In this document: piece after piece, positions 1 through 25,266 of the stretch | Numbering within the stretch: position 1 is the stretch's first letter | How the letters are laid out: each line of letters begins with the position of its first letter | DNA from: a virus | Length of the DNA: 25,266 nucleotides | IMG/VR virus record: IMGVR_UViG_3300021590_000007 | Strand: one strand, 5' to 3' | The notes under the pieces: model-generated | Databases searched by the model: none | The model's input: the letters and a program-made list of their open reading frames with translations, nothing else | What the model was told of the DNA's origin: nothing | Program-made: the position numbers and the translations under genes

Positions 1-1466
1 TATTTTATTACACCTTTCACTACCTTGCCCATCTGATGAGTATTCTGAAATGGACTTGGGATATTGATAAACATCATTTGACCACCATCAAAATATTTCG
101 AGAATCTCCCAGTTATTCTCACTCGCTTTCCAATAGTCATCTTTTGCCATGGTGATACGATTTGATTAGTATACATCTTTCCTGATTCATAATAATTAGC
201 ATAAGATGAATTAGTTTCTTGTGCATACTTCATGTCTGCTTCATAAAGAGTAACTGCTGCTGATTCTGCGGGTACTAATTCACAATTATAAAATCCTTCC
301 CATGAGTCTATTTCAGTTCGAATTACTTTGAGGACCTCTTCGAGTTCATCCCATGAATATCCTGCTATTTCTTTTAAATCCCATACGCCTATAATTCCGA
401 TAGTAGAATACATACGCTGCAGTGATCGAAGTCCTAGTTCAAAAGTAGCATCAAGATGTTGGTGTTCTTTTAGAAGTTTTCTATGCCAGTCAAGAAAATC
501 TTTTGCTAATCTTAGATTTTCTATTATACGTTCTAAGAAATTATCATAGTGTCTAATAAATATTCCTGGTAGATTAAGACTTACGACTTGATGACTGCCT
601 ATCTGAACTCCTCCACTTCCATAAGAATTGTAAAAGGGCTTTGTACTTGATGTGAGTCTACAACACGAGGCTATAGCATCAAGATGAGGTAGTGCAAGAA
701 AATTATACATTGTATGCTGAATATTCTGTTCAAGTGCAAACTCTAAGAATTCTTCATCTTGGATACTTATTCCCTCTGTCTTAAGTGCAGCTGTTATTAC
801 AGGAAATCGTAACATCTGAATTTTAATTTCGTTAGTGTGCCATTTCATTACTGATTTTTGAACAACTAGTAAATCATCTATATCCAGGTCCCAAACATTA
901 TCTCCAAACAGATGTTCTAAATAATACCTATCAAAAAATGAGATATTGGTATAAAGTGATTCTGCACCCTGTCTTAAATGTTGATTAAATGAGTAAAACA
1001 ATCTTTGTAATTCATTCTTGAATTGATATTCCGTTGAGCTAAGTTTTTGTTTCTTTACATAATAAGTTAAAGCTAAAATAAGATCTGGAATACCTATCGC
1101 TCCTCGCGTACGATTTGCAACATAAGATGTAAATTCTATAAGTTGTGCTATAAATGAATCCAGTCGCTTTGGCGATTTACTTTTGAAATGTGGATAGTAT
1201 AATAATCCTTCGCTCATTATAGGTTCAGTTGCAATTGAATAACAGTATGGCAACAACAGTAGTTTCGAAAAATCATGGATATACAATTCATTCCCATGAA
1301 GTGTGAGAATTTCTTTGCCTCTATCAAACCAATCAGTGACCAACTGTTTATTAAATGCCAGTTCAATACCAGATGCTAACTGCTTTCGAATATTGGCTAT
1401 ATCTGGATAATAATTAGCATTTATATCCACAATACTTTTTCCATCTAAAAAATCTTCAATATTCAT
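1..1466 (-). CDS. nrdD: Class III (anaerobic) ribonucleoside-triphosphate reductase, 3' end truncated by the window edge
   Basis: Not in the ORF track. Hand translation from ATG at 1466 (overlapping the upstream stop) is open to base 1: MNIEDFLDGKSIVDINANY...YIHDFSKLLLLPYCYS...RGAIGIPD...RFPVITA...IASCCRL...GSGGVQIGSHQVVSLNLP...YSTIGIIG...ELVPAESAA...FDGGQM. These are NrdD motifs. The glycyl-radical loop would lie beyond the edge. Confidence 0.95.
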   Translation of the reverse strand, partial: MNIEDFLDGKSIVDINANYYPDIANIRKQLASGIELAFNKQLVTDWFDRGKEILTLHGNELYIHDFSKLLLLPYCYSIATEPIMSEGLLYYPHFKSKSPKRLDSFIAQLIEFTSYVANRTRGAIGIPDLILALTYYVKKQKLSSTEYQFKNELQRLFYSFNQHLRQGAESLYTNISFFDRYYLEHLFGDNVWDLDIDDLLVVQKSVMKWHTNEIKIQMLRFPVITAALKTEGISIQDEEFLEFALEQNIQHTMYNFLALPHLDAIASCCRLTSSTKPFYNSYGSGGVQIGSHQVVSLNLPGIFIRHYDNFLERIIENLRLAKDFLDWHRKLLKEHQHLDATFELGLRSLQRMYSTIGIIGVWDLKEIAGYSWDELEEVLKVIRTEIDSWEGFYNCELVPAESAAVTLYEADMKYAQETNSSYANYYESGKMYTNQIVSPWQKMTIGKRVRITGRFSKYFDGGQMMFINIPSPFQNTHQMGKVVKGVIK

Positions 1467-1917
1467 TTTTATCTAATTCAAAATAAATTATAGTAACTAC
1501 ACTATCATTAGAAAAATTCGGATATACTTCAGATAGCGTATTTAAAAGACCGTCAATCGTTCTACACTTAGGATCATGTTCACACAAGATATCTCTCTTC
1601 TTTATTTCATTAAATCTGCATATCAAGAGCTTTTTAACAATAGCTCTTTTGATTCCATTCAAAAGAATCTCTTCTCCTATTTTTAAATCTGCCCATTTAT
1701 AACCACGTCTAACTGTACAATTAATGCCATCATGAAACACAGGATTGTTAAAATGGATTATTTTTAAATCGTTTTCATTCATATTTCTTTCTTCACAACA
1801 TTCTATCTTAATACTTCCACATCTATAACACTGTAGACTACCACAATCTTTACCTGCTCCTCTAAATACATGATAGCTTCCAGTTGCACCACACAATATA
1901 CATCTACAGTTTTTCAT
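1456..1917 (-). CDS. Zn-ribbon plus ASCH/PUA-like domain protein
   Basis: N-terminal CxxC...CxxC (CILC, CYRC). The C-terminal part has TVRRGYKW...LKIGE and GLLNTLSEVYP...VVTIIYFE, resembling ASCH-superfamily motifs. Confidence 0.55.
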   Translation of the reverse strand: MKNCRCILCGATGSYHVFRGAGKDCGSLQCYRCGSIKIECCEERNMNENDLKIIHFNNPVFHDGINCTVRRGYKWADLKIGEEILLNGIKRAIVKKLLICRFNEIKKRDILCEHDPKCRTIDGLLNTLSEVYPNFSNDSVVTIIYFELDKNEY

Positions 1918-1951
1918 CTTTCTATTCTAAATTTTATATTAAATAGAATAA

Positions 1952-2293
1952 TTATATATGAAATATACTGGAATCATGCCTCCATAGCTTCTCTATCCGT
2001 TTATCATCTTCTTTAAATGTAAGATTATTTGAATTCAAACGATGAAATTCTTTCCTTTCTATTAATAGATCGTATTTCTCCTTTCCAATTTTAAACTTTA
2101 CTCGGTTTTCCCTGGCAATCAAATCAATATATCTGTTTTCATGATAGCTTAGATAGCTTCTTATTTGATTGTAAAGATTTTCTTCTGATTTTGCACATTC
2201 AATATGTTCTATATAAGGAGGACGTAATACTCTGAGGCGTCTGAACTCTGCTTTCCATAATTCATAAGTTTCAATATCAACTCGTGCTTTCAT
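1952..2293 (-). CDS. Hypothetical protein
   Basis: 113-aa ORF co-oriented in the gene block; no motif recognised. Confidence 0.7.
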   Translation of the reverse strand: MKARVDIETYELWKAEFRRLRVLRPPYIEHIECAKSEENLYNQIRSYLSYHENRYIDLIARENRVKFKIGKEKYDLLIERKEFHRLNSNNLTFKEDDKRIEKLWRHDSSIFHI

Positions 2294-2310
2294 CTGCTGA
2301 ATGTACCTGT

Positions 2311-2748
2311 CTACACTATTCTTCTGAAAGCACTACTAATTGGATCTTCATTGACTTCTCTAATTGACTTTCCTCCTAAGTAAACATCAGATTTAATAAT
2401 ATCATGTTCTTCATCCCAACTCATCAGCATCACATGTGTACCAAATTCTTTGGATAATCGTTTGGCAAACTGTTCAACTTTTTCGAATGTCCAATAATTA
2501 AAGACTCCTGCTAATACTACATAAGAACCTTTACTACCTACTAATTCTTTATCGCACATACAGTGTGATGGGTCGCCGTTTTTCCATCCTAGATCTGGTT
2601 CGAATACTTCACCTCTTTTCTTTTTGGATTCTTCACGCATTTCCAGGATTATTTTCTTAATTCGCTTTTTGATATCATCAACATCCTTTTCTCCACTAAA
2701 GACTCCTCCAGTTCGGATCCCAATAATATTTGACACATAATATCCCAT
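2311..2748 (-). CDS. Hypothetical protein
   Basis: 145-aa ORF preceded by a GAGGTGA ribosome-binding site. Confidence 0.8.
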   Translation of the reverse strand: MGYYVSNIIGIRTGGVFSGEKDVDDIKKRIKKIILEMREESKKKRGEVFEPDLGWKNGDPSHCMCDKELVGSKGSYVVLAGVFNYWTFEKVEQFAKRLSKEFGTHVMLMSWDEEHDIIKSDVYLGGKSIREVNEDPISSAFRRIV

Positions 2749-2773
2749 AATATCACCTCTTCGATTATTAGGA

Positions 2774-3043
2774 TTAAATATTTTTCTTCTCTCTATCTAT
2801 TTCTATAAGTGAAAGAATACAATAACCTGCAATATCAATTAAAGTATCTCGAATCGTGTCACAATTGTTTCGATCATATTTAAGATTTTTTAAACGACAG
2901 AGTTTGATAGTCAGTTGTATTCGAGCTACATCTAATCCCCATTCTTCCCAAGTTTTATGGAAGGCATCGTCGTATTTCGTACCTCTTTCTGTAAGAGTAT
3001 CCTTAATTATATCCAAACACCAATCAAAATTTTCTTCACTCAT
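2774..3043 (-). CDS. DUF1599 / nucleotide-modification-associated domain 1 family protein
   Basis: RGTKYDDAF...WG...IKLCRLKNL...DTIRDTLIDIAGYCILSLI matches the family pattern (K..dYG...K..Rl..l...e.i.DTl.DlanY.il). Confidence 0.8.
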   Translation of the reverse strand: MSEENFDWCLDIIKDTLTERGTKYDDAFHKTWEEWGLDVARIQLTIKLCRLKNLKYDRNNCDTIRDTLIDIAGYCILSLIEIDREKKNI

Positions 3044-3213
3044 AACCGATCAAACTTTTCAAATATTTTTATTAGTTCCCTTTCGTATCTTCTTTTTTCT
3101 CTTTCTAATAAATCTTGTTTCTCTTCATCTGTTAGTAATTTACCATGTGCTTCCACTTCATGTGTTATTGGATATACAAATAGATTTATAATTTCTTTTA
3201 TAATATCTGCCAT
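3040..3213 (-). CDS. Small hypothetical protein (57 aa, not in ORF track)
   Basis: GGAGGT RBS 8 nt before ATG; MADIIKEIINLF...IFEKFDRL; stop overlaps the next start (ATGA). Confidence 0.7.
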   Translation of the reverse strand: MADIIKEIINLFVYPITHEVEAHGKLLTDEEKQDLLEREKRRYERELIKIFEKFDRL

Positions 3214-3354
3214 TTTATTCTACCTCCATACTCTCAATTTGCATGAGATGCATATATTTAGCCATAGACGCAATAAAATCTATCGAGATATAAAAGGTAT
3301 TACCTAATGGAAAAAATTGCAGTAGAAAGAGGATATGAGCTTCTGGTGCAAGAT

Positions 3355-3762
3355 TTATGCATCATCACTCAGAAGCACTGTTAGTTCTGGGTTTTCATAG
3401 ATGTTTCCTATGACTTCTATCTTATCACTCCTTTCTGCATTATATTGCAATGAAGGTATACATCCCATGTTGTCGAGAAAGTCAAGTATAAATCCATCTC
3501 GCTTCCAAATTATAACTGCATAGTACTCGTCATTGCATCTTACTATATCTCCCTCATATATTTCTTTTCTATTCTTATCATTATATTCAGTATATTGTCC
3601 AACTGTTTCGGGAATCACTAATTTTCCATCTAAAAAATTAAACGGCTTAATAAAATATTTAAAAGCATCAGCAATAGGATCTTCTTCTATAATTAAACTA
3701 CCGTATATCCATTTTCCATTATCAATTCTTTTCCCTCTAAATTTATAAATTCTATTATTCAT
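3355..3762 (-). CDS. YopX family protein
   Basis: KFRGKRIDNGKWIYG...ETVGQYT...DKNRKEIYEGDIV...IEVIGNIYENPEL. Confidence 0.92.
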   Translation of the reverse strand: MNNRIYKFRGKRIDNGKWIYGSLIIEEDPIADAFKYFIKPFNFLDGKLVIPETVGQYTEYNDKNRKEIYEGDIVRCNDEYYAVIIWKRDGFILDFLDNMGCIPSLQYNAERSDKIEVIGNIYENPELTVLLSDDA

Positions 3763-4151
3763 CTTTCCTTCGGCATAGAATAATTAACTTCCCATCTCTT
3801 CCATAATAGATTATAGTGTCTATAACCTATGATCTCGACTTCCGACCAATCTCCCTCCCACATAACAAAATAACAGTTCGCTGGAGGAAGTGGAGAAACG
3901 TCCCAACGCCCATAGTCTTCTCTGAATTCTACTACGCCTTCTGCCTTCTGAAGTTTTACAATATCATTCTCATAAATTTCTCTATTATTTTTATCTTTCA
4001 TGCCTATAAATAAATCAGGTTGATTGCCTTCTTCTAAGTATTTCCACAAAATCTCCCTATTAGAGAATTTATCCTGTAATAAATCTTTTAGTGTAAAATA
4101 AATTATAGCATTTCTTTCAGGAATTATCGCTCTAAATTTTAATTCTTTCAT
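3759..4151 (-). CDS. YopX family protein (second, divergent paralogue)
   Basis: MKELKFRA...GMKDKNNREIYENDIV...EVEIIG. Start placed at 4151 (GAGGT RBS) rather than the track's 4196. Confidence 0.82.
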   Translation of the reverse strand: MKELKFRAIIPERNAIIYFTLKDLLQDKFSNREILWKYLEEGNQPDLFIGMKDKNNREIYENDIVKLQKAEGVVEFREDYGRWDVSPLPPANCYFVMWEGDWSEVEIIGYRHYNLLWKRWEVNYSMPKER

Positions 4152-4167
4152 TTTAAATACCTCTTCG

Positions 4168-4770
4168 TCAATTCCTAATATCTTTGTTTCCTTCACCTAT
4201 GATTTCATCAATCAACCCCCATTCCTTTGCTTCTTCAGCATCCATCCATACTTCTCTCCTTCGTATTAATTCACGCACTTCTTCTTCAGTTTTACTGCAT
4301 CGAGATGCAAGAATATCAATTACCTTATTGGTAACTCTATTGAGTTCTGCTGCTTCATCTTCTAACTGAGAAGTAGATTCATCTCTAAACATAGTCCATC
4401 TACGAGGCTCGTGAAGCAAAAATGAAGCTGTAGGATATGCTAATCTTTTATCAGCTCCCTGAAGAATAATCATAGCAGCAGCACTCGCAGCCAGTCCTTC
4501 TGCTATCACAACGACCTTTCTACCTGAATTCGATATTTCTCTTAAAATATCATATACTCCAAATGCTAAATATGCATTACCACCAGGTGAAGTGAGTCTA
4601 ATAGTAATTCTTGGTAACCATTCATGAGCATCTCGCAATGCTGAAATTTCTAAATTAAAGTCATCAACTGTTACATCATCAATCTCACCTCGTAGATGTA
4701 TTATACCACCGGATAATTCTTGATACTTTAATCTTTCATATAGAGAAAGACCTTCTAATTCTTTTCTCAT
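4168..4770 (-). CDS. clpP: ClpP/crotonase-fold Ser protease
   Basis: IHLRGEID, LTSPGGNAY, GLAASAA (catalytic Ser), FLLHEP (catalytic His), WMDAEEAKEWGLIDEI. Confidence 0.92.
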   Translation of the reverse strand: MRKELEGLSLYERLKYQELSGGIIHLRGEIDDVTVDDFNLEISALRDAHEWLPRITIRLTSPGGNAYLAFGVYDILREISNSGRKVVVIAEGLAASAAAMIILQGADKRLAYPTASFLLHEPRRWTMFRDESTSQLEDEAAELNRVTNKVIDILASRCSKTEEEVRELIRRREVWMDAEEAKEWGLIDEIIGEGNKDIRN

Positions 4771-5435
4771 TATATTCCTCCCTTGAGTCTAAAAGTGTCA
4801 AGCATATCAGCTATATCTTCCCCGTTATCTAAAATTCTTTCGAGTCGTTTGACTATTTCCAATAAAAGAATTCTTTGCTTTTCTTCTTTGAAATCCTTTT
4901 TCATAATATTTAATAGAGATTCCCGATAGAGGATATCACCTTTGTTTTCATATTCATTGATTTGTTTTATACAATCTAAAATAGCATCATTGTATTTTAA
5001 GAAGTTTGATGAACATTCAGTGGCAACACTTATAGCATGTATAGTCTTTTCGATAAGTCTTATAAAATTTCCAAAGTAAGCTTGAGCTTCATTTAGTTCA
5101 TAACCCAGTTGAGACCAAGTCATTAATCGCCAAATTACTTCTTCTATATCATCTATTATGTCATCAATTCTTTTCACAAAGTACCGAATATCCGAAACTT
5201 CTTCTGTTACTCGCGTGTGATCACATAGCAGCAATTCATAAATTCCATGAACAATCAAGTCTGCTTTTTCTTCTGTTTCTTTTGCTTGTACGCTCAGTTC
5301 TCGTATATCTGACTTATTTACCTCTTTCAGTAATTGAGCAGAACGAATTAACTTAGCACTTAAATCTAAAAAGCTATTTTGATAATCGTACCGTTTTACA
5401 AAATTAATTTTTCCAACAACATCTTTAATTTTCAT
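4770..5435 (-). CDS. DUF47 / PhoU-like phosphate transport regulator (Pit accessory type)
   Basis: Two helical repeats with acidic motifs: EEKADLIVHGI...IDDIIDDIEE and ENKGDILYRE...LERILDNGEDIAD; 221 aa. Confidence 0.85.
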   Translation of the reverse strand: MKIKDVVGKINFVKRYDYQNSFLDLSAKLIRSAQLLKEVNKSDIRELSVQAKETEEKADLIVHGIYELLLCDHTRVTEEVSDIRYFVKRIDDIIDDIEEVIWRLMTWSQLGYELNEAQAYFGNFIRLIEKTIHAISVATECSSNFLKYNDAILDCIKQINEYENKGDILYRESLLNIMKKDFKEEKQRILLLEIVKRLERILDNGEDIADMLDTFRLKGGI

Positions 5436-5592
5436 TTTCCATTGCTTTAAGAAGACAATCTACCAAAACACTACATTCTTCTATGTTATTTTTGTTTAGA
5501 TATTCTTTTATGAATTTCCAAAATAGAGTTTCTGCTGTTTCCTCCTCAAACAAATCAATATAATTAAAAAGAGCTTTTTTATACAATCCCAT
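5425..5592 (-). CDS. Small hypothetical protein (55 aa, not in ORF track)
   Basis: GAGGTGA RBS; MGLYKKALFNY...KAMENEN; overlaps both neighbours and fills the gap. Confidence 0.65.
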   Translation of the reverse strand: MGLYKKALFNYIDLFEEETAETLFWKFIKEYLNKNNIEECSVLVDCLLKAMENEN

Positions 5593-6349
5593 CTAACAAT
5601 TTCACCTCATGATAGTATTTAACAAGATATTTAAAAGCGTTCCATGCTATTGATACTACATCTTCACTCCAAGTCTTCCATTCAAAACCTTTATTGTCTT
5701 TATCTAATCGTAATATTCCAATTTTATAGCCCGTGTCCTCTGGGTGCATAAATTCATAAGCATATTTGTATGATGCTAGTTGGAGTAGCATTTCTGGGTA
5801 GATACGCTTTGAAGTCTTGAAATCTACAATATGCTTCTCTCCATTAAATTCACATCTAAAATCTAACGTTCCTGCATATTTGAATTTTTCATGATAGACA
5901 ATCTCTTCATTTCCTAGTGCTTTAATATCGTATGAAGTTTTCCATTCAAAAAAAGCAGTTACAGCTGGATAGTAATCACTGTCAATAATATTGAGTAAAT
6001 CTGAGCTATTCATTTCTGATCTGAATATTAATTCAATAATCTTGTGTACACTACGTCCTAAATTTGCTGCTTTCTGTTTTATTGTTTGATGTTCTCTCCT
6101 TGCCTCCATTAATAATTTATAAGCATTTTCCGAATTTAATTTAATTTTTCCGTTTATAACATCATTCAAACGCCTACCGAGATATTCAACAGTTGTTTTC
6201 ACTGCCCATATTTCAATAGCAGGCTTTCTCAATACCGAGAGAATAGTAGTACTTGAAGGATAAATTTCATTCCCTATTTTATAATGATGACCCTCTCTCA
6301 ATCCTAATCTTTTCAGTTCTGCATCTTCTAAAAGCTTTATTTCTTTCAT
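5579..6349 (-). CDS. PD-(D/E)XK family exonuclease (viral recombination type)
   Basis: YPSSTTILSVL, AANLGRSVHKIIE, EEIVY, YAGTLD, IVDFKTS, LQLASY. Confidence 0.88.
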   Translation of the reverse strand: MKEIKLLEDAELKRLGLREGHHYKIGNEIYPSSTTILSVLRKPAIEIWAVKTTVEYLGRRLNDVINGKIKLNSENAYKLLMEARREHQTIKQKAANLGRSVHKIIELIFRSEMNSSDLLNIIDSDYYPAVTAFFEWKTSYDIKALGNEEIVYHEKFKYAGTLDFRCEFNGEKHIVDFKTSKRIYPEMLLQLASYKYAYEFMHPEDTGYKIGILRLDKDNKGFEWKTWSEDVVSIAWNAFKYLVKYYHEVKLLDGIV

Positions 6350-6601
6350 TAAACTTCATTGATAAGCAAACTGCTACAAAAGTGTATTTCACTAATATTA
6401 TATTCTGCTCCACATCTTCTACATCTCTTCATAGGTTTAAAATATTTTCTACAACTTGGACAATAGGCAATTGATAAATCTACTATAGAAATTACTATTA
6501 AAAATTCTCCACATTCTGGACAATAAAATTCACCTTCAATATCTCCTTTCTTTATTTCTCCAAAACGTGTCTTCTTCTACCTTTATTTTAAAATTACTCA
6601 T
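6349..6601 (-). pseudogene. Multi-Zn-ribbon protein interrupted by a one-base insertion (or assembly error)
   Basis: ATG at 6601 gives 21 aa then a stop. Removing one base of the A4 run at 6562-6565 gives an 83-aa ORF with CPEC, CPSC and CRRC whose stop overlaps the next start. Confidence 0.65.
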
Positions 6602-7153
6602 TCAATCCCAATAAGTATGTGTTCCTAAAAATTTCGGAACTTTGCTTCTTCCATCCTTTCCGAAATAATATTCATAATCACTTACATCTTCTGGTTTCCA
6701 ACCTATCTTAGAAAAACCATCCTGCCATAGTTCTAAAAACTTAACACCCAATTCCTTCATCCGTCTCCAATCACGATAACTACTGTACATTACTATTCCT
6801 AAGAAAAATGAAAATGTATCGACTTTTTGTTTATACCAGTCATTAATGAGTTTGCGGAGCCTCCGATACTCTTCGTCATTTGGAATTGTAGTTTCAACTT
6901 CAATATTAGCTGTGCCAAATCCTGTCGAATTTACATCTGTTTCTATAATATTATTAAGGAAGTATTCTTCCTCACAATCAATATTCTTTAACGCGAATAC
7001 TAATGAATACATCCCTCTTCCAAGCGATTGAAAGTTTTTAACTAATTGACGTGGAACATCAGGAAATATAAAGCGACACTCGAAACATCTAAGTTGTATA
7101 GTTATAGGTTTTGTACATTCGATCATAAACCATGTAATACTATTCTTTTTCAT
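6602..7153 (-). CDS. Hypothetical protein
   Basis: 183-aa ORF coupled to its neighbours; no reliable motif. Confidence 0.75.
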   Translation of the reverse strand: MKKNSITWFMIECTKPITIQLRCFECRFIFPDVPRQLVKNFQSLGRGMYSLVFALKNIDCEEEYFLNNIIETDVNSTGFGTANIEVETTIPNDEEYRRLRKLINDWYKQKVDTFSFFLGIVMYSSYRDWRRMKELGVKFLELWQDGFSKIGWKPEDVSDYEYYFGKDGRSKVPKFLGTHTYWD

Positions 7154-7289
7154 TTTTATATTTCTTTAGCCTTGCTTCAATTTCTTTTAGTATTTCTTCT
7201 CTACCCATATCAAGATGCATTCGTAACATAAAAATAAGATTTTCAAAATGCAGATCTATAAATTTCTCTTTATCTTTCTCCCTCTTCAT
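7140..7289 (-). CDS. Small hypothetical protein (49 aa, not in ORF track)
   Basis: GGAGGT RBS; MKREKDKEKFIDLHF...KYKNEKE. Confidence 0.65.
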   Translation of the reverse strand: MKREKDKEKFIDLHFENLIFMLRMHLDMGREEILKEIEARLKKYKNEKE

Positions 7290-7314
7290 CTTTATCTACC
7301 TCCTATTCAGCTTC

Positions 7315-7337
7315 TTTTTTTTTTTTAAAAAAAAAAA
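7315..7337. repeat. T12-A11 homopolymer palindrome
   Basis: T at 7315-7326 directly followed by A at 7327-7337. Confidence 0.95.
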
Positions 7338-7816
7338 TTCTGCACCATATCGTATACCATCTTTGCTTTCAAATATCTGATGCAAAAATCCATCATACCT
7401 GCTTCTTTGTCTTCTATATCTAATCCCAATTCGGGAGCTGTGACTTCAGGATCTTCTTCCTCTTCAATTACTACACCTTGTTCTACATATATTCTATCTC
7501 CAAAATAAAATTTTATGGTATCTTCATCTTCCCATGCGTCTTGAAAGTTAGTAAAATGCCTTTTTGACGCAACTAAACACGGTACAATCCTATTAATTAA
7601 ATCTCTTTTAGAACAAGAATGCCGGGGTTCGTAAATATTGTATTCGAAGGGAAAAGCAATGGTTTTATATCCTTCAATATATTTATCATAGACCCGACCT
7701 GCATTCTCTTCCCAAGGAACATCATCCCAATCATCACCCCATTGTTCTCCATTTTTGCCGAGATAGAACTTAACTAAATTCCCTTTCCGTTCCCAATCAA
7801 TTATTTCTTTGTTCAT
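7325..7816 (-). CDS. Conserved viral hypothetical protein (WGDDWDD motif)
   Basis: WGDDWDDVPWEENAGRVY resembles a motif I recognise from phage hypothetical proteins. The C-terminus runs into the homopolymer and is uncertain. Confidence 0.7.
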   Translation of the reverse strand: MNKEIIDWERKGNLVKFYLGKNGEQWGDDWDDVPWEENAGRVYDKYIEGYKTIAFPFEYNIYEPRHSCSKRDLINRIVPCLVASKRHFTNFQDAWEDEDTIKFYFGDRIYVEQGVVIEEEEDPEVTAPELGLDIEDKEAGMMDFCIRYLKAKMVYDMVQNFFF

Positions 7817-8787
7817 TTTTCTACAAAAATCTTTTTAATATTTTTCATGATTTTGGAGTTAGATTTTTTTGAGAGTTCTATAATTTTTTCAATTGTCTTG
7901 TGTGATGAAAGTAATTTAACAGCCGTATTATATCCTATCCCTGGCACACTCATAAGCGTTTGAACCCTGAGTTCGGTCCATGACTTATTTTTCTTTTTTA
8001 CTATAGGTTTAGGAGTATAGCTATGAGTATCTATCAATCGTTTGAAATAAGTATAAAAGTATTCAGATGCCTCTGCTTTATCAAATTCTCTCCATATAAT
8101 TCCATTAGCATCTAATGCTACCTTTGCTCCTGCTACTGAATTCATCAGCATCTTTGGACTACGACTATATTTAAGTTCTTTTAGTTTTTCATATTCATTC
8201 GTGTCAATCCACACAAAAACTCCATTAGGATATACTTCTTTTGCTTGATATAATTTACTCCAAAAATCTTCTTTCCTGATACTCTGAGCAAAGTCATTAA
8301 AAGTTTTTCGTTCTATTAGACAGCCGTCAAAAACTATATCACCTAATTCTAATTTTTTAATTTCTACTGGAAAATCAGATTGCCAATCGAATAGATGTTG
8401 TACATCTTTATTTCTTTCTCGTGAATCTATGTATATAGTTTTATTTTCATTATCTAAGACTTCTGCTTTCTTTTTGTTGTTTTTCAGACAGTCCTGCTCT
8501 TCAAACGGATTACGTAAAAAAATCACATTCGGAAAATGAGTGTGAAGTTCTGCACGAGATACCATAGCTGGAGAGTCTATATCTACTCTCACATCAGGAA
8601 AAGCATAAGAACCGTACCATAGAGGTAAATCATTATAAGGAACTTTATTATTTAGTTGCGGTTCTGGCTTTTTTACACATTCAGGACAACGAGTTGTTGC
8701 ATAAGTTTTATCATTTTTATTATCATAAAACAATACTAAATTCCAAGCTGTCTTACCACACAGATTGCATACTGGATATTCGCTCAT
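7813..8787 (-). CDS. ERCC4/XPF (Hef-like) structure-specific endonuclease with N-terminal Zn ribbon and C-terminal HhH
   Basis: IYIDSRE, KLELGDI, IERKTFNDFAQSI (ERKxxxD), HhH VPGIGYNTA; N-terminal CNLC...CPEC. Confidence 0.92.
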   Translation of the reverse strand: MSEYPVCNLCGKTAWNLVLFYDNKNDKTYATTRCPECVKKPEPQLNNKVPYNDLPLWYGSYAFPDVRVDIDSPAMVSRAELHTHFPNVIFLRNPFEEQDCLKNNKKKAEVLDNENKTIYIDSRERNKDVQHLFDWQSDFPVEIKKLELGDIVFDGCLIERKTFNDFAQSIRKEDFWSKLYQAKEVYPNGVFVWIDTNEYEKLKELKYSRSPKMLMNSVAGAKVALDANGIIWREFDKAEASEYFYTYFKRLIDTHSYTPKPIVKKKNKSWTELRVQTLMSVPGIGYNTAVKLLSSHKTIEKIIELSKKSNSKIMKNIKKIFVEK

Positions 8788-8852
8788 TTTCTATTTTCAA
8801 ATCTCAAAAGTTTTAATTTCCTTAATTTCATATCCCAGTTTTTCTATCTCTT

Positions 8853-9035
8853 TTATTGACCGATTACGTTGTTCCTTATTAAAAAATCAGGTAGATAAAG
8901 TAGCTTAGATTCTTGATCATAAATGCCTATCCCGTAAGATACACAATAATTAAAGTCAAAAACATAATTATGTAAAGCGTCTTCAAAAGAGGAGTATTCA
9001 TCTACTTTTCTTTGCCAATATCTATAAAAATACAT
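8853..9035 (-). CDS. Hypothetical protein
   Basis: 60-aa co-oriented ORF. Confidence 0.55.
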   Translation of the reverse strand: MYFYRYWQRKVDEYSSFEDALHNYVFDFNYCVSYGIGIYDQESKLLYLPDFLIRNNVIGQ

Positions 9036-9072
9036 ACTTAAATCTCTTCATTGACAGTCTAAAACTATTCTT

Positions 9073-9267
9073 CTACTTTATTTCTATCTTCGCATGATAG
9101 GACTGTTCAAAGTATTTACTCTTACCTTCAAAATTATATAGTATGGTATCAGCTATTACTTGAAGCAAGTCCTTCAAATTCGAAGCTAAAAGTCTTTCAG
9201 CTCTATCTTCATATTCTATAATCAACACATACTCATCTTCGTTTTTATAAATCATAAATTTTAGCAT
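9073..9267 (-). CDS. Hypothetical protein
   Basis: 64-aa ORF with purine-rich RBS (GAGGG). Confidence 0.65.
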   Translation of the reverse strand: MLKFMIYKNEDEYVLIIEYEDRAERLLASNLKDLLQVIADTILYNFEGKSKYFEQSYHAKIEIK

Positions 9268-9278
9268 CTTCTTTCCCT

Positions 9279-9530
9279 CTAACTTTTGAATATGACTATC
9301 TTCATTAATCTGGACTGTCTGATACCAACTCTACATTGATAGTGTTTTTCGCATGTTTCACAATATCCCTCAGCAGTGATAAAACCAATATCCGTATTTA
9401 GATTATTTGGTATATAATCTCCAACATCTATGAAACTACTCTCATCAGAGACGGTATAGCATTTTAATAGATGATTTTCAGCATTACAGTATGGGCATCT
9501 GTGATTTATGTTTAGGCTCAACCATGACAT
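9279..9530 (-). CDS. Zn-finger protein
   Basis: CPYC ... CETC pair. Confidence 0.75.
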   Translation of the reverse strand: MSWLSLNINHRCPYCNAENHLLKCYTVSDESSFIDVGDYIPNNLNTDIGFITAEGYCETCEKHYQCRVGIRQSRLMKIVIFKS

Positions 9531-9697
9531 TATTCATACCAAAGTTCTTTGATCTCTACCAAACCCACTCCAAATATTATAAGCATCCAAGCGAGAAATA
9601 ACGGGAATTCCGTATCCCAGTATTTTAGCATTAAAACTATTCCAAGGATAGTAATAATTTTACCCAGATATCTAAATGGAAAGTGTTTCCATGTCAT
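9530..9697 (-). CDS. Small two-helix membrane protein (55 aa, not in ORF track)
   Basis: MTWKHFPFRYLGKIITILGIVLMLKYWDTEFPLFLAWMLIIFGVGLVEIKELWYE; ATGA overlap with the upstream gene. Confidence 0.7.
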   Translation of the reverse strand: MTWKHFPFRYLGKIITILGIVLMLKYWDTEFPLFLAWMLIIFGVGLVEIKELWYE

Positions 9698-9888
9698 TCT
9701 TTGATTATAATCTCTTTTAAATAATTATAAGTACGAGCTGGTAAGTATTTGCGCAAGATGTTAGCAAGCAATTGTGCTTCTCTCATGAATACTGAATTAT
9801 GCTGATAACTGAAAAGCATTGGTGAGATTCTTATGTAGATATCTTCATTTAGTGATCTTGTTCCTGTTATCTGGAATTCCTGAGTCAT
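9694..9888 (-). CDS. Hypothetical protein
   Basis: 64 aa, GGAGG RBS. Confidence 0.7.
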   Translation of the reverse strand: MTQEFQITGTRSLNEDIYIRISPMLFSYQHNSVFMREAQLLANILRKYLPARTYNYLKEIIIKE

Positions 9889-9975
9889 CCATTTCCTCCT
9901 TGATTTTTCCTATTTTATTCTTTATTTCTTTTAGTTTATCAAATGCATTATTCAATTGGTATTCAATTTCATCTA

Positions 9976-10272
9976 TCATCGGTAAAGAGTATTAATATCC
10001 GATTCATCTTCGAGGCTTTCTGTAAGTTTAAGAATTTTTTTGTCATTTAAATCCATTGCACTCTCCATTTCCTTGATCTCACTATAAATTTCTTCTGCTT
10101 CATCTTTTACGTCTTTCATTTGTAATTGTAATTCTTCTAAATTTTGACGTAGTTCTTTACGTTCACGAATAAGTTTTAAAATTTCTTTCATTATCTCATC
10201 CTTTCTATTGTCTCTGAGCCTCATTAGCCTACTCAATCTTACTTTTAATTTCATCCAATATTGTTTTAGCAT
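9976..10272 (-). CDS. Acidic coiled-coil protein
   Basis: Heptad-rich E/K/L sequence; the true start is probably an internal Met. Confidence 0.7.
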   Translation of the reverse strand: MLKQYWMKLKVRLSRLMRLRDNRKDEIMKEILKLIRERKELRQNLEELQLQMKDVKDEAEEIYSEIKEMESAMDLNDKKILKLTESLEDESDINTLYR

Positions 10273-10741
10273 CCATGTTGCGAGGTCTTTTTATTGTACA
10301 TGAATATTTGATTGTGCTTTCACTACCTATCTTAATTCTTATATCTATATCCACATCTCGATAATTTTCAGTTGAAGGAACTTTAACTTCTTCCCGGTTT
10401 TCTTGCGGATATTTGACATACAGATATTCCAAACCATGAGTATCAAAAATGCTAAGTATATCTGTATATATTGCAGGTTTTTCACCAGGCGCTCCTATAT
10501 ATACGAAACGTCTTGGTGGCGGAGTAATAATCGCACGTGGATAGGCGTGTAGACTCTGAATCCAAGCTATCGCATATTTTTCTTTTTCATCTACCTTACA
10601 GAGGTATGGAACATTAGGTTGCGGAGTAGTAGGATCTGCGCGATGTAATATAGCTATCTTTCCATTAGCAAGTCTTGATATCCAGTTCTTATCATCCTTA
10701 TCTCTATGAAATACCAAAACTTGATTATCTTTATCTTCCAT
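10229..10741 (-). CDS. Hypothetical protein
   Basis: 170-aa ORF directly after the phosphoesterase. Confidence 0.75.
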   Translation of the reverse strand: MEDKDNQVLVFHRDKDDKNWISRLANGKIAILHRADPTTPQPNVPYLCKVDEKEKYAIAWIQSLHAYPRAIITPPPRRFVYIGAPGEKPAIYTDILSIFDTHGLEYLYVKYPQENREEVKVPSTENYRDVDIDIRIKIGSESTIKYSCTIKRPRNMDAKTILDEIKSKIE

Positions 10742-10746
10742 TTTCT

Positions 10747-11526
10747 TTATAACACATAAATATTTTTACGTTCACTTTTTAGTTTGAACAAATATGGTCT
10801 AACATAAATATTATTATCTTCATTTATGCTAAGAAGTACAGCTCCTATATCCGGCTGTCTGAAATACCAACGAGTGATGAATCTACCTTTTCTTATCGCA
10901 TTCCATCCCGGGATATAAATAAAGTGTTTATTATGAATTGCAAAATAGCTATAAATGTGAAAGTGTGCACGTACTATCACAGAAACATCCGGCATTTTCA
11001 ATAGATGTTCGGTTAGGATGGCATTAAATATGTCTTGATTCATACGGGTACCTATATAGATAGGTCTCGATCCTATGCCATGTGCAATATTAATTACAAC
11101 ATCTGTACCCTTTAATCGAACATTACTTATAGCACCACCAAATTTGGCGTGTAAAACTTCTGCTAATCCTCTATCTATATCATAATCAATAGAAGAGTGG
11201 TAACGACTGCCTGTAATTACCACTATCTTTCTTCCTTTTGTTACTGGTTTTAACAGTTTAATTGCGCATTGCAATTGATCATGTAAATCACAATCAATTA
11301 CATCTTTACCAAATTCTTTAGAACCTAATCCATGAGTAATATCACCTAACAAAAATACTGCTTCATAATCTGGTAATTTTTCTTGTAAAAGAAGCCACTT
11401 TTCGTATAATTCTTCCTGTAGTGGAGATAACTTTATCTTTTGACCCTCTCTTGTAACAAAATCTGGATGCCATAATCCTTCTGTACTACCACAATGTAAA
11501 TCTCCTAATAAAAGAATATTTCTCAT
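10747..11526 (-). CDS. Calcineurin-like metallophosphoesterase
   Basis: GDLHCG (DxH), LGDITHG (GD), GSRYH (GNH-equivalent), AHG, AHFH (HxH). Confidence 0.9.
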   Translation of the reverse strand: MRNILLLGDLHCGSTEGLWHPDFVTREGQKIKLSPLQEELYEKWLLLQEKLPDYEAVFLLGDITHGLGSKEFGKDVIDCDLHDQLQCAIKLLKPVTKGRKIVVITGSRYHSSIDYDIDRGLAEVLHAKFGGAISNVRLKGTDVVINIAHGIGSRPIYIGTRMNQDIFNAILTEHLLKMPDVSVIVRAHFHIYSYFAIHNKHFIYIPGWNAIRKGRFITRWYFRQPDIGAVLLSINEDNNIYVRPYLFKLKSERKNIYVL

Positions 11527-11717
11527 AAGATAATCTCATTTACTTTTTCATAGTCTATTTTTATCTTTTCTTTTGTTAATCCAAGCGAACTTGCTTTCTT
11601 CTGTATGGCATTGATAGTGCGATGTGGTAAATGCCGCTCTTTAATGATTTTTGCAGTGACATCAGGTTTCTTCCATAAAGATTTTAAAATTTCTTCTTCT
11701 TCCTTACTCCAATACAT
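11523..11717 (-). CDS. SANT/Myb-like HTH DNA-binding protein
   Basis: WSKEEEEILK...HRTINAIQKKASSLGL pattern. Confidence 0.75.
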   Translation of the reverse strand: MYWSKEEEEILKSLWKKPDVTAKIIKERHLPHRTINAIQKKASSLGLTKEKIKIDYEKVNEIIL

Positions 11718-11719
11718 TT

Positions 11720-12121
11720 CTATTTAACAACACCTATCTCAGATAACCAAAGCAGCATTCTGGCAAGTGCATTTTCGAGTTTTCGCTCACACCGAGTGAT
11801 TTCACCCCTGTCTGGTTTATAAGATACTTTGTAAAAAATTTCATTTTTTGAGATAGAGAAATAGAGGCGAATTCCTTGAAAAGTAAAAGAAAATGGTAAT
11901 TTTTCAATTAGTTGAGAAGTTGTATAAGTAGGTATTCTTTCCTTAATTTTAGAATGGCGTTTGTCGTAATCACATTCACTTATCACACAGTCACTATGTC
12001 CATCATCCCATACTCGCCAATAAAAAGGGGTAGGATACTCTATATTCAGTTCTTTTAATTTTCTTGCAAGTGCTAAAGAAACAACAATATCTTCAAGATG
12101 ATAGCTCGAATACATTTCCAT
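11720..12121 (-). CDS. Conserved viral hypothetical protein
   Basis: VSLALARKLKEL...YW...PTYTTSQLIEKLP...ALARMLLWL resembles a phage hypothetical family. Confidence 0.7.
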   Translation of the reverse strand: MEMYSSYHLEDIVVSLALARKLKELNIEYPTPFYWRVWDDGHSDCVISECDYDKRHSKIKERIPTYTTSQLIEKLPFSFTFQGIRLYFSISKNEIFYKVSYKPDRGEITRCERKLENALARMLLWLSEIGVVK

Positions 12122-12143
12122 TATTTAGTTTGTATCATTTCTG

Positions 12144-12494
12144 TTACTGTTTTGCATTATTCCTGATTACTATTTCAAAAGGCTTTAACACATCATTCAA
12201 GTTCCGAAGAATTTCTTGTTGATAATCGTAGAGTTCTTTTACCGATTTAGCAGCAGAATTTCTCAATTTTGCATCAATATATGCCTTTAAAGCATTTTCT
12301 AATGTTGTAAAATATCCAGCTGCTACAAATCCTTTCTTCCAAGTTGATTTTGGTTCGATTTCTTCATCTAAAATTTCATCTTCTTTCTCCTTGGCTTTCT
12401 TATAAAGAATCCATTGCACGGAATCACTACCTAATTTCCACTCTTTATCCAAATCAATTCTAACACCTCTTGACCCTTTTTTATTTTTTTTCAT
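12144..12494 (-). CDS. DUF5405-like phage protein
   Basis: LGSDSVQWILYKK ... GYFTTLENALKAY ... SAAKSVKEL. Confidence 0.6.
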   Translation of the reverse strand: MKKNKKGSRGVRIDLDKEWKLGSDSVQWILYKKAKEKEDEILDEEIEPKSTWKKGFVAAGYFTTLENALKAYIDAKLRNSAAKSVKELYDYQQEILRNLNDVLKPFEIVIRNNAKQ

Positions 12495-12525
12495 TTTTTA
12501 TTTATCTACTTCAGATGCTACGATT

Positions 12526-12672
12526 CTATCCATTTCTTAATAATTCTAATATTTCTTCACATTCTCTTCGACTTATCCAGCCGTTTTGGTAAAAAAACCT
12601 AACTACTTCTTTAAATTTCTCTTCAAATGGTTCGATTTCTTCTAATCCAATTACATCATCTATCCCAATCAT
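12526..12672 (-). CDS. Small hypothetical protein (48 aa, not in ORF track)
   Basis: MIGIDDVIGLEE...LELLRNG; ATGA overlap with the upstream gene. Confidence 0.6.
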   Translation of the reverse strand: MIGIDDVIGLEEIEPFEEKFKEVVRFFYQNGWISRRECEEILELLRNG

Positions 12673-12869
12673 CTTTTTGAATAAGGTTCTTTGTCACTCT
12701 CCAAACTTTTTATTTGCTTCTCCAATCCATCTAAGCGCTTCTTCATCTGATCAATATTTTCATAAACATCATGAAGTAGACTATCGTGAAGTTTACTATC
12801 TTCTTCCAAATTTTCTATGCGTTTTACGAAATCCTCTAAATCTAATGGAGTTATAACTTCTATTTTCAT
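12669..12869 (-). CDS. Coiled-coil protein
   Basis: 66 aa with heptad periodicity; coupled overlaps on both sides. Confidence 0.7.
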   Translation of the reverse strand: MKIEVITPLDLEDFVKRIENLEEDSKLHDSLLHDVYENIDQMKKRLDGLEKQIKSLESDKEPYSKR

Positions 12870-13204
12870 ATTTCTTCTTCAATTTCTAAATATAAAATAT
12901 TATTTTTAATTTGCCAAGTTTTTATTTCTGGGTGGTTATTGAGAAGTCTATAGATAATTTCTGTTTCTTCTTTTGATAAAACTCTATCTGCATAATTTCC
13001 AAATACTGGAAAAGCACTGTTAATTTCATCTTCACTAAGAATTCTATTATGGACTTCAACACTATCAAATACTACGTTCTCATTACAGTAGCCTATCAAA
13101 TGCCATTCTCCATCAGCTGGAATTTCAATATATTCATCTATGCCATTAAAATTAATGCAAACTTGAAAATTTAACTTTTCCTCCTGAGGCATAGATTCAT
13201 TCAT
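12866..13204 (-). CDS. Protein built from LamG/concanavalin-A-like motif fragments
   Basis: FNGIDEYIEIP, DGEWHLI, FDSVEVHNRILSEDEI, DRVLSKEE within 112 aa. Confidence 0.55.
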   Translation of the reverse strand: MNESMPQEEKLNFQVCINFNGIDEYIEIPADGEWHLIGYCNENVVFDSVEVHNRILSEDEINSAFPVFGNYADRVLSKEETEIIYRLLNNHPEIKTWQIKNNILYLEIEEEI

Positions 13205-13290
13205 ATCTTATCCTTCGCCAGATGTAAAATAATGCGATTCAACGAAATGTTTTAATGCAGGTATAGTAAAATATCTAATAAACAAAAAAA

Positions 13291-13335
13291 AAAAAATTCG
13301 CATGAACATTAAATATATGCGTCTGGTGCAGTTTC
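13291..13335 (+). repeat. Dispersed copy of the control-region repeat unit
   Basis: 36/45 identical, ungapped, to 22047-22091. Weaker similarity extends left to about 13215. Confidence 0.85.
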
Positions 13336-13356
13336 TTATGTGTAGTCTATGAGTAG

Positions 13357-13548
13357 TTATTCATCTTCATCCATGTCTTCTCGCATATTTTTATAATTAC
13401 CATCTGAGCGAGGATATAACCTTATCCAACTATCATCGTAAGGGAGATAGGTTTCGGGAACATCATAGTACGCAAGTCTAACATTCGGCATACGAGGACT
13501 TAAACCGTATAGTTCTGGCAACTCGATAAGGAGGTACATAGTGGACAT
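13357..13548 (-). CDS. Hypothetical protein
   Basis: 63 aa, GGAG RBS, acidic tail. Confidence 0.5.
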   Translation of the reverse strand: MSTMYLLIELPELYGLSPRMPNVRLAYYDVPETYLPYDDSWIRLYPRSDGNYKNMREDMDEDE

Positions 13549-13602
13549 CTCCGTCTCTACATTCTACATAGCCACCGAAAACAAGAAATTTTTTCTTTTC
13601 TT

Positions 13603-14472
13603 TCATTCTTGTAATAAACTCTTATTCCACTCTATCCGCGTTCCTTCATTTGATATGTAAACATCAGCAACCGTCGTCCCTCTGGCTAAATCACGACATC
13701 CCCAAGCATTCAACACTGAGTGAGTCATAGTAGGTGTTCTCTCCTTTGCCTCCATGAAAAGTATTGTTTTAGCAATATATTTAGTTTTATCCCCGAAGGG
13801 TGGAATATCACTTTTTTTCTTGAATGGCGCAGAAGTACTCATTTCCGACTTCATTTGATTAGTAACAATAGCAAAACCACCCGTTTTGAAACACCATTTC
13901 TTGAGTTTTCCGAATATAGCTGACATTAACAATAATGCTTCACCTCGTTCTTTCATTGACATCTCTGCAAATGTGATTAGTATTGGCATTCCGATAGAAT
14001 CTAAAATTACTATGTCTATACTATCATCGAGGTTATCGATAAGTTCTTTCAATGCGAGTGTATCTAAGCATACAACATAATTATCACCAAGCATCAACCT
14101 ATCTTTTTCTGAAATATTCCGCTCTGTGTCGATGAATAATGGAGTGTCCCCTGCCATCATTGCTTCTTTTGCTAATTGAGTTGCGACTTTCGATTTGCCC
14201 GACCGTGTATCTCCAAATATCTGTACCACATCACCTTCTCCGAACAGTTTACGCATTATTTCTAAACTCTTAAGATTCTTCTTGCCTTCTATTAAACTTT
14301 CTCCGAATCTCTTCACCAGCTTTCTTTCTTTTGAACGTTTTTTTGTAAATTCTGTTTGACACTTATAACATAATTTCTTGCCTTCAAATGCCGTAGGGTT
14401 TTCTTCGAGATACTTTATAACCTTTTCAGTTAATTTCTTTCCACAATTCTCACATATAACTTCTGATTCCAT
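13603..14472 (-). CDS. RadB/RecA-superfamily ATPase with N-terminal Zn finger
   Basis: Walker A GDTRSGKS, FIDTE, Walker B IVILDS, IVTNQ; N-terminal CENC...LCYKCQ. Confidence 0.88.
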   Translation of the reverse strand: MESEVICENCGKKLTEKVIKYLEENPTAFEGKKLCYKCQTEFTKKRSKERKLVKRFGESLIEGKKNLKSLEIMRKLFGEGDVVQIFGDTRSGKSKVATQLAKEAMMAGDTPLFIDTERNISEKDRLMLGDNYVVCLDTLALKELIDNLDDSIDIVILDSIGMPILITFAEMSMKERGEALLLMSAIFGKLKKWCFKTGGFAIVTNQMKSEMSTSAPFKKKSDIPPFGDKTKYIAKTILFMEAKERTPTMTHSVLNAWGCRDLARGTTVADVYISNEGTRIEWNKSLLQE

Positions 14473-15032
14473 TATCCTACTACTCGATCAACAACCGATT
14501 TTATAACCACATCAGAGACCTGTACGCCTTCGACCTTCAGATACTCTTTAACCCATAGTAATATTTCTTCTTTTGATTTATCTCCACTAGACATTACCTT
14601 CTTTACTATTTCCTCAATCTTATTTTCATCTACTATTTCTGGCTCTTTTGCAGGCTTTCTGTATACAACTTCATAATTGTAATTTCCCATGCCAGTAATC
14701 GTGAACACACTACCCTGCATATTAAGTGGATCTCCACCAGCATTTTCTACTACTCTCCACATCTGCGTTGCCAATCCTGCATTTAACTTGAATGCTTTCT
14801 TTCTATCATCCTTTAAGTCACGTACCAGTATTTGTGGTTGTGTCCAATCTACCGTCCTATCATCCAATCCTGTTTCTCCTTCATATACTTGCGTAAAAGT
14901 ATCATCAAGAATCTCTATGTGTATCTCTTCTCCTCTGTTTTTGGGTGGAAACAAAAATCCTATTCTTTTCTCACGCTCTTCTACTTCTCTTCTCGCTTCT
15001 TCAAATACTCCTCTATCCCATTTTTTTGCCAT
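14472..15032 (-). CDS. Putative ssDNA-binding (OB-fold-like) protein
   Basis: Beta-rich core with aromatic residues, located between the primase and the RecA-type ATPase. The call comes mainly from context. Confidence 0.4.
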   Translation of the reverse strand: MAKKWDRGVFEEARREVEEREKRIGFLFPPKNRGEEIHIEILDDTFTQVYEGETGLDDRTVDWTQPQILVRDLKDDRKKAFKLNAGLATQMWRVVENAGGDPLNMQGSVFTITGMGNYNYEVVYRKPAKEPEIVDENKIEEIVKKVMSSGDKSKEEILLWVKEYLKVEGVQVSDVVIKSVVDRVVG

Positions 15033-15051
15033 TTTTAATTCATTCCTCCTT

Positions 15052-15360
15052 TTAATAATATTTAGGTAAAAATTTATCTTTTATTTTAAATAGAGGTATT
15101 CTTATTCTTCTACCCTCTAATAATTCTTTCATTTCATCTAACCTTAAAATATTAGGAGCTAATGCTGAAGTTACATAAGCAATATCTCCTGAACGCCATA
15201 GATATCTGACAGGTTTTTCCCAATCTATTTCATTCTGCGGTATATTGATTATCTCAAATCGAGTATTCTGACACTGAACACATCGCCATAATTCATTAGA
15301 CTGACATTCATGAAGAGTTTCTTGTTTACAATAATCACAATACATATCTTTTACTATCAT
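15052..15360 (-). CDS. Zn-ribbon protein
   Basis: CDYC...CVQC. Start placed at 15360 (ATGA overlap with the primase stop). Confidence 0.75.
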   Translation of the reverse strand: MIVKDMYCDYCKQETLHECQSNELWRCVQCQNTRFEIINIPQNEIDWEKPVRYLWRSGDIAYVTSALAPNILRLDEMKELLEGRRIRIPLFKIKDKFLPKYY

Positions 15361-16244
15361 ATTAAATCTTCCAAATTTGGTATTTTCTTTTTTCTTAGAG
15401 GGCATGATGGTAAACAAATATCTTCTTTACACCCAACTAAATAATTTCGTTCCATAGTATATTTAATTTGATAGGCTGTTATACGACTATCAAAATCAGA
15501 CCATCCACAAGATTTACATGCATTATAAATCCCATTAAAATTCAATCCTCGTTCTTGAAGAATTTTAACGTACATCCATCGTATCTTATGATCAACTTCT
15601 GCTTGTTTTACTCTTTTGAATATGCACGGTGGATTGAATGATGAGATGTTGAAAGGAAATCTTACTATATCTTTAGATAAATTATTAATAATACAGTCAT
15701 CTAAGTCTTCTTTATCTGAAGAAAGATAATCATAAATATTAAGAAGACTGCCTTCTTGTTTCAGGAATGTTAAACATAAATTACCACTTTTAGGGTTTAC
15801 TGTTCCTGGTATTCTTTTTAATCGACGTATATCAAAACAATGAGTATCAATAGTTTTAAGTTTTAATTCTGATTGTAAATATCTACCAAACTTTCTAAAT
15901 GCACGATTAGTAACAGAAATAAATGGATCCAGTTCTATCAAGATATGAATGCCCTTGAATCCTGATATATCACAAGTATAATTTAACTGTTCTTCTTCTA
16001 AGAAATTTAGAACTTTGGCTGCATCTTCATTAACTAATGTATCTTCACCGTCCAAGTCAATGAAAAACCATATAGGAAATATATTACCAGCGTCATCAAA
16101 TTCTGCAATGCTTAGAAAACAATCTCGATAGCCATTATTATTTTCAATAGCCTCGATTAGCTCATCTTTGTTTCTAACTTTGAATTGACTGGGATTTCCG
16201 AAATAGCGATAGCGATATCTAGAAAACGATAAGAAGTTTCGCAT
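15357..16244 (-). CDS. priS: Archaeo-eukaryotic primase: PriS catalytic domain fused to PriL-like C-terminal Cys domain
   Basis: FIDLD, SGFKGIH, DIRRLKRIPGTVNPKSG. C-terminal PPC...HKIR...DFDSRITAYQI...Y..GC...C...CP. Confidence 0.9.
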   Translation of the reverse strand: MRNFLSFSRYRYRYFGNPSQFKVRNKDELIEAIENNNGYRDCFLSIAEFDDAGNIFPIWFFIDLDGEDTLVNEDAAKVLNFLEEEQLNYTCDISGFKGIHILIELDPFISVTNRAFRKFGRYLQSELKLKTIDTHCFDIRRLKRIPGTVNPKSGNLCLTFLKQEGSLLNIYDYLSSDKEDLDDCIINNLSKDIVRFPFNISSFNPPCIFKRVKQAEVDHKIRWMYVKILQERGLNFNGIYNACKSCGWSDFDSRITAYQIKYTMERNYLVGCKEDICLPSCPLRKKKIPNLEDLI

Positions 16245-16245
16245 T

Positions 16246-16836
16246 TCATTGTTTTAATGATTCTCGTAGCAATCGTAGCCATTTATTACTTTCGTATACT
16301 CGATTCACTTCTTCAGCATATTCTTTTTCGTGATAATCTATATCACTTAAGGCTTTTTTGATTTGTTGTTCTTTATATTCTTCACCTGAGAGGCGCTGAG
16401 GCATTTCTGTAATAAAACAATCATATTCAATACTTTCTTCTAATTGCTGGATCATAAACTGTTTAAGACCCTCGTGATCGGGAGTTGGTGGTTTCCATTT
16501 TTGAACTTTAGAAAGCATGTCTTCGTATCGCTTACGAATTAGTTTATTCTTTTTGATGAATTCTTCTCGCTTTTTTAGAGCTTCTTGATAAGCTCGTTCT
16601 GCTTCCTGCTCTGCCTTTTCTTTATTCCATTCTTTAATCTCTTTCAATCTCTTTTTTGCTTTTTCCAATTCTTTGAGATGATAATCTGATGGTTCAAATC
16701 GTTCTGGAATAGGAGCATCTATTGATTTGTCTCGCATACCGATCAATGCTCCAAATGCTCTGGCACACTTCAGTGCAAATTCTTCAAACGTTAAATCTTT
16801 ACCATCATATAAATCTAATGTATAACCTGTAGGCAT
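16246..16836 (-). CDS. Conserved viral hypothetical protein (MPTGYT N-terminus)
   Basis: MPTGYT...FEEFALKCARAFGALI.MRD...WKPPTPDHEGLKQFMIQQL, a phage family I recognise; function unknown. Confidence 0.8.
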   Translation of the reverse strand: MPTGYTLDLYDGKDLTFEEFALKCARAFGALIGMRDKSIDAPIPERFEPSDYHLKELEKAKKRLKEIKEWNKEKAEQEAERAYQEALKKREEFIKKNKLIRKRYEDMLSKVQKWKPPTPDHEGLKQFMIQQLEESIEYDCFITEMPQRLSGEEYKEQQIKKALSDIDYHEKEYAEEVNRVYESNKWLRLLRESLKQ

Positions 16837-16885
16837 ATTAATTCTTTAACCAGTGTTTTTAAATGATAAAAACATACTATTTAAT

Positions 16886-17149
16886 TTAAATATTTTCTTT
16901 TATGAGTTTCCAGCCGTTCAATTTTGCGTCTTCTAAGAAATCAATCAATGTGTATTCTTTAGCTCCTACAACCAAGAACCCAAGATGGAAAATATCAAAA
17001 CATCCCTCTCCATCCAAATATTTCTTGAACTCGATCTTACCTTCGCGACAAGCTTTCCCACTCTCGTCTATTGCTTTTATAGTTTCTCCAACTCTATATA
17101 TTTCTTGTCCAATTCTTACTCCATTCTCCACTAATTCTATTTCCTCCAT
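16886..17149 (-). CDS. Hypothetical protein
   Basis: Probable start MEEIEL at 17149; the track extends it to 17221. Confidence 0.65.
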   Translation of the reverse strand: MEEIELVENGVRIGQEIYRVGETIKAIDESGKACREGKIEFKKYLDGEGCFDIFHLGFLVVGAKEYTLIDFLEDAKLNGWKLIKENI

Positions 17150-17245
17150 CTTCTGTTTATGGATTTTCTTTTCCCGAACATTTTTTGATGGATTGTTTAA
17201 TTTCTTCCCACTCTGCACCACTTAAAATGATATTTCCTAAATCCA

Positions 17246-17535
17246 TCAATCTTCTTTATCGTTTATTTCAATTGCATTATCGTATACCTTTATATGTATC
17301 TTCTCTTTTGAGTTTATTTTTTCTTTCGTGTCTTGATATTCTTCTCTCAATTCTTTTACGATACTGTTCACTCTATCCCATGTCTCCCAATCTAATCTTA
17401 TCCAGTTACTACCTGCATAAATTATTGAGCCATTTCTACTTCAATCAATACATCGTCGTCTTTTACTACCACATCTATTGTTGTATCATCATCGGTTTCG
17501 ATTCGCTCTTTTCTATAAGAATCTTCTACATTCAT
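17246..17535 (-). pseudogene. Acidic hypothetical protein broken by a one-base deletion (or assembly error)
   Basis: MNVEDSY...IEVE stops after 37 aa. Adding one A at 17433-17435 continues it as NGSIIYAGSNWIRLDWETW...INDKED (96 aa). Confidence 0.55.
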
Positions 17536-17555
17536 TTAAAATAATATCTGTATGT

Positions 17556-17852
17556 CTAAAGTGATATTTTCTCACCACACATCACTAAATCTGCCATCAC
17601 ATCTCGAATATCGCCATCAGCTACTACTCTGCCCGTCTTAATCCAATTCCGGAGCATTCTTCTGTCCACCCTCTCATAATTACCTCTTCTATTCAATACA
17701 AACACACCTGCTTTCAAGTAATGTCTCAATTCTAATCTTCCTAAACGATACTGTACTAAATTTTGTTTCCTTCGTCCAATTCTAATTCCATTTACTCTTC
17801 GCTCGTTAATCATTTTTTCTTTCTTCCTATTTTTCAAATCTTCATACCACAT
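17556..17852 (-). CDS. Basic hypothetical protein
   Basis: 98 aa, Arg-rich, GGAGGT RBS. Confidence 0.75.
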   Translation of the reverse strand: MWYEDLKNRKKEKMINERRVNGIRIGRRKQNLVQYRLGRLELRHYLKAGVFVLNRRGNYERVDRRMLRNWIKTGRVVADGDIRDVMADLVMCGEKISL

Positions 17853-17853
17853 T

Positions 17854-18237
17854 TCAATACCTCCTCATTAATATTTCTTTTGTTTCTCGCATCATTTCAT
17901 TAACTGCAATAGCAGACATAGTCAATTGCTCTTTAAGCCATAAAAGATAATCTAATACTCTTTTACTCAATGGACTACTACAGCTCTCCCAATATATATT
18001 TTCTTTCTCTACGCTTCGTATCATATCATCAAATATCTTTTCCTCTCTAACTAAAAAGTTTCTGAAATCAATTATTTTACTTGTTATATCATAGTTTTTA
18101 CCCTCATTATAGAATACATAAAAAACATCTGAAGTGTGTGGTACGACTATAACTTGTTTGAGTAATATTTCTCCTCGTTCTTCTCTTTCCAAGAATTTGC
18201 TTAACGATTCGATCCTTTCAAATCTTTTTACTTTCAT
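17854..18237 (-). CDS. Hypothetical protein
   Basis: 127 aa, GGAGGT RBS. Confidence 0.8.
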   Translation of the reverse strand: MKVKRFERIESLSKFLEREERGEILLKQVIVVPHTSDVFYVFYNEGKNYDITSKIIDFRNFLVREEKIFDDMIRSVEKENIYWESCSSPLSKRVLDYLLWLKEQLTMSAIAVNEMMRETKEILMRRY

Positions 18238-18262
18238 ATTTTTATACCTCCCTCTATAAGGA

Positions 18263-18406
18263 TGGATGGGGCAGGAGTCGAACCTGCATTCCCGGACAGA
18301 ATTTGGTGATCGGACTTCCCACCTTCCTGCTAGAAGGCTTCCATCCTATCTCTTTAATAAAAAGGATACGAACAATGCCCGGATCCTACCGTTGGACGAC
18401 CCATCC
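18263..18406 (-). tRNA. tRNA or tRNA-like gene with a 72-nt insert in the anticodon loop; isotype unresolved (nominal UGU)
   Basis: Acceptor GGATGGG/CCCATCC plus discriminator A; U8; D-arm GTCC-AACGGTA-GGAT; anticodon stem CGGGC/GTCCG; T-arm GCAGG-TTCGACT-CCTGC; no encoded CCA. A TTTATAT box lies about 40 nt upstream. Confidence 0.8.
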
Positions 18407-18461
18407 CAGATACTTTTCTTAACGCCTTTATGGACATACAAAAATATAAATAAGATCATAT

Positions 18462-18965
18462 CTAGATATAATTTAGAACGTACTTTTCTATTAACTCTCG
18501 ATGTTCATTCTTATCCTGTGTTGCAAATTTTCTGTGTATATCTTTATCAATGAAAACTACGTGTACATCATCAATATGATGTGCTTCCGTATTGGCTCTC
18601 TTTTCATTCAGTGGTTGAAAGCCGTATCCTCTCTGCCATGCACTATACTTTGAAAAAATATAAGGGGGTTTAATTACCCCCATTTGTATAAGACTAATTA
18701 GTTCACTAAAGCTTCCCCGCTTCCTCTGTCTTCTCCTTCTTTTCTTCAGGGCGGGGCTACCCAACCCAGGGCAAGTTCTTCTATACCTACTCTTCTGAGC
18801 AGGAAGTTCAGATGGGGAGGCTTCCACCATACTTCCCTTGCCCTCGGTGGACTTTTGATTTCCACCTTCCTCCAATAGAGTTCCTATTGTCACACTTTTT
18901 TTATTACGATTTATTTGATTAGTGTTACTTAGTCCTTTACTGGTCTTTCTGTTATCCATTGCCAT
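18462..18965 (-). CDS. HNH-like (beta-beta-alpha-Me) endonuclease domain protein with low-complexity N-terminus
   Basis: C-terminal RGYGFQPLN...EAHHIDDVHVVFIDKDIHRKF...NEH. GAGGAGGT RBS 8 nt before the Met codon at 18959. Confidence 0.55.
   Translation of the reverse strand: MAMDNRKTSKGLSNTNQINRNKKSVTIGTLLEEGGNQKSTEGKGSMVEASPSELPAQKSRYRRTCPGLGSPALKKRRRRQRKRGSFSELISLIQMGVIKPPYIFSKYSAWQRGYGFQPLNEKRANTEAHHIDDVHVVFIDKDIHRKFATQDKNEHRELIEKYVLNYI
18653..18885 (-). ncRNA. Candidate GC-rich structured RNA embedded in the HNH-like ORF
   Basis: About 53% GC over 18711-18880 (hand count) versus roughly 30% in flanking genes. Helices: CAATAG/CTATTG, GGTGGA/TCCACC, AGGGCAAG/CTTGCCCT, GGAAGT/ACTTCC, ATGG/CCAT, GGGTT/AGCCC, CCCCGC/GCGGGG, then GGGGG/CCCCC and a U-tract. 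G-U pairs favour the minus strand. Confidence 0.55.
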
Positions 18966-19462
18966 CTACCTCCTCTCTCAACTTCCTCCCACATTTTAGC
19001 TTGCTCAATTAGGGATAGCCTTAAATATCCATTTCTCTGTGCTGCCTTACGCTCTCTATTTCTTATCATTTCGGCTTTACGTTTTATTTCACTCGCTTTC
19101 ATTTCCGAATTTATAGCCAAATTATATAAGTGAATCATCAATTTTCGGTATGGAGACTTTGGATTCATTTGTTTTTTAAGCCATTTACGAATTTTTTGCA
19201 ACTCTTTTTGTTTTGCATCTCTTTCTCTCAATTCATTGAATCGCTGCGATTGTTTATTATAATATCTTGCTCTTTTTTCATTTTGAATCAGATCTATTGG
19301 TGGCTGATGACCTATTTCATTCCATAACGCATAATAAGCTGTTATTTTTTGTCTTTGCTGATAGTCTTCTTCATTCCTTATCGGATCTTCCCATACTACA
19401 TCAATATTTCGAAGATTATCAGGCACACCATTTAACATATATTCGATTTCTTTTCTAATCAC
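18929..19462 (-). CDS. Basic helical hypothetical protein
   Basis: 177 aa, GTG start with GGAGGTG RBS. Confidence 0.75.
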   Translation of the reverse strand: MIRKEIEYMLNGVPDNLRNIDVVWEDPIRNEEDYQQRQKITAYYALWNEIGHQPPIDLIQNEKRARYYNKQSQRFNELRERDAKQKELQKIRKWLKKQMNPKSPYRKLMIHLYNLAINSEMKASEIKRKAEMIRNRERKAAQRNGYLRLSLIEQAKMWEEVERGGRWQWITERPVKD

Positions 19463-19565
19463 CTTTTTGCACCTCCTCGTATTTTTTCCTATTCAATTTG
19501 AAATACCACGATTCTCTATCTATCCCCTCCTCACCATTATATGTATTTTCATCAAGGAGGGTCAT
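19455..19565 (-). CDS. Small hypothetical protein (36 aa, not in ORF track)
   Basis: GGAG RBS; abuts the upstream stop and overlaps the downstream start. Confidence 0.45.
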   Translation of the reverse strand: MTLLDENTYNGEEGIDRESWYFKLNRKKYEEVQKGD

Positions 19566-20072
19566 TTAGTATCTCCCTTTCACAATCACTGAAGTGCCAT
19601 CTTCACATCTACGATACGTAAGTATTTCCCCGTCTTGGAATCCTTGAAGATGTTCTTCAAATTCTATATAGCGATTTATTCCAGTATTTACTATTTTTGC
19701 TCTAACTGTAGACTCCAAATCATCTGCATCCTCTCTTTTACTAAACAAAAATAAATTCCATATAAAATCTGCCTCCATGACCTCTAAACCTAACTTATCG
19801 CACTCGGTTATTATTCTATCATTCATAGCATTCTGGATTACCTGCTCTATTATTTCAACATCACTTGGAGAATATTCTTCCATTCCAGTCTTTGCTTTCC
19901 ATGTATTTCCATCAAAGTATGCGTCTACATAGAATTCTTCTTTCTTTTCGGTATCCTGAATAGTCGCTCTTAGAGCCTTGCTTTCATACTTATTTATTTC
20001 AATCAACTCAAATCTACTACCCGGCTTATTTATTATGCCCTCGCCGCTTCGGGCAACTTCTTCTTTGTTCAT
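19566..20072 (-). CDS. Acidic hypothetical protein
   Basis: 168 aa, directly downstream of a repeated promoter. Confidence 0.8.
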   Translation of the reverse strand: MNKEEVARSGEGIINKPGSRFELIEINKYESKALRATIQDTEKKEEFYVDAYFDGNTWKAKTGMEEYSPSDVEIIEQVIQNAMNDRIITECDKLGLEVMEADFIWNLFLFSKREDADDLESTVRAKIVNTGINRYIEFEEHLQGFQDGEILTYRRCEDGTSVIVKGRY

Positions 20073-20087
20073 TTTCTTACATATTCT

Positions 20088-20120
20088 ATTAGATTTTCCA
20101 ATATATAAAACATACGGTTA
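20088..20120 (-). promoter_or_regulatory. Type-P archaeal promoter (copy 1)
   Basis: TAACCGTATGTTTTATATATTGGAAAATCTAAT, homologous to the other three copies; contains a TATA box. Confidence 0.65.
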
Positions 20121-20197
20121 TTCAAGTACTGACTCTAAGTACTTACTAATAGTAACTTCCCGGATACTTTTAAAGATCCCTTTATGGCAAAAATGAA

Positions 20198-20317
20198 TTA
20201 ATTAAAATATCTAACCCTAACGTCTCTTCTTCTCCATTTCTCTATCATAAAGGCTATTATGGGTATGATCACATAAATAAAATAAATGATCAATAATTGG
20301 AGTATTTGATTGGTCAT
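20198..20317 (-). CDS. Single-helix membrane peptide (39 aa, not in ORF track)
   Basis: GGTGATG RBS; MTNQILQLLIIYFIYVIIPIIAFMIEKWRRRDVRVRYFN. Confidence 0.6.
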   Translation of the reverse strand: MTNQILQLLIIYFIYVIIPIIAFMIEKWRRRDVRVRYFN

Positions 20318-20339
20318 TCTCTACATCACCATTTATTCT

Positions 20340-20517
20340 TCACAATAAATCCTCCAGCTCACTATATGCTTTTTTACATAGCGCCTTAAAAAATCTATAC
20401 TTCATTTGGAGATACTCTTCCATTGTTGGATATCTACCTGTAGTTATCTTTTTGTTTTTTTACCCAGACTTCGACCCGCCTTCCTGCTTCCGATTCAATT
20501 ATTTCTTTTATCTTCAT
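20340..20517 (-). pseudogene. Small protein broken by a one-base insertion in an A7 run (or assembly error)
   Basis: GGAGGAGTG RBS; stops at 27 aa. Removing one base at 20455-20461 gives 58 aa (MKIKEIIESEAG...YSELEDLL). Confidence 0.55.
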
Positions 20518-20563
20518 CTTCACTCCTCCTATACTTTTCTCTCATCATTTATCACTAATAATA

Positions 20564-20596
20564 GTTAGATTTCTTGTTATAAAAAGCATGTGGTCA
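20564..20596 (-). promoter_or_regulatory. Type-P archaeal promoter (copy 2)
   Basis: TGACCACATGCTTTTTATAACAAGAAATCTAAC; 27/33 identical to copy 3. Confidence 0.8.
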
Positions 20597-20746
20597 TTTT
20601 AGTAAGAACCTTAGGTAAGTATTCCAGATACTTTTTGAAGTTGCCTTTATGTGAGTTGTGAAAAATTTTGATATTAGTATTGCTTAGATTTTTTTTTTTG
20701 AAATAGAAACAATAAACATAAATAAAGAAAGGAGAAAAGAATAAAT

Positions 20747-21106
20747 CTATTCTTCCTTCTCTTCTTGTGCTATTTTGTTGAGCCACTCGATCACAGCTTC
20801 GTAATCATCATCTTCATATATCCTATTGTCATAACCATAACCTACTTCATTATTCCATATTCCTATCGCTCGCTCCGCTGTTTCCTTCTCTGGTGATACA
20901 TGAATAGTTAAAAAGAATTCCTTGTCAGCGTACTTCTCCATCCACTCCAGTACATCCCCATCGAGTTCAAAATAGTCTCGTATCTCTTGTTCATCACTGG
21001 TTTCATATTCCCATACACCAGTTTCTATTTTATCACATATCTTTTTCCATTCTTCCGGGTTATTTATATTGCGCTCCCCGCTTTGCACTTTCTCTACTCC
21101 TGTCAT
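20747..21106 (-). CDS. Acidic early protein
   Basis: 119 aa from the ATG at 21106 (GAGG RBS); about 34 D/E versus 13 K/R. Confidence 0.8.
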   Translation of the reverse strand: MTGVEKVQSGERNINNPEEWKKICDKIETGVWEYETSDEQEIRDYFELDGDVLEWMEKYADKEFFLTIHVSPEKETAERAIGIWNNEVGYGYDNRIYEDDDYEAVIEWLNKIAQEEKEE

Positions 21107-21125
21107 TTTTTTCCTCAATTATCAT

Positions 21126-21158
21126 GTTAGATTTAACTATATAAAAAGGATGTGGTCA
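21126..21158 (-). promoter_or_regulatory. Type-P archaeal promoter (copy 3)
   Basis: TGACCACATCCTTTTTATATAGTTAAATCTAAC, with TTTATATA box, upstream of the 21106 ATG. Confidence 0.8.
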
Positions 21159-21720
21159 CTCTCGTACTTACCTATAGTCCTTACCTTTTATTCTTTTAAT
21201 CTTCTCCTTTATATATTATATTATATATTATATTATTAATTTCTTTTCCTTTCTTTTTCTTTTATGTGTGTGTTTTTAGTTTATACTATTAGTTTTTAGT
21301 GTTTTTAGTAGTTATTAGTTGTTTTTTATTGTTGTAGATAAGCATGAAATCTTACATTTATGGGGTTTTTTACTAATATAAACCTCTATAAACAAATAAA
21401 ATTAAAAATAAAACAATAATAAAACCTATAAAAAGAAAGGAAGGGATAATGAAAGTAAAGAAGAGGAAATAAGAATTTACATAGGAGATTGAGAAATACA
21501 AAAACTAACATACGTATGGATAGACATGGAAAGAGGGTTAGTCCCGAGTTAAAATGATTTTCGGTCACTTAAAGAATTTTTTAAGTATGATGTACATATC
21601 TGTGCATTCCCCTCAAGAGATGACACTAAGTATTACCGCTTTCATCCCTTTTCATATCCTTGACAATTTTCCTCATCATCTTTTCATACTAATCTTACAT
21701 GATGTTATCCTTTTCATCCC

Positions 21721-22290
21721 TCGTGTTACTCGAAACTGCAAGTGGAAAATTCGATCTATGACCCATCAAAAATATTGCGTGAGATGCAAATAGAAGCCCG
21801 TCATCAAATTTTTTTCATGTGGGTAATATAAAAGTATAGGAAGACAAAAACATTGCGGCTATCATTAAATTTCGGCGAATAGTGAAAAAAGGTAAGAAGC
21901 GATGATCGAAAGTGCCAAGTTTCGTGTTACTAATTATGAATTTCAGGATTTGCATCAGTGACTACCGAAAAATAAGTTGTGAGACGCAAAATTAAAGCCA
22001 TAGTGCGAATAAAATACACAAGGGTATATAATTATACCTGAAACAAAAAACATTTGCGTGAACATGAAATATCGAGGTCTGGTGCAATTTCATAATTCAA
22101 TATCTTAAAAATTTTAAATATTAAATTCTACTAGTGAAATTTACATTATTGACTACCTAAAAATATTGCGTTAGAAGCTCATACAAGCTTGTCATTGAAA
22201 TTTTTTACCTCTACCCATATAATTATATACCCAGTCAAAAACATTTGCATGAACAAGAAATATGAAGAATTGTACAAAAAAGATAATTCA
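21721..22290 (+). repeat. Three degenerate tandem units of about 191-201 bp
   Basis: Anchors TGAC..C.AAAAATA at 21759/21959/22150 and CAAAAA(A)CATT(T)GC at 21845/22044/22236; TCGTGTTACT at 21721 and 21922; AAAAATATTGCGT identical at 21768 and 22159. Confidence 0.85.
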
Positions 22291-22313
22291 TGTACCATAA
22301 GTACGTACCTTAA

Positions 22314-22346
22314 TGACCATATCTTTTTTATAGTCTTATTTCAATA
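22314..22346 (+). promoter_or_regulatory. Type-P archaeal promoter (copy 4, divergent orientation)
   Basis: TGACCATATCTTTTTTATAGTCTTATTTCAATA before the ATG at 22358; upstream TAAGTAC shared with copies 1 and 3. Confidence 0.7.
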
Positions 22347-22357
22347 TTACATACAAA

Positions 22358-22570
22358 ATGAATGAAATAGAAGAGATAGTGAGGGATAGAATAGTGATAG
22401 AATTGGAGAATCTAAAGAGAGAACTTAAAGAAGAAATAAAAAGATTGGAGGCAGAAAGTGAATTCAGTAACATACCTAGTTACTCTACCTATTTAACATA
22501 TTTAGTAGAGGGCATTGAAATTGCGGTTGGTCGGATTGATAGAAGAATACAAGAGAAAACAATGTCATAA
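22358..22570 (+). CDS. Small helical hypothetical protein
   Basis: 70 aa, first plus-strand gene, with its own promoter. Confidence 0.75.
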   Translation: MNEIEEIVRDRIVIELENLKRELKEEIKRLEAESEFSNIPSYSTYLTYLVEGIEIAVGRIDRRIQEKTMS

Positions 22571-22626
22571 AATACCAGACTTTCACTTTTCTTTTTCTTT
22601 CTTTATATATTTCTTTCTTTTTCTTT

Positions 22627-22686
22627 TATTATATAATCATACTAGAAAGAAAGATCTTTATTATATATTATATAATCATACTAGAA
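22627..22686 (+). repeat. Perfect 21-bp direct repeat
   Basis: TATTATATAATCATACTAGAA at 22627-22647 and 22666-22686. Confidence 0.9.
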
Positions 22687-22713
22687 GGATCCTTTCTAGA
22701 TCTTTAAGATCTT

Positions 22714-23063
22714 TACATCTTAGATATTCTTACATGTATGATATTCTTATGAATCTTCTAGTATACATTCTTGATATTCTATTCTTACATTCTTGATATT
22801 CTATATTGATATCTATACCTTAGGATCTTTATACCTTTATCCTTATGATATCTTTATCCTATCCTCATGATATTCCTATCCTATAGAATACCTTATGGTA
22901 TAGAATACCTTATCCTTACATTCAAGATATTTATTCCTATAGATATTCTTATCTTATGATATACTTTACATGTTAGATACTCCTATTGAATTCCTTACAT
23001 ACTGGATATTCTATATGATATTCCTATCTTTACATTATGGATATCTTATATGTTAGATATTCT
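22714..23063 (+). repeat. Iteron-like array of TACAT-N4-GATATTCT
   Basis: Copies start at 22714, 22731, 22764, 22786, 22917, 22967, 22996, 23031 and 23047 (variants GATATTTA, GATACTCC, GATATCTT, TATAT), with further GATAT half-sites between them. Confidence 0.8.
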
Positions 23064-23446
23064 TTTACTTTCTTTTTTTATTCTTTATATTATTATATTT
23101 ATATATTATATATTATATTGGAGTTTAGCTTTTTACTTCTTTATCTCTTTCTTACTTCTTTCATATTGATATTACTTTTTATTATCTCTTTTCTTCTCTT
23201 TATGAAAATAATATTTAGTGTTATCTTTTCTGTCCCTTTTATGAATTTATGAATTTGTATTACTTTTTTATTCTATAATTTTCATTTTAATATTTAGTGT
23301 TATCTCTCTATCTCCTTTTCTTAATAATTATGTCTTATCAATATTCTTATCTTTTGTATTCAATTATGTTATCCTCCCTATCCTTCTTCATACATGTTAT
23401 TATCTCTTTCTTCTCTTTTAATCCTATTATTAAATTTTCTTTAAGT

Positions 23447-23486
23447 GATCGAAAAGCTTTTATATACTCTATATCTTATATATTAT
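23447..23486 (+). promoter_or_regulatory. Type-Q archaeal promoter (BRE CGAAA + TTTTATATA)
   Basis: GATCGAAAAGCTTTTATATACTC...; 36/40 match to 23906-23944; spacing to the ATG at 23488 fits a leaderless transcript. Confidence 0.8.
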
Positions 23487-23487
23487 C

Positions 23488-23775
23488 ATGATAAAAAATA
23501 CAGCAGAATTGATTGAAGAGATCAGAAAAAGAATGACTGCAAAATATGGAGCGTGTGTCATAGACTATCCTCTCAAATATCAACTTCGATGGTTAGGAAG
23601 GCATCGAGTACAAGTATTGGCATGGCAAGAGAAGTGGGGATCTACTATAAACAATATTGAGTTCATTGTCATGATGACAAAGAATGCGATGAGAGAGAAT
23701 GAGATTGAATTATATAAGTGGGTGTCTGATAGAGTCCAGGTTTCTCAGCTTGATAAGTTTCTTTATCGCAAGTGA
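23488..23775 (+). CDS. Hypothetical early protein
   Basis: 95 aa behind its own promoter. Confidence 0.75.
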   Translation: MIKNTAELIEEIRKRMTAKYGACVIDYPLKYQLRWLGRHRVQVLAWQEKWGSTINNIEFIVMMTKNAMRENEIELYKWVSDRVQVSQLDKFLYRK

Positions 23776-23905
23776 TCGGGTATATTGAAATTACAAAAAA
23801 AAGCAAATGTTAATATTTAGTGTTATCCCCTCTTATCTCTTTATTATGTCTATATTTTCTTTCACGTGTCTAAATATCGTCATAGTGTTCAAGTTTTGTT
23901 TATAC

Positions 23906-23942
23906 GATCGAAAGTCTTTTATATACTCATGTCTTATATATT
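23906..23942 (+). promoter_or_regulatory. Type-Q archaeal promoter (copy 2)
   Basis: GATCGAAAGTCTTTTATATACTCATGTCTTATATATT. Confidence 0.8.
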
Positions 23943-24170
23943 ATGGGTGATGTGAAAATGATGGAAGAACCAAATGGACAGATATTGAGTACGAACCCAT
24001 GCAGGGAGATACTCGTAGAGACATACAAAGGGTATGATATTGTGTGGTGTGAGGGTATAGAAGACGATGAGCCCTGGTATTATGCGATACCAGAAGGGAC
24101 TTACGGAATGAGTGAAGCTATTGCTGAATCTTCTACCCTCGAAGATCTGAAGGAAATTGTAGATCAATAG
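23943..24170 (+). CDS. Very acidic small early protein
   Basis: 75 aa, 18 D/E versus 4 K/R; a GGTGATG RBS suggests the start is at the internal Met-Met. Confidence 0.75.
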   Translation: MGDVKMMEEPNGQILSTNPCREILVETYKGYDIVWCEGIEDDEPWYYAIPEGTYGMSEAIAESSTLEDLKEIVDQ

Positions 24171-24400
24171 ATTTTTATATTTTTATTTTTTTATTCACTT
24201 CATAGGAAAAACTTATTTGATTTTTTATAATATTAGCTTATCTCATACATAGAGGGGGAGGGGAAGGGAAGATAATATAAAAAATAAACACTAAATTGAA
24301 AATAAAAACACTAAAACTATAAATATAAAAAATCATACATAAAAATGTATAAAACGAGGGCATTCATATACACAAAAATGTATAAAGAAATTTTTAGGAT

Positions 24401-24417
24401 ATCGAAAGTCTTATATA
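24401..24417 (+). promoter_or_regulatory. Type-Q archaeal promoter (copy 3)
   Basis: ATCGAAAGTCTTATATA upstream of the ATG at 24471. Confidence 0.65.
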
Positions 24418-24470
24418 GGAAGAGAACATATATTATATTATAAGAATATTAAAAAAGAAAGATAGCTAAA

Positions 24471-24722
24471 ATGAAAGATGTAACCCAAGTTTATGGGATA
24501 CGATGCAAAGTAGAAGACGAAAAGATCCAGGATTGGGATTACGATTCTCTTACCAACATTACATTTCTGTATAAACAAAGGCGTGCACTATTCAAGGATG
24601 TTCAGGAAGATGGTATGGCTATTCCTGAGTTCTTCTTCGAGATCAAACGTGATATGTTAATGCTAAGAGATTTAGTGTTAGGAAAGTTTAATATTCTATT
24701 GGTGATTGAAGAGGGAAGTTGA
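24471..24722 (+). CDS. Hypothetical protein
   Basis: 83 aa. Confidence 0.75.
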   Translation: MKDVTQVYGIRCKVEDEKIQDWDYDSLTNITFLYKQRRALFKDVQEDGMAIPEFFFEIKRDMLMLRDLVLGKFNILLVIEEGS

Positions 24723-24723
24723 G

Positions 24724-25149
24724 ATGGGGAAGATATATGCAAATTTAAAGGATATAACTGATGGAAACAAGAGTTGGAGTCTATTGAATAAATACGTAGA
24801 TATGAAAGATTTAGTTGTACGTGATTCTACTATAGACAATATATGGGCTCGTGTACTCGGAGATGACCAAGAAGCTATAGATAATTTATATAATATTATG
24901 GATTCAGAAAAGCGCTTTATACGCTTCATGATTAACTTCTCGATCTCAAAGAGAGTGAGGATTTTTCGAGAAGGAAGAATAATTCCAGAAGATGAAGGTT
25001 ATTTAGAATTAGATGCAACAAAGGATGTTATATCTATCGATGAATATAATAAACTCGGTGAACATGTTGGTAGTGTCATGATGAATTGGAAATCCTATGA
25101 AGTCATGAAAGAATATTTGGAGGATTTAAAGAAGAAAACATGCGATTGA
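24724..25149 (+). CDS. Hypothetical protein
   Basis: Start placed at ATG 24724, just after the upstream stop (track uses TTG 24706). Confidence 0.75.
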   Translation: MGKIYANLKDITDGNKSWSLLNKYVDMKDLVVRDSTIDNIWARVLGDDQEAIDNLYNIMDSEKRFIRFMINFSISKRVRIFREGRIIPEDEGYLELDATKDVISIDEYNKLGEHVGSVMMNWKSYEVMKEYLEDLKKKTCD

Positions 25150-25266
25150 AGAAGGAAAAAGGTATAATTGTCGCATTTGACATGGAGGATACGGAATTTG
25201 CATTGGAGTTAGCATGGGATTTAAGGGGTGCGAGTGGTAATTTCGTGATTAAAGTGGGGAGACCAC
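25140..25266 (+). CDS. pyrF: Orotidine-5'-phosphate decarboxylase (OMPDC/HUMPS TIM-barrel) family, N-terminus only
   Basis: MRLKKEKGIIVAFDMEDTEFALELAWDLRGASGNFVIKVGRP matches the OMPDC start (lIvAlD...al.l...l...iKvG.pl); only 42 codons are visible. Confidence 0.65.
   Translation, partial: MRLKKEKGIIVAFDMEDTEFALELAWDLRGASGNFVIKVGRP

Follow-up and report, generated by a model that had tools for sequence, protein, structure and literature searches.

A gene with the shape of a tRNA lies within the replication operon of a virus, and to judge from its own sequence and that of its homologues it almost certainly cannot read codons. The gene was found in a stretch of 25,266 nucleotides from the IMG/VR record IMGVR_UViG_3300021590_000007, referred to below as the window, whose sequence is found mostly in hydrothermal-vent metagenomes. 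It folds as a tRNA, its stems are conserved and covary among homologues, its anticodon loop is unusable, the bulge-helix-bulge (BHB) motif is absent, its insert is polymorphic in a modular way, and it holds a fixed position before a ribosome-binding site. The RNA appears to be specific to one family of viruses, and its anticodon loop seems to have been replaced by a fast-evolving, modular and folded insert that would be retained. We tentatively favour the reading that this is a non-decoding tRNA-derived RNA, which would act both as a processing signal for RNase P and RNase Z placed 25 nt before the next gene and as a scaffold for a variable RNA domain. A non-decoding viral tRNA body, swappable loop inserts and a fixed, portable position before a ribosome-binding site form a combination that, as far as the literature shows, is undescribed.

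The window is a virus-like replication module of 32% G+C in which nearly all genes run on the minus strand. Its products include an anaerobic ribonucleotide reductase, a primase-polymerase, a RecA-like ATPase, an ERCC4/XPF nuclease with helix-hairpin-helix domains, ClpP and YopX proteins. An archaeal host is likely, as indicated by the XPF-type nuclease, the TATA-like boxes, an archaeal-type tRNA-Asn in a related virus and a relative of the reductase NrdD in a Woesearchaeota bin (51%); a search of the ESM Atlas for the host returned viral clusters only. The ORF upstream of the tRNA-shaped gene was considered as an HNH nuclease and this was rejected, as neither Pfam nor PHROG gave a match even at E = 10.

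The first-pass annotation, which was made from the letters of the window, had proposed a tRNA-shaped gene with a 72-nt insert at 18263-18406. These coordinates are exact, the gene lies on the minus strand and its arms are intact (Table 1). The two strands of the anticodon stem are separated by 79 nt instead of the usual 7, which corresponds to a 7-nt loop plus a 72-nt insert at the canonical position 37/38, and the base between the D arm and the anticodon stem is C26. All tRNA arms persist in the minimum-free-energy fold, in which the insert hairpins also form (z = -1.99), and both hairpins described by that annotation are recovered in it as UAUCCUUU/AAAG-A-GAUA and CCUUC(U)/(G)GAAGG.

Table 1. 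The tRNA-shaped gene, its insert and its flanks, with coordinates of the window; for the insert classes the size is the distance between the two strands of the anticodon stem.
Feature	Position	Strand	Remarks
Whole tRNA-shaped gene, 144 nt	18263..18406	(-)	G1 = 18406; discriminator A73 = 18263; CCA not encoded
Acceptor stem GGAUGGG / CCCAUCC	18400..18406 / 18264-18270	(-)	7 pairs, 3 with compensatory changes in homologues
Compensatory changes in the acceptor stem			A3-U70 / G3.U70 / G3-C70; G5-C68 to A-U; G7-C66 to A-U
D arm GUCC-AACGGUA-GGAU	18383..18397	(-)	cells 100% paired; 13:22 is C-G, U-A or U-G
Anticodon stem CGGGC / GUCCG	18377..18381 / 18293-18297	(-)	100% paired; most homologues have CGGAC
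Seven bases replacing the anticodon loop, AUUGUUC	18370..18376	(-)	A32, U37 and C38 invariant across homologues; 33-36 hypervariable
Insert, 72 nt, class A form	18298..18369	(-)	counted from canonical position 37/38
Variable loop GGAAU and T arm GCAGG-UUCGACU-CCUGC	18271..18292	(-)	from sequence and fold
Insert hairpin 1, UAUCCUUU-UUAUU-AAAGAGAUA	18347..18368	(-)	U-rich loop; classes A and A'; wobble-compatible changes
Core module GGAU-GGAA-G-[CCUUC loop GAAGG]-U-GGGAA-GUCC	18313..18347	(-)	P2 within a GGAA/GGAA purine-rich internal loop and a short outer helix P1
Insert hairpin 3, GGUG...CACC	18305..18323	(-)	class A only; holds a second GUCCG; GAUG/CAUC in L129
Insert classes A and A'			79-85 nt; three hairpins; the window is class A
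Insert class B			74-78 nt; closing 8-bp helix UUCAUCGC/GCGAUGAA, with uncompensated mismatches in some copies
Insert class C			40 nt; AU-rich
Upstream spacer	18407..18461	(-)	TATA-like box UUUAUAUUUUU at 18450-18440, a putative promoter; leader ends ...AAAAGUAUCUG; kept in nearly all homologues, identity 0.80
Trailer into the next gene, 25 nt, UCCUU...GGGAGG	18235..18262	(-)	AUG 18237-18235; can fold as a hairpin sequestering the ribosome-binding site

Homologues were collected from viral and metagenomic sequence. Scanning IMG/VR for an exact pattern turned up two contigs and a third came from a search based on proteins, while a scan of metagenomes with the variable loop and T arm yielded 54 loci, of which 50 hold the tRNA-shaped element. 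There are 36 distinct full-length homologues, from hydrothermal-vent viral and metagenome contigs, and they share one genomic slot. The search pattern fixed the variable loop and T arm, so that their invariance among the homologues was imposed by the search and is no evidence of selection. A pattern made from the 5' half met in IMG/VR only the same three contigs and chance coding matches. Relatives of the element were not found in a phage database, and no matching cellular tRNA was found among the genomes of about 185,000 species, where the pattern met only unrelated tRNAs, mostly bacterial tRNA-Tyr. An ancestry from bacterial tRNA-Tyr was considered and rejected: a genome scan with the T arm and the 3' strand of the acceptor gave mostly type-II tRNA-Tyr, largely of Lachnospiraceae, and the likeness is confined to the acceptor and T arm, being elsewhere no better than that of shuffled sequences (171/500 score as high). 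The metagenome loci L131, L152, L158 and L160 match the pattern but are unrelated dense arrays of 8-21 tRNA genes from other phages or bacteria, in which a tRNA-Arg shares the segment CCGGGAAUGCAGGUUCGA. One related viral contig, IMGVR_UViG_3300021513_000057 (L168, G003), carries at 1494-1617 on the minus strand an archaeal-type tRNA-Asn(GUU) with the perfect anticodon arm CUCGC/UUGUUAA/GCGAG. This tRNA directly follows a homologue of the window's upstream ORF, is miscalled by ARAGORN as Ile(GAU), and holds at 27/28 a 49-nt insert that forms a long hairpin and contains GUGAUGA; a BHB motif was looked for there and not found.

The alignment of these homologues argues that the tRNA body is under structural selection. 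Across the 36 sequences the 21 pairs of the cloverleaf are formed in 99.7% of 756 cells, and pairing drops to 21-52% in a control where the 3' partners are slid. Both sides have changed at four pairs (3:70, 5:68, 7:66 and 13:22); at 3:70 the alternatives are A-U (21 copies), G.U (14) and G-C (1). Mean pairwise identity is 0.89 in the 5' half, which the search left unconstrained, compared with 0.80 in the upstream spacer and 0.74 in the downstream coding sequence. The least conserved parts are the 7-nt loop (0.69) and the insert (0.66).

The insert occurs in distinct classes, all of which have the last ~20 nt in common, and one copy (L136) is a recombinant with a 5' part of class A' and a 3' part of class B. 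The core of the long forms, about 35 nt in length, consists of a P2 hairpin of 5-6 bp, GGAA on both strands and an outer helix GGAU/AUCC. P2 is found as CCUUC/GAAGG, CCUCC/GGAGG or CCUCU/AGAGG, giving compensatory change at two pairs. A covariance model of this core (R1) scores the window at 43.4 bits and finds 39 full-length matches of 35-56 bits at homologous loci, one per locus; no copy was found outside the tRNA-shaped gene, including in 80 IMG/VR loci chosen by a loose pattern. The P1-P2 module cannot be essential because class C does without it. Within one vent sample several insert classes can occur between the same conserved flanks. Contigs of class C join these flanks in samples that also hold the class A allele of the window, and several alleles therefore co-circulate in one vent sample. 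In runs X1, X2, X3 and X8, the summed contig depth over window positions 18150-18520 is higher over the tRNA halves than over the insert.

Other features of the insert may be mentioned here. A tract of U4-U8 follows the anticodon stem by 12-20 nt in every insert class, reaching U8 in A'; in the window it lies in the U-rich loop of hairpin 1 (18357-18363). In archaea such tracts are long enough to act as transcription terminators or as binding sites of Sm-like proteins, and the tract could make the tRNA-shaped element an attenuator for the downstream genes. The GGAA/GGAA loop was considered as a K-turn or box C/D motif and rejected: a GA next to the C-helix is not found in any register, and no small RNA of Rfam matches. 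A GC-rich island in the upstream ORF shares with the core the words UAUGGUGGAAGCCU and GGAGGAAGGUG (18818-18831 and 18863-18873 in the island, 18335-18348 and 18320-18330 in the core). A link between the two was rejected, since there are only two words of 11-14 nt in permuted order and a collinear match is absent. Given this permutation, the helix-plus-purine-loop motif could form in the island with other connectivity, and the covariance model gives no collinear match there.

The surroundings of the gene are conserved together with it. In nearly all copies the spacer and TATA-like box lie upstream, preceded by the same upstream ORF, and the 25-nt stretch UCCUCAUAGGAGGUAUAAAAAUAUG that leads to the next gene is almost invariant. 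The trailer UCCUCAUAGGAGG is the most conserved flank (0.91) and stays with the tRNA-shaped gene even before different downstream genes (about 35 loci). One compensatory change in its hairpin, U-A for C-G, was seen by eye (L149, L163, L159). The next gene's AUG lies 25 nt beyond the discriminator base, the strand is the same throughout the operon, and there is no room for another promoter. The tRNA-shaped gene must be co-transcribed with the next gene because only these 25 nt separate it from the start codon. Further irregularities were seen at the borders. The gene lies between the arms of a 19-nt inverted repeat with 79% complementarity (18233-18251 and 18432-18450), through which the TATA-like region can pair with the region from ribosome-binding site to AUG; it may be a chance match between AT-rich signals, or a stem in the read-through transcript that processing would open. 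Many copies of classes B and A' (L115, L132, L134, L156 and others) have about 8 extra bases, GGGAUUGU or GGAAUUAU, before G1, and these resemble a partial duplication of the 5' acceptor strand. The element of G003 starts with A, forming an A1-C72 mismatch, directly after the AT-rich box.

From this arrangement a course of expression can be proposed. RNase P and RNase Z recognise an intact stack of acceptor and T arm. The gene sits inside the replication operon behind its own TATA-like box, from which transcription would begin, and the host's RNase P, RNase Z and CCA-adding enzyme would recognise the stack, so that the transcript would be cut on both sides. Such cuts would leave the downstream mRNA with a defined 5' end at the hairpin of the ribosome-binding site, and would also free a stable L-shaped RNA displaying the insert. 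In the long forms the P1-GGAA/GGAA-P2 module of the insert is probably a binding site for a protein.

Programs for finding tRNAs and RNA families handle the gene poorly. ARAGORN at default settings did not call it in the 25-kb window; with introns allowed, its sole call in the window at the default threshold was Asn(GUU), with the anticodon stem one base out of register, and orthologous copies of the gene received ten isotype names. Annotators should therefore be aware that intron-tolerant tRNA finders can give ten isotypes to one orthologous gene. At gathering thresholds no Rfam family matched, including canonical tRNA (RF00005), and the sole weak match was to tRNA-Sec (22.7 bits against a cut-off of 47), which takes an internal GGAUGGA as a second 5' acceptor strand. 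A second tRNA of type-II or Sec-like form, starting at this GGAUGGA and sharing the 3' half, was considered and rejected: class B does not conserve the internal 5' strand, and an acceptable anticodon arm does not form. ARAGORN found neither a tmRNA nor a tag reading frame at the gene.

In a working tRNA, U33 and the anticodon are expected to be the most conserved bases. In the 36 homologues the stem is followed by A-Y-N-N-N-U-C, most class B copies have C at position 33, and positions 34-36 hold ten triplets (UAA, UUG, UGU, CGU, CAU, UGA, UCG, UAC, CAA and AGU). UCY always stands immediately before G39. A canonical cut at 37/38 in the window would leave the loop AUUGUU|U with U at 37. Direct enumeration of every split of the 7-nt loop gave no purine at 37 in any of the 36 copies, the base being U or C each time, and U33 together with purine 37 is unattainable in any homologue. 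The abnormal loop without purine 37, pointed out in the first-pass annotation for the canonical and the alternative register, is thus confirmed for every split.

The splice motif is equally incomplete. The hBHBh' motif has a central helix of 4 bp, two 3-nt bulges on opposite strands and outer closing helices. At the canonical site of the window the central helix H, AUUG/AAAU, forms 3 of 4 pairs and the inner closing helix h' has 1 bp, in agreement with the imperfect BHB first noted there, and none of the 36 copies has a complete canonical BHB. With all copies read in the canonical register, the central helix forms three pairs in 18 of them, two in 17 and a single pair in one, and no copy reaches four; h' has 0-2 bp. 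When positions 33-35 change, the opposite strand shows no compensation, and therefore the pairing of H is not selected. An all-register scan of six representative copies revealed no conserved alternative BHB; the candidates were wobble-rich and their products were not tRNAs. In class B a 7-nt strand and the 3-nt UCC are opposed across one junction, a geometry that is neither BHB nor BHL. A two-intron model for class A, in which the first GUCCG would give the loop AUUGU|AA, was rejected: it fits only four class A sequences, lacks BHB support and fails in A' and B. No insert-free DNA allele was found among the homologous loci and the contigs of vent samples. The original proposal of a non-decoding tRNA mimic carrying an RNA domain has therefore held up, given the absence of a complete BHB, the hypervariable positions 33-36, the conserved arms and the ten isotypes assigned by ARAGORN. 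The results lend no support to any one of the particular functions that it named (decoy, guide carrier or ribosome binding) over the others.

These results have to be weighed against the reading of the gene as an intron-containing viral tRNA with a relaxed or unconventional splice motif, which we consider unlikely but the first alternative to keep in mind. A broad-specificity endonuclease, of the alpha2-beta2 type (Crenarchaeota, Nanoarchaeota) or the epsilon2 type (ultrasmall archaea), would cleave the transcript near 37/38, and joining of the halves by RtcB would yield a 72-nt tRNA whose loop, A-Y-NNN-U-Y, is unusual; the insert, once cut out, might become a cargo small RNA, possibly in circular form. 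The insert does lie in the anticodon loop, at or beside the canonical archaeal intron position, G39 has the 3-nt UCY before it in all copies, and H can form 2-3 of its 4 pairs. Among named relatives of the window's NrdD, the closest comes from a genome bin of Woesearchaeota (DPANN), at 51% identity, and the tRNA-Asn(GUU) of the related virus, with its 49-nt insert at 27/28, no BHB and a perfect anticodon arm, suggests that some route of removal exists. An insert at the canonical intron site, together with the odd insert in that tRNA-Asn, means that the lineage may remove inserts unconventionally. However, the 4-bp central helix occurs in none of the 36 copies, h' never exceeds 2 bp, H pairing is not maintained as 33-35 change, and the class B junction has neither known geometry. 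The spliced product would also carry a pyrimidine at 37 whichever copy it came from, and C33 in many cases, near-identical bodies differ in their anticodon, and an insert-free DNA allele was not found. If the insert were spliced after all, its splice signal would lie outside the BHB rule. A decaying tRNA pseudogene or attachment-site relic, carried along without a function of its own, is highly improbable. The lack of a usable anticodon loop would suit it, as would the silence of default ARAGORN and of Rfam, but the acceptor and D stems show compensatory changes with 99.7% of cells paired, the 5' half (0.89) is more conserved than the flanking DNA, and all 36 distinct copies occupy the same slot. 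The possibility of decay had been raised from the start, and besides the paired body with its compensatory changes, the long inserts with their covarying helix speak against it. For an attachment site in particular, a tyrosine integrase was looked for in the three related viral contigs, which are partial, and not found, and no cellular tRNA match exists among the ~185,000 species.

Another reading places the gene in a conflict between virus and host or between viruses, as a hypervariable RNA on a tRNA scaffold that would act as a decoy or inhibitor of a tRNA-targeting defence or of a host RNA-binding factor. The tRNA body would then provide stability and enzyme recognition, positions 33-36 and the swappable insert would be under diversifying selection, and the target would be an anticodon nuclease, a toxin RNase or some other host RNA-binding factor. 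The most variable bases, in an otherwise conserved scaffold, are indeed those that anticodon nucleases read; several insert alleles coexist in one sample, and recombinants exist; and the conserved flanks make a portable unit before different genes. Yet relaxed constraint on an unpaired linker explains the variability equally well, inspection of the alignments revealed no covariation of 33-36 with other columns, and no defence or counter-defence gene was identified near the tRNA-shaped gene. We therefore hold this reading to be rather improbable; if true, it would mean a new class of viral anti-defence RNA in archaea. The combined processing signal and scaffold, which we tentatively prefer, has its own difficulties. 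The D arm and anticodon stem are conserved, although a pure processing signal would need neither, the insert lies exactly at the canonical archaeal intron site, and the tRNA-Asn of the related virus also has an odd insert. If the insert is retained, the gene would be a natural tRNA scaffold that displays RNA domains and a tRNA-like punctuation mark in the operon of an archaeal virus.

How the gene relates to known systems can be seen by comparison with several of them. Archaeal viruses carry tRNA genes, some with small introns, and archaeal intron-containing pre-tRNAs have BHB introns at 37/38 that are cut by EndA and joined by RtcB. The viral gene resembles these pre-tRNAs in having a complete body interrupted in the anticodon loop, a probable origin in an archaeal tailed virus, and a folded insert longer than the loop. 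It differs from them in that the 4-bp central or closing helix is found in 0 of 36 copies, the product would have no purine 37 and often no U33, the triplet 34-36 is not conserved among orthologues, and the insert is swapped as cassettes. In the archaeal virus HFTV1, the intron of tRNA-Thr(CGU) is 5 nt long (bioRxiv 10.64898/2026.09.13.751334). Compared with tmRNA, the gene shares an acceptor and T-arm part joined to a large non-tRNA segment, but it has an anticodon stem and no tag frame, and G3.U70, the alanine identity pair, is present in only about 40% of copies. It also differs from tRNA-Sec (RF01852): the score is 22.7 bits against 47, the UCA anticodon is absent, and class B shows no conservation of the internal 5' strand.

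Closer parallels are found among tRNA-like RNAs that do not decode. Plant mitochondrial t-elements and the mascRNA/MALAT1 tRNA-like structure are processing signals cut by RNase P and RNase Z. As in these, the viral gene has a non-decoding tRNA fold in a longer transcript beside an mRNA, with an intact stack of acceptor and T arm and a degenerate anticodon region. t-elements and mascRNA are minimal and have no large structured insert, whereas the viral gene also keeps the D arm and anticodon stem, and its cleavage is a prediction. The TMER transcripts of murid herpesvirus 68 join a tRNA-like part to a pre-miRNA, and here a tRNA-like body that is not aminoacylated is used as an expression scaffold. 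Like the TMERs, the vent-virus gene joins a virus-encoded tRNA-like body to another folded RNA unit, and by analogy it would be processed by tRNA enzymes of the host. The cargo hairpins of TMERs follow the tRNA-like body, while the cargo of the vent virus lies inside the anticodon loop, and the domain of life and the polymerase differ. By analogy with these systems, the tRNA-shaped gene would thus work, through its predicted processing, like t-elements, mascRNA and the herpesviral scaffolds, and yet it belongs to none of them.

What the first reader, a model, noticed from the sequence alone, without database searches (positions are those of the whole stretch)
18319..18871. Candidate three-part system: structured RNA, HNH nuclease and tRNA mimic sharing sequence modules
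Seen: the tRNA insert and the upstream GC-rich RNA share AGGAAGGTGG (18319-18328 and 18862-18871) and TGGAAGCCT (18335-18343 and 18818-18826) in permuted order. In both, AGGAA-GGUG is followed by AAGUCC and closed by CACC into a hairpin. Two such matches between a 72-nt and a 230-nt segment seem unlikely by chance, though both are purine-rich. Inference: a common protein-binding module or common origin, for example an RNA-associated endonuclease element that uses a tRNA scaffold for processing, or that mobilises or protects the tRNA locus. Free-standing homing endonucleases beside phage tRNA genes are known; an RNA partner of this kind is not known to me.
Basis: inference. Interest (0 to 1): 0.7.

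Follow-up and report, generated by a model that had tools for sequence, protein, structure and literature searches.

The report
Viral tRNA mimic beside RNA-in-gene nuclease
A deep-sea-vent virus carries a tRNA-shaped RNA that cannot decode, next to a small nuclease-like gene whose first half also folds as a conserved RNA. The two RNAs share a short duplicated module, and sister viruses insert a Ro60 RNA-surveillance gene between them.

Summary
Both shared words sit exactly where stated and occur nowhere else in the window. Sharing a 10-mer plus a 9-mer arose in 21 of 5000 shuffles. In relative L003 the match grows to 21 of 24 bases (0 of 2000 shuffles).

All three parts are real.
1. The "GC-rich RNA" is a six-helix structure with 37 pairs, 11 of them with compensatory changes. 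It lies inside the 5' half of a translated 167-aa ORF.
2. The ORF's C-terminal domain has a beta-beta-alpha topology and an invariant N...HH...H pattern. Some remote homologues carry NUMOD3 motifs. HNH membership stays inconclusive.
3. The "tRNA" has a covarying tRNA body, but the content of its anticodon arm ranges from 4 to 79 nt among relatives and has no constant anticodon. It is a tRNA mimic, not a spliced tRNA.

The ORF is followed by a tRNA-shaped RNA in every relative with enough sequence. About half of them carry a cassette (a second tRNA-like RNA, more structured RNA, Ro60/TROVE) between the ORF and the mimic.

The shared module occurs in one clade only. In the mimic its two words pair with each other as a covarying hairpin. 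I read the locus as a viral Ro60/Y-RNA-type RNA module. I found no evidence for an RNA-guided nuclease. The RNA-in-gene arrangement was noted earlier in this scan on other DNA (e1-5804362).

The parts
18462..18965 (-). ORF167: a 167-aa protein with a disordered, Arg/Lys-rich N-terminal half and an HNH-like C-terminal domain. Its start overlaps the end of the upstream ORF177.
   Evidence: ORF list. 42 homologues at 65-90% identity. Frame 0 has 0 stops against 6-13 in the other two frames over nt 31-310 in all 11 sequences. Codon periodicity in the C-terminal part.
18749..18873 (-). Structured RNA embedded in codons about 32-72 of ORF167. Helices: H1 18866-18861/18851-18846; H2 18844-18837/18775-18768; H3 18836-18831/18807-18802; H4 18828-18824/18815-18811; H5 18801-18797/18792-18788; H6 18767-18760/18755-18749. 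A possible GGAGG (18873-18869) to CCUCC (H4 loop) pseudoknot could not be tested because both sides are invariant.
   Evidence: RNAalifold on 10 sequences. Pair counts: 98.9% of cells paired, 11 pairs with changes on both sides, 0 of 500 shuffles, slid controls at most 54% paired. Synonymous divergence 0.29 here against 0.71 in the C-terminal part, with equal non-synonymous divergence. Model R1 finds one copy per locus.
18652..18681 (-). Hairpin GGGGG-UAAUUAAA-CCCCC followed by a U-run, inside ORF167 (codons 95-105). An in-frame ATG or TTG lies directly before it in 9 of 11 sequences.
   Evidence: Terminator-like site in the scan. Stem bases invariant at synonymous sites in all 10 sequences; only loop bases vary.
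18462..18668 (-). Coding region of the HNH-like C-terminal domain (residues about 100-167). Motif: RGYGFxPLNE...EAHHIDxxHVVFIDKxxHRKF.
   Evidence: AF2 models give strand-strand-helix at residues 126-149, with pLDDT above 90 using the deep alignment. 187 remote homologues with invariant N120, H129, H130, H144. Some homologues carry NUMOD3. Weak structural matches to HNH domains, Z 2.6-3.1.
18263..18406 (-). tRNA-shaped RNA (tRNA mimic). It has a 7-bp acceptor stem, U8, a D arm with A14 and G18G19, a 5-bp anticodon stem, a 5-nt variable loop, a T arm with UUCGACU, and discriminator A. No CCA is encoded.
   Evidence: ARAGORN finds it only with introns allowed. Fold. Body conserved with covariation at 3:70, 4:69, 7:66, 29:41 and 31:39 across 9 lineages.
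18298..18375 (-). Non-decoding expansion of the anticodon arm (78 nt between the stem strands; ARAGORN's 'intron' is 18301-18370). It consists of a 5' hairpin plus the module arm at 18345-18308: closing helix GAUGGA/UCC(G)AUC, a GGGAAG internal loop, helix GCCUUCU/GGAAGGU and loop AGCA.
   Evidence: Content between the stem strands is 4 to 79 nt in relatives, with no constant anticodon, U33 or R37. The B:A hairpin covaries: GCCUUCU/GGAAGGU, GCCUCUU/GGAGAGGU, ACCUCC/GGAGGU.
18929..19462 (-). ORF177: conserved upstream partner whose stop overlaps the ORF167 start. No known domain.
   Evidence: Present in the same position in all relatives. No Pfam or PHROG match.

Best explanation
This is a conserved RNA-centred locus of a group of hydrothermal-vent viruses, not an RNA-guided nuclease.

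Shown:
(a) ORF167 is translated, and its first half doubles as a six-helix structured RNA kept by compensatory substitutions.
(b) The neighbouring gene is a tRNA mimic. Its tRNA body is conserved, but its anticodon arm carries a fast-changing, non-decoding extension.
(c) In roughly half of the relatives a cassette sits between the two. It holds a second tRNA-like RNA, about 300 nt of further structured RNA, and Ro60 (TROVE + vWA).
(d) In one clade the mimic's extension contains a diverged copy of the 5' segment of the ORF167 RNA (UUGGAGGAAGGUGGAAAUC...) plus a CCUCC-type partner word. The two words pair with each other as a covarying hairpin.

Inferred:
- The shared module arose by local duplication or recombination from the adjacent RNA. 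It serves as a stable protein-binding hairpin displayed on a tRNA scaffold.
- The tRNA mimics act like bacterial and phage Y RNAs (YrlA type). They would be processed as tRNAs and tether or gate Ro60, either the virus's own copy or, in viruses such as this one that lack it, another RNA-binding partner.
- The most likely such partner is ORF167, through its arginine-rich stretch. ORF167 would then also bind its own mRNA structure and so regulate itself.
For: - Structured RNA: 37 pairs, 98.9% of cells paired, 11 covarying pairs, 0 of 500 shuffles, slid controls at most 54%. Synonymous divergence is 2.5-fold lower than in the C-terminal half at equal non-synonymous divergence.
- Translation: 0 stops in frame against 6-13 in the other frames. 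The indels seen in the alignment are all 3 or 6 nt long. A ribosome-binding site and a start overlapping ORF177 are present.
- Mimic: canonical body with covariation. The content between the anticodon-stem strands is 78, 79, 73-74, 82, 62, 58, 39, 17 and 4 nt in different lineages. The 'anticodon' position differs even between near-identical inserts (AAU in L002, ACU in L003; AUUGUUC in the window, AUCGUUC in L055). L011 has no insert yet only a GCAAG pentaloop with G33.
- Ro60 link: TROVE + vWA_Ro60 score above Pfam thresholds in L003 and L006, and are on record for L013, L057 and L058. They lie on the same strand, flanked by tRNA-like RNAs. Rfam's tRNA model hits the upstream tRNA-like RNA at 45.9 bits.
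- Precedent: bacterial and phage Y RNAs lie within 4 kb of Ro60 on the same strand and mimic tRNA (PMC4201824). Ro60 has been reported in archaeal (Nidhogg) viruses without a partner RNA (bioRxiv 10.1101/2021.07.29.454249).
- Module homology. Hairpin covariation.
Against: - This window has no Ro60. No ORF is long enough apart from NrdD, so any Ro60 role needs a host protein or does not apply here.
- Rfam's YrlA and Y RNA models do not match.
- The mimic is not circularly permuted as YrlA is.
- A Ro60-contact-like word (GUCCGA) occurs only in the window and L001.
- L013 has Ro60 and the upstream tRNA-like RNA but lacks the downstream mimic.
- The shared module is absent from four mimic lineages, so it is dispensable.
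- There is no expression or binding evidence of any kind.
- The words are like ribosome-binding sites and could partly reflect the limited vocabulary of GC-rich stems in a 32% GC genome.
Confidence: 0.5

Rival explanations
1. The three parts are neighbours with independent functions. The shared words are a relic of a local duplication, or reflect the GGAGG/CCUCC vocabulary of stable stems, with no common partner. The embedded RNA is a cis-element of the ORF167 mRNA (stability, translation control or attenuation through the hairpin and U-run). The tRNA mimic acts alone, for example as a decoy for tRNA-targeting host enzymes.
For: The module is limited to one clade. Model R1 finds no second copy. 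The window's own alignment is only marginal, 28 of 1000 shuffles. A CCUCC-N4-GGAGGUG hairpin also occurs in the insert of the other tRNA-like RNA in L003, L006 and L013, so such words recur. The hairpin plus U-run at 18681-18652 looks like a terminator.
Against: L003 shows 21 of 24 identical positions (0 of 2000 shuffles), which is hard to get from vocabulary alone. The module architecture is kept by covariation through four insert variants. The synteny is strict.
Confidence: 0.3
2. The tRNA-shaped gene is a true tRNA (ARAGORN calls it Asn-GUU) with a large intron that the host's machinery removes. This would be the archaeal splicing endonuclease if the host is an archaeon.
For: The body is fully canonical. 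The virus has archaeal-type genes: AEP primase, ERCC4 + HhH nuclease. In L003, L013 and L056-58 the second tRNA-like RNA has a perfect Asn loop, UUGUUAA.
Against: No bulge-helix-bulge can be drawn at the junctions (fold, and by inspection). The predicted mature loop would have U37. The 'anticodon' differs among close relatives, and L011 lacks an insert yet has a non-decoding pentaloop. Rfam's tRNA model does not reach threshold on the window. The insert itself is under structural selection.
Confidence: 0.08
3. One reading: ORF167 is an RNA-associated HNH nuclease that uses the embedded RNA, the tRNA mimic's variable arm, or both, as a cofactor or guide, or that mobilises the locus.
For: The nuclease-like domain, an arginine-rich stretch, a structured RNA and a hypervariable RNA arm are strictly linked. 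Some remote homologues of the domain carry NUMOD3, a homing-endonuclease motif. The Ro60 cassette is present or absent exactly at the 3' end of ORF167.
Against: The variable arm is folded into covarying hairpins rather than offering a free guide. The nuclease fold is only weakly indicated (Z about 3). ORF167 is found in all relatives, not sporadically. No target complementarity was sought or found. Rfam's HEARO/omega-RNA model does not match.
Confidence: 0.08

Closest known systems
Bacterial and phage Y RNAs of the YrlA type with Ro60/Rsr (Chen et al. 2014, PMC4201824; Rfam RF02553)
   Same: Non-coding RNAs with tRNA-like D arm, T arm and acceptor stem, but no decoding function. In the relatives here they lie within 2 kb of a TROVE + vWA Ro60 gene on the same strand, and there is more than one RNA per locus.
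   Different: The RNA here is not permuted: its ends are at the acceptor stem, and the anticodon arm is a closed, variable extension. YrlA has its ends in the Ro60-binding stem and a closed acceptor stem. The YrlA model gives no match. The GNCGAAN0-1G motif is not conserved. The mimic persists in viruses without Ro60, including this window.
Archaeal pre-tRNAs with large bulge-helix-bulge introns
   Same: Canonical tRNA body interrupted in the anticodon arm by tens of nucleotides that vary between relatives.
   Different: There is no bulge-helix-bulge motif and no constant mature anticodon loop. One lineage has no insert and is still non-decoding. The insert has its own covarying structure.
HNH / beta-beta-alpha-Me nucleases, including free-standing phage homing endonucleases with NUMOD motifs
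   Same: Small domain with a strand-strand-helix core, an invariant His-His and a helix His. Some remote homologues carry NUMOD3 or Cys4 ribbons. It is encoded beside tRNA-type genes in a virus.
   Different: No Pfam HNH match. Structural Z is only 2.6-3.1. There are no zinc-binding cysteines. The gene is universal in its virus group rather than sporadic. The N-terminal half is a translated RNA structure.
HEARO / IscB omega-RNA with its HNH-containing nuclease (Rfam RF02033)
   Same: A structured RNA physically joined to a gene with an HNH-type domain.
   Different: There is no RuvC domain, no Rfam match and no guide segment. The RNA lies inside the coding sequence rather than upstream of it.

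Membership tests
Decoding tRNA | Cloverleaf body: 7-bp acceptor stem, U8, A14, G18G19, T loop UUCRANY | tested here: met
   ARAGORN -i drawing and fold. Body table with covariation.
Decoding tRNA | 7-nt anticodon loop with U33, purine 37 and a conserved anticodon | tested here: not met
   4 to 79 nt lie between the stem strands. The predicted loop has U37. The 'anticodon' differs among close relatives. L011 has a GCAAG pentaloop with G33. Rfam's tRNA model stays below gathering score on the window.
Archaeal intron-containing tRNA | Bulge-helix-bulge motif (two 3-nt bulges 4 bp apart) at the exon-intron junctions | tested here: not met
   Neither the minimum-energy fold nor manual pairing of the junction sequences gives such a motif, in the window or in L006. 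No dedicated BHB-finding program was run.
Group I intron in a tRNA gene | Match to the group I intron covariance model; size of 200 nt or more | tested here: not met
   No Rfam match even at E up to 10. The insert is 70-78 nt.
Y RNA / YrlA | Encoded within about 4 kb of a Ro60 (TROVE) gene on the same strand | tested here: inconclusive
   Met in relatives L003, L006-9, L057. Not met in this window, where no ORF is long enough for Ro60, nor in L001, L002, L010, L011, L014, L015 and L055.
Y RNA / YrlA | Match to Rfam YrlA or Y_RNA; permuted tRNA-like domain with the ends in the Ro60-binding stem | tested here: not met
   No such match in the window or in L006 4900-7500. The ends are at the acceptor stem.
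Y RNA / YrlA | Ro60-contact motif GGUCCGA or GNCGAAN0-1G (PMC4201824) | tested here: inconclusive
   GUCCGA is present at 18315-18310 and in L001. L002, L003 and L057 have AAGCGAU. L055, L006 and L010 have neither.
Y RNA / YrlA | Physical binding to Ro60 | not testable with these tools
   Needs immunoprecipitation or gel shift.
HNH (beta-beta-alpha-Me) nuclease | Strand-strand-helix core with a catalytic His at the end of strand 1 and a metal-binding His or Asn in the helix | tested here: inconclusive
   AF2 places E126-130, E135-140 and H141-149 with pLDDT above 90. N120, H129, H130 and H144 are invariant in 82 sequences. Best structural matches: SciA Z 2.6-3.1, McrA Z 3.1, Cap5 Z 2.9, IscB Z 2.9.
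HNH (beta-beta-alpha-Me) nuclease | Match to a Pfam, PHROG or PDB HNH profile | tested here: not met
   No HNH family for ORF167 or 23 homologues at E up to 10. No PDB sequence match. The protein atlas gave HNH clusters only at 0.84-0.85.
HEARO / IscB omega-RNA | Rfam RF02033 match, with RuvC + HNH protein downstream | tested here: not met
   No Rfam match. The protein has 167 aa and no RuvC domain.

The most novel reading that the evidence does not exclude
ORF167 is the protein of a new kind of RNA-scaffolded nuclease particle. Its arginine-rich stretch binds the GGAGG:CCUCC-type hairpin, which is present both in its own mRNA-embedded RNA and on the interchangeable anticodon arm of a tRNA-shaped carrier. 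The tRNA mimic (with or without Ro60) would then deliver or regulate an HNH-like nuclease in a virus-host conflict over tRNA or RNA quality control.
Probability: 0.1. Interest if true: 0.85.

Novelty: new variant of a known kind. Interest (0 to 1): 0.6.

Why it matters
Ro60 genes have been listed in phages and in archaeal (Nidhogg) viruses, but for archaeal-type vent viruses no partner RNA has been described. Here tRNA-shaped RNAs flank the gene. This extends the rule that Y RNAs mimic tRNA to a new, non-permuted design and gives concrete RNAs to test.

The locus also offers two unusual cases. One is a coding sequence whose first 100 codons are shaped at least as much by RNA structure as by the protein. 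The other is a tRNA scaffold whose anticodon arm is swapped freely among close relatives.

If the shared hairpin is a common protein-binding site, the locus would show how a virus builds modular RNA-protein particles from tRNA parts.

Tried and rejected
- Default ARAGORN and Rfam at gathering thresholds found nothing in the window.
- Rfam at E up to 10 on 18150-19050 gave only noise plus a weak tRNA-Sec-like alternative reading at 18346-18264. I rejected that reading because it lacks U8 and A14 and its acceptor stem has a mismatch.
- No T-box, group I intron, HEARO, YrlA, RNase P or SRP match.
- No whole genome is held for this window.
- blastn against phages found nothing.
- The genome-contig scan for ORF167 found nothing. 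The T-arm and acceptor pattern hit only unrelated bacterial tRNAs, and a viral contigs pattern hit mostly unrelated viral tRNAs. The host was therefore not identified.
- No RNA holder was listed among the sequencing runs. All holders were DNA runs, mostly labelled hydrothermal vent metagenome.
- Foldseek against PDB gave no match below E = 1 for either model. PDB sequence searches gave nothing.
- Model R1 found no partial copy of the embedded RNA in tRNA inserts.
- A K-turn reading of the H3/H4 internal loop, and an antiterminator pairing for the hairpin, were considered by eye and dropped. The required bases are absent or not conserved.
- The idea that low synonymous divergence reflects recent recombination was rejected because of the compensatory changes.
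- An overlapping ORF in another frame was rejected.

Full report
**Layout.** All genes around the finding lie on the minus strand. In the direction of transcription the order is:
- ORF177 (19462-18929);
- ORF167 (18965-18462), whose start overlaps the ORF177 stop and has a GGAGG ribosome-binding site;
- a 55-nt spacer;
- a tRNA-shaped gene (18406-18263);
- ORF127.

The window has 32% GC, but 18700-18900 reaches 50% GC.

**The observation.** The two shared words are at the stated coordinates and are unique in the window.
- Shuffling both segments while keeping dinucleotide content gave a shared 10-mer in 174 of 5000 trials, and a 10-mer plus a 9-mer in 21 of 5000.
- The gapped alignment in the window itself is marginal (28 of 1000).
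- The same comparison in relatives is stronger. In L003, 21 of 24 positions agree between the insert (UUGGUAGGAGAGGUGGAAAUCCAA) and the start of the ORF167 RNA (UUGGAGGAAGGUGGAAAUCAAA), reached by 0 of 2000 shuffles. L055 gave 8 of 2000 and L002 7 of 2000.
- I conclude that the likeness is real and reflects common origin.

**The GC-rich RNA.** Relatives were obtained from IMG/VR and through 42 protein homologues and their contigs.
- In ten sequences, RNAalifold predicts six helices.
- On the trimmed alignment A5, the 37 pairs are formed in 98.9% of cells. Eleven pairs carry changes on both sides. No shuffle out of 500 reaches these values. Sliding the partners by 1-3 columns drops pairing to 37-54% and covarying pairs to 0-2.
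- The RNA therefore exists as a selected structure (window 18866-18749).
- It lies inside ORF167, and the ORF is translated. Frame 0 has no stop in any of 11 sequences, while the other frames have 6-13. The indels seen are 3 or 6 nt long. The non-synonymous to synonymous ratio is 0.55.
- Synonymous divergence in codons 26-92 is 0.29, against 0.71 in codons 105-160, at equal non-synonymous divergence (0.16 and 0.14). That is the signature of a second constraint at the RNA level.
- AlphaFold leaves residues 1-64 unstructured.
- A G5/C5 hairpin followed by a U-run (18681-18652) is also held at synonymous sites. An in-frame ATG or TTG stands directly before it in 9 of 11 sequences, and GAG in L002 and L012.

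**The 'HNH' domain.**
- Pfam, PHROGs and PDB sequence searches give nothing.
- A profile search finds 187 remote homologues of residues about 100-160, with the motif RRGLGFxPLNE...AHHIDxxHVxFIPKELH and invariant N120, H129, H130, H144.
- Several homologues carry NUMOD3 motifs or Cys4 ribbons in front of the domain.
- With the deep alignment the domain folds with pLDDT above 90 as strand-strand-helix.
- Structural matches are weak. In the second model SciA is tied for top at Z 2.6.
- HNH-like is therefore a reasonable label, but membership is not established.

**The tRNA-shaped gene.**
- The body is canonical.
- It is kept in nine lineages with compensatory changes in the acceptor and anticodon stems.
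- What lies between the two strands of the anticodon stem is not kept: 78 nt (window), 79 (L001), 73-74 (L002, L003), 82 (L055), 62 and 58 (L010, L015), 39 (L014), 17 (L006-8) and 4 (L011).
- No reading gives a constant anticodon, U33 or purine 37.
  - Near-identical inserts differ at the 'anticodon': AAU in L002 and ACU in L003; AUUGUUC in the window and AUCGUUC in L055.
  - L011, which has no insert, has a 6-bp stem with a GCAAG loop.
- No bulge-helix-bulge can be drawn.
- This is a tRNA mimic with an exchangeable arm, not an intron-containing tRNA.
- Within the clade of the window, the arm ends in a module kept by covariation:
  - a closing helix, GAUGGA/UCC(G)AUC in the window, GAUGGA/UCCAUC in L055, UGGA/UCCA in L002;
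  - a GGAA(A)-type internal loop;
  - a helix in which word B pairs with word A: GCCUUCU/GGAAGGU, GCCUCUU/GGAGAGGU, ACCUCC/GGAGGU.
- In the ORF167 RNA the same words are the 5' GGAGG...H1 segment and the H4 loop GCCUCC. These could form a pseudoknot, but both are invariant, so this cannot be tested.

**Context in relatives.**
- In L003/L057, L006-9, L013, L056 and L058, a cassette follows ORF167. It holds a second tRNA-like RNA (Rfam tRNA 45.9 bits, with a 61-nt replacement of the anticodon region), about 300 nt of further hairpins, and a 497-509-aa protein with TROVE and vWA_Ro60 domains.
- The mimic follows the cassette in L003, L057 and L006-8, but not in L013.
- The first base of the second tRNA-like RNA lies within the last codons of ORF167 (...MPP stop). 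This explains the two alternative C-terminal tails of the protein.
- The window, L001, L002/L012, L010, L011, L014, L015 and L055 lack the cassette.
- Bacterial and phage Y RNAs lie near Ro60 on the same strand and mimic tRNA (PMC4201824). Ro60 genes occur in Halogranum, Myxococcus, Thermus and actinophage genomes and were noted in Nidhogg viruses of Asgard archaea.
- The RNAs here match no Rfam Y RNA model and have a different topology.

**Habitat and host.**
- The DNA is held mostly by runs labelled hydrothermal vent metagenome.
- AEP primase, an ERCC4 + HhH nuclease, a RecA/RadA-like ATPase and NrdD are encoded nearby.
- The host domain is unresolved. Some proteins resemble those of bacterial phages, and the mimic's body resembles viral tRNA-Gln-type genes.

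**Reading.**
- The parts and their linkage are established.
- The functional reading is an inference: a Ro60/Y-RNA-like module in which tRNA mimics display protein-binding arms, with ORF167 as a likely RNA-binding partner that also recognises its own mRNA.
- It rests on synteny, the arginine-rich stretch and the shared hairpin. There are no expression or binding data.
- The rivals remain open at the probabilities given: independent neighbours, a spliced tRNA, an RNA-guided nuclease.

**Earlier notes of this scan.** Other notes had flagged the same two RNAs in this window. A follow-up on another vent-virus genome had described an RNA folded inside an HNH-like gene (e1-5804362). My independent tests agree with that description.

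Noticed in passing
L003:6237-6360, L013:4491-4614, L056:2410-2534, L057:1687-1810, L058:936-1060, L006:5498-5620: A second tRNA-like RNA lies upstream of Ro60 in the relatives. It has acceptor GCCCCCG/CGGGGGC, a normal D arm and a normal T arm. In L003, L013 and L056-58 it has a perfect Asn-type arm (UUCGC-UUGUUAA-GCGAG), plus an extra hairpin of about 48 nt between the D arm and that arm. In L006-9 the loop is 6 nt (AUUGGG). Its apical hairpin CCUCC-GAAC-GGAGG covaries (CUUCU/AGAGG, CCUCU/AGAGG). Its 5' end overlaps the ORF167 stop codon.
   Followed up: partly
L056:2535-2720, L057:1811-2000, L058:1061-1250: About 190-300 nt of hairpin-rich non-coding sequence lie between the second tRNA-like RNA and the Ro60 start. 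This stretch shares the 9-mer CCAAGCGAU with the L002/L003-type insert of the downstream mimic. That is a further shared word within the locus, vaguely like the Ro60-contact motif.
   Followed up: no
window 18681-18683 and codon 94 of ORF167: An in-frame ATG (TTG in L010, L011, L014, L015; GAG in L002 and L012) lies directly at the foot of the invariant G5/C5 hairpin. It could be an internal start for an HNH-only product of about 74 aa, or it could be coincidence.
   Followed up: partly
window 17854-18237 compared with L001 and L002: The gene after the mimic (ORF127) is replaced by shorter or longer unrelated sequence in L001 and L002. The mimic therefore sits at a mosaic junction.
   Followed up: no
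window 16246-16836: A 196-aa protein matches PHROG 8905 and has 32-48% identical homologues in Pseudomonas, Bacillus, Caulobacter, Sinorhizobium and Streptomyces phages. This sits oddly with the archaeal-type replication genes nearby and leaves the host domain open.
   Followed up: no
window 18263-18406 compared with L016 and L025: Apart from its anticodon arm, the mimic's body resembles tRNA-Gln(UUG)-type genes of unrelated viral contigs (ATCGTCTAATGGTAGGAC ... AATGCAGGTTCGATTCCTGC). This hints at the kind of tRNA it derives from.
   Followed up: no

What the first reader, a model, noticed from the sequence alone, without database searches (positions are those of the whole stretch)
18653..18885. 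GC-rich structured RNA read through by an HNH-like ORF
Seen: an island of about 53% GC with at least seven nested helices, a GGAA-tetraloop hairpin (GGU-GGAA-GCC) and a terminal GGGGG/CCCCC hairpin plus U-tract. The overlapping protein segment is low-complexity (S/G/K/R/P-rich), as expected if RNA structure constrains the sequence. Some parts recall archaeal RNase P RNA (hairpin then GAGGAA, AAGUCC, and CCACC-GA-GGGCAAG...CUUGCCC-U-GGGUUGG resembling P5/P7), but I cannot build a proper P4 or CR-V. Inference: an unclassified ncRNA tied to a small HNH nuclease, by analogy with HEARO/omega RNAs or intron-encoded endonucleases.
Basis: partly seen in the sequence, partly recalled or inferred. Interest (0 to 1): 0.7.

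Follow-up and report, generated by a model that had tools for sequence, protein, structure and literature searches.

The report
Portable structured RNA inside a nuclease gene
The GC-rich island is a real folded RNA element of an undescribed family, a roughly 200-base cassette shared by a group of (probably archaeal) viruses and small plasmid-like circles, and in this virus a small nuclease-like gene is translated straight through it although that stretch evolves as RNA, not as protein.

Summary
On the minus strand, 18749-18866 folds into six helices. Across 48 relatives 99.6% of pair cells are standard pairs, and 9 pairs changed on both sides, against 3.6±1.0 in shuffles and 1-2 when partners are slid. 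The 167-aa ORF (18462-18965) splits in two. Its last ~85 residues, an HH..H His-Me/HNH-like domain, show dN/dS of 0.04-0.17 and third-position variation. The part over the RNA shows dN/dS of 0.35-1.28, no codon periodicity and 5-10 times slower synonymous change. Yet 48 of 50 relatives keep the frame open, and all indels are multiples of three.

The RNA segment 18729-18929 is portable. At about 82% identity it also sits in a 4.3-kb circular plasmid-like replicon with no HNH gene, followed by a T5 run, and a sister plasmid lacks it. A G5/C5 hairpin plus U-tract (18653-18681) is frozen at synonymous sites.

No Rfam family matches, so RNase P, HEARO, Y RNA and group I introns are not supported. 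The tie to the HNH gene looks secondary. Function is unknown; I favour a self-standing RNA cassette. No RNA-seq data could be obtained.

The parts
18729..18929 (-). Portable RNA cassette, the segment shared between the virus lineage and plasmid-like replicons
   Evidence: BLASTN gives 81.6% identity over query 52-252 to L004, L058, L085 and L086, with unrelated flanks. It is absent from sister plasmid L107. It starts at the last base of the stop codon of the 177-aa gene.
18872..18929 (-). AT-rich conserved leader of the cassette, with no conserved fold; possibly an archaeal-type promoter (inference)
   Evidence: It is conserved in virus and plasmid copies. RNAalifold finds no conserved helix here. 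TAATAAAA lies about 26 nt before the G that opens the conserved GGAGGAAGG, from reading the sequence.
18749..18866 (-). Structured core: hairpin H1, three-way branch H2/H3-H4/H5, hairpin H6
   Evidence: There are 37 pairs with 99.6% of cells paired. 9 pairs changed on both sides versus 3.6±1.0 in shuffles (0 of 500), and slid controls give 1-2 pairs with 35-55% paired. The CM R1 scores 151-179 bits in all contexts, with one copy per replicon.
18816..18823 (-). Invariant 8-nt loop AAGCCUCC of H4; could pair with the 5' GGAGG (18869-18873)
   Evidence: It is unchanged in 47 of 48 sequences. The pseudoknot cannot be tested because both sides barely vary; in plasmid copies the 5' side reads AGAGG.
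18730..18748 (-). Purine-only single-stranded tail (UGAAGAAAAGAAGGAGAAG), read as KKRRRR by the ORF
   Evidence: It is conserved in both contexts and unpaired in the consensus fold. In plasmid copies T5 follows directly.
18653..18681 (-). G5-N8-C5 hairpin followed by UUAUAUUUUUU, inside the ORF; likely 3' end or attenuator of the RNA
   Evidence: The scan calls it terminator-like. Third positions of Gly96, Pro100, Pro101, Tyr102, Ile103 and Phe104 are unchanged in 51-52 of 52 relatives, while neighbouring third positions vary.
18462..18965 (-). 167-aa ORF that reads through the cassette
   Evidence: It is intact in 48 of 50 distinct full-coverage relatives, and length differences over the cassette part are 0, -3, +3 and +9 only.
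18465..18713 (-). His-Me/HNH-like domain, the only part of the ORF under protein-level selection
   Evidence: Third-position entropy is 0.70 versus 0.30 and 0.17 for positions 1 and 2, and the coding signal starts near 18725. dN/dS is 0.04-0.17. Distant homologues match residues 85-167 only. N, HH and H are invariant. The AF2 model has pLDDT 86 with a beta-hairpin plus helix.
18929..19462 (-). 177-aa gene of unknown function, always directly upstream of the cassette in the virus lineage
   Evidence: It has no Pfam, PHROG or Atlas hit.
18263..18406 (-). tRNA-like gene with a long insert, downstream neighbour (context only)
   Evidence: ARAGORN does not call it.

Best explanation
The island is a self-contained structured RNA cassette of a family not yet described. 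It has a ~58-nt AT-rich leader, a ~120-nt six-helix core and a ~20-nt purine tail.

The cassette moves between replicons. It is found in one lineage of (probably archaeal) viruses and in ~4.3-kb circular plasmid-like elements. In the plasmids it stands alone behind the replication gene and ends at a T5 run.

In the virus lineage it lies between the stop codon of a 177-aa gene and a small His-Me/HNH-like gene. I infer that the insertion replaced that gene's own start. The nuclease-like protein would then be started 36 nt inside the upstream gene and translated through the RNA. That would explain why the frame stays open while the encoded peptide drifts freely.

The RNA is selected as RNA on the minus strand, because G-U pairs are tolerated. 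I think it most likely acts as a stable, discrete RNA made from the early/replication operon. Its 3' end would be set by the conserved G5/C5 hairpin and U-tract in the virus, or by T5 in the plasmid. It would present invariant single-stranded pieces (5' GGAGGAAGG, loop AAGCCUCC, purine tail) to a conserved host or element factor.

Shown: the fold, the RNA-type constraint, the portability, the open frame and the conserved hairpin. Inferred: the promoter, the discrete transcript, the order of events and the partner.
For: - Fold and covariation.
- No codon periodicity over the cassette, but a strong one over the HNH-like part.
- dN/dS is 0.35-1.28 with dS 0.09-0.39 in the cassette, against dN/dS 0.04-0.17 with dS 0.5 to above 2 next door.
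- The cassette sits in unrelated flanks in L004, L058, L085 and L086, and L058 is circular with a 4322-nt period.
- Sister plasmid L107 (rep 86% identical) lacks a 288-nt insert that holds the cassette.
- T5 follows right after the purine tail in plasmid copies.
- Distant homologues of the nuclease-like domain are 106-113-aa proteins with their own start and no such extension.
- The frame is intact in 48 of 50 relatives and indels come in threes.
- The hairpin and U-tract are frozen at synonymous sites.
- There is one copy per replicon.
Against: - A discrete RNA, its ends and its promoter are therefore unproven.
- The same frame is open through the cassette in the plasmid copies too (70-aa and 115-aa ORFs), so a small basic peptide cannot be excluded. 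However, a second frame is also open across the core for compositional reasons.
- Low divergence of the cassette could partly reflect recent spread rather than constraint.
- Much of the covariation follows one deep split of the sequences.
- All relatives are at least 78% identical.
- The host domain is inferred, not shown.
Confidence: 0.55

Rival explanations
1. The element acts in cis on its own mRNA. It could be a leader or attenuator that sets how much of the HNH-like protein is made, through structure in front of the hairpin and U-tract inside the ORF. Alternatively it could be a 3'-end structure that protects the upstream gene's message (the 177-aa gene in the virus, the rep operon in the plasmid).
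For: In both contexts the cassette starts at the stop codon of the upstream ORF. A terminator-like hairpin conserved at synonymous sites lies between the cassette and the catalytic part of the protein. The two broken frames in relatives lie at the homopolymer runs.
Against: In plasmids no HNH-like gene follows and the unit ends at T5. The candidate alternative pairing GCGGGG with CCCCGC or with the hairpin arm is not kept: G to A changes in six relatives are uncompensated and synonymous. A mere stabiliser would not need invariant loops or this degree of sequence identity between unrelated replicons.
Confidence: 0.2
2. The cassette is a selfish miniature mobile element, like Rickettsia palindromic elements, that inserts into genes in frame. 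Its fold would serve only its own movement, and the element would do nothing for virus or plasmid.
For: It is present or absent between sister plasmids, with a diverged ~23-nt repeat of the target at the insert's edge. It is translated in frame inside an ORF. It sits in hybrid contexts such as L013.
Against: There is one copy per replicon, no copies in 185,579 species genomes by pattern scan, and only chance matches there. Synonymous sites are 5-10 times slower than in the neighbouring gene and substitutions keep the pairs, which indicates selection after insertion. No terminal inverted repeats or transposase were seen.
Confidence: 0.1
3. The RNA is a cofactor or guide for the HNH-like nuclease encoded behind it, forming a minimal RNA-protein nuclease in the manner of HEARO/omega RNA with IscB or TnpB.
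For: The RNA and the HNH-like domain are adjacent in about 50 viral relatives. An RNA lying 5' of and overlapping the ORF start resembles the HEARO layout.
Against: The cassette occurs without the nuclease gene in plasmids, and the nuclease family occurs without the cassette. There is no HEARO match. The domain is ~83 aa with no RuvC or bridge-helix parts. No variable guide-like end is seen.
Confidence: 0.05
4. The RNA is a Y-RNA-like partner of the Ro60 (TROVE) protein that several relatives encode about 0.5 kb downstream.
For: Ro60 genes lie just behind the ORF and a tRNA-like RNA in L003, L005, L009-L012, L030, L056 and L080. Bacterial Y RNAs lie next to Ro60 genes (PMC4201824).
Against: The window, most relatives and the plasmids have the cassette but no Ro60 gene nearby. 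There is no Y RNA match. There is no conserved GNCGAA-type strand or terminal stem formed by the two ends. The tRNA-like RNA directly in front of Ro60 is the better Y RNA candidate.
Confidence: 0.05
5. It is an ordinary coding sequence for a low-complexity basic N-terminal extension, and the helices are accidents of composition.
For: The frame is open in every context. Homologues of the nuclease domain often carry basic N-terminal regions.
Against: dN/dS is about 1 and variation is equal at all three codon positions, beside a neighbour with dN/dS about 0.1. Compensatory changes preserve pairs while altering amino acids; for example the H5 region reads AQKSRY, VRENGC, VQENGY, TRKSRY or ANKGRC.
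Confidence: 0.03

Closest known systems
HEARO / omega RNA with IscB (Rfam RF02033)
   Same: A structured RNA of a few hundred bases lies at and over the 5' end of an ORF with an HNH-type motif, on mobile DNA.
   Different: There is no covariance-model match. The protein here is only an ~83-aa domain. The RNA also lives without that gene, and no guide segment is seen.
Rickettsia palindromic elements (in-frame mobile inserts translated within host genes; from my own knowledge)
   Same: A small structured mobile insert is read through in frame, and the encoded peptide is under little constraint.
   Different: There is a single copy per replicon. The fold is a multi-helix structure rather than a simple palindrome. 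The nucleotide sequence is under strong purifying selection, and stand-alone copies with an oligo-T end exist.
High-GC non-coding RNAs of AT-rich hyperthermophiles (Hgc RNAs, found by GC islands; from my own knowledge)
   Same: The element is detected as a GC island in AT-rich DNA and is a stable multi-helix RNA of about 150 nt.
   Different: No Hgc family matches. The element is carried by a virus and plasmids, not a chromosome, and it overlaps an ORF. The GC content may partly reflect origin in a higher-GC replicon.
Y RNAs / YrlA with Ro60 (PMC4201824)
   Same: Small structured RNAs are encoded beside Ro60 genes, including in phages. Some relatives of this virus have Ro60 and a tRNA-like RNA within 0.5 kb.
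   Different: The cassette lacks the end-to-end stem and Ro-binding strand. It is present where Ro60 is absent.
Dual-function RNAs such as SgrS/SgrT or RNAIII/hld (from my own knowledge)
   Same: One stretch is both translated and acts, or is selected, as structured RNA.
   Different: In those cases the peptide is itself functional and conserved. Here the peptide over the RNA shows no protein-level constraint.
Archaeal RNase P RNA (RF00373)
   Same: Short strings such as GGAGGAAG and AAGUCC, followed by a GGGC helix, recall CR-I/P4-P5.
   Different: There is no model match at E <= 10. No 3' strand exists to form P4. The AAGUCC string lies in the variable loop and 3' strand of hairpin H1.

Membership tests
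Archaeal RNase P RNA (RF00373, RNaseP-T) | Match to the family covariance model | tested here: not met
   No hit at gathering score in the window, and none at E <= 10 in 18300-19100.
Archaeal RNase P RNA (RF00373, RNaseP-T) | P4 helix formed by the CR-I strand and a CR-V strand near the 3' end | tested here: not met
   The AAGUCCACC string pairs locally as the 3' strand of H1, and its variants keep that pairing. No complementary 3' strand exists in the conserved unit.
HEARO / omega RNA | Match to RF02033, or lying next to an IscB/TnpB-size RuvC nuclease | tested here: not met
   No Rfam hit. The ORF is 167 aa with no Pfam domain at E <= 0.01. Only residues 85-167 have distant relatives.
HEARO / omega RNA | RNA and nuclease always travel together | tested here: not met
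   Plasmid-like copies L058, L085, L086 and L004 have the RNA and no HNH-like gene. Homologues P0006 and P0007 have the domain and no extension.
Y RNA / YrlA | Model match; terminal stem with a Ro-binding strand (GNCGAA-type); Ro60 gene nearby | tested here: not met
   No Rfam hit in the window or in Ro60-bearing L003. The 5' and 3' ends are both purine-rich and cannot pair. Ro60 is absent from the window and most relatives.
Group I intron | Model match and a host gene restored by removing the element | tested here: not met
   No Rfam hit. The element begins at the stop codon of a complete upstream gene.
HNH / His-Me finger nuclease (the protein domain 18465-18713) | Match to a curated HNH profile | tested here: not met
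   There are no Pfam or PHROG hits for the ORF and none for ten homologues, except NUMOD3 in P0017. A profile search of the PDB by sequence finds nothing.
HNH / His-Me finger nuclease (the protein domain 18465-18713) | Conserved His-His ... His/Asn metal-finger residues on a beta-beta-alpha core | tested here: met
   N36, H45, H46 and H60 are invariant in 36 sequences. The AF2 model (pLDDT 86) has strands 42-46 and 51-56 followed by helix 57-62.
HNH / His-Me finger nuclease (the protein domain 18465-18713) | Fold match to a solved HNH nuclease | tested here: inconclusive
   The best VIA-align row is phage T5 SciA endonuclease at Z 3.3, rmsd 3.7 Å, 53 residues, not clear of unrelated rows. Foldseek finds nothing at E <= 0.001. 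The nearest named Atlas clusters are viral HNH families at 0.84-0.86, a lead only.
Miniature mobile insert (MITE / RPE-like) | Many dispersed copies per genome | tested here: not met
   The CM finds one copy per replicon. The pattern scan of species genomes gives only chance matches. No host genome was available.
Miniature mobile insert (MITE / RPE-like) | Presence/absence polymorphism at a defined site | tested here: met
   L058 compared with L107: a 288-nt insert splits a small ORF.
Independent small RNA gene | Own promoter, defined 5' and 3' ends, discrete transcript | not testable with these tools
The oligo-T ends and the TATA-like leader are sequence readings only.

The most novel reading that the evidence does not exclude
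An RNA gene that hops between archaeal viruses and plasmids has been built into the coding region of a nuclease. One stretch would then be a functional folded RNA and also the obligatory translated leader of a protein. The RNA and the nuclease (or the ribosome, through the RNA's three Shine-Dalgarno-like strings and its anti-Shine-Dalgarno-like loop) would work together as a new kind of RNA-protein unit.
Probability: 0.12. Interest if true: 0.85.

Novelty: new variant of a known kind. Interest (0 to 1): 0.62.

Why it matters
Few structured RNAs are known from archaeal viruses and plasmids. This one has clear comparative support, a defined ~120-nt core and a ready covariance model. It is shared by unrelated replicons, which marks it as a functional module worth testing.

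It is also a clean natural case of an ORF kept open across a sequence selected purely as RNA. That warns gene callers and protein databases: about 40 protein clusters contain a "protein" whose first half is a translated RNA gene. It also gives a system for asking how ribosomes cope with a stable fold and a terminator-like hairpin inside a coding region.

Tried and rejected
- Rfam at gathering score on the window and on L001-L003, and at E-value thresholds on 18300-19100 and on the plasmid-type loci: only chance rows.
- ARAGORN: no tRNA in the window.
- Phage collection by DNA, near and distant modes: no match.
- Own genome: none is held.
- IMG/VR scans found only three relatives.
- Species-genome pattern scan: only chance matches in bacteria.
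- GNRA-tetraloop reading of GGU-GGAA-GCC: dropped, because the changes at 18824 and 18826 are matched by changes at 18815 and 18813 (H4).
- A helix between CCCCGC (18752-18757) and GCGGGG (about 18714-18719), and a 5' hairpin CAAUAG/CUAUUG (about 18876-18893): both dropped, because variants break them.
- K-turn and C/D-box readings of CUGA: the G is not conserved.
- Shared modules between the cassette and the tRNA-like gene's insert: only a 13-nt match, reached by 12 of 500 shuffles.
- Homology of the 177-aa protein's C-terminus with the plasmid small ORF: BLASTP finds nothing.
- Mutual-information search for extra tertiary pairs: dominated by one clade split and uninformative.
- Contigs of distant HNH-like homologues (P0006, P0007): too short to show context.
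- Relatives of the plasmid rep gene (L104-L107): no cassette.
- Foldseek against the PDB for the nuclease-like domain: nothing significant.

Full report
**Setting.** The window is AT-rich (about 0.32 GC), and almost all genes from 1 to about 21100 lie on the minus strand. No whole genome is held for it and no known phage matches it at the DNA level.

Its genes include:
- an anaerobic ribonucleotide reductase, ClpP and a DUF47 protein;
- an ERCC4 plus helix-hairpin-helix nuclease and a Mre11-like phosphoesterase;
- a RecA-like ATPase and a PriS-type primase-polymerase.

Four promoter-like repeats carry a TTTTTATA box. Relatives of the plasmid-type replicons carry a TFIIB-type zinc-ribbon protein and DUF8136. 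I therefore read the window as part of a virus of an archaeon. This is an inference, not a demonstration.

**The observation.** The finding lies on the minus strand inside a 167-aa ORF, 18462-18965.
- The GC island is real. 50-nt bins reach 0.46-0.58 between 18700 and 18849.
- The RNA 18640-18900 folds at -81.3 kcal/mol, z = -3.0.
- A G5-N8-C5 hairpin followed by UUAUAUUUUUU sits at 18653-18681.

**Relatives.** Three IMG/VR contigs and a pattern scan of metagenome contigs gave about 60 loci that align to the ORF region at 78-95% identity. A full HMMER search of 1.8 billion representatives showed that residues 1-85 match only these close relatives. Residues 85-167 match a broad family with the motif RGxGFxPLN...HHID...V.(F/Y)IP..H. 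That family includes proteins of 106-113 aa that begin just before this domain.

**RNA or protein?** I looked at per-column variation by codon position in 45 full-length relatives.
- The last 260 nt of the ORF behave as coding sequence. Entropy is 0.30, 0.17 and 0.70 bits at positions 1, 2 and 3.
- The part over the island does not. Entropy there is 0.16, 0.12 and 0.16 bits.

A sliding window places the start of the coding signal near 18725. Nei-Gojobori estimates agree.
- HNH-like part: dN/dS of 0.04-0.17, with dS from 0.5 to saturation.
- Island: dN/dS of 0.35-1.28, with dS of only 0.09-0.39.

So synonymous sites over the island change 5-10 times more slowly than next door, and amino-acid changes are not avoided. 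The first 36 nt of the ORF overlap the end of the upstream 177-aa gene and vary in that gene's third positions, not the ORF's own. Nevertheless the frame is intact in 48 of 50 distinct relatives that cover it. Length differences over this part are 0, -3, +3 or +9. The two broken copies differ at the C-run and T-run of the hairpin region.

**The fold.** RNAalifold on 48 distinct sequences (alignment A5) gave six helices. I checked them with explicit pair counts.
- 99.6% of 1776 cells are standard pairs.
- 9 of 37 pairs show changes on both sides, against 3.6±1.0 in column shuffles (0 of 500 reach 9).
- Sliding the 3' partners by 1-3 columns drops pairing to 35-55% and double changes to 1-2 pairs.

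Examples from individual helices:
- In H5, four of five pairs switch among U-A, U-G, C-G, G-C, G-U and A-U, while the peptide there reads AQKSRY, VRENGC, VQENGY, TRKSRY or ANKGRC.
- In H4, A-U becomes G-C in ten sequences and U-A becomes C-G in two.
- In H2, the outer A-U becomes G-C in six, and another A-U becomes G-C in L024.
- In H6, G-C becomes A-U and U-G becomes C-G in L024, and a 3-nt insertion in L035 extends the hairpin.
- All three variants in the 3' strand of H1 are wobble-compatible.

Frequent G-U pairs mean the fold belongs to the minus (sense) strand.

One caution applies. Much of the signal follows one deep split of the sequences, and all relatives are at least 78% identical. 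Even so, several changes occur at different depths of the tree.

A helix I first considered between CCCCGC and GCGGGG is not kept.

**A portable cassette.** In L004, L058, L085 and L086 only query positions 52-252 (window 18729-18929) are shared, at 81.6% identity, and both flanks are unrelated to the virus. L058 is a circle of 4322 nt, because its ends repeat. It encodes a 590-aa P-loop replication-type protein, whose relatives are often fused to primase domains, and a MarR-like regulator.

There the cassette follows the replication gene and a short ORF. Its purine tail runs straight into T5. L107, whose replication protein is 86% identical, lacks a 288-nt insert that contains the cassette. 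That insert cuts the short ORF, and its first ~23 nt resemble the target sequence to its right, matching 17 of 21.

A covariance model of the core (R1) scores 151-179 bits in viral and plasmid copies. It finds one copy per replicon and none in more distant plasmids. L013 joins the viral 177-aa gene and the cassette to the plasmid-type right flank. This may be a true hybrid or an assembly chimera.

In the virus lineage the order 177-aa gene, cassette, HNH-like domain is universal. The cassette starts at the last base of the upstream stop codon.

**The hairpin and U-tract.** Between the cassette and the hairpin (18682-18728) variation is synonymous, so this stretch is ordinary coding sequence. 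In the hairpin and U-tract the third positions of six codons (Gly96, Pro100, Pro101, Tyr102, Ile103, Phe104) are unchanged in 51-52 of 52 viral relatives. Third positions of Val97, Ile98, Ser105, Lys106 and Tyr107 vary freely. The hairpin stems and the U-run are therefore under nucleic-acid-level selection inside a coding region. This fits a 3'-end or attenuation signal for an RNA that begins in the cassette.

**What it is not.**
- No Rfam family matches at gathering score or at E <= 10, in the window, in relatives or in plasmid copies. This rules out membership in RNase P, SRP, HEARO, Y RNA and group I intron families as those families are modelled.
- The AAGUCC string that recalled RNase P lies in the variable loop and 3' strand of H1.
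- Ro60 (TROVE plus vWA) genes, each preceded by a tRNA-like RNA, lie behind the ORF in a minority of relatives. This recalls bacterial Ro60/Y RNA loci (PMC4201824). But the window and most relatives lack Ro60 and still keep the cassette. The tRNA-like RNA is the more natural Y RNA candidate.
- The 13-nt string shared by the cassette and the window's tRNA-like gene is within chance.

**The protein.**
- The C-terminal domain has invariant N, HH and H residues.
- A confident model (pLDDT 86) shows two helices, a beta-hairpin and a helix.
- One homologue carries NUMOD3.
- The best structural row is the HNH nicking enzyme SciA of phage T5, at a weak Z of 3.3.
- The nearest named Atlas clusters are viral HNH families, with scores below 0.9.
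- No Pfam HNH model matches.

'HNH-like' is thus reasonable but not established.

**Reading.** I commit to the following.
1. The cassette is a self-standing RNA unit that moves between replicons.
2. In an ancestor of this virus lineage it landed in front of a small nuclease gene and removed its start.
3. The gene survived by using an ATG with a GGAGGT ribosome-binding string inside the end of the upstream gene.
4. The frame across the RNA has been kept open since then, while the RNA itself stayed under selection for its fold and its invariant single-stranded parts.

The RNA probably accumulates as a discrete species ending at the hairpin and U-tract (virus) or at T5 (plasmid), and binds a conserved factor. 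Its three Shine-Dalgarno-like strings and one anti-Shine-Dalgarno-like loop make the small ribosomal subunit one testable candidate, but nothing here shows it.

Rivals are a cis-acting attenuator or message stabiliser, a purely selfish insert, a nuclease cofactor and a Ro60 partner. They are weighed in the fields above.

The decisive missing datum is the transcript map.

That is the same idea repeated, not independent evidence.

Noticed in passing
window 18263-18406 (-); L003:5000-5130: There is a tRNA-like gene with a long insert at the anticodon position just behind the ORF. Ro60-bearing relatives have a different tRNA-like sequence, with intact-looking acceptor, D and T arms plus inserts, directly in front of the Ro60 gene. 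It is a candidate Y-RNA-like partner. ARAGORN and Rfam call neither.
   Followed up: partly
L009:6715-8235; L005:751-2514; L003:5299-6828: A Ro60 (TROVE plus vWA) gene is present in a minority of relatives and absent from the window, L001, L002 and most others. In those the 127-aa gene follows directly.
   Followed up: partly
L058 (whole), L107:5940-6700: L058 is a 4322-bp circular plasmid-like replicon with a P-loop replication protein and a MarR-like regulator. Compared with sister L107 it has a 288-nt insert carrying the RNA cassette. The insert splits a ~33-aa ORF behind the replication gene, and a diverged ~23-nt repeat of the target lies at the left edge of the insert.
   Followed up: partly
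L005:270-800; L061: In L005 the HNH-like part is out of frame (C6 instead of C5) and has TGA where the others have TGG. L061 has C4/T7. Both breaks sit in the homopolymer runs of the hairpin and U-tract. They could be sequencing error, decay or slippage.
   Followed up: no
L013:1-1404: This contig joins the viral 177-aa gene and the cassette to the plasmid-type right flank (T5, a 76-aa gene and a MarR-like gene). It is either a real recombinant across the shared cassette or an assembly chimera.
   Followed up: no
window 18932-18990 (-) and L058:4330-4322/1-77: The C-termini of the viral 177-aa protein and of the plasmid short ORF both read roughly ER..GW.W.I just before the cassette. BLASTP finds nothing, so this may be chance or a diverged part of the mobile unit.
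   Followed up: partly
They look like archaeal TATA-box promoters with a shared upstream site. The spacing does not fit sigma-70.
   Followed up: partly
protein clusters P0001-P0005, P0040-P0075: About 40 protein clusters in public collections are translations of this locus. Several short 'proteins' (67-70 aa, e.g. P0003-P0005) consist only of the translated RNA cassette.
   Followed up: yes
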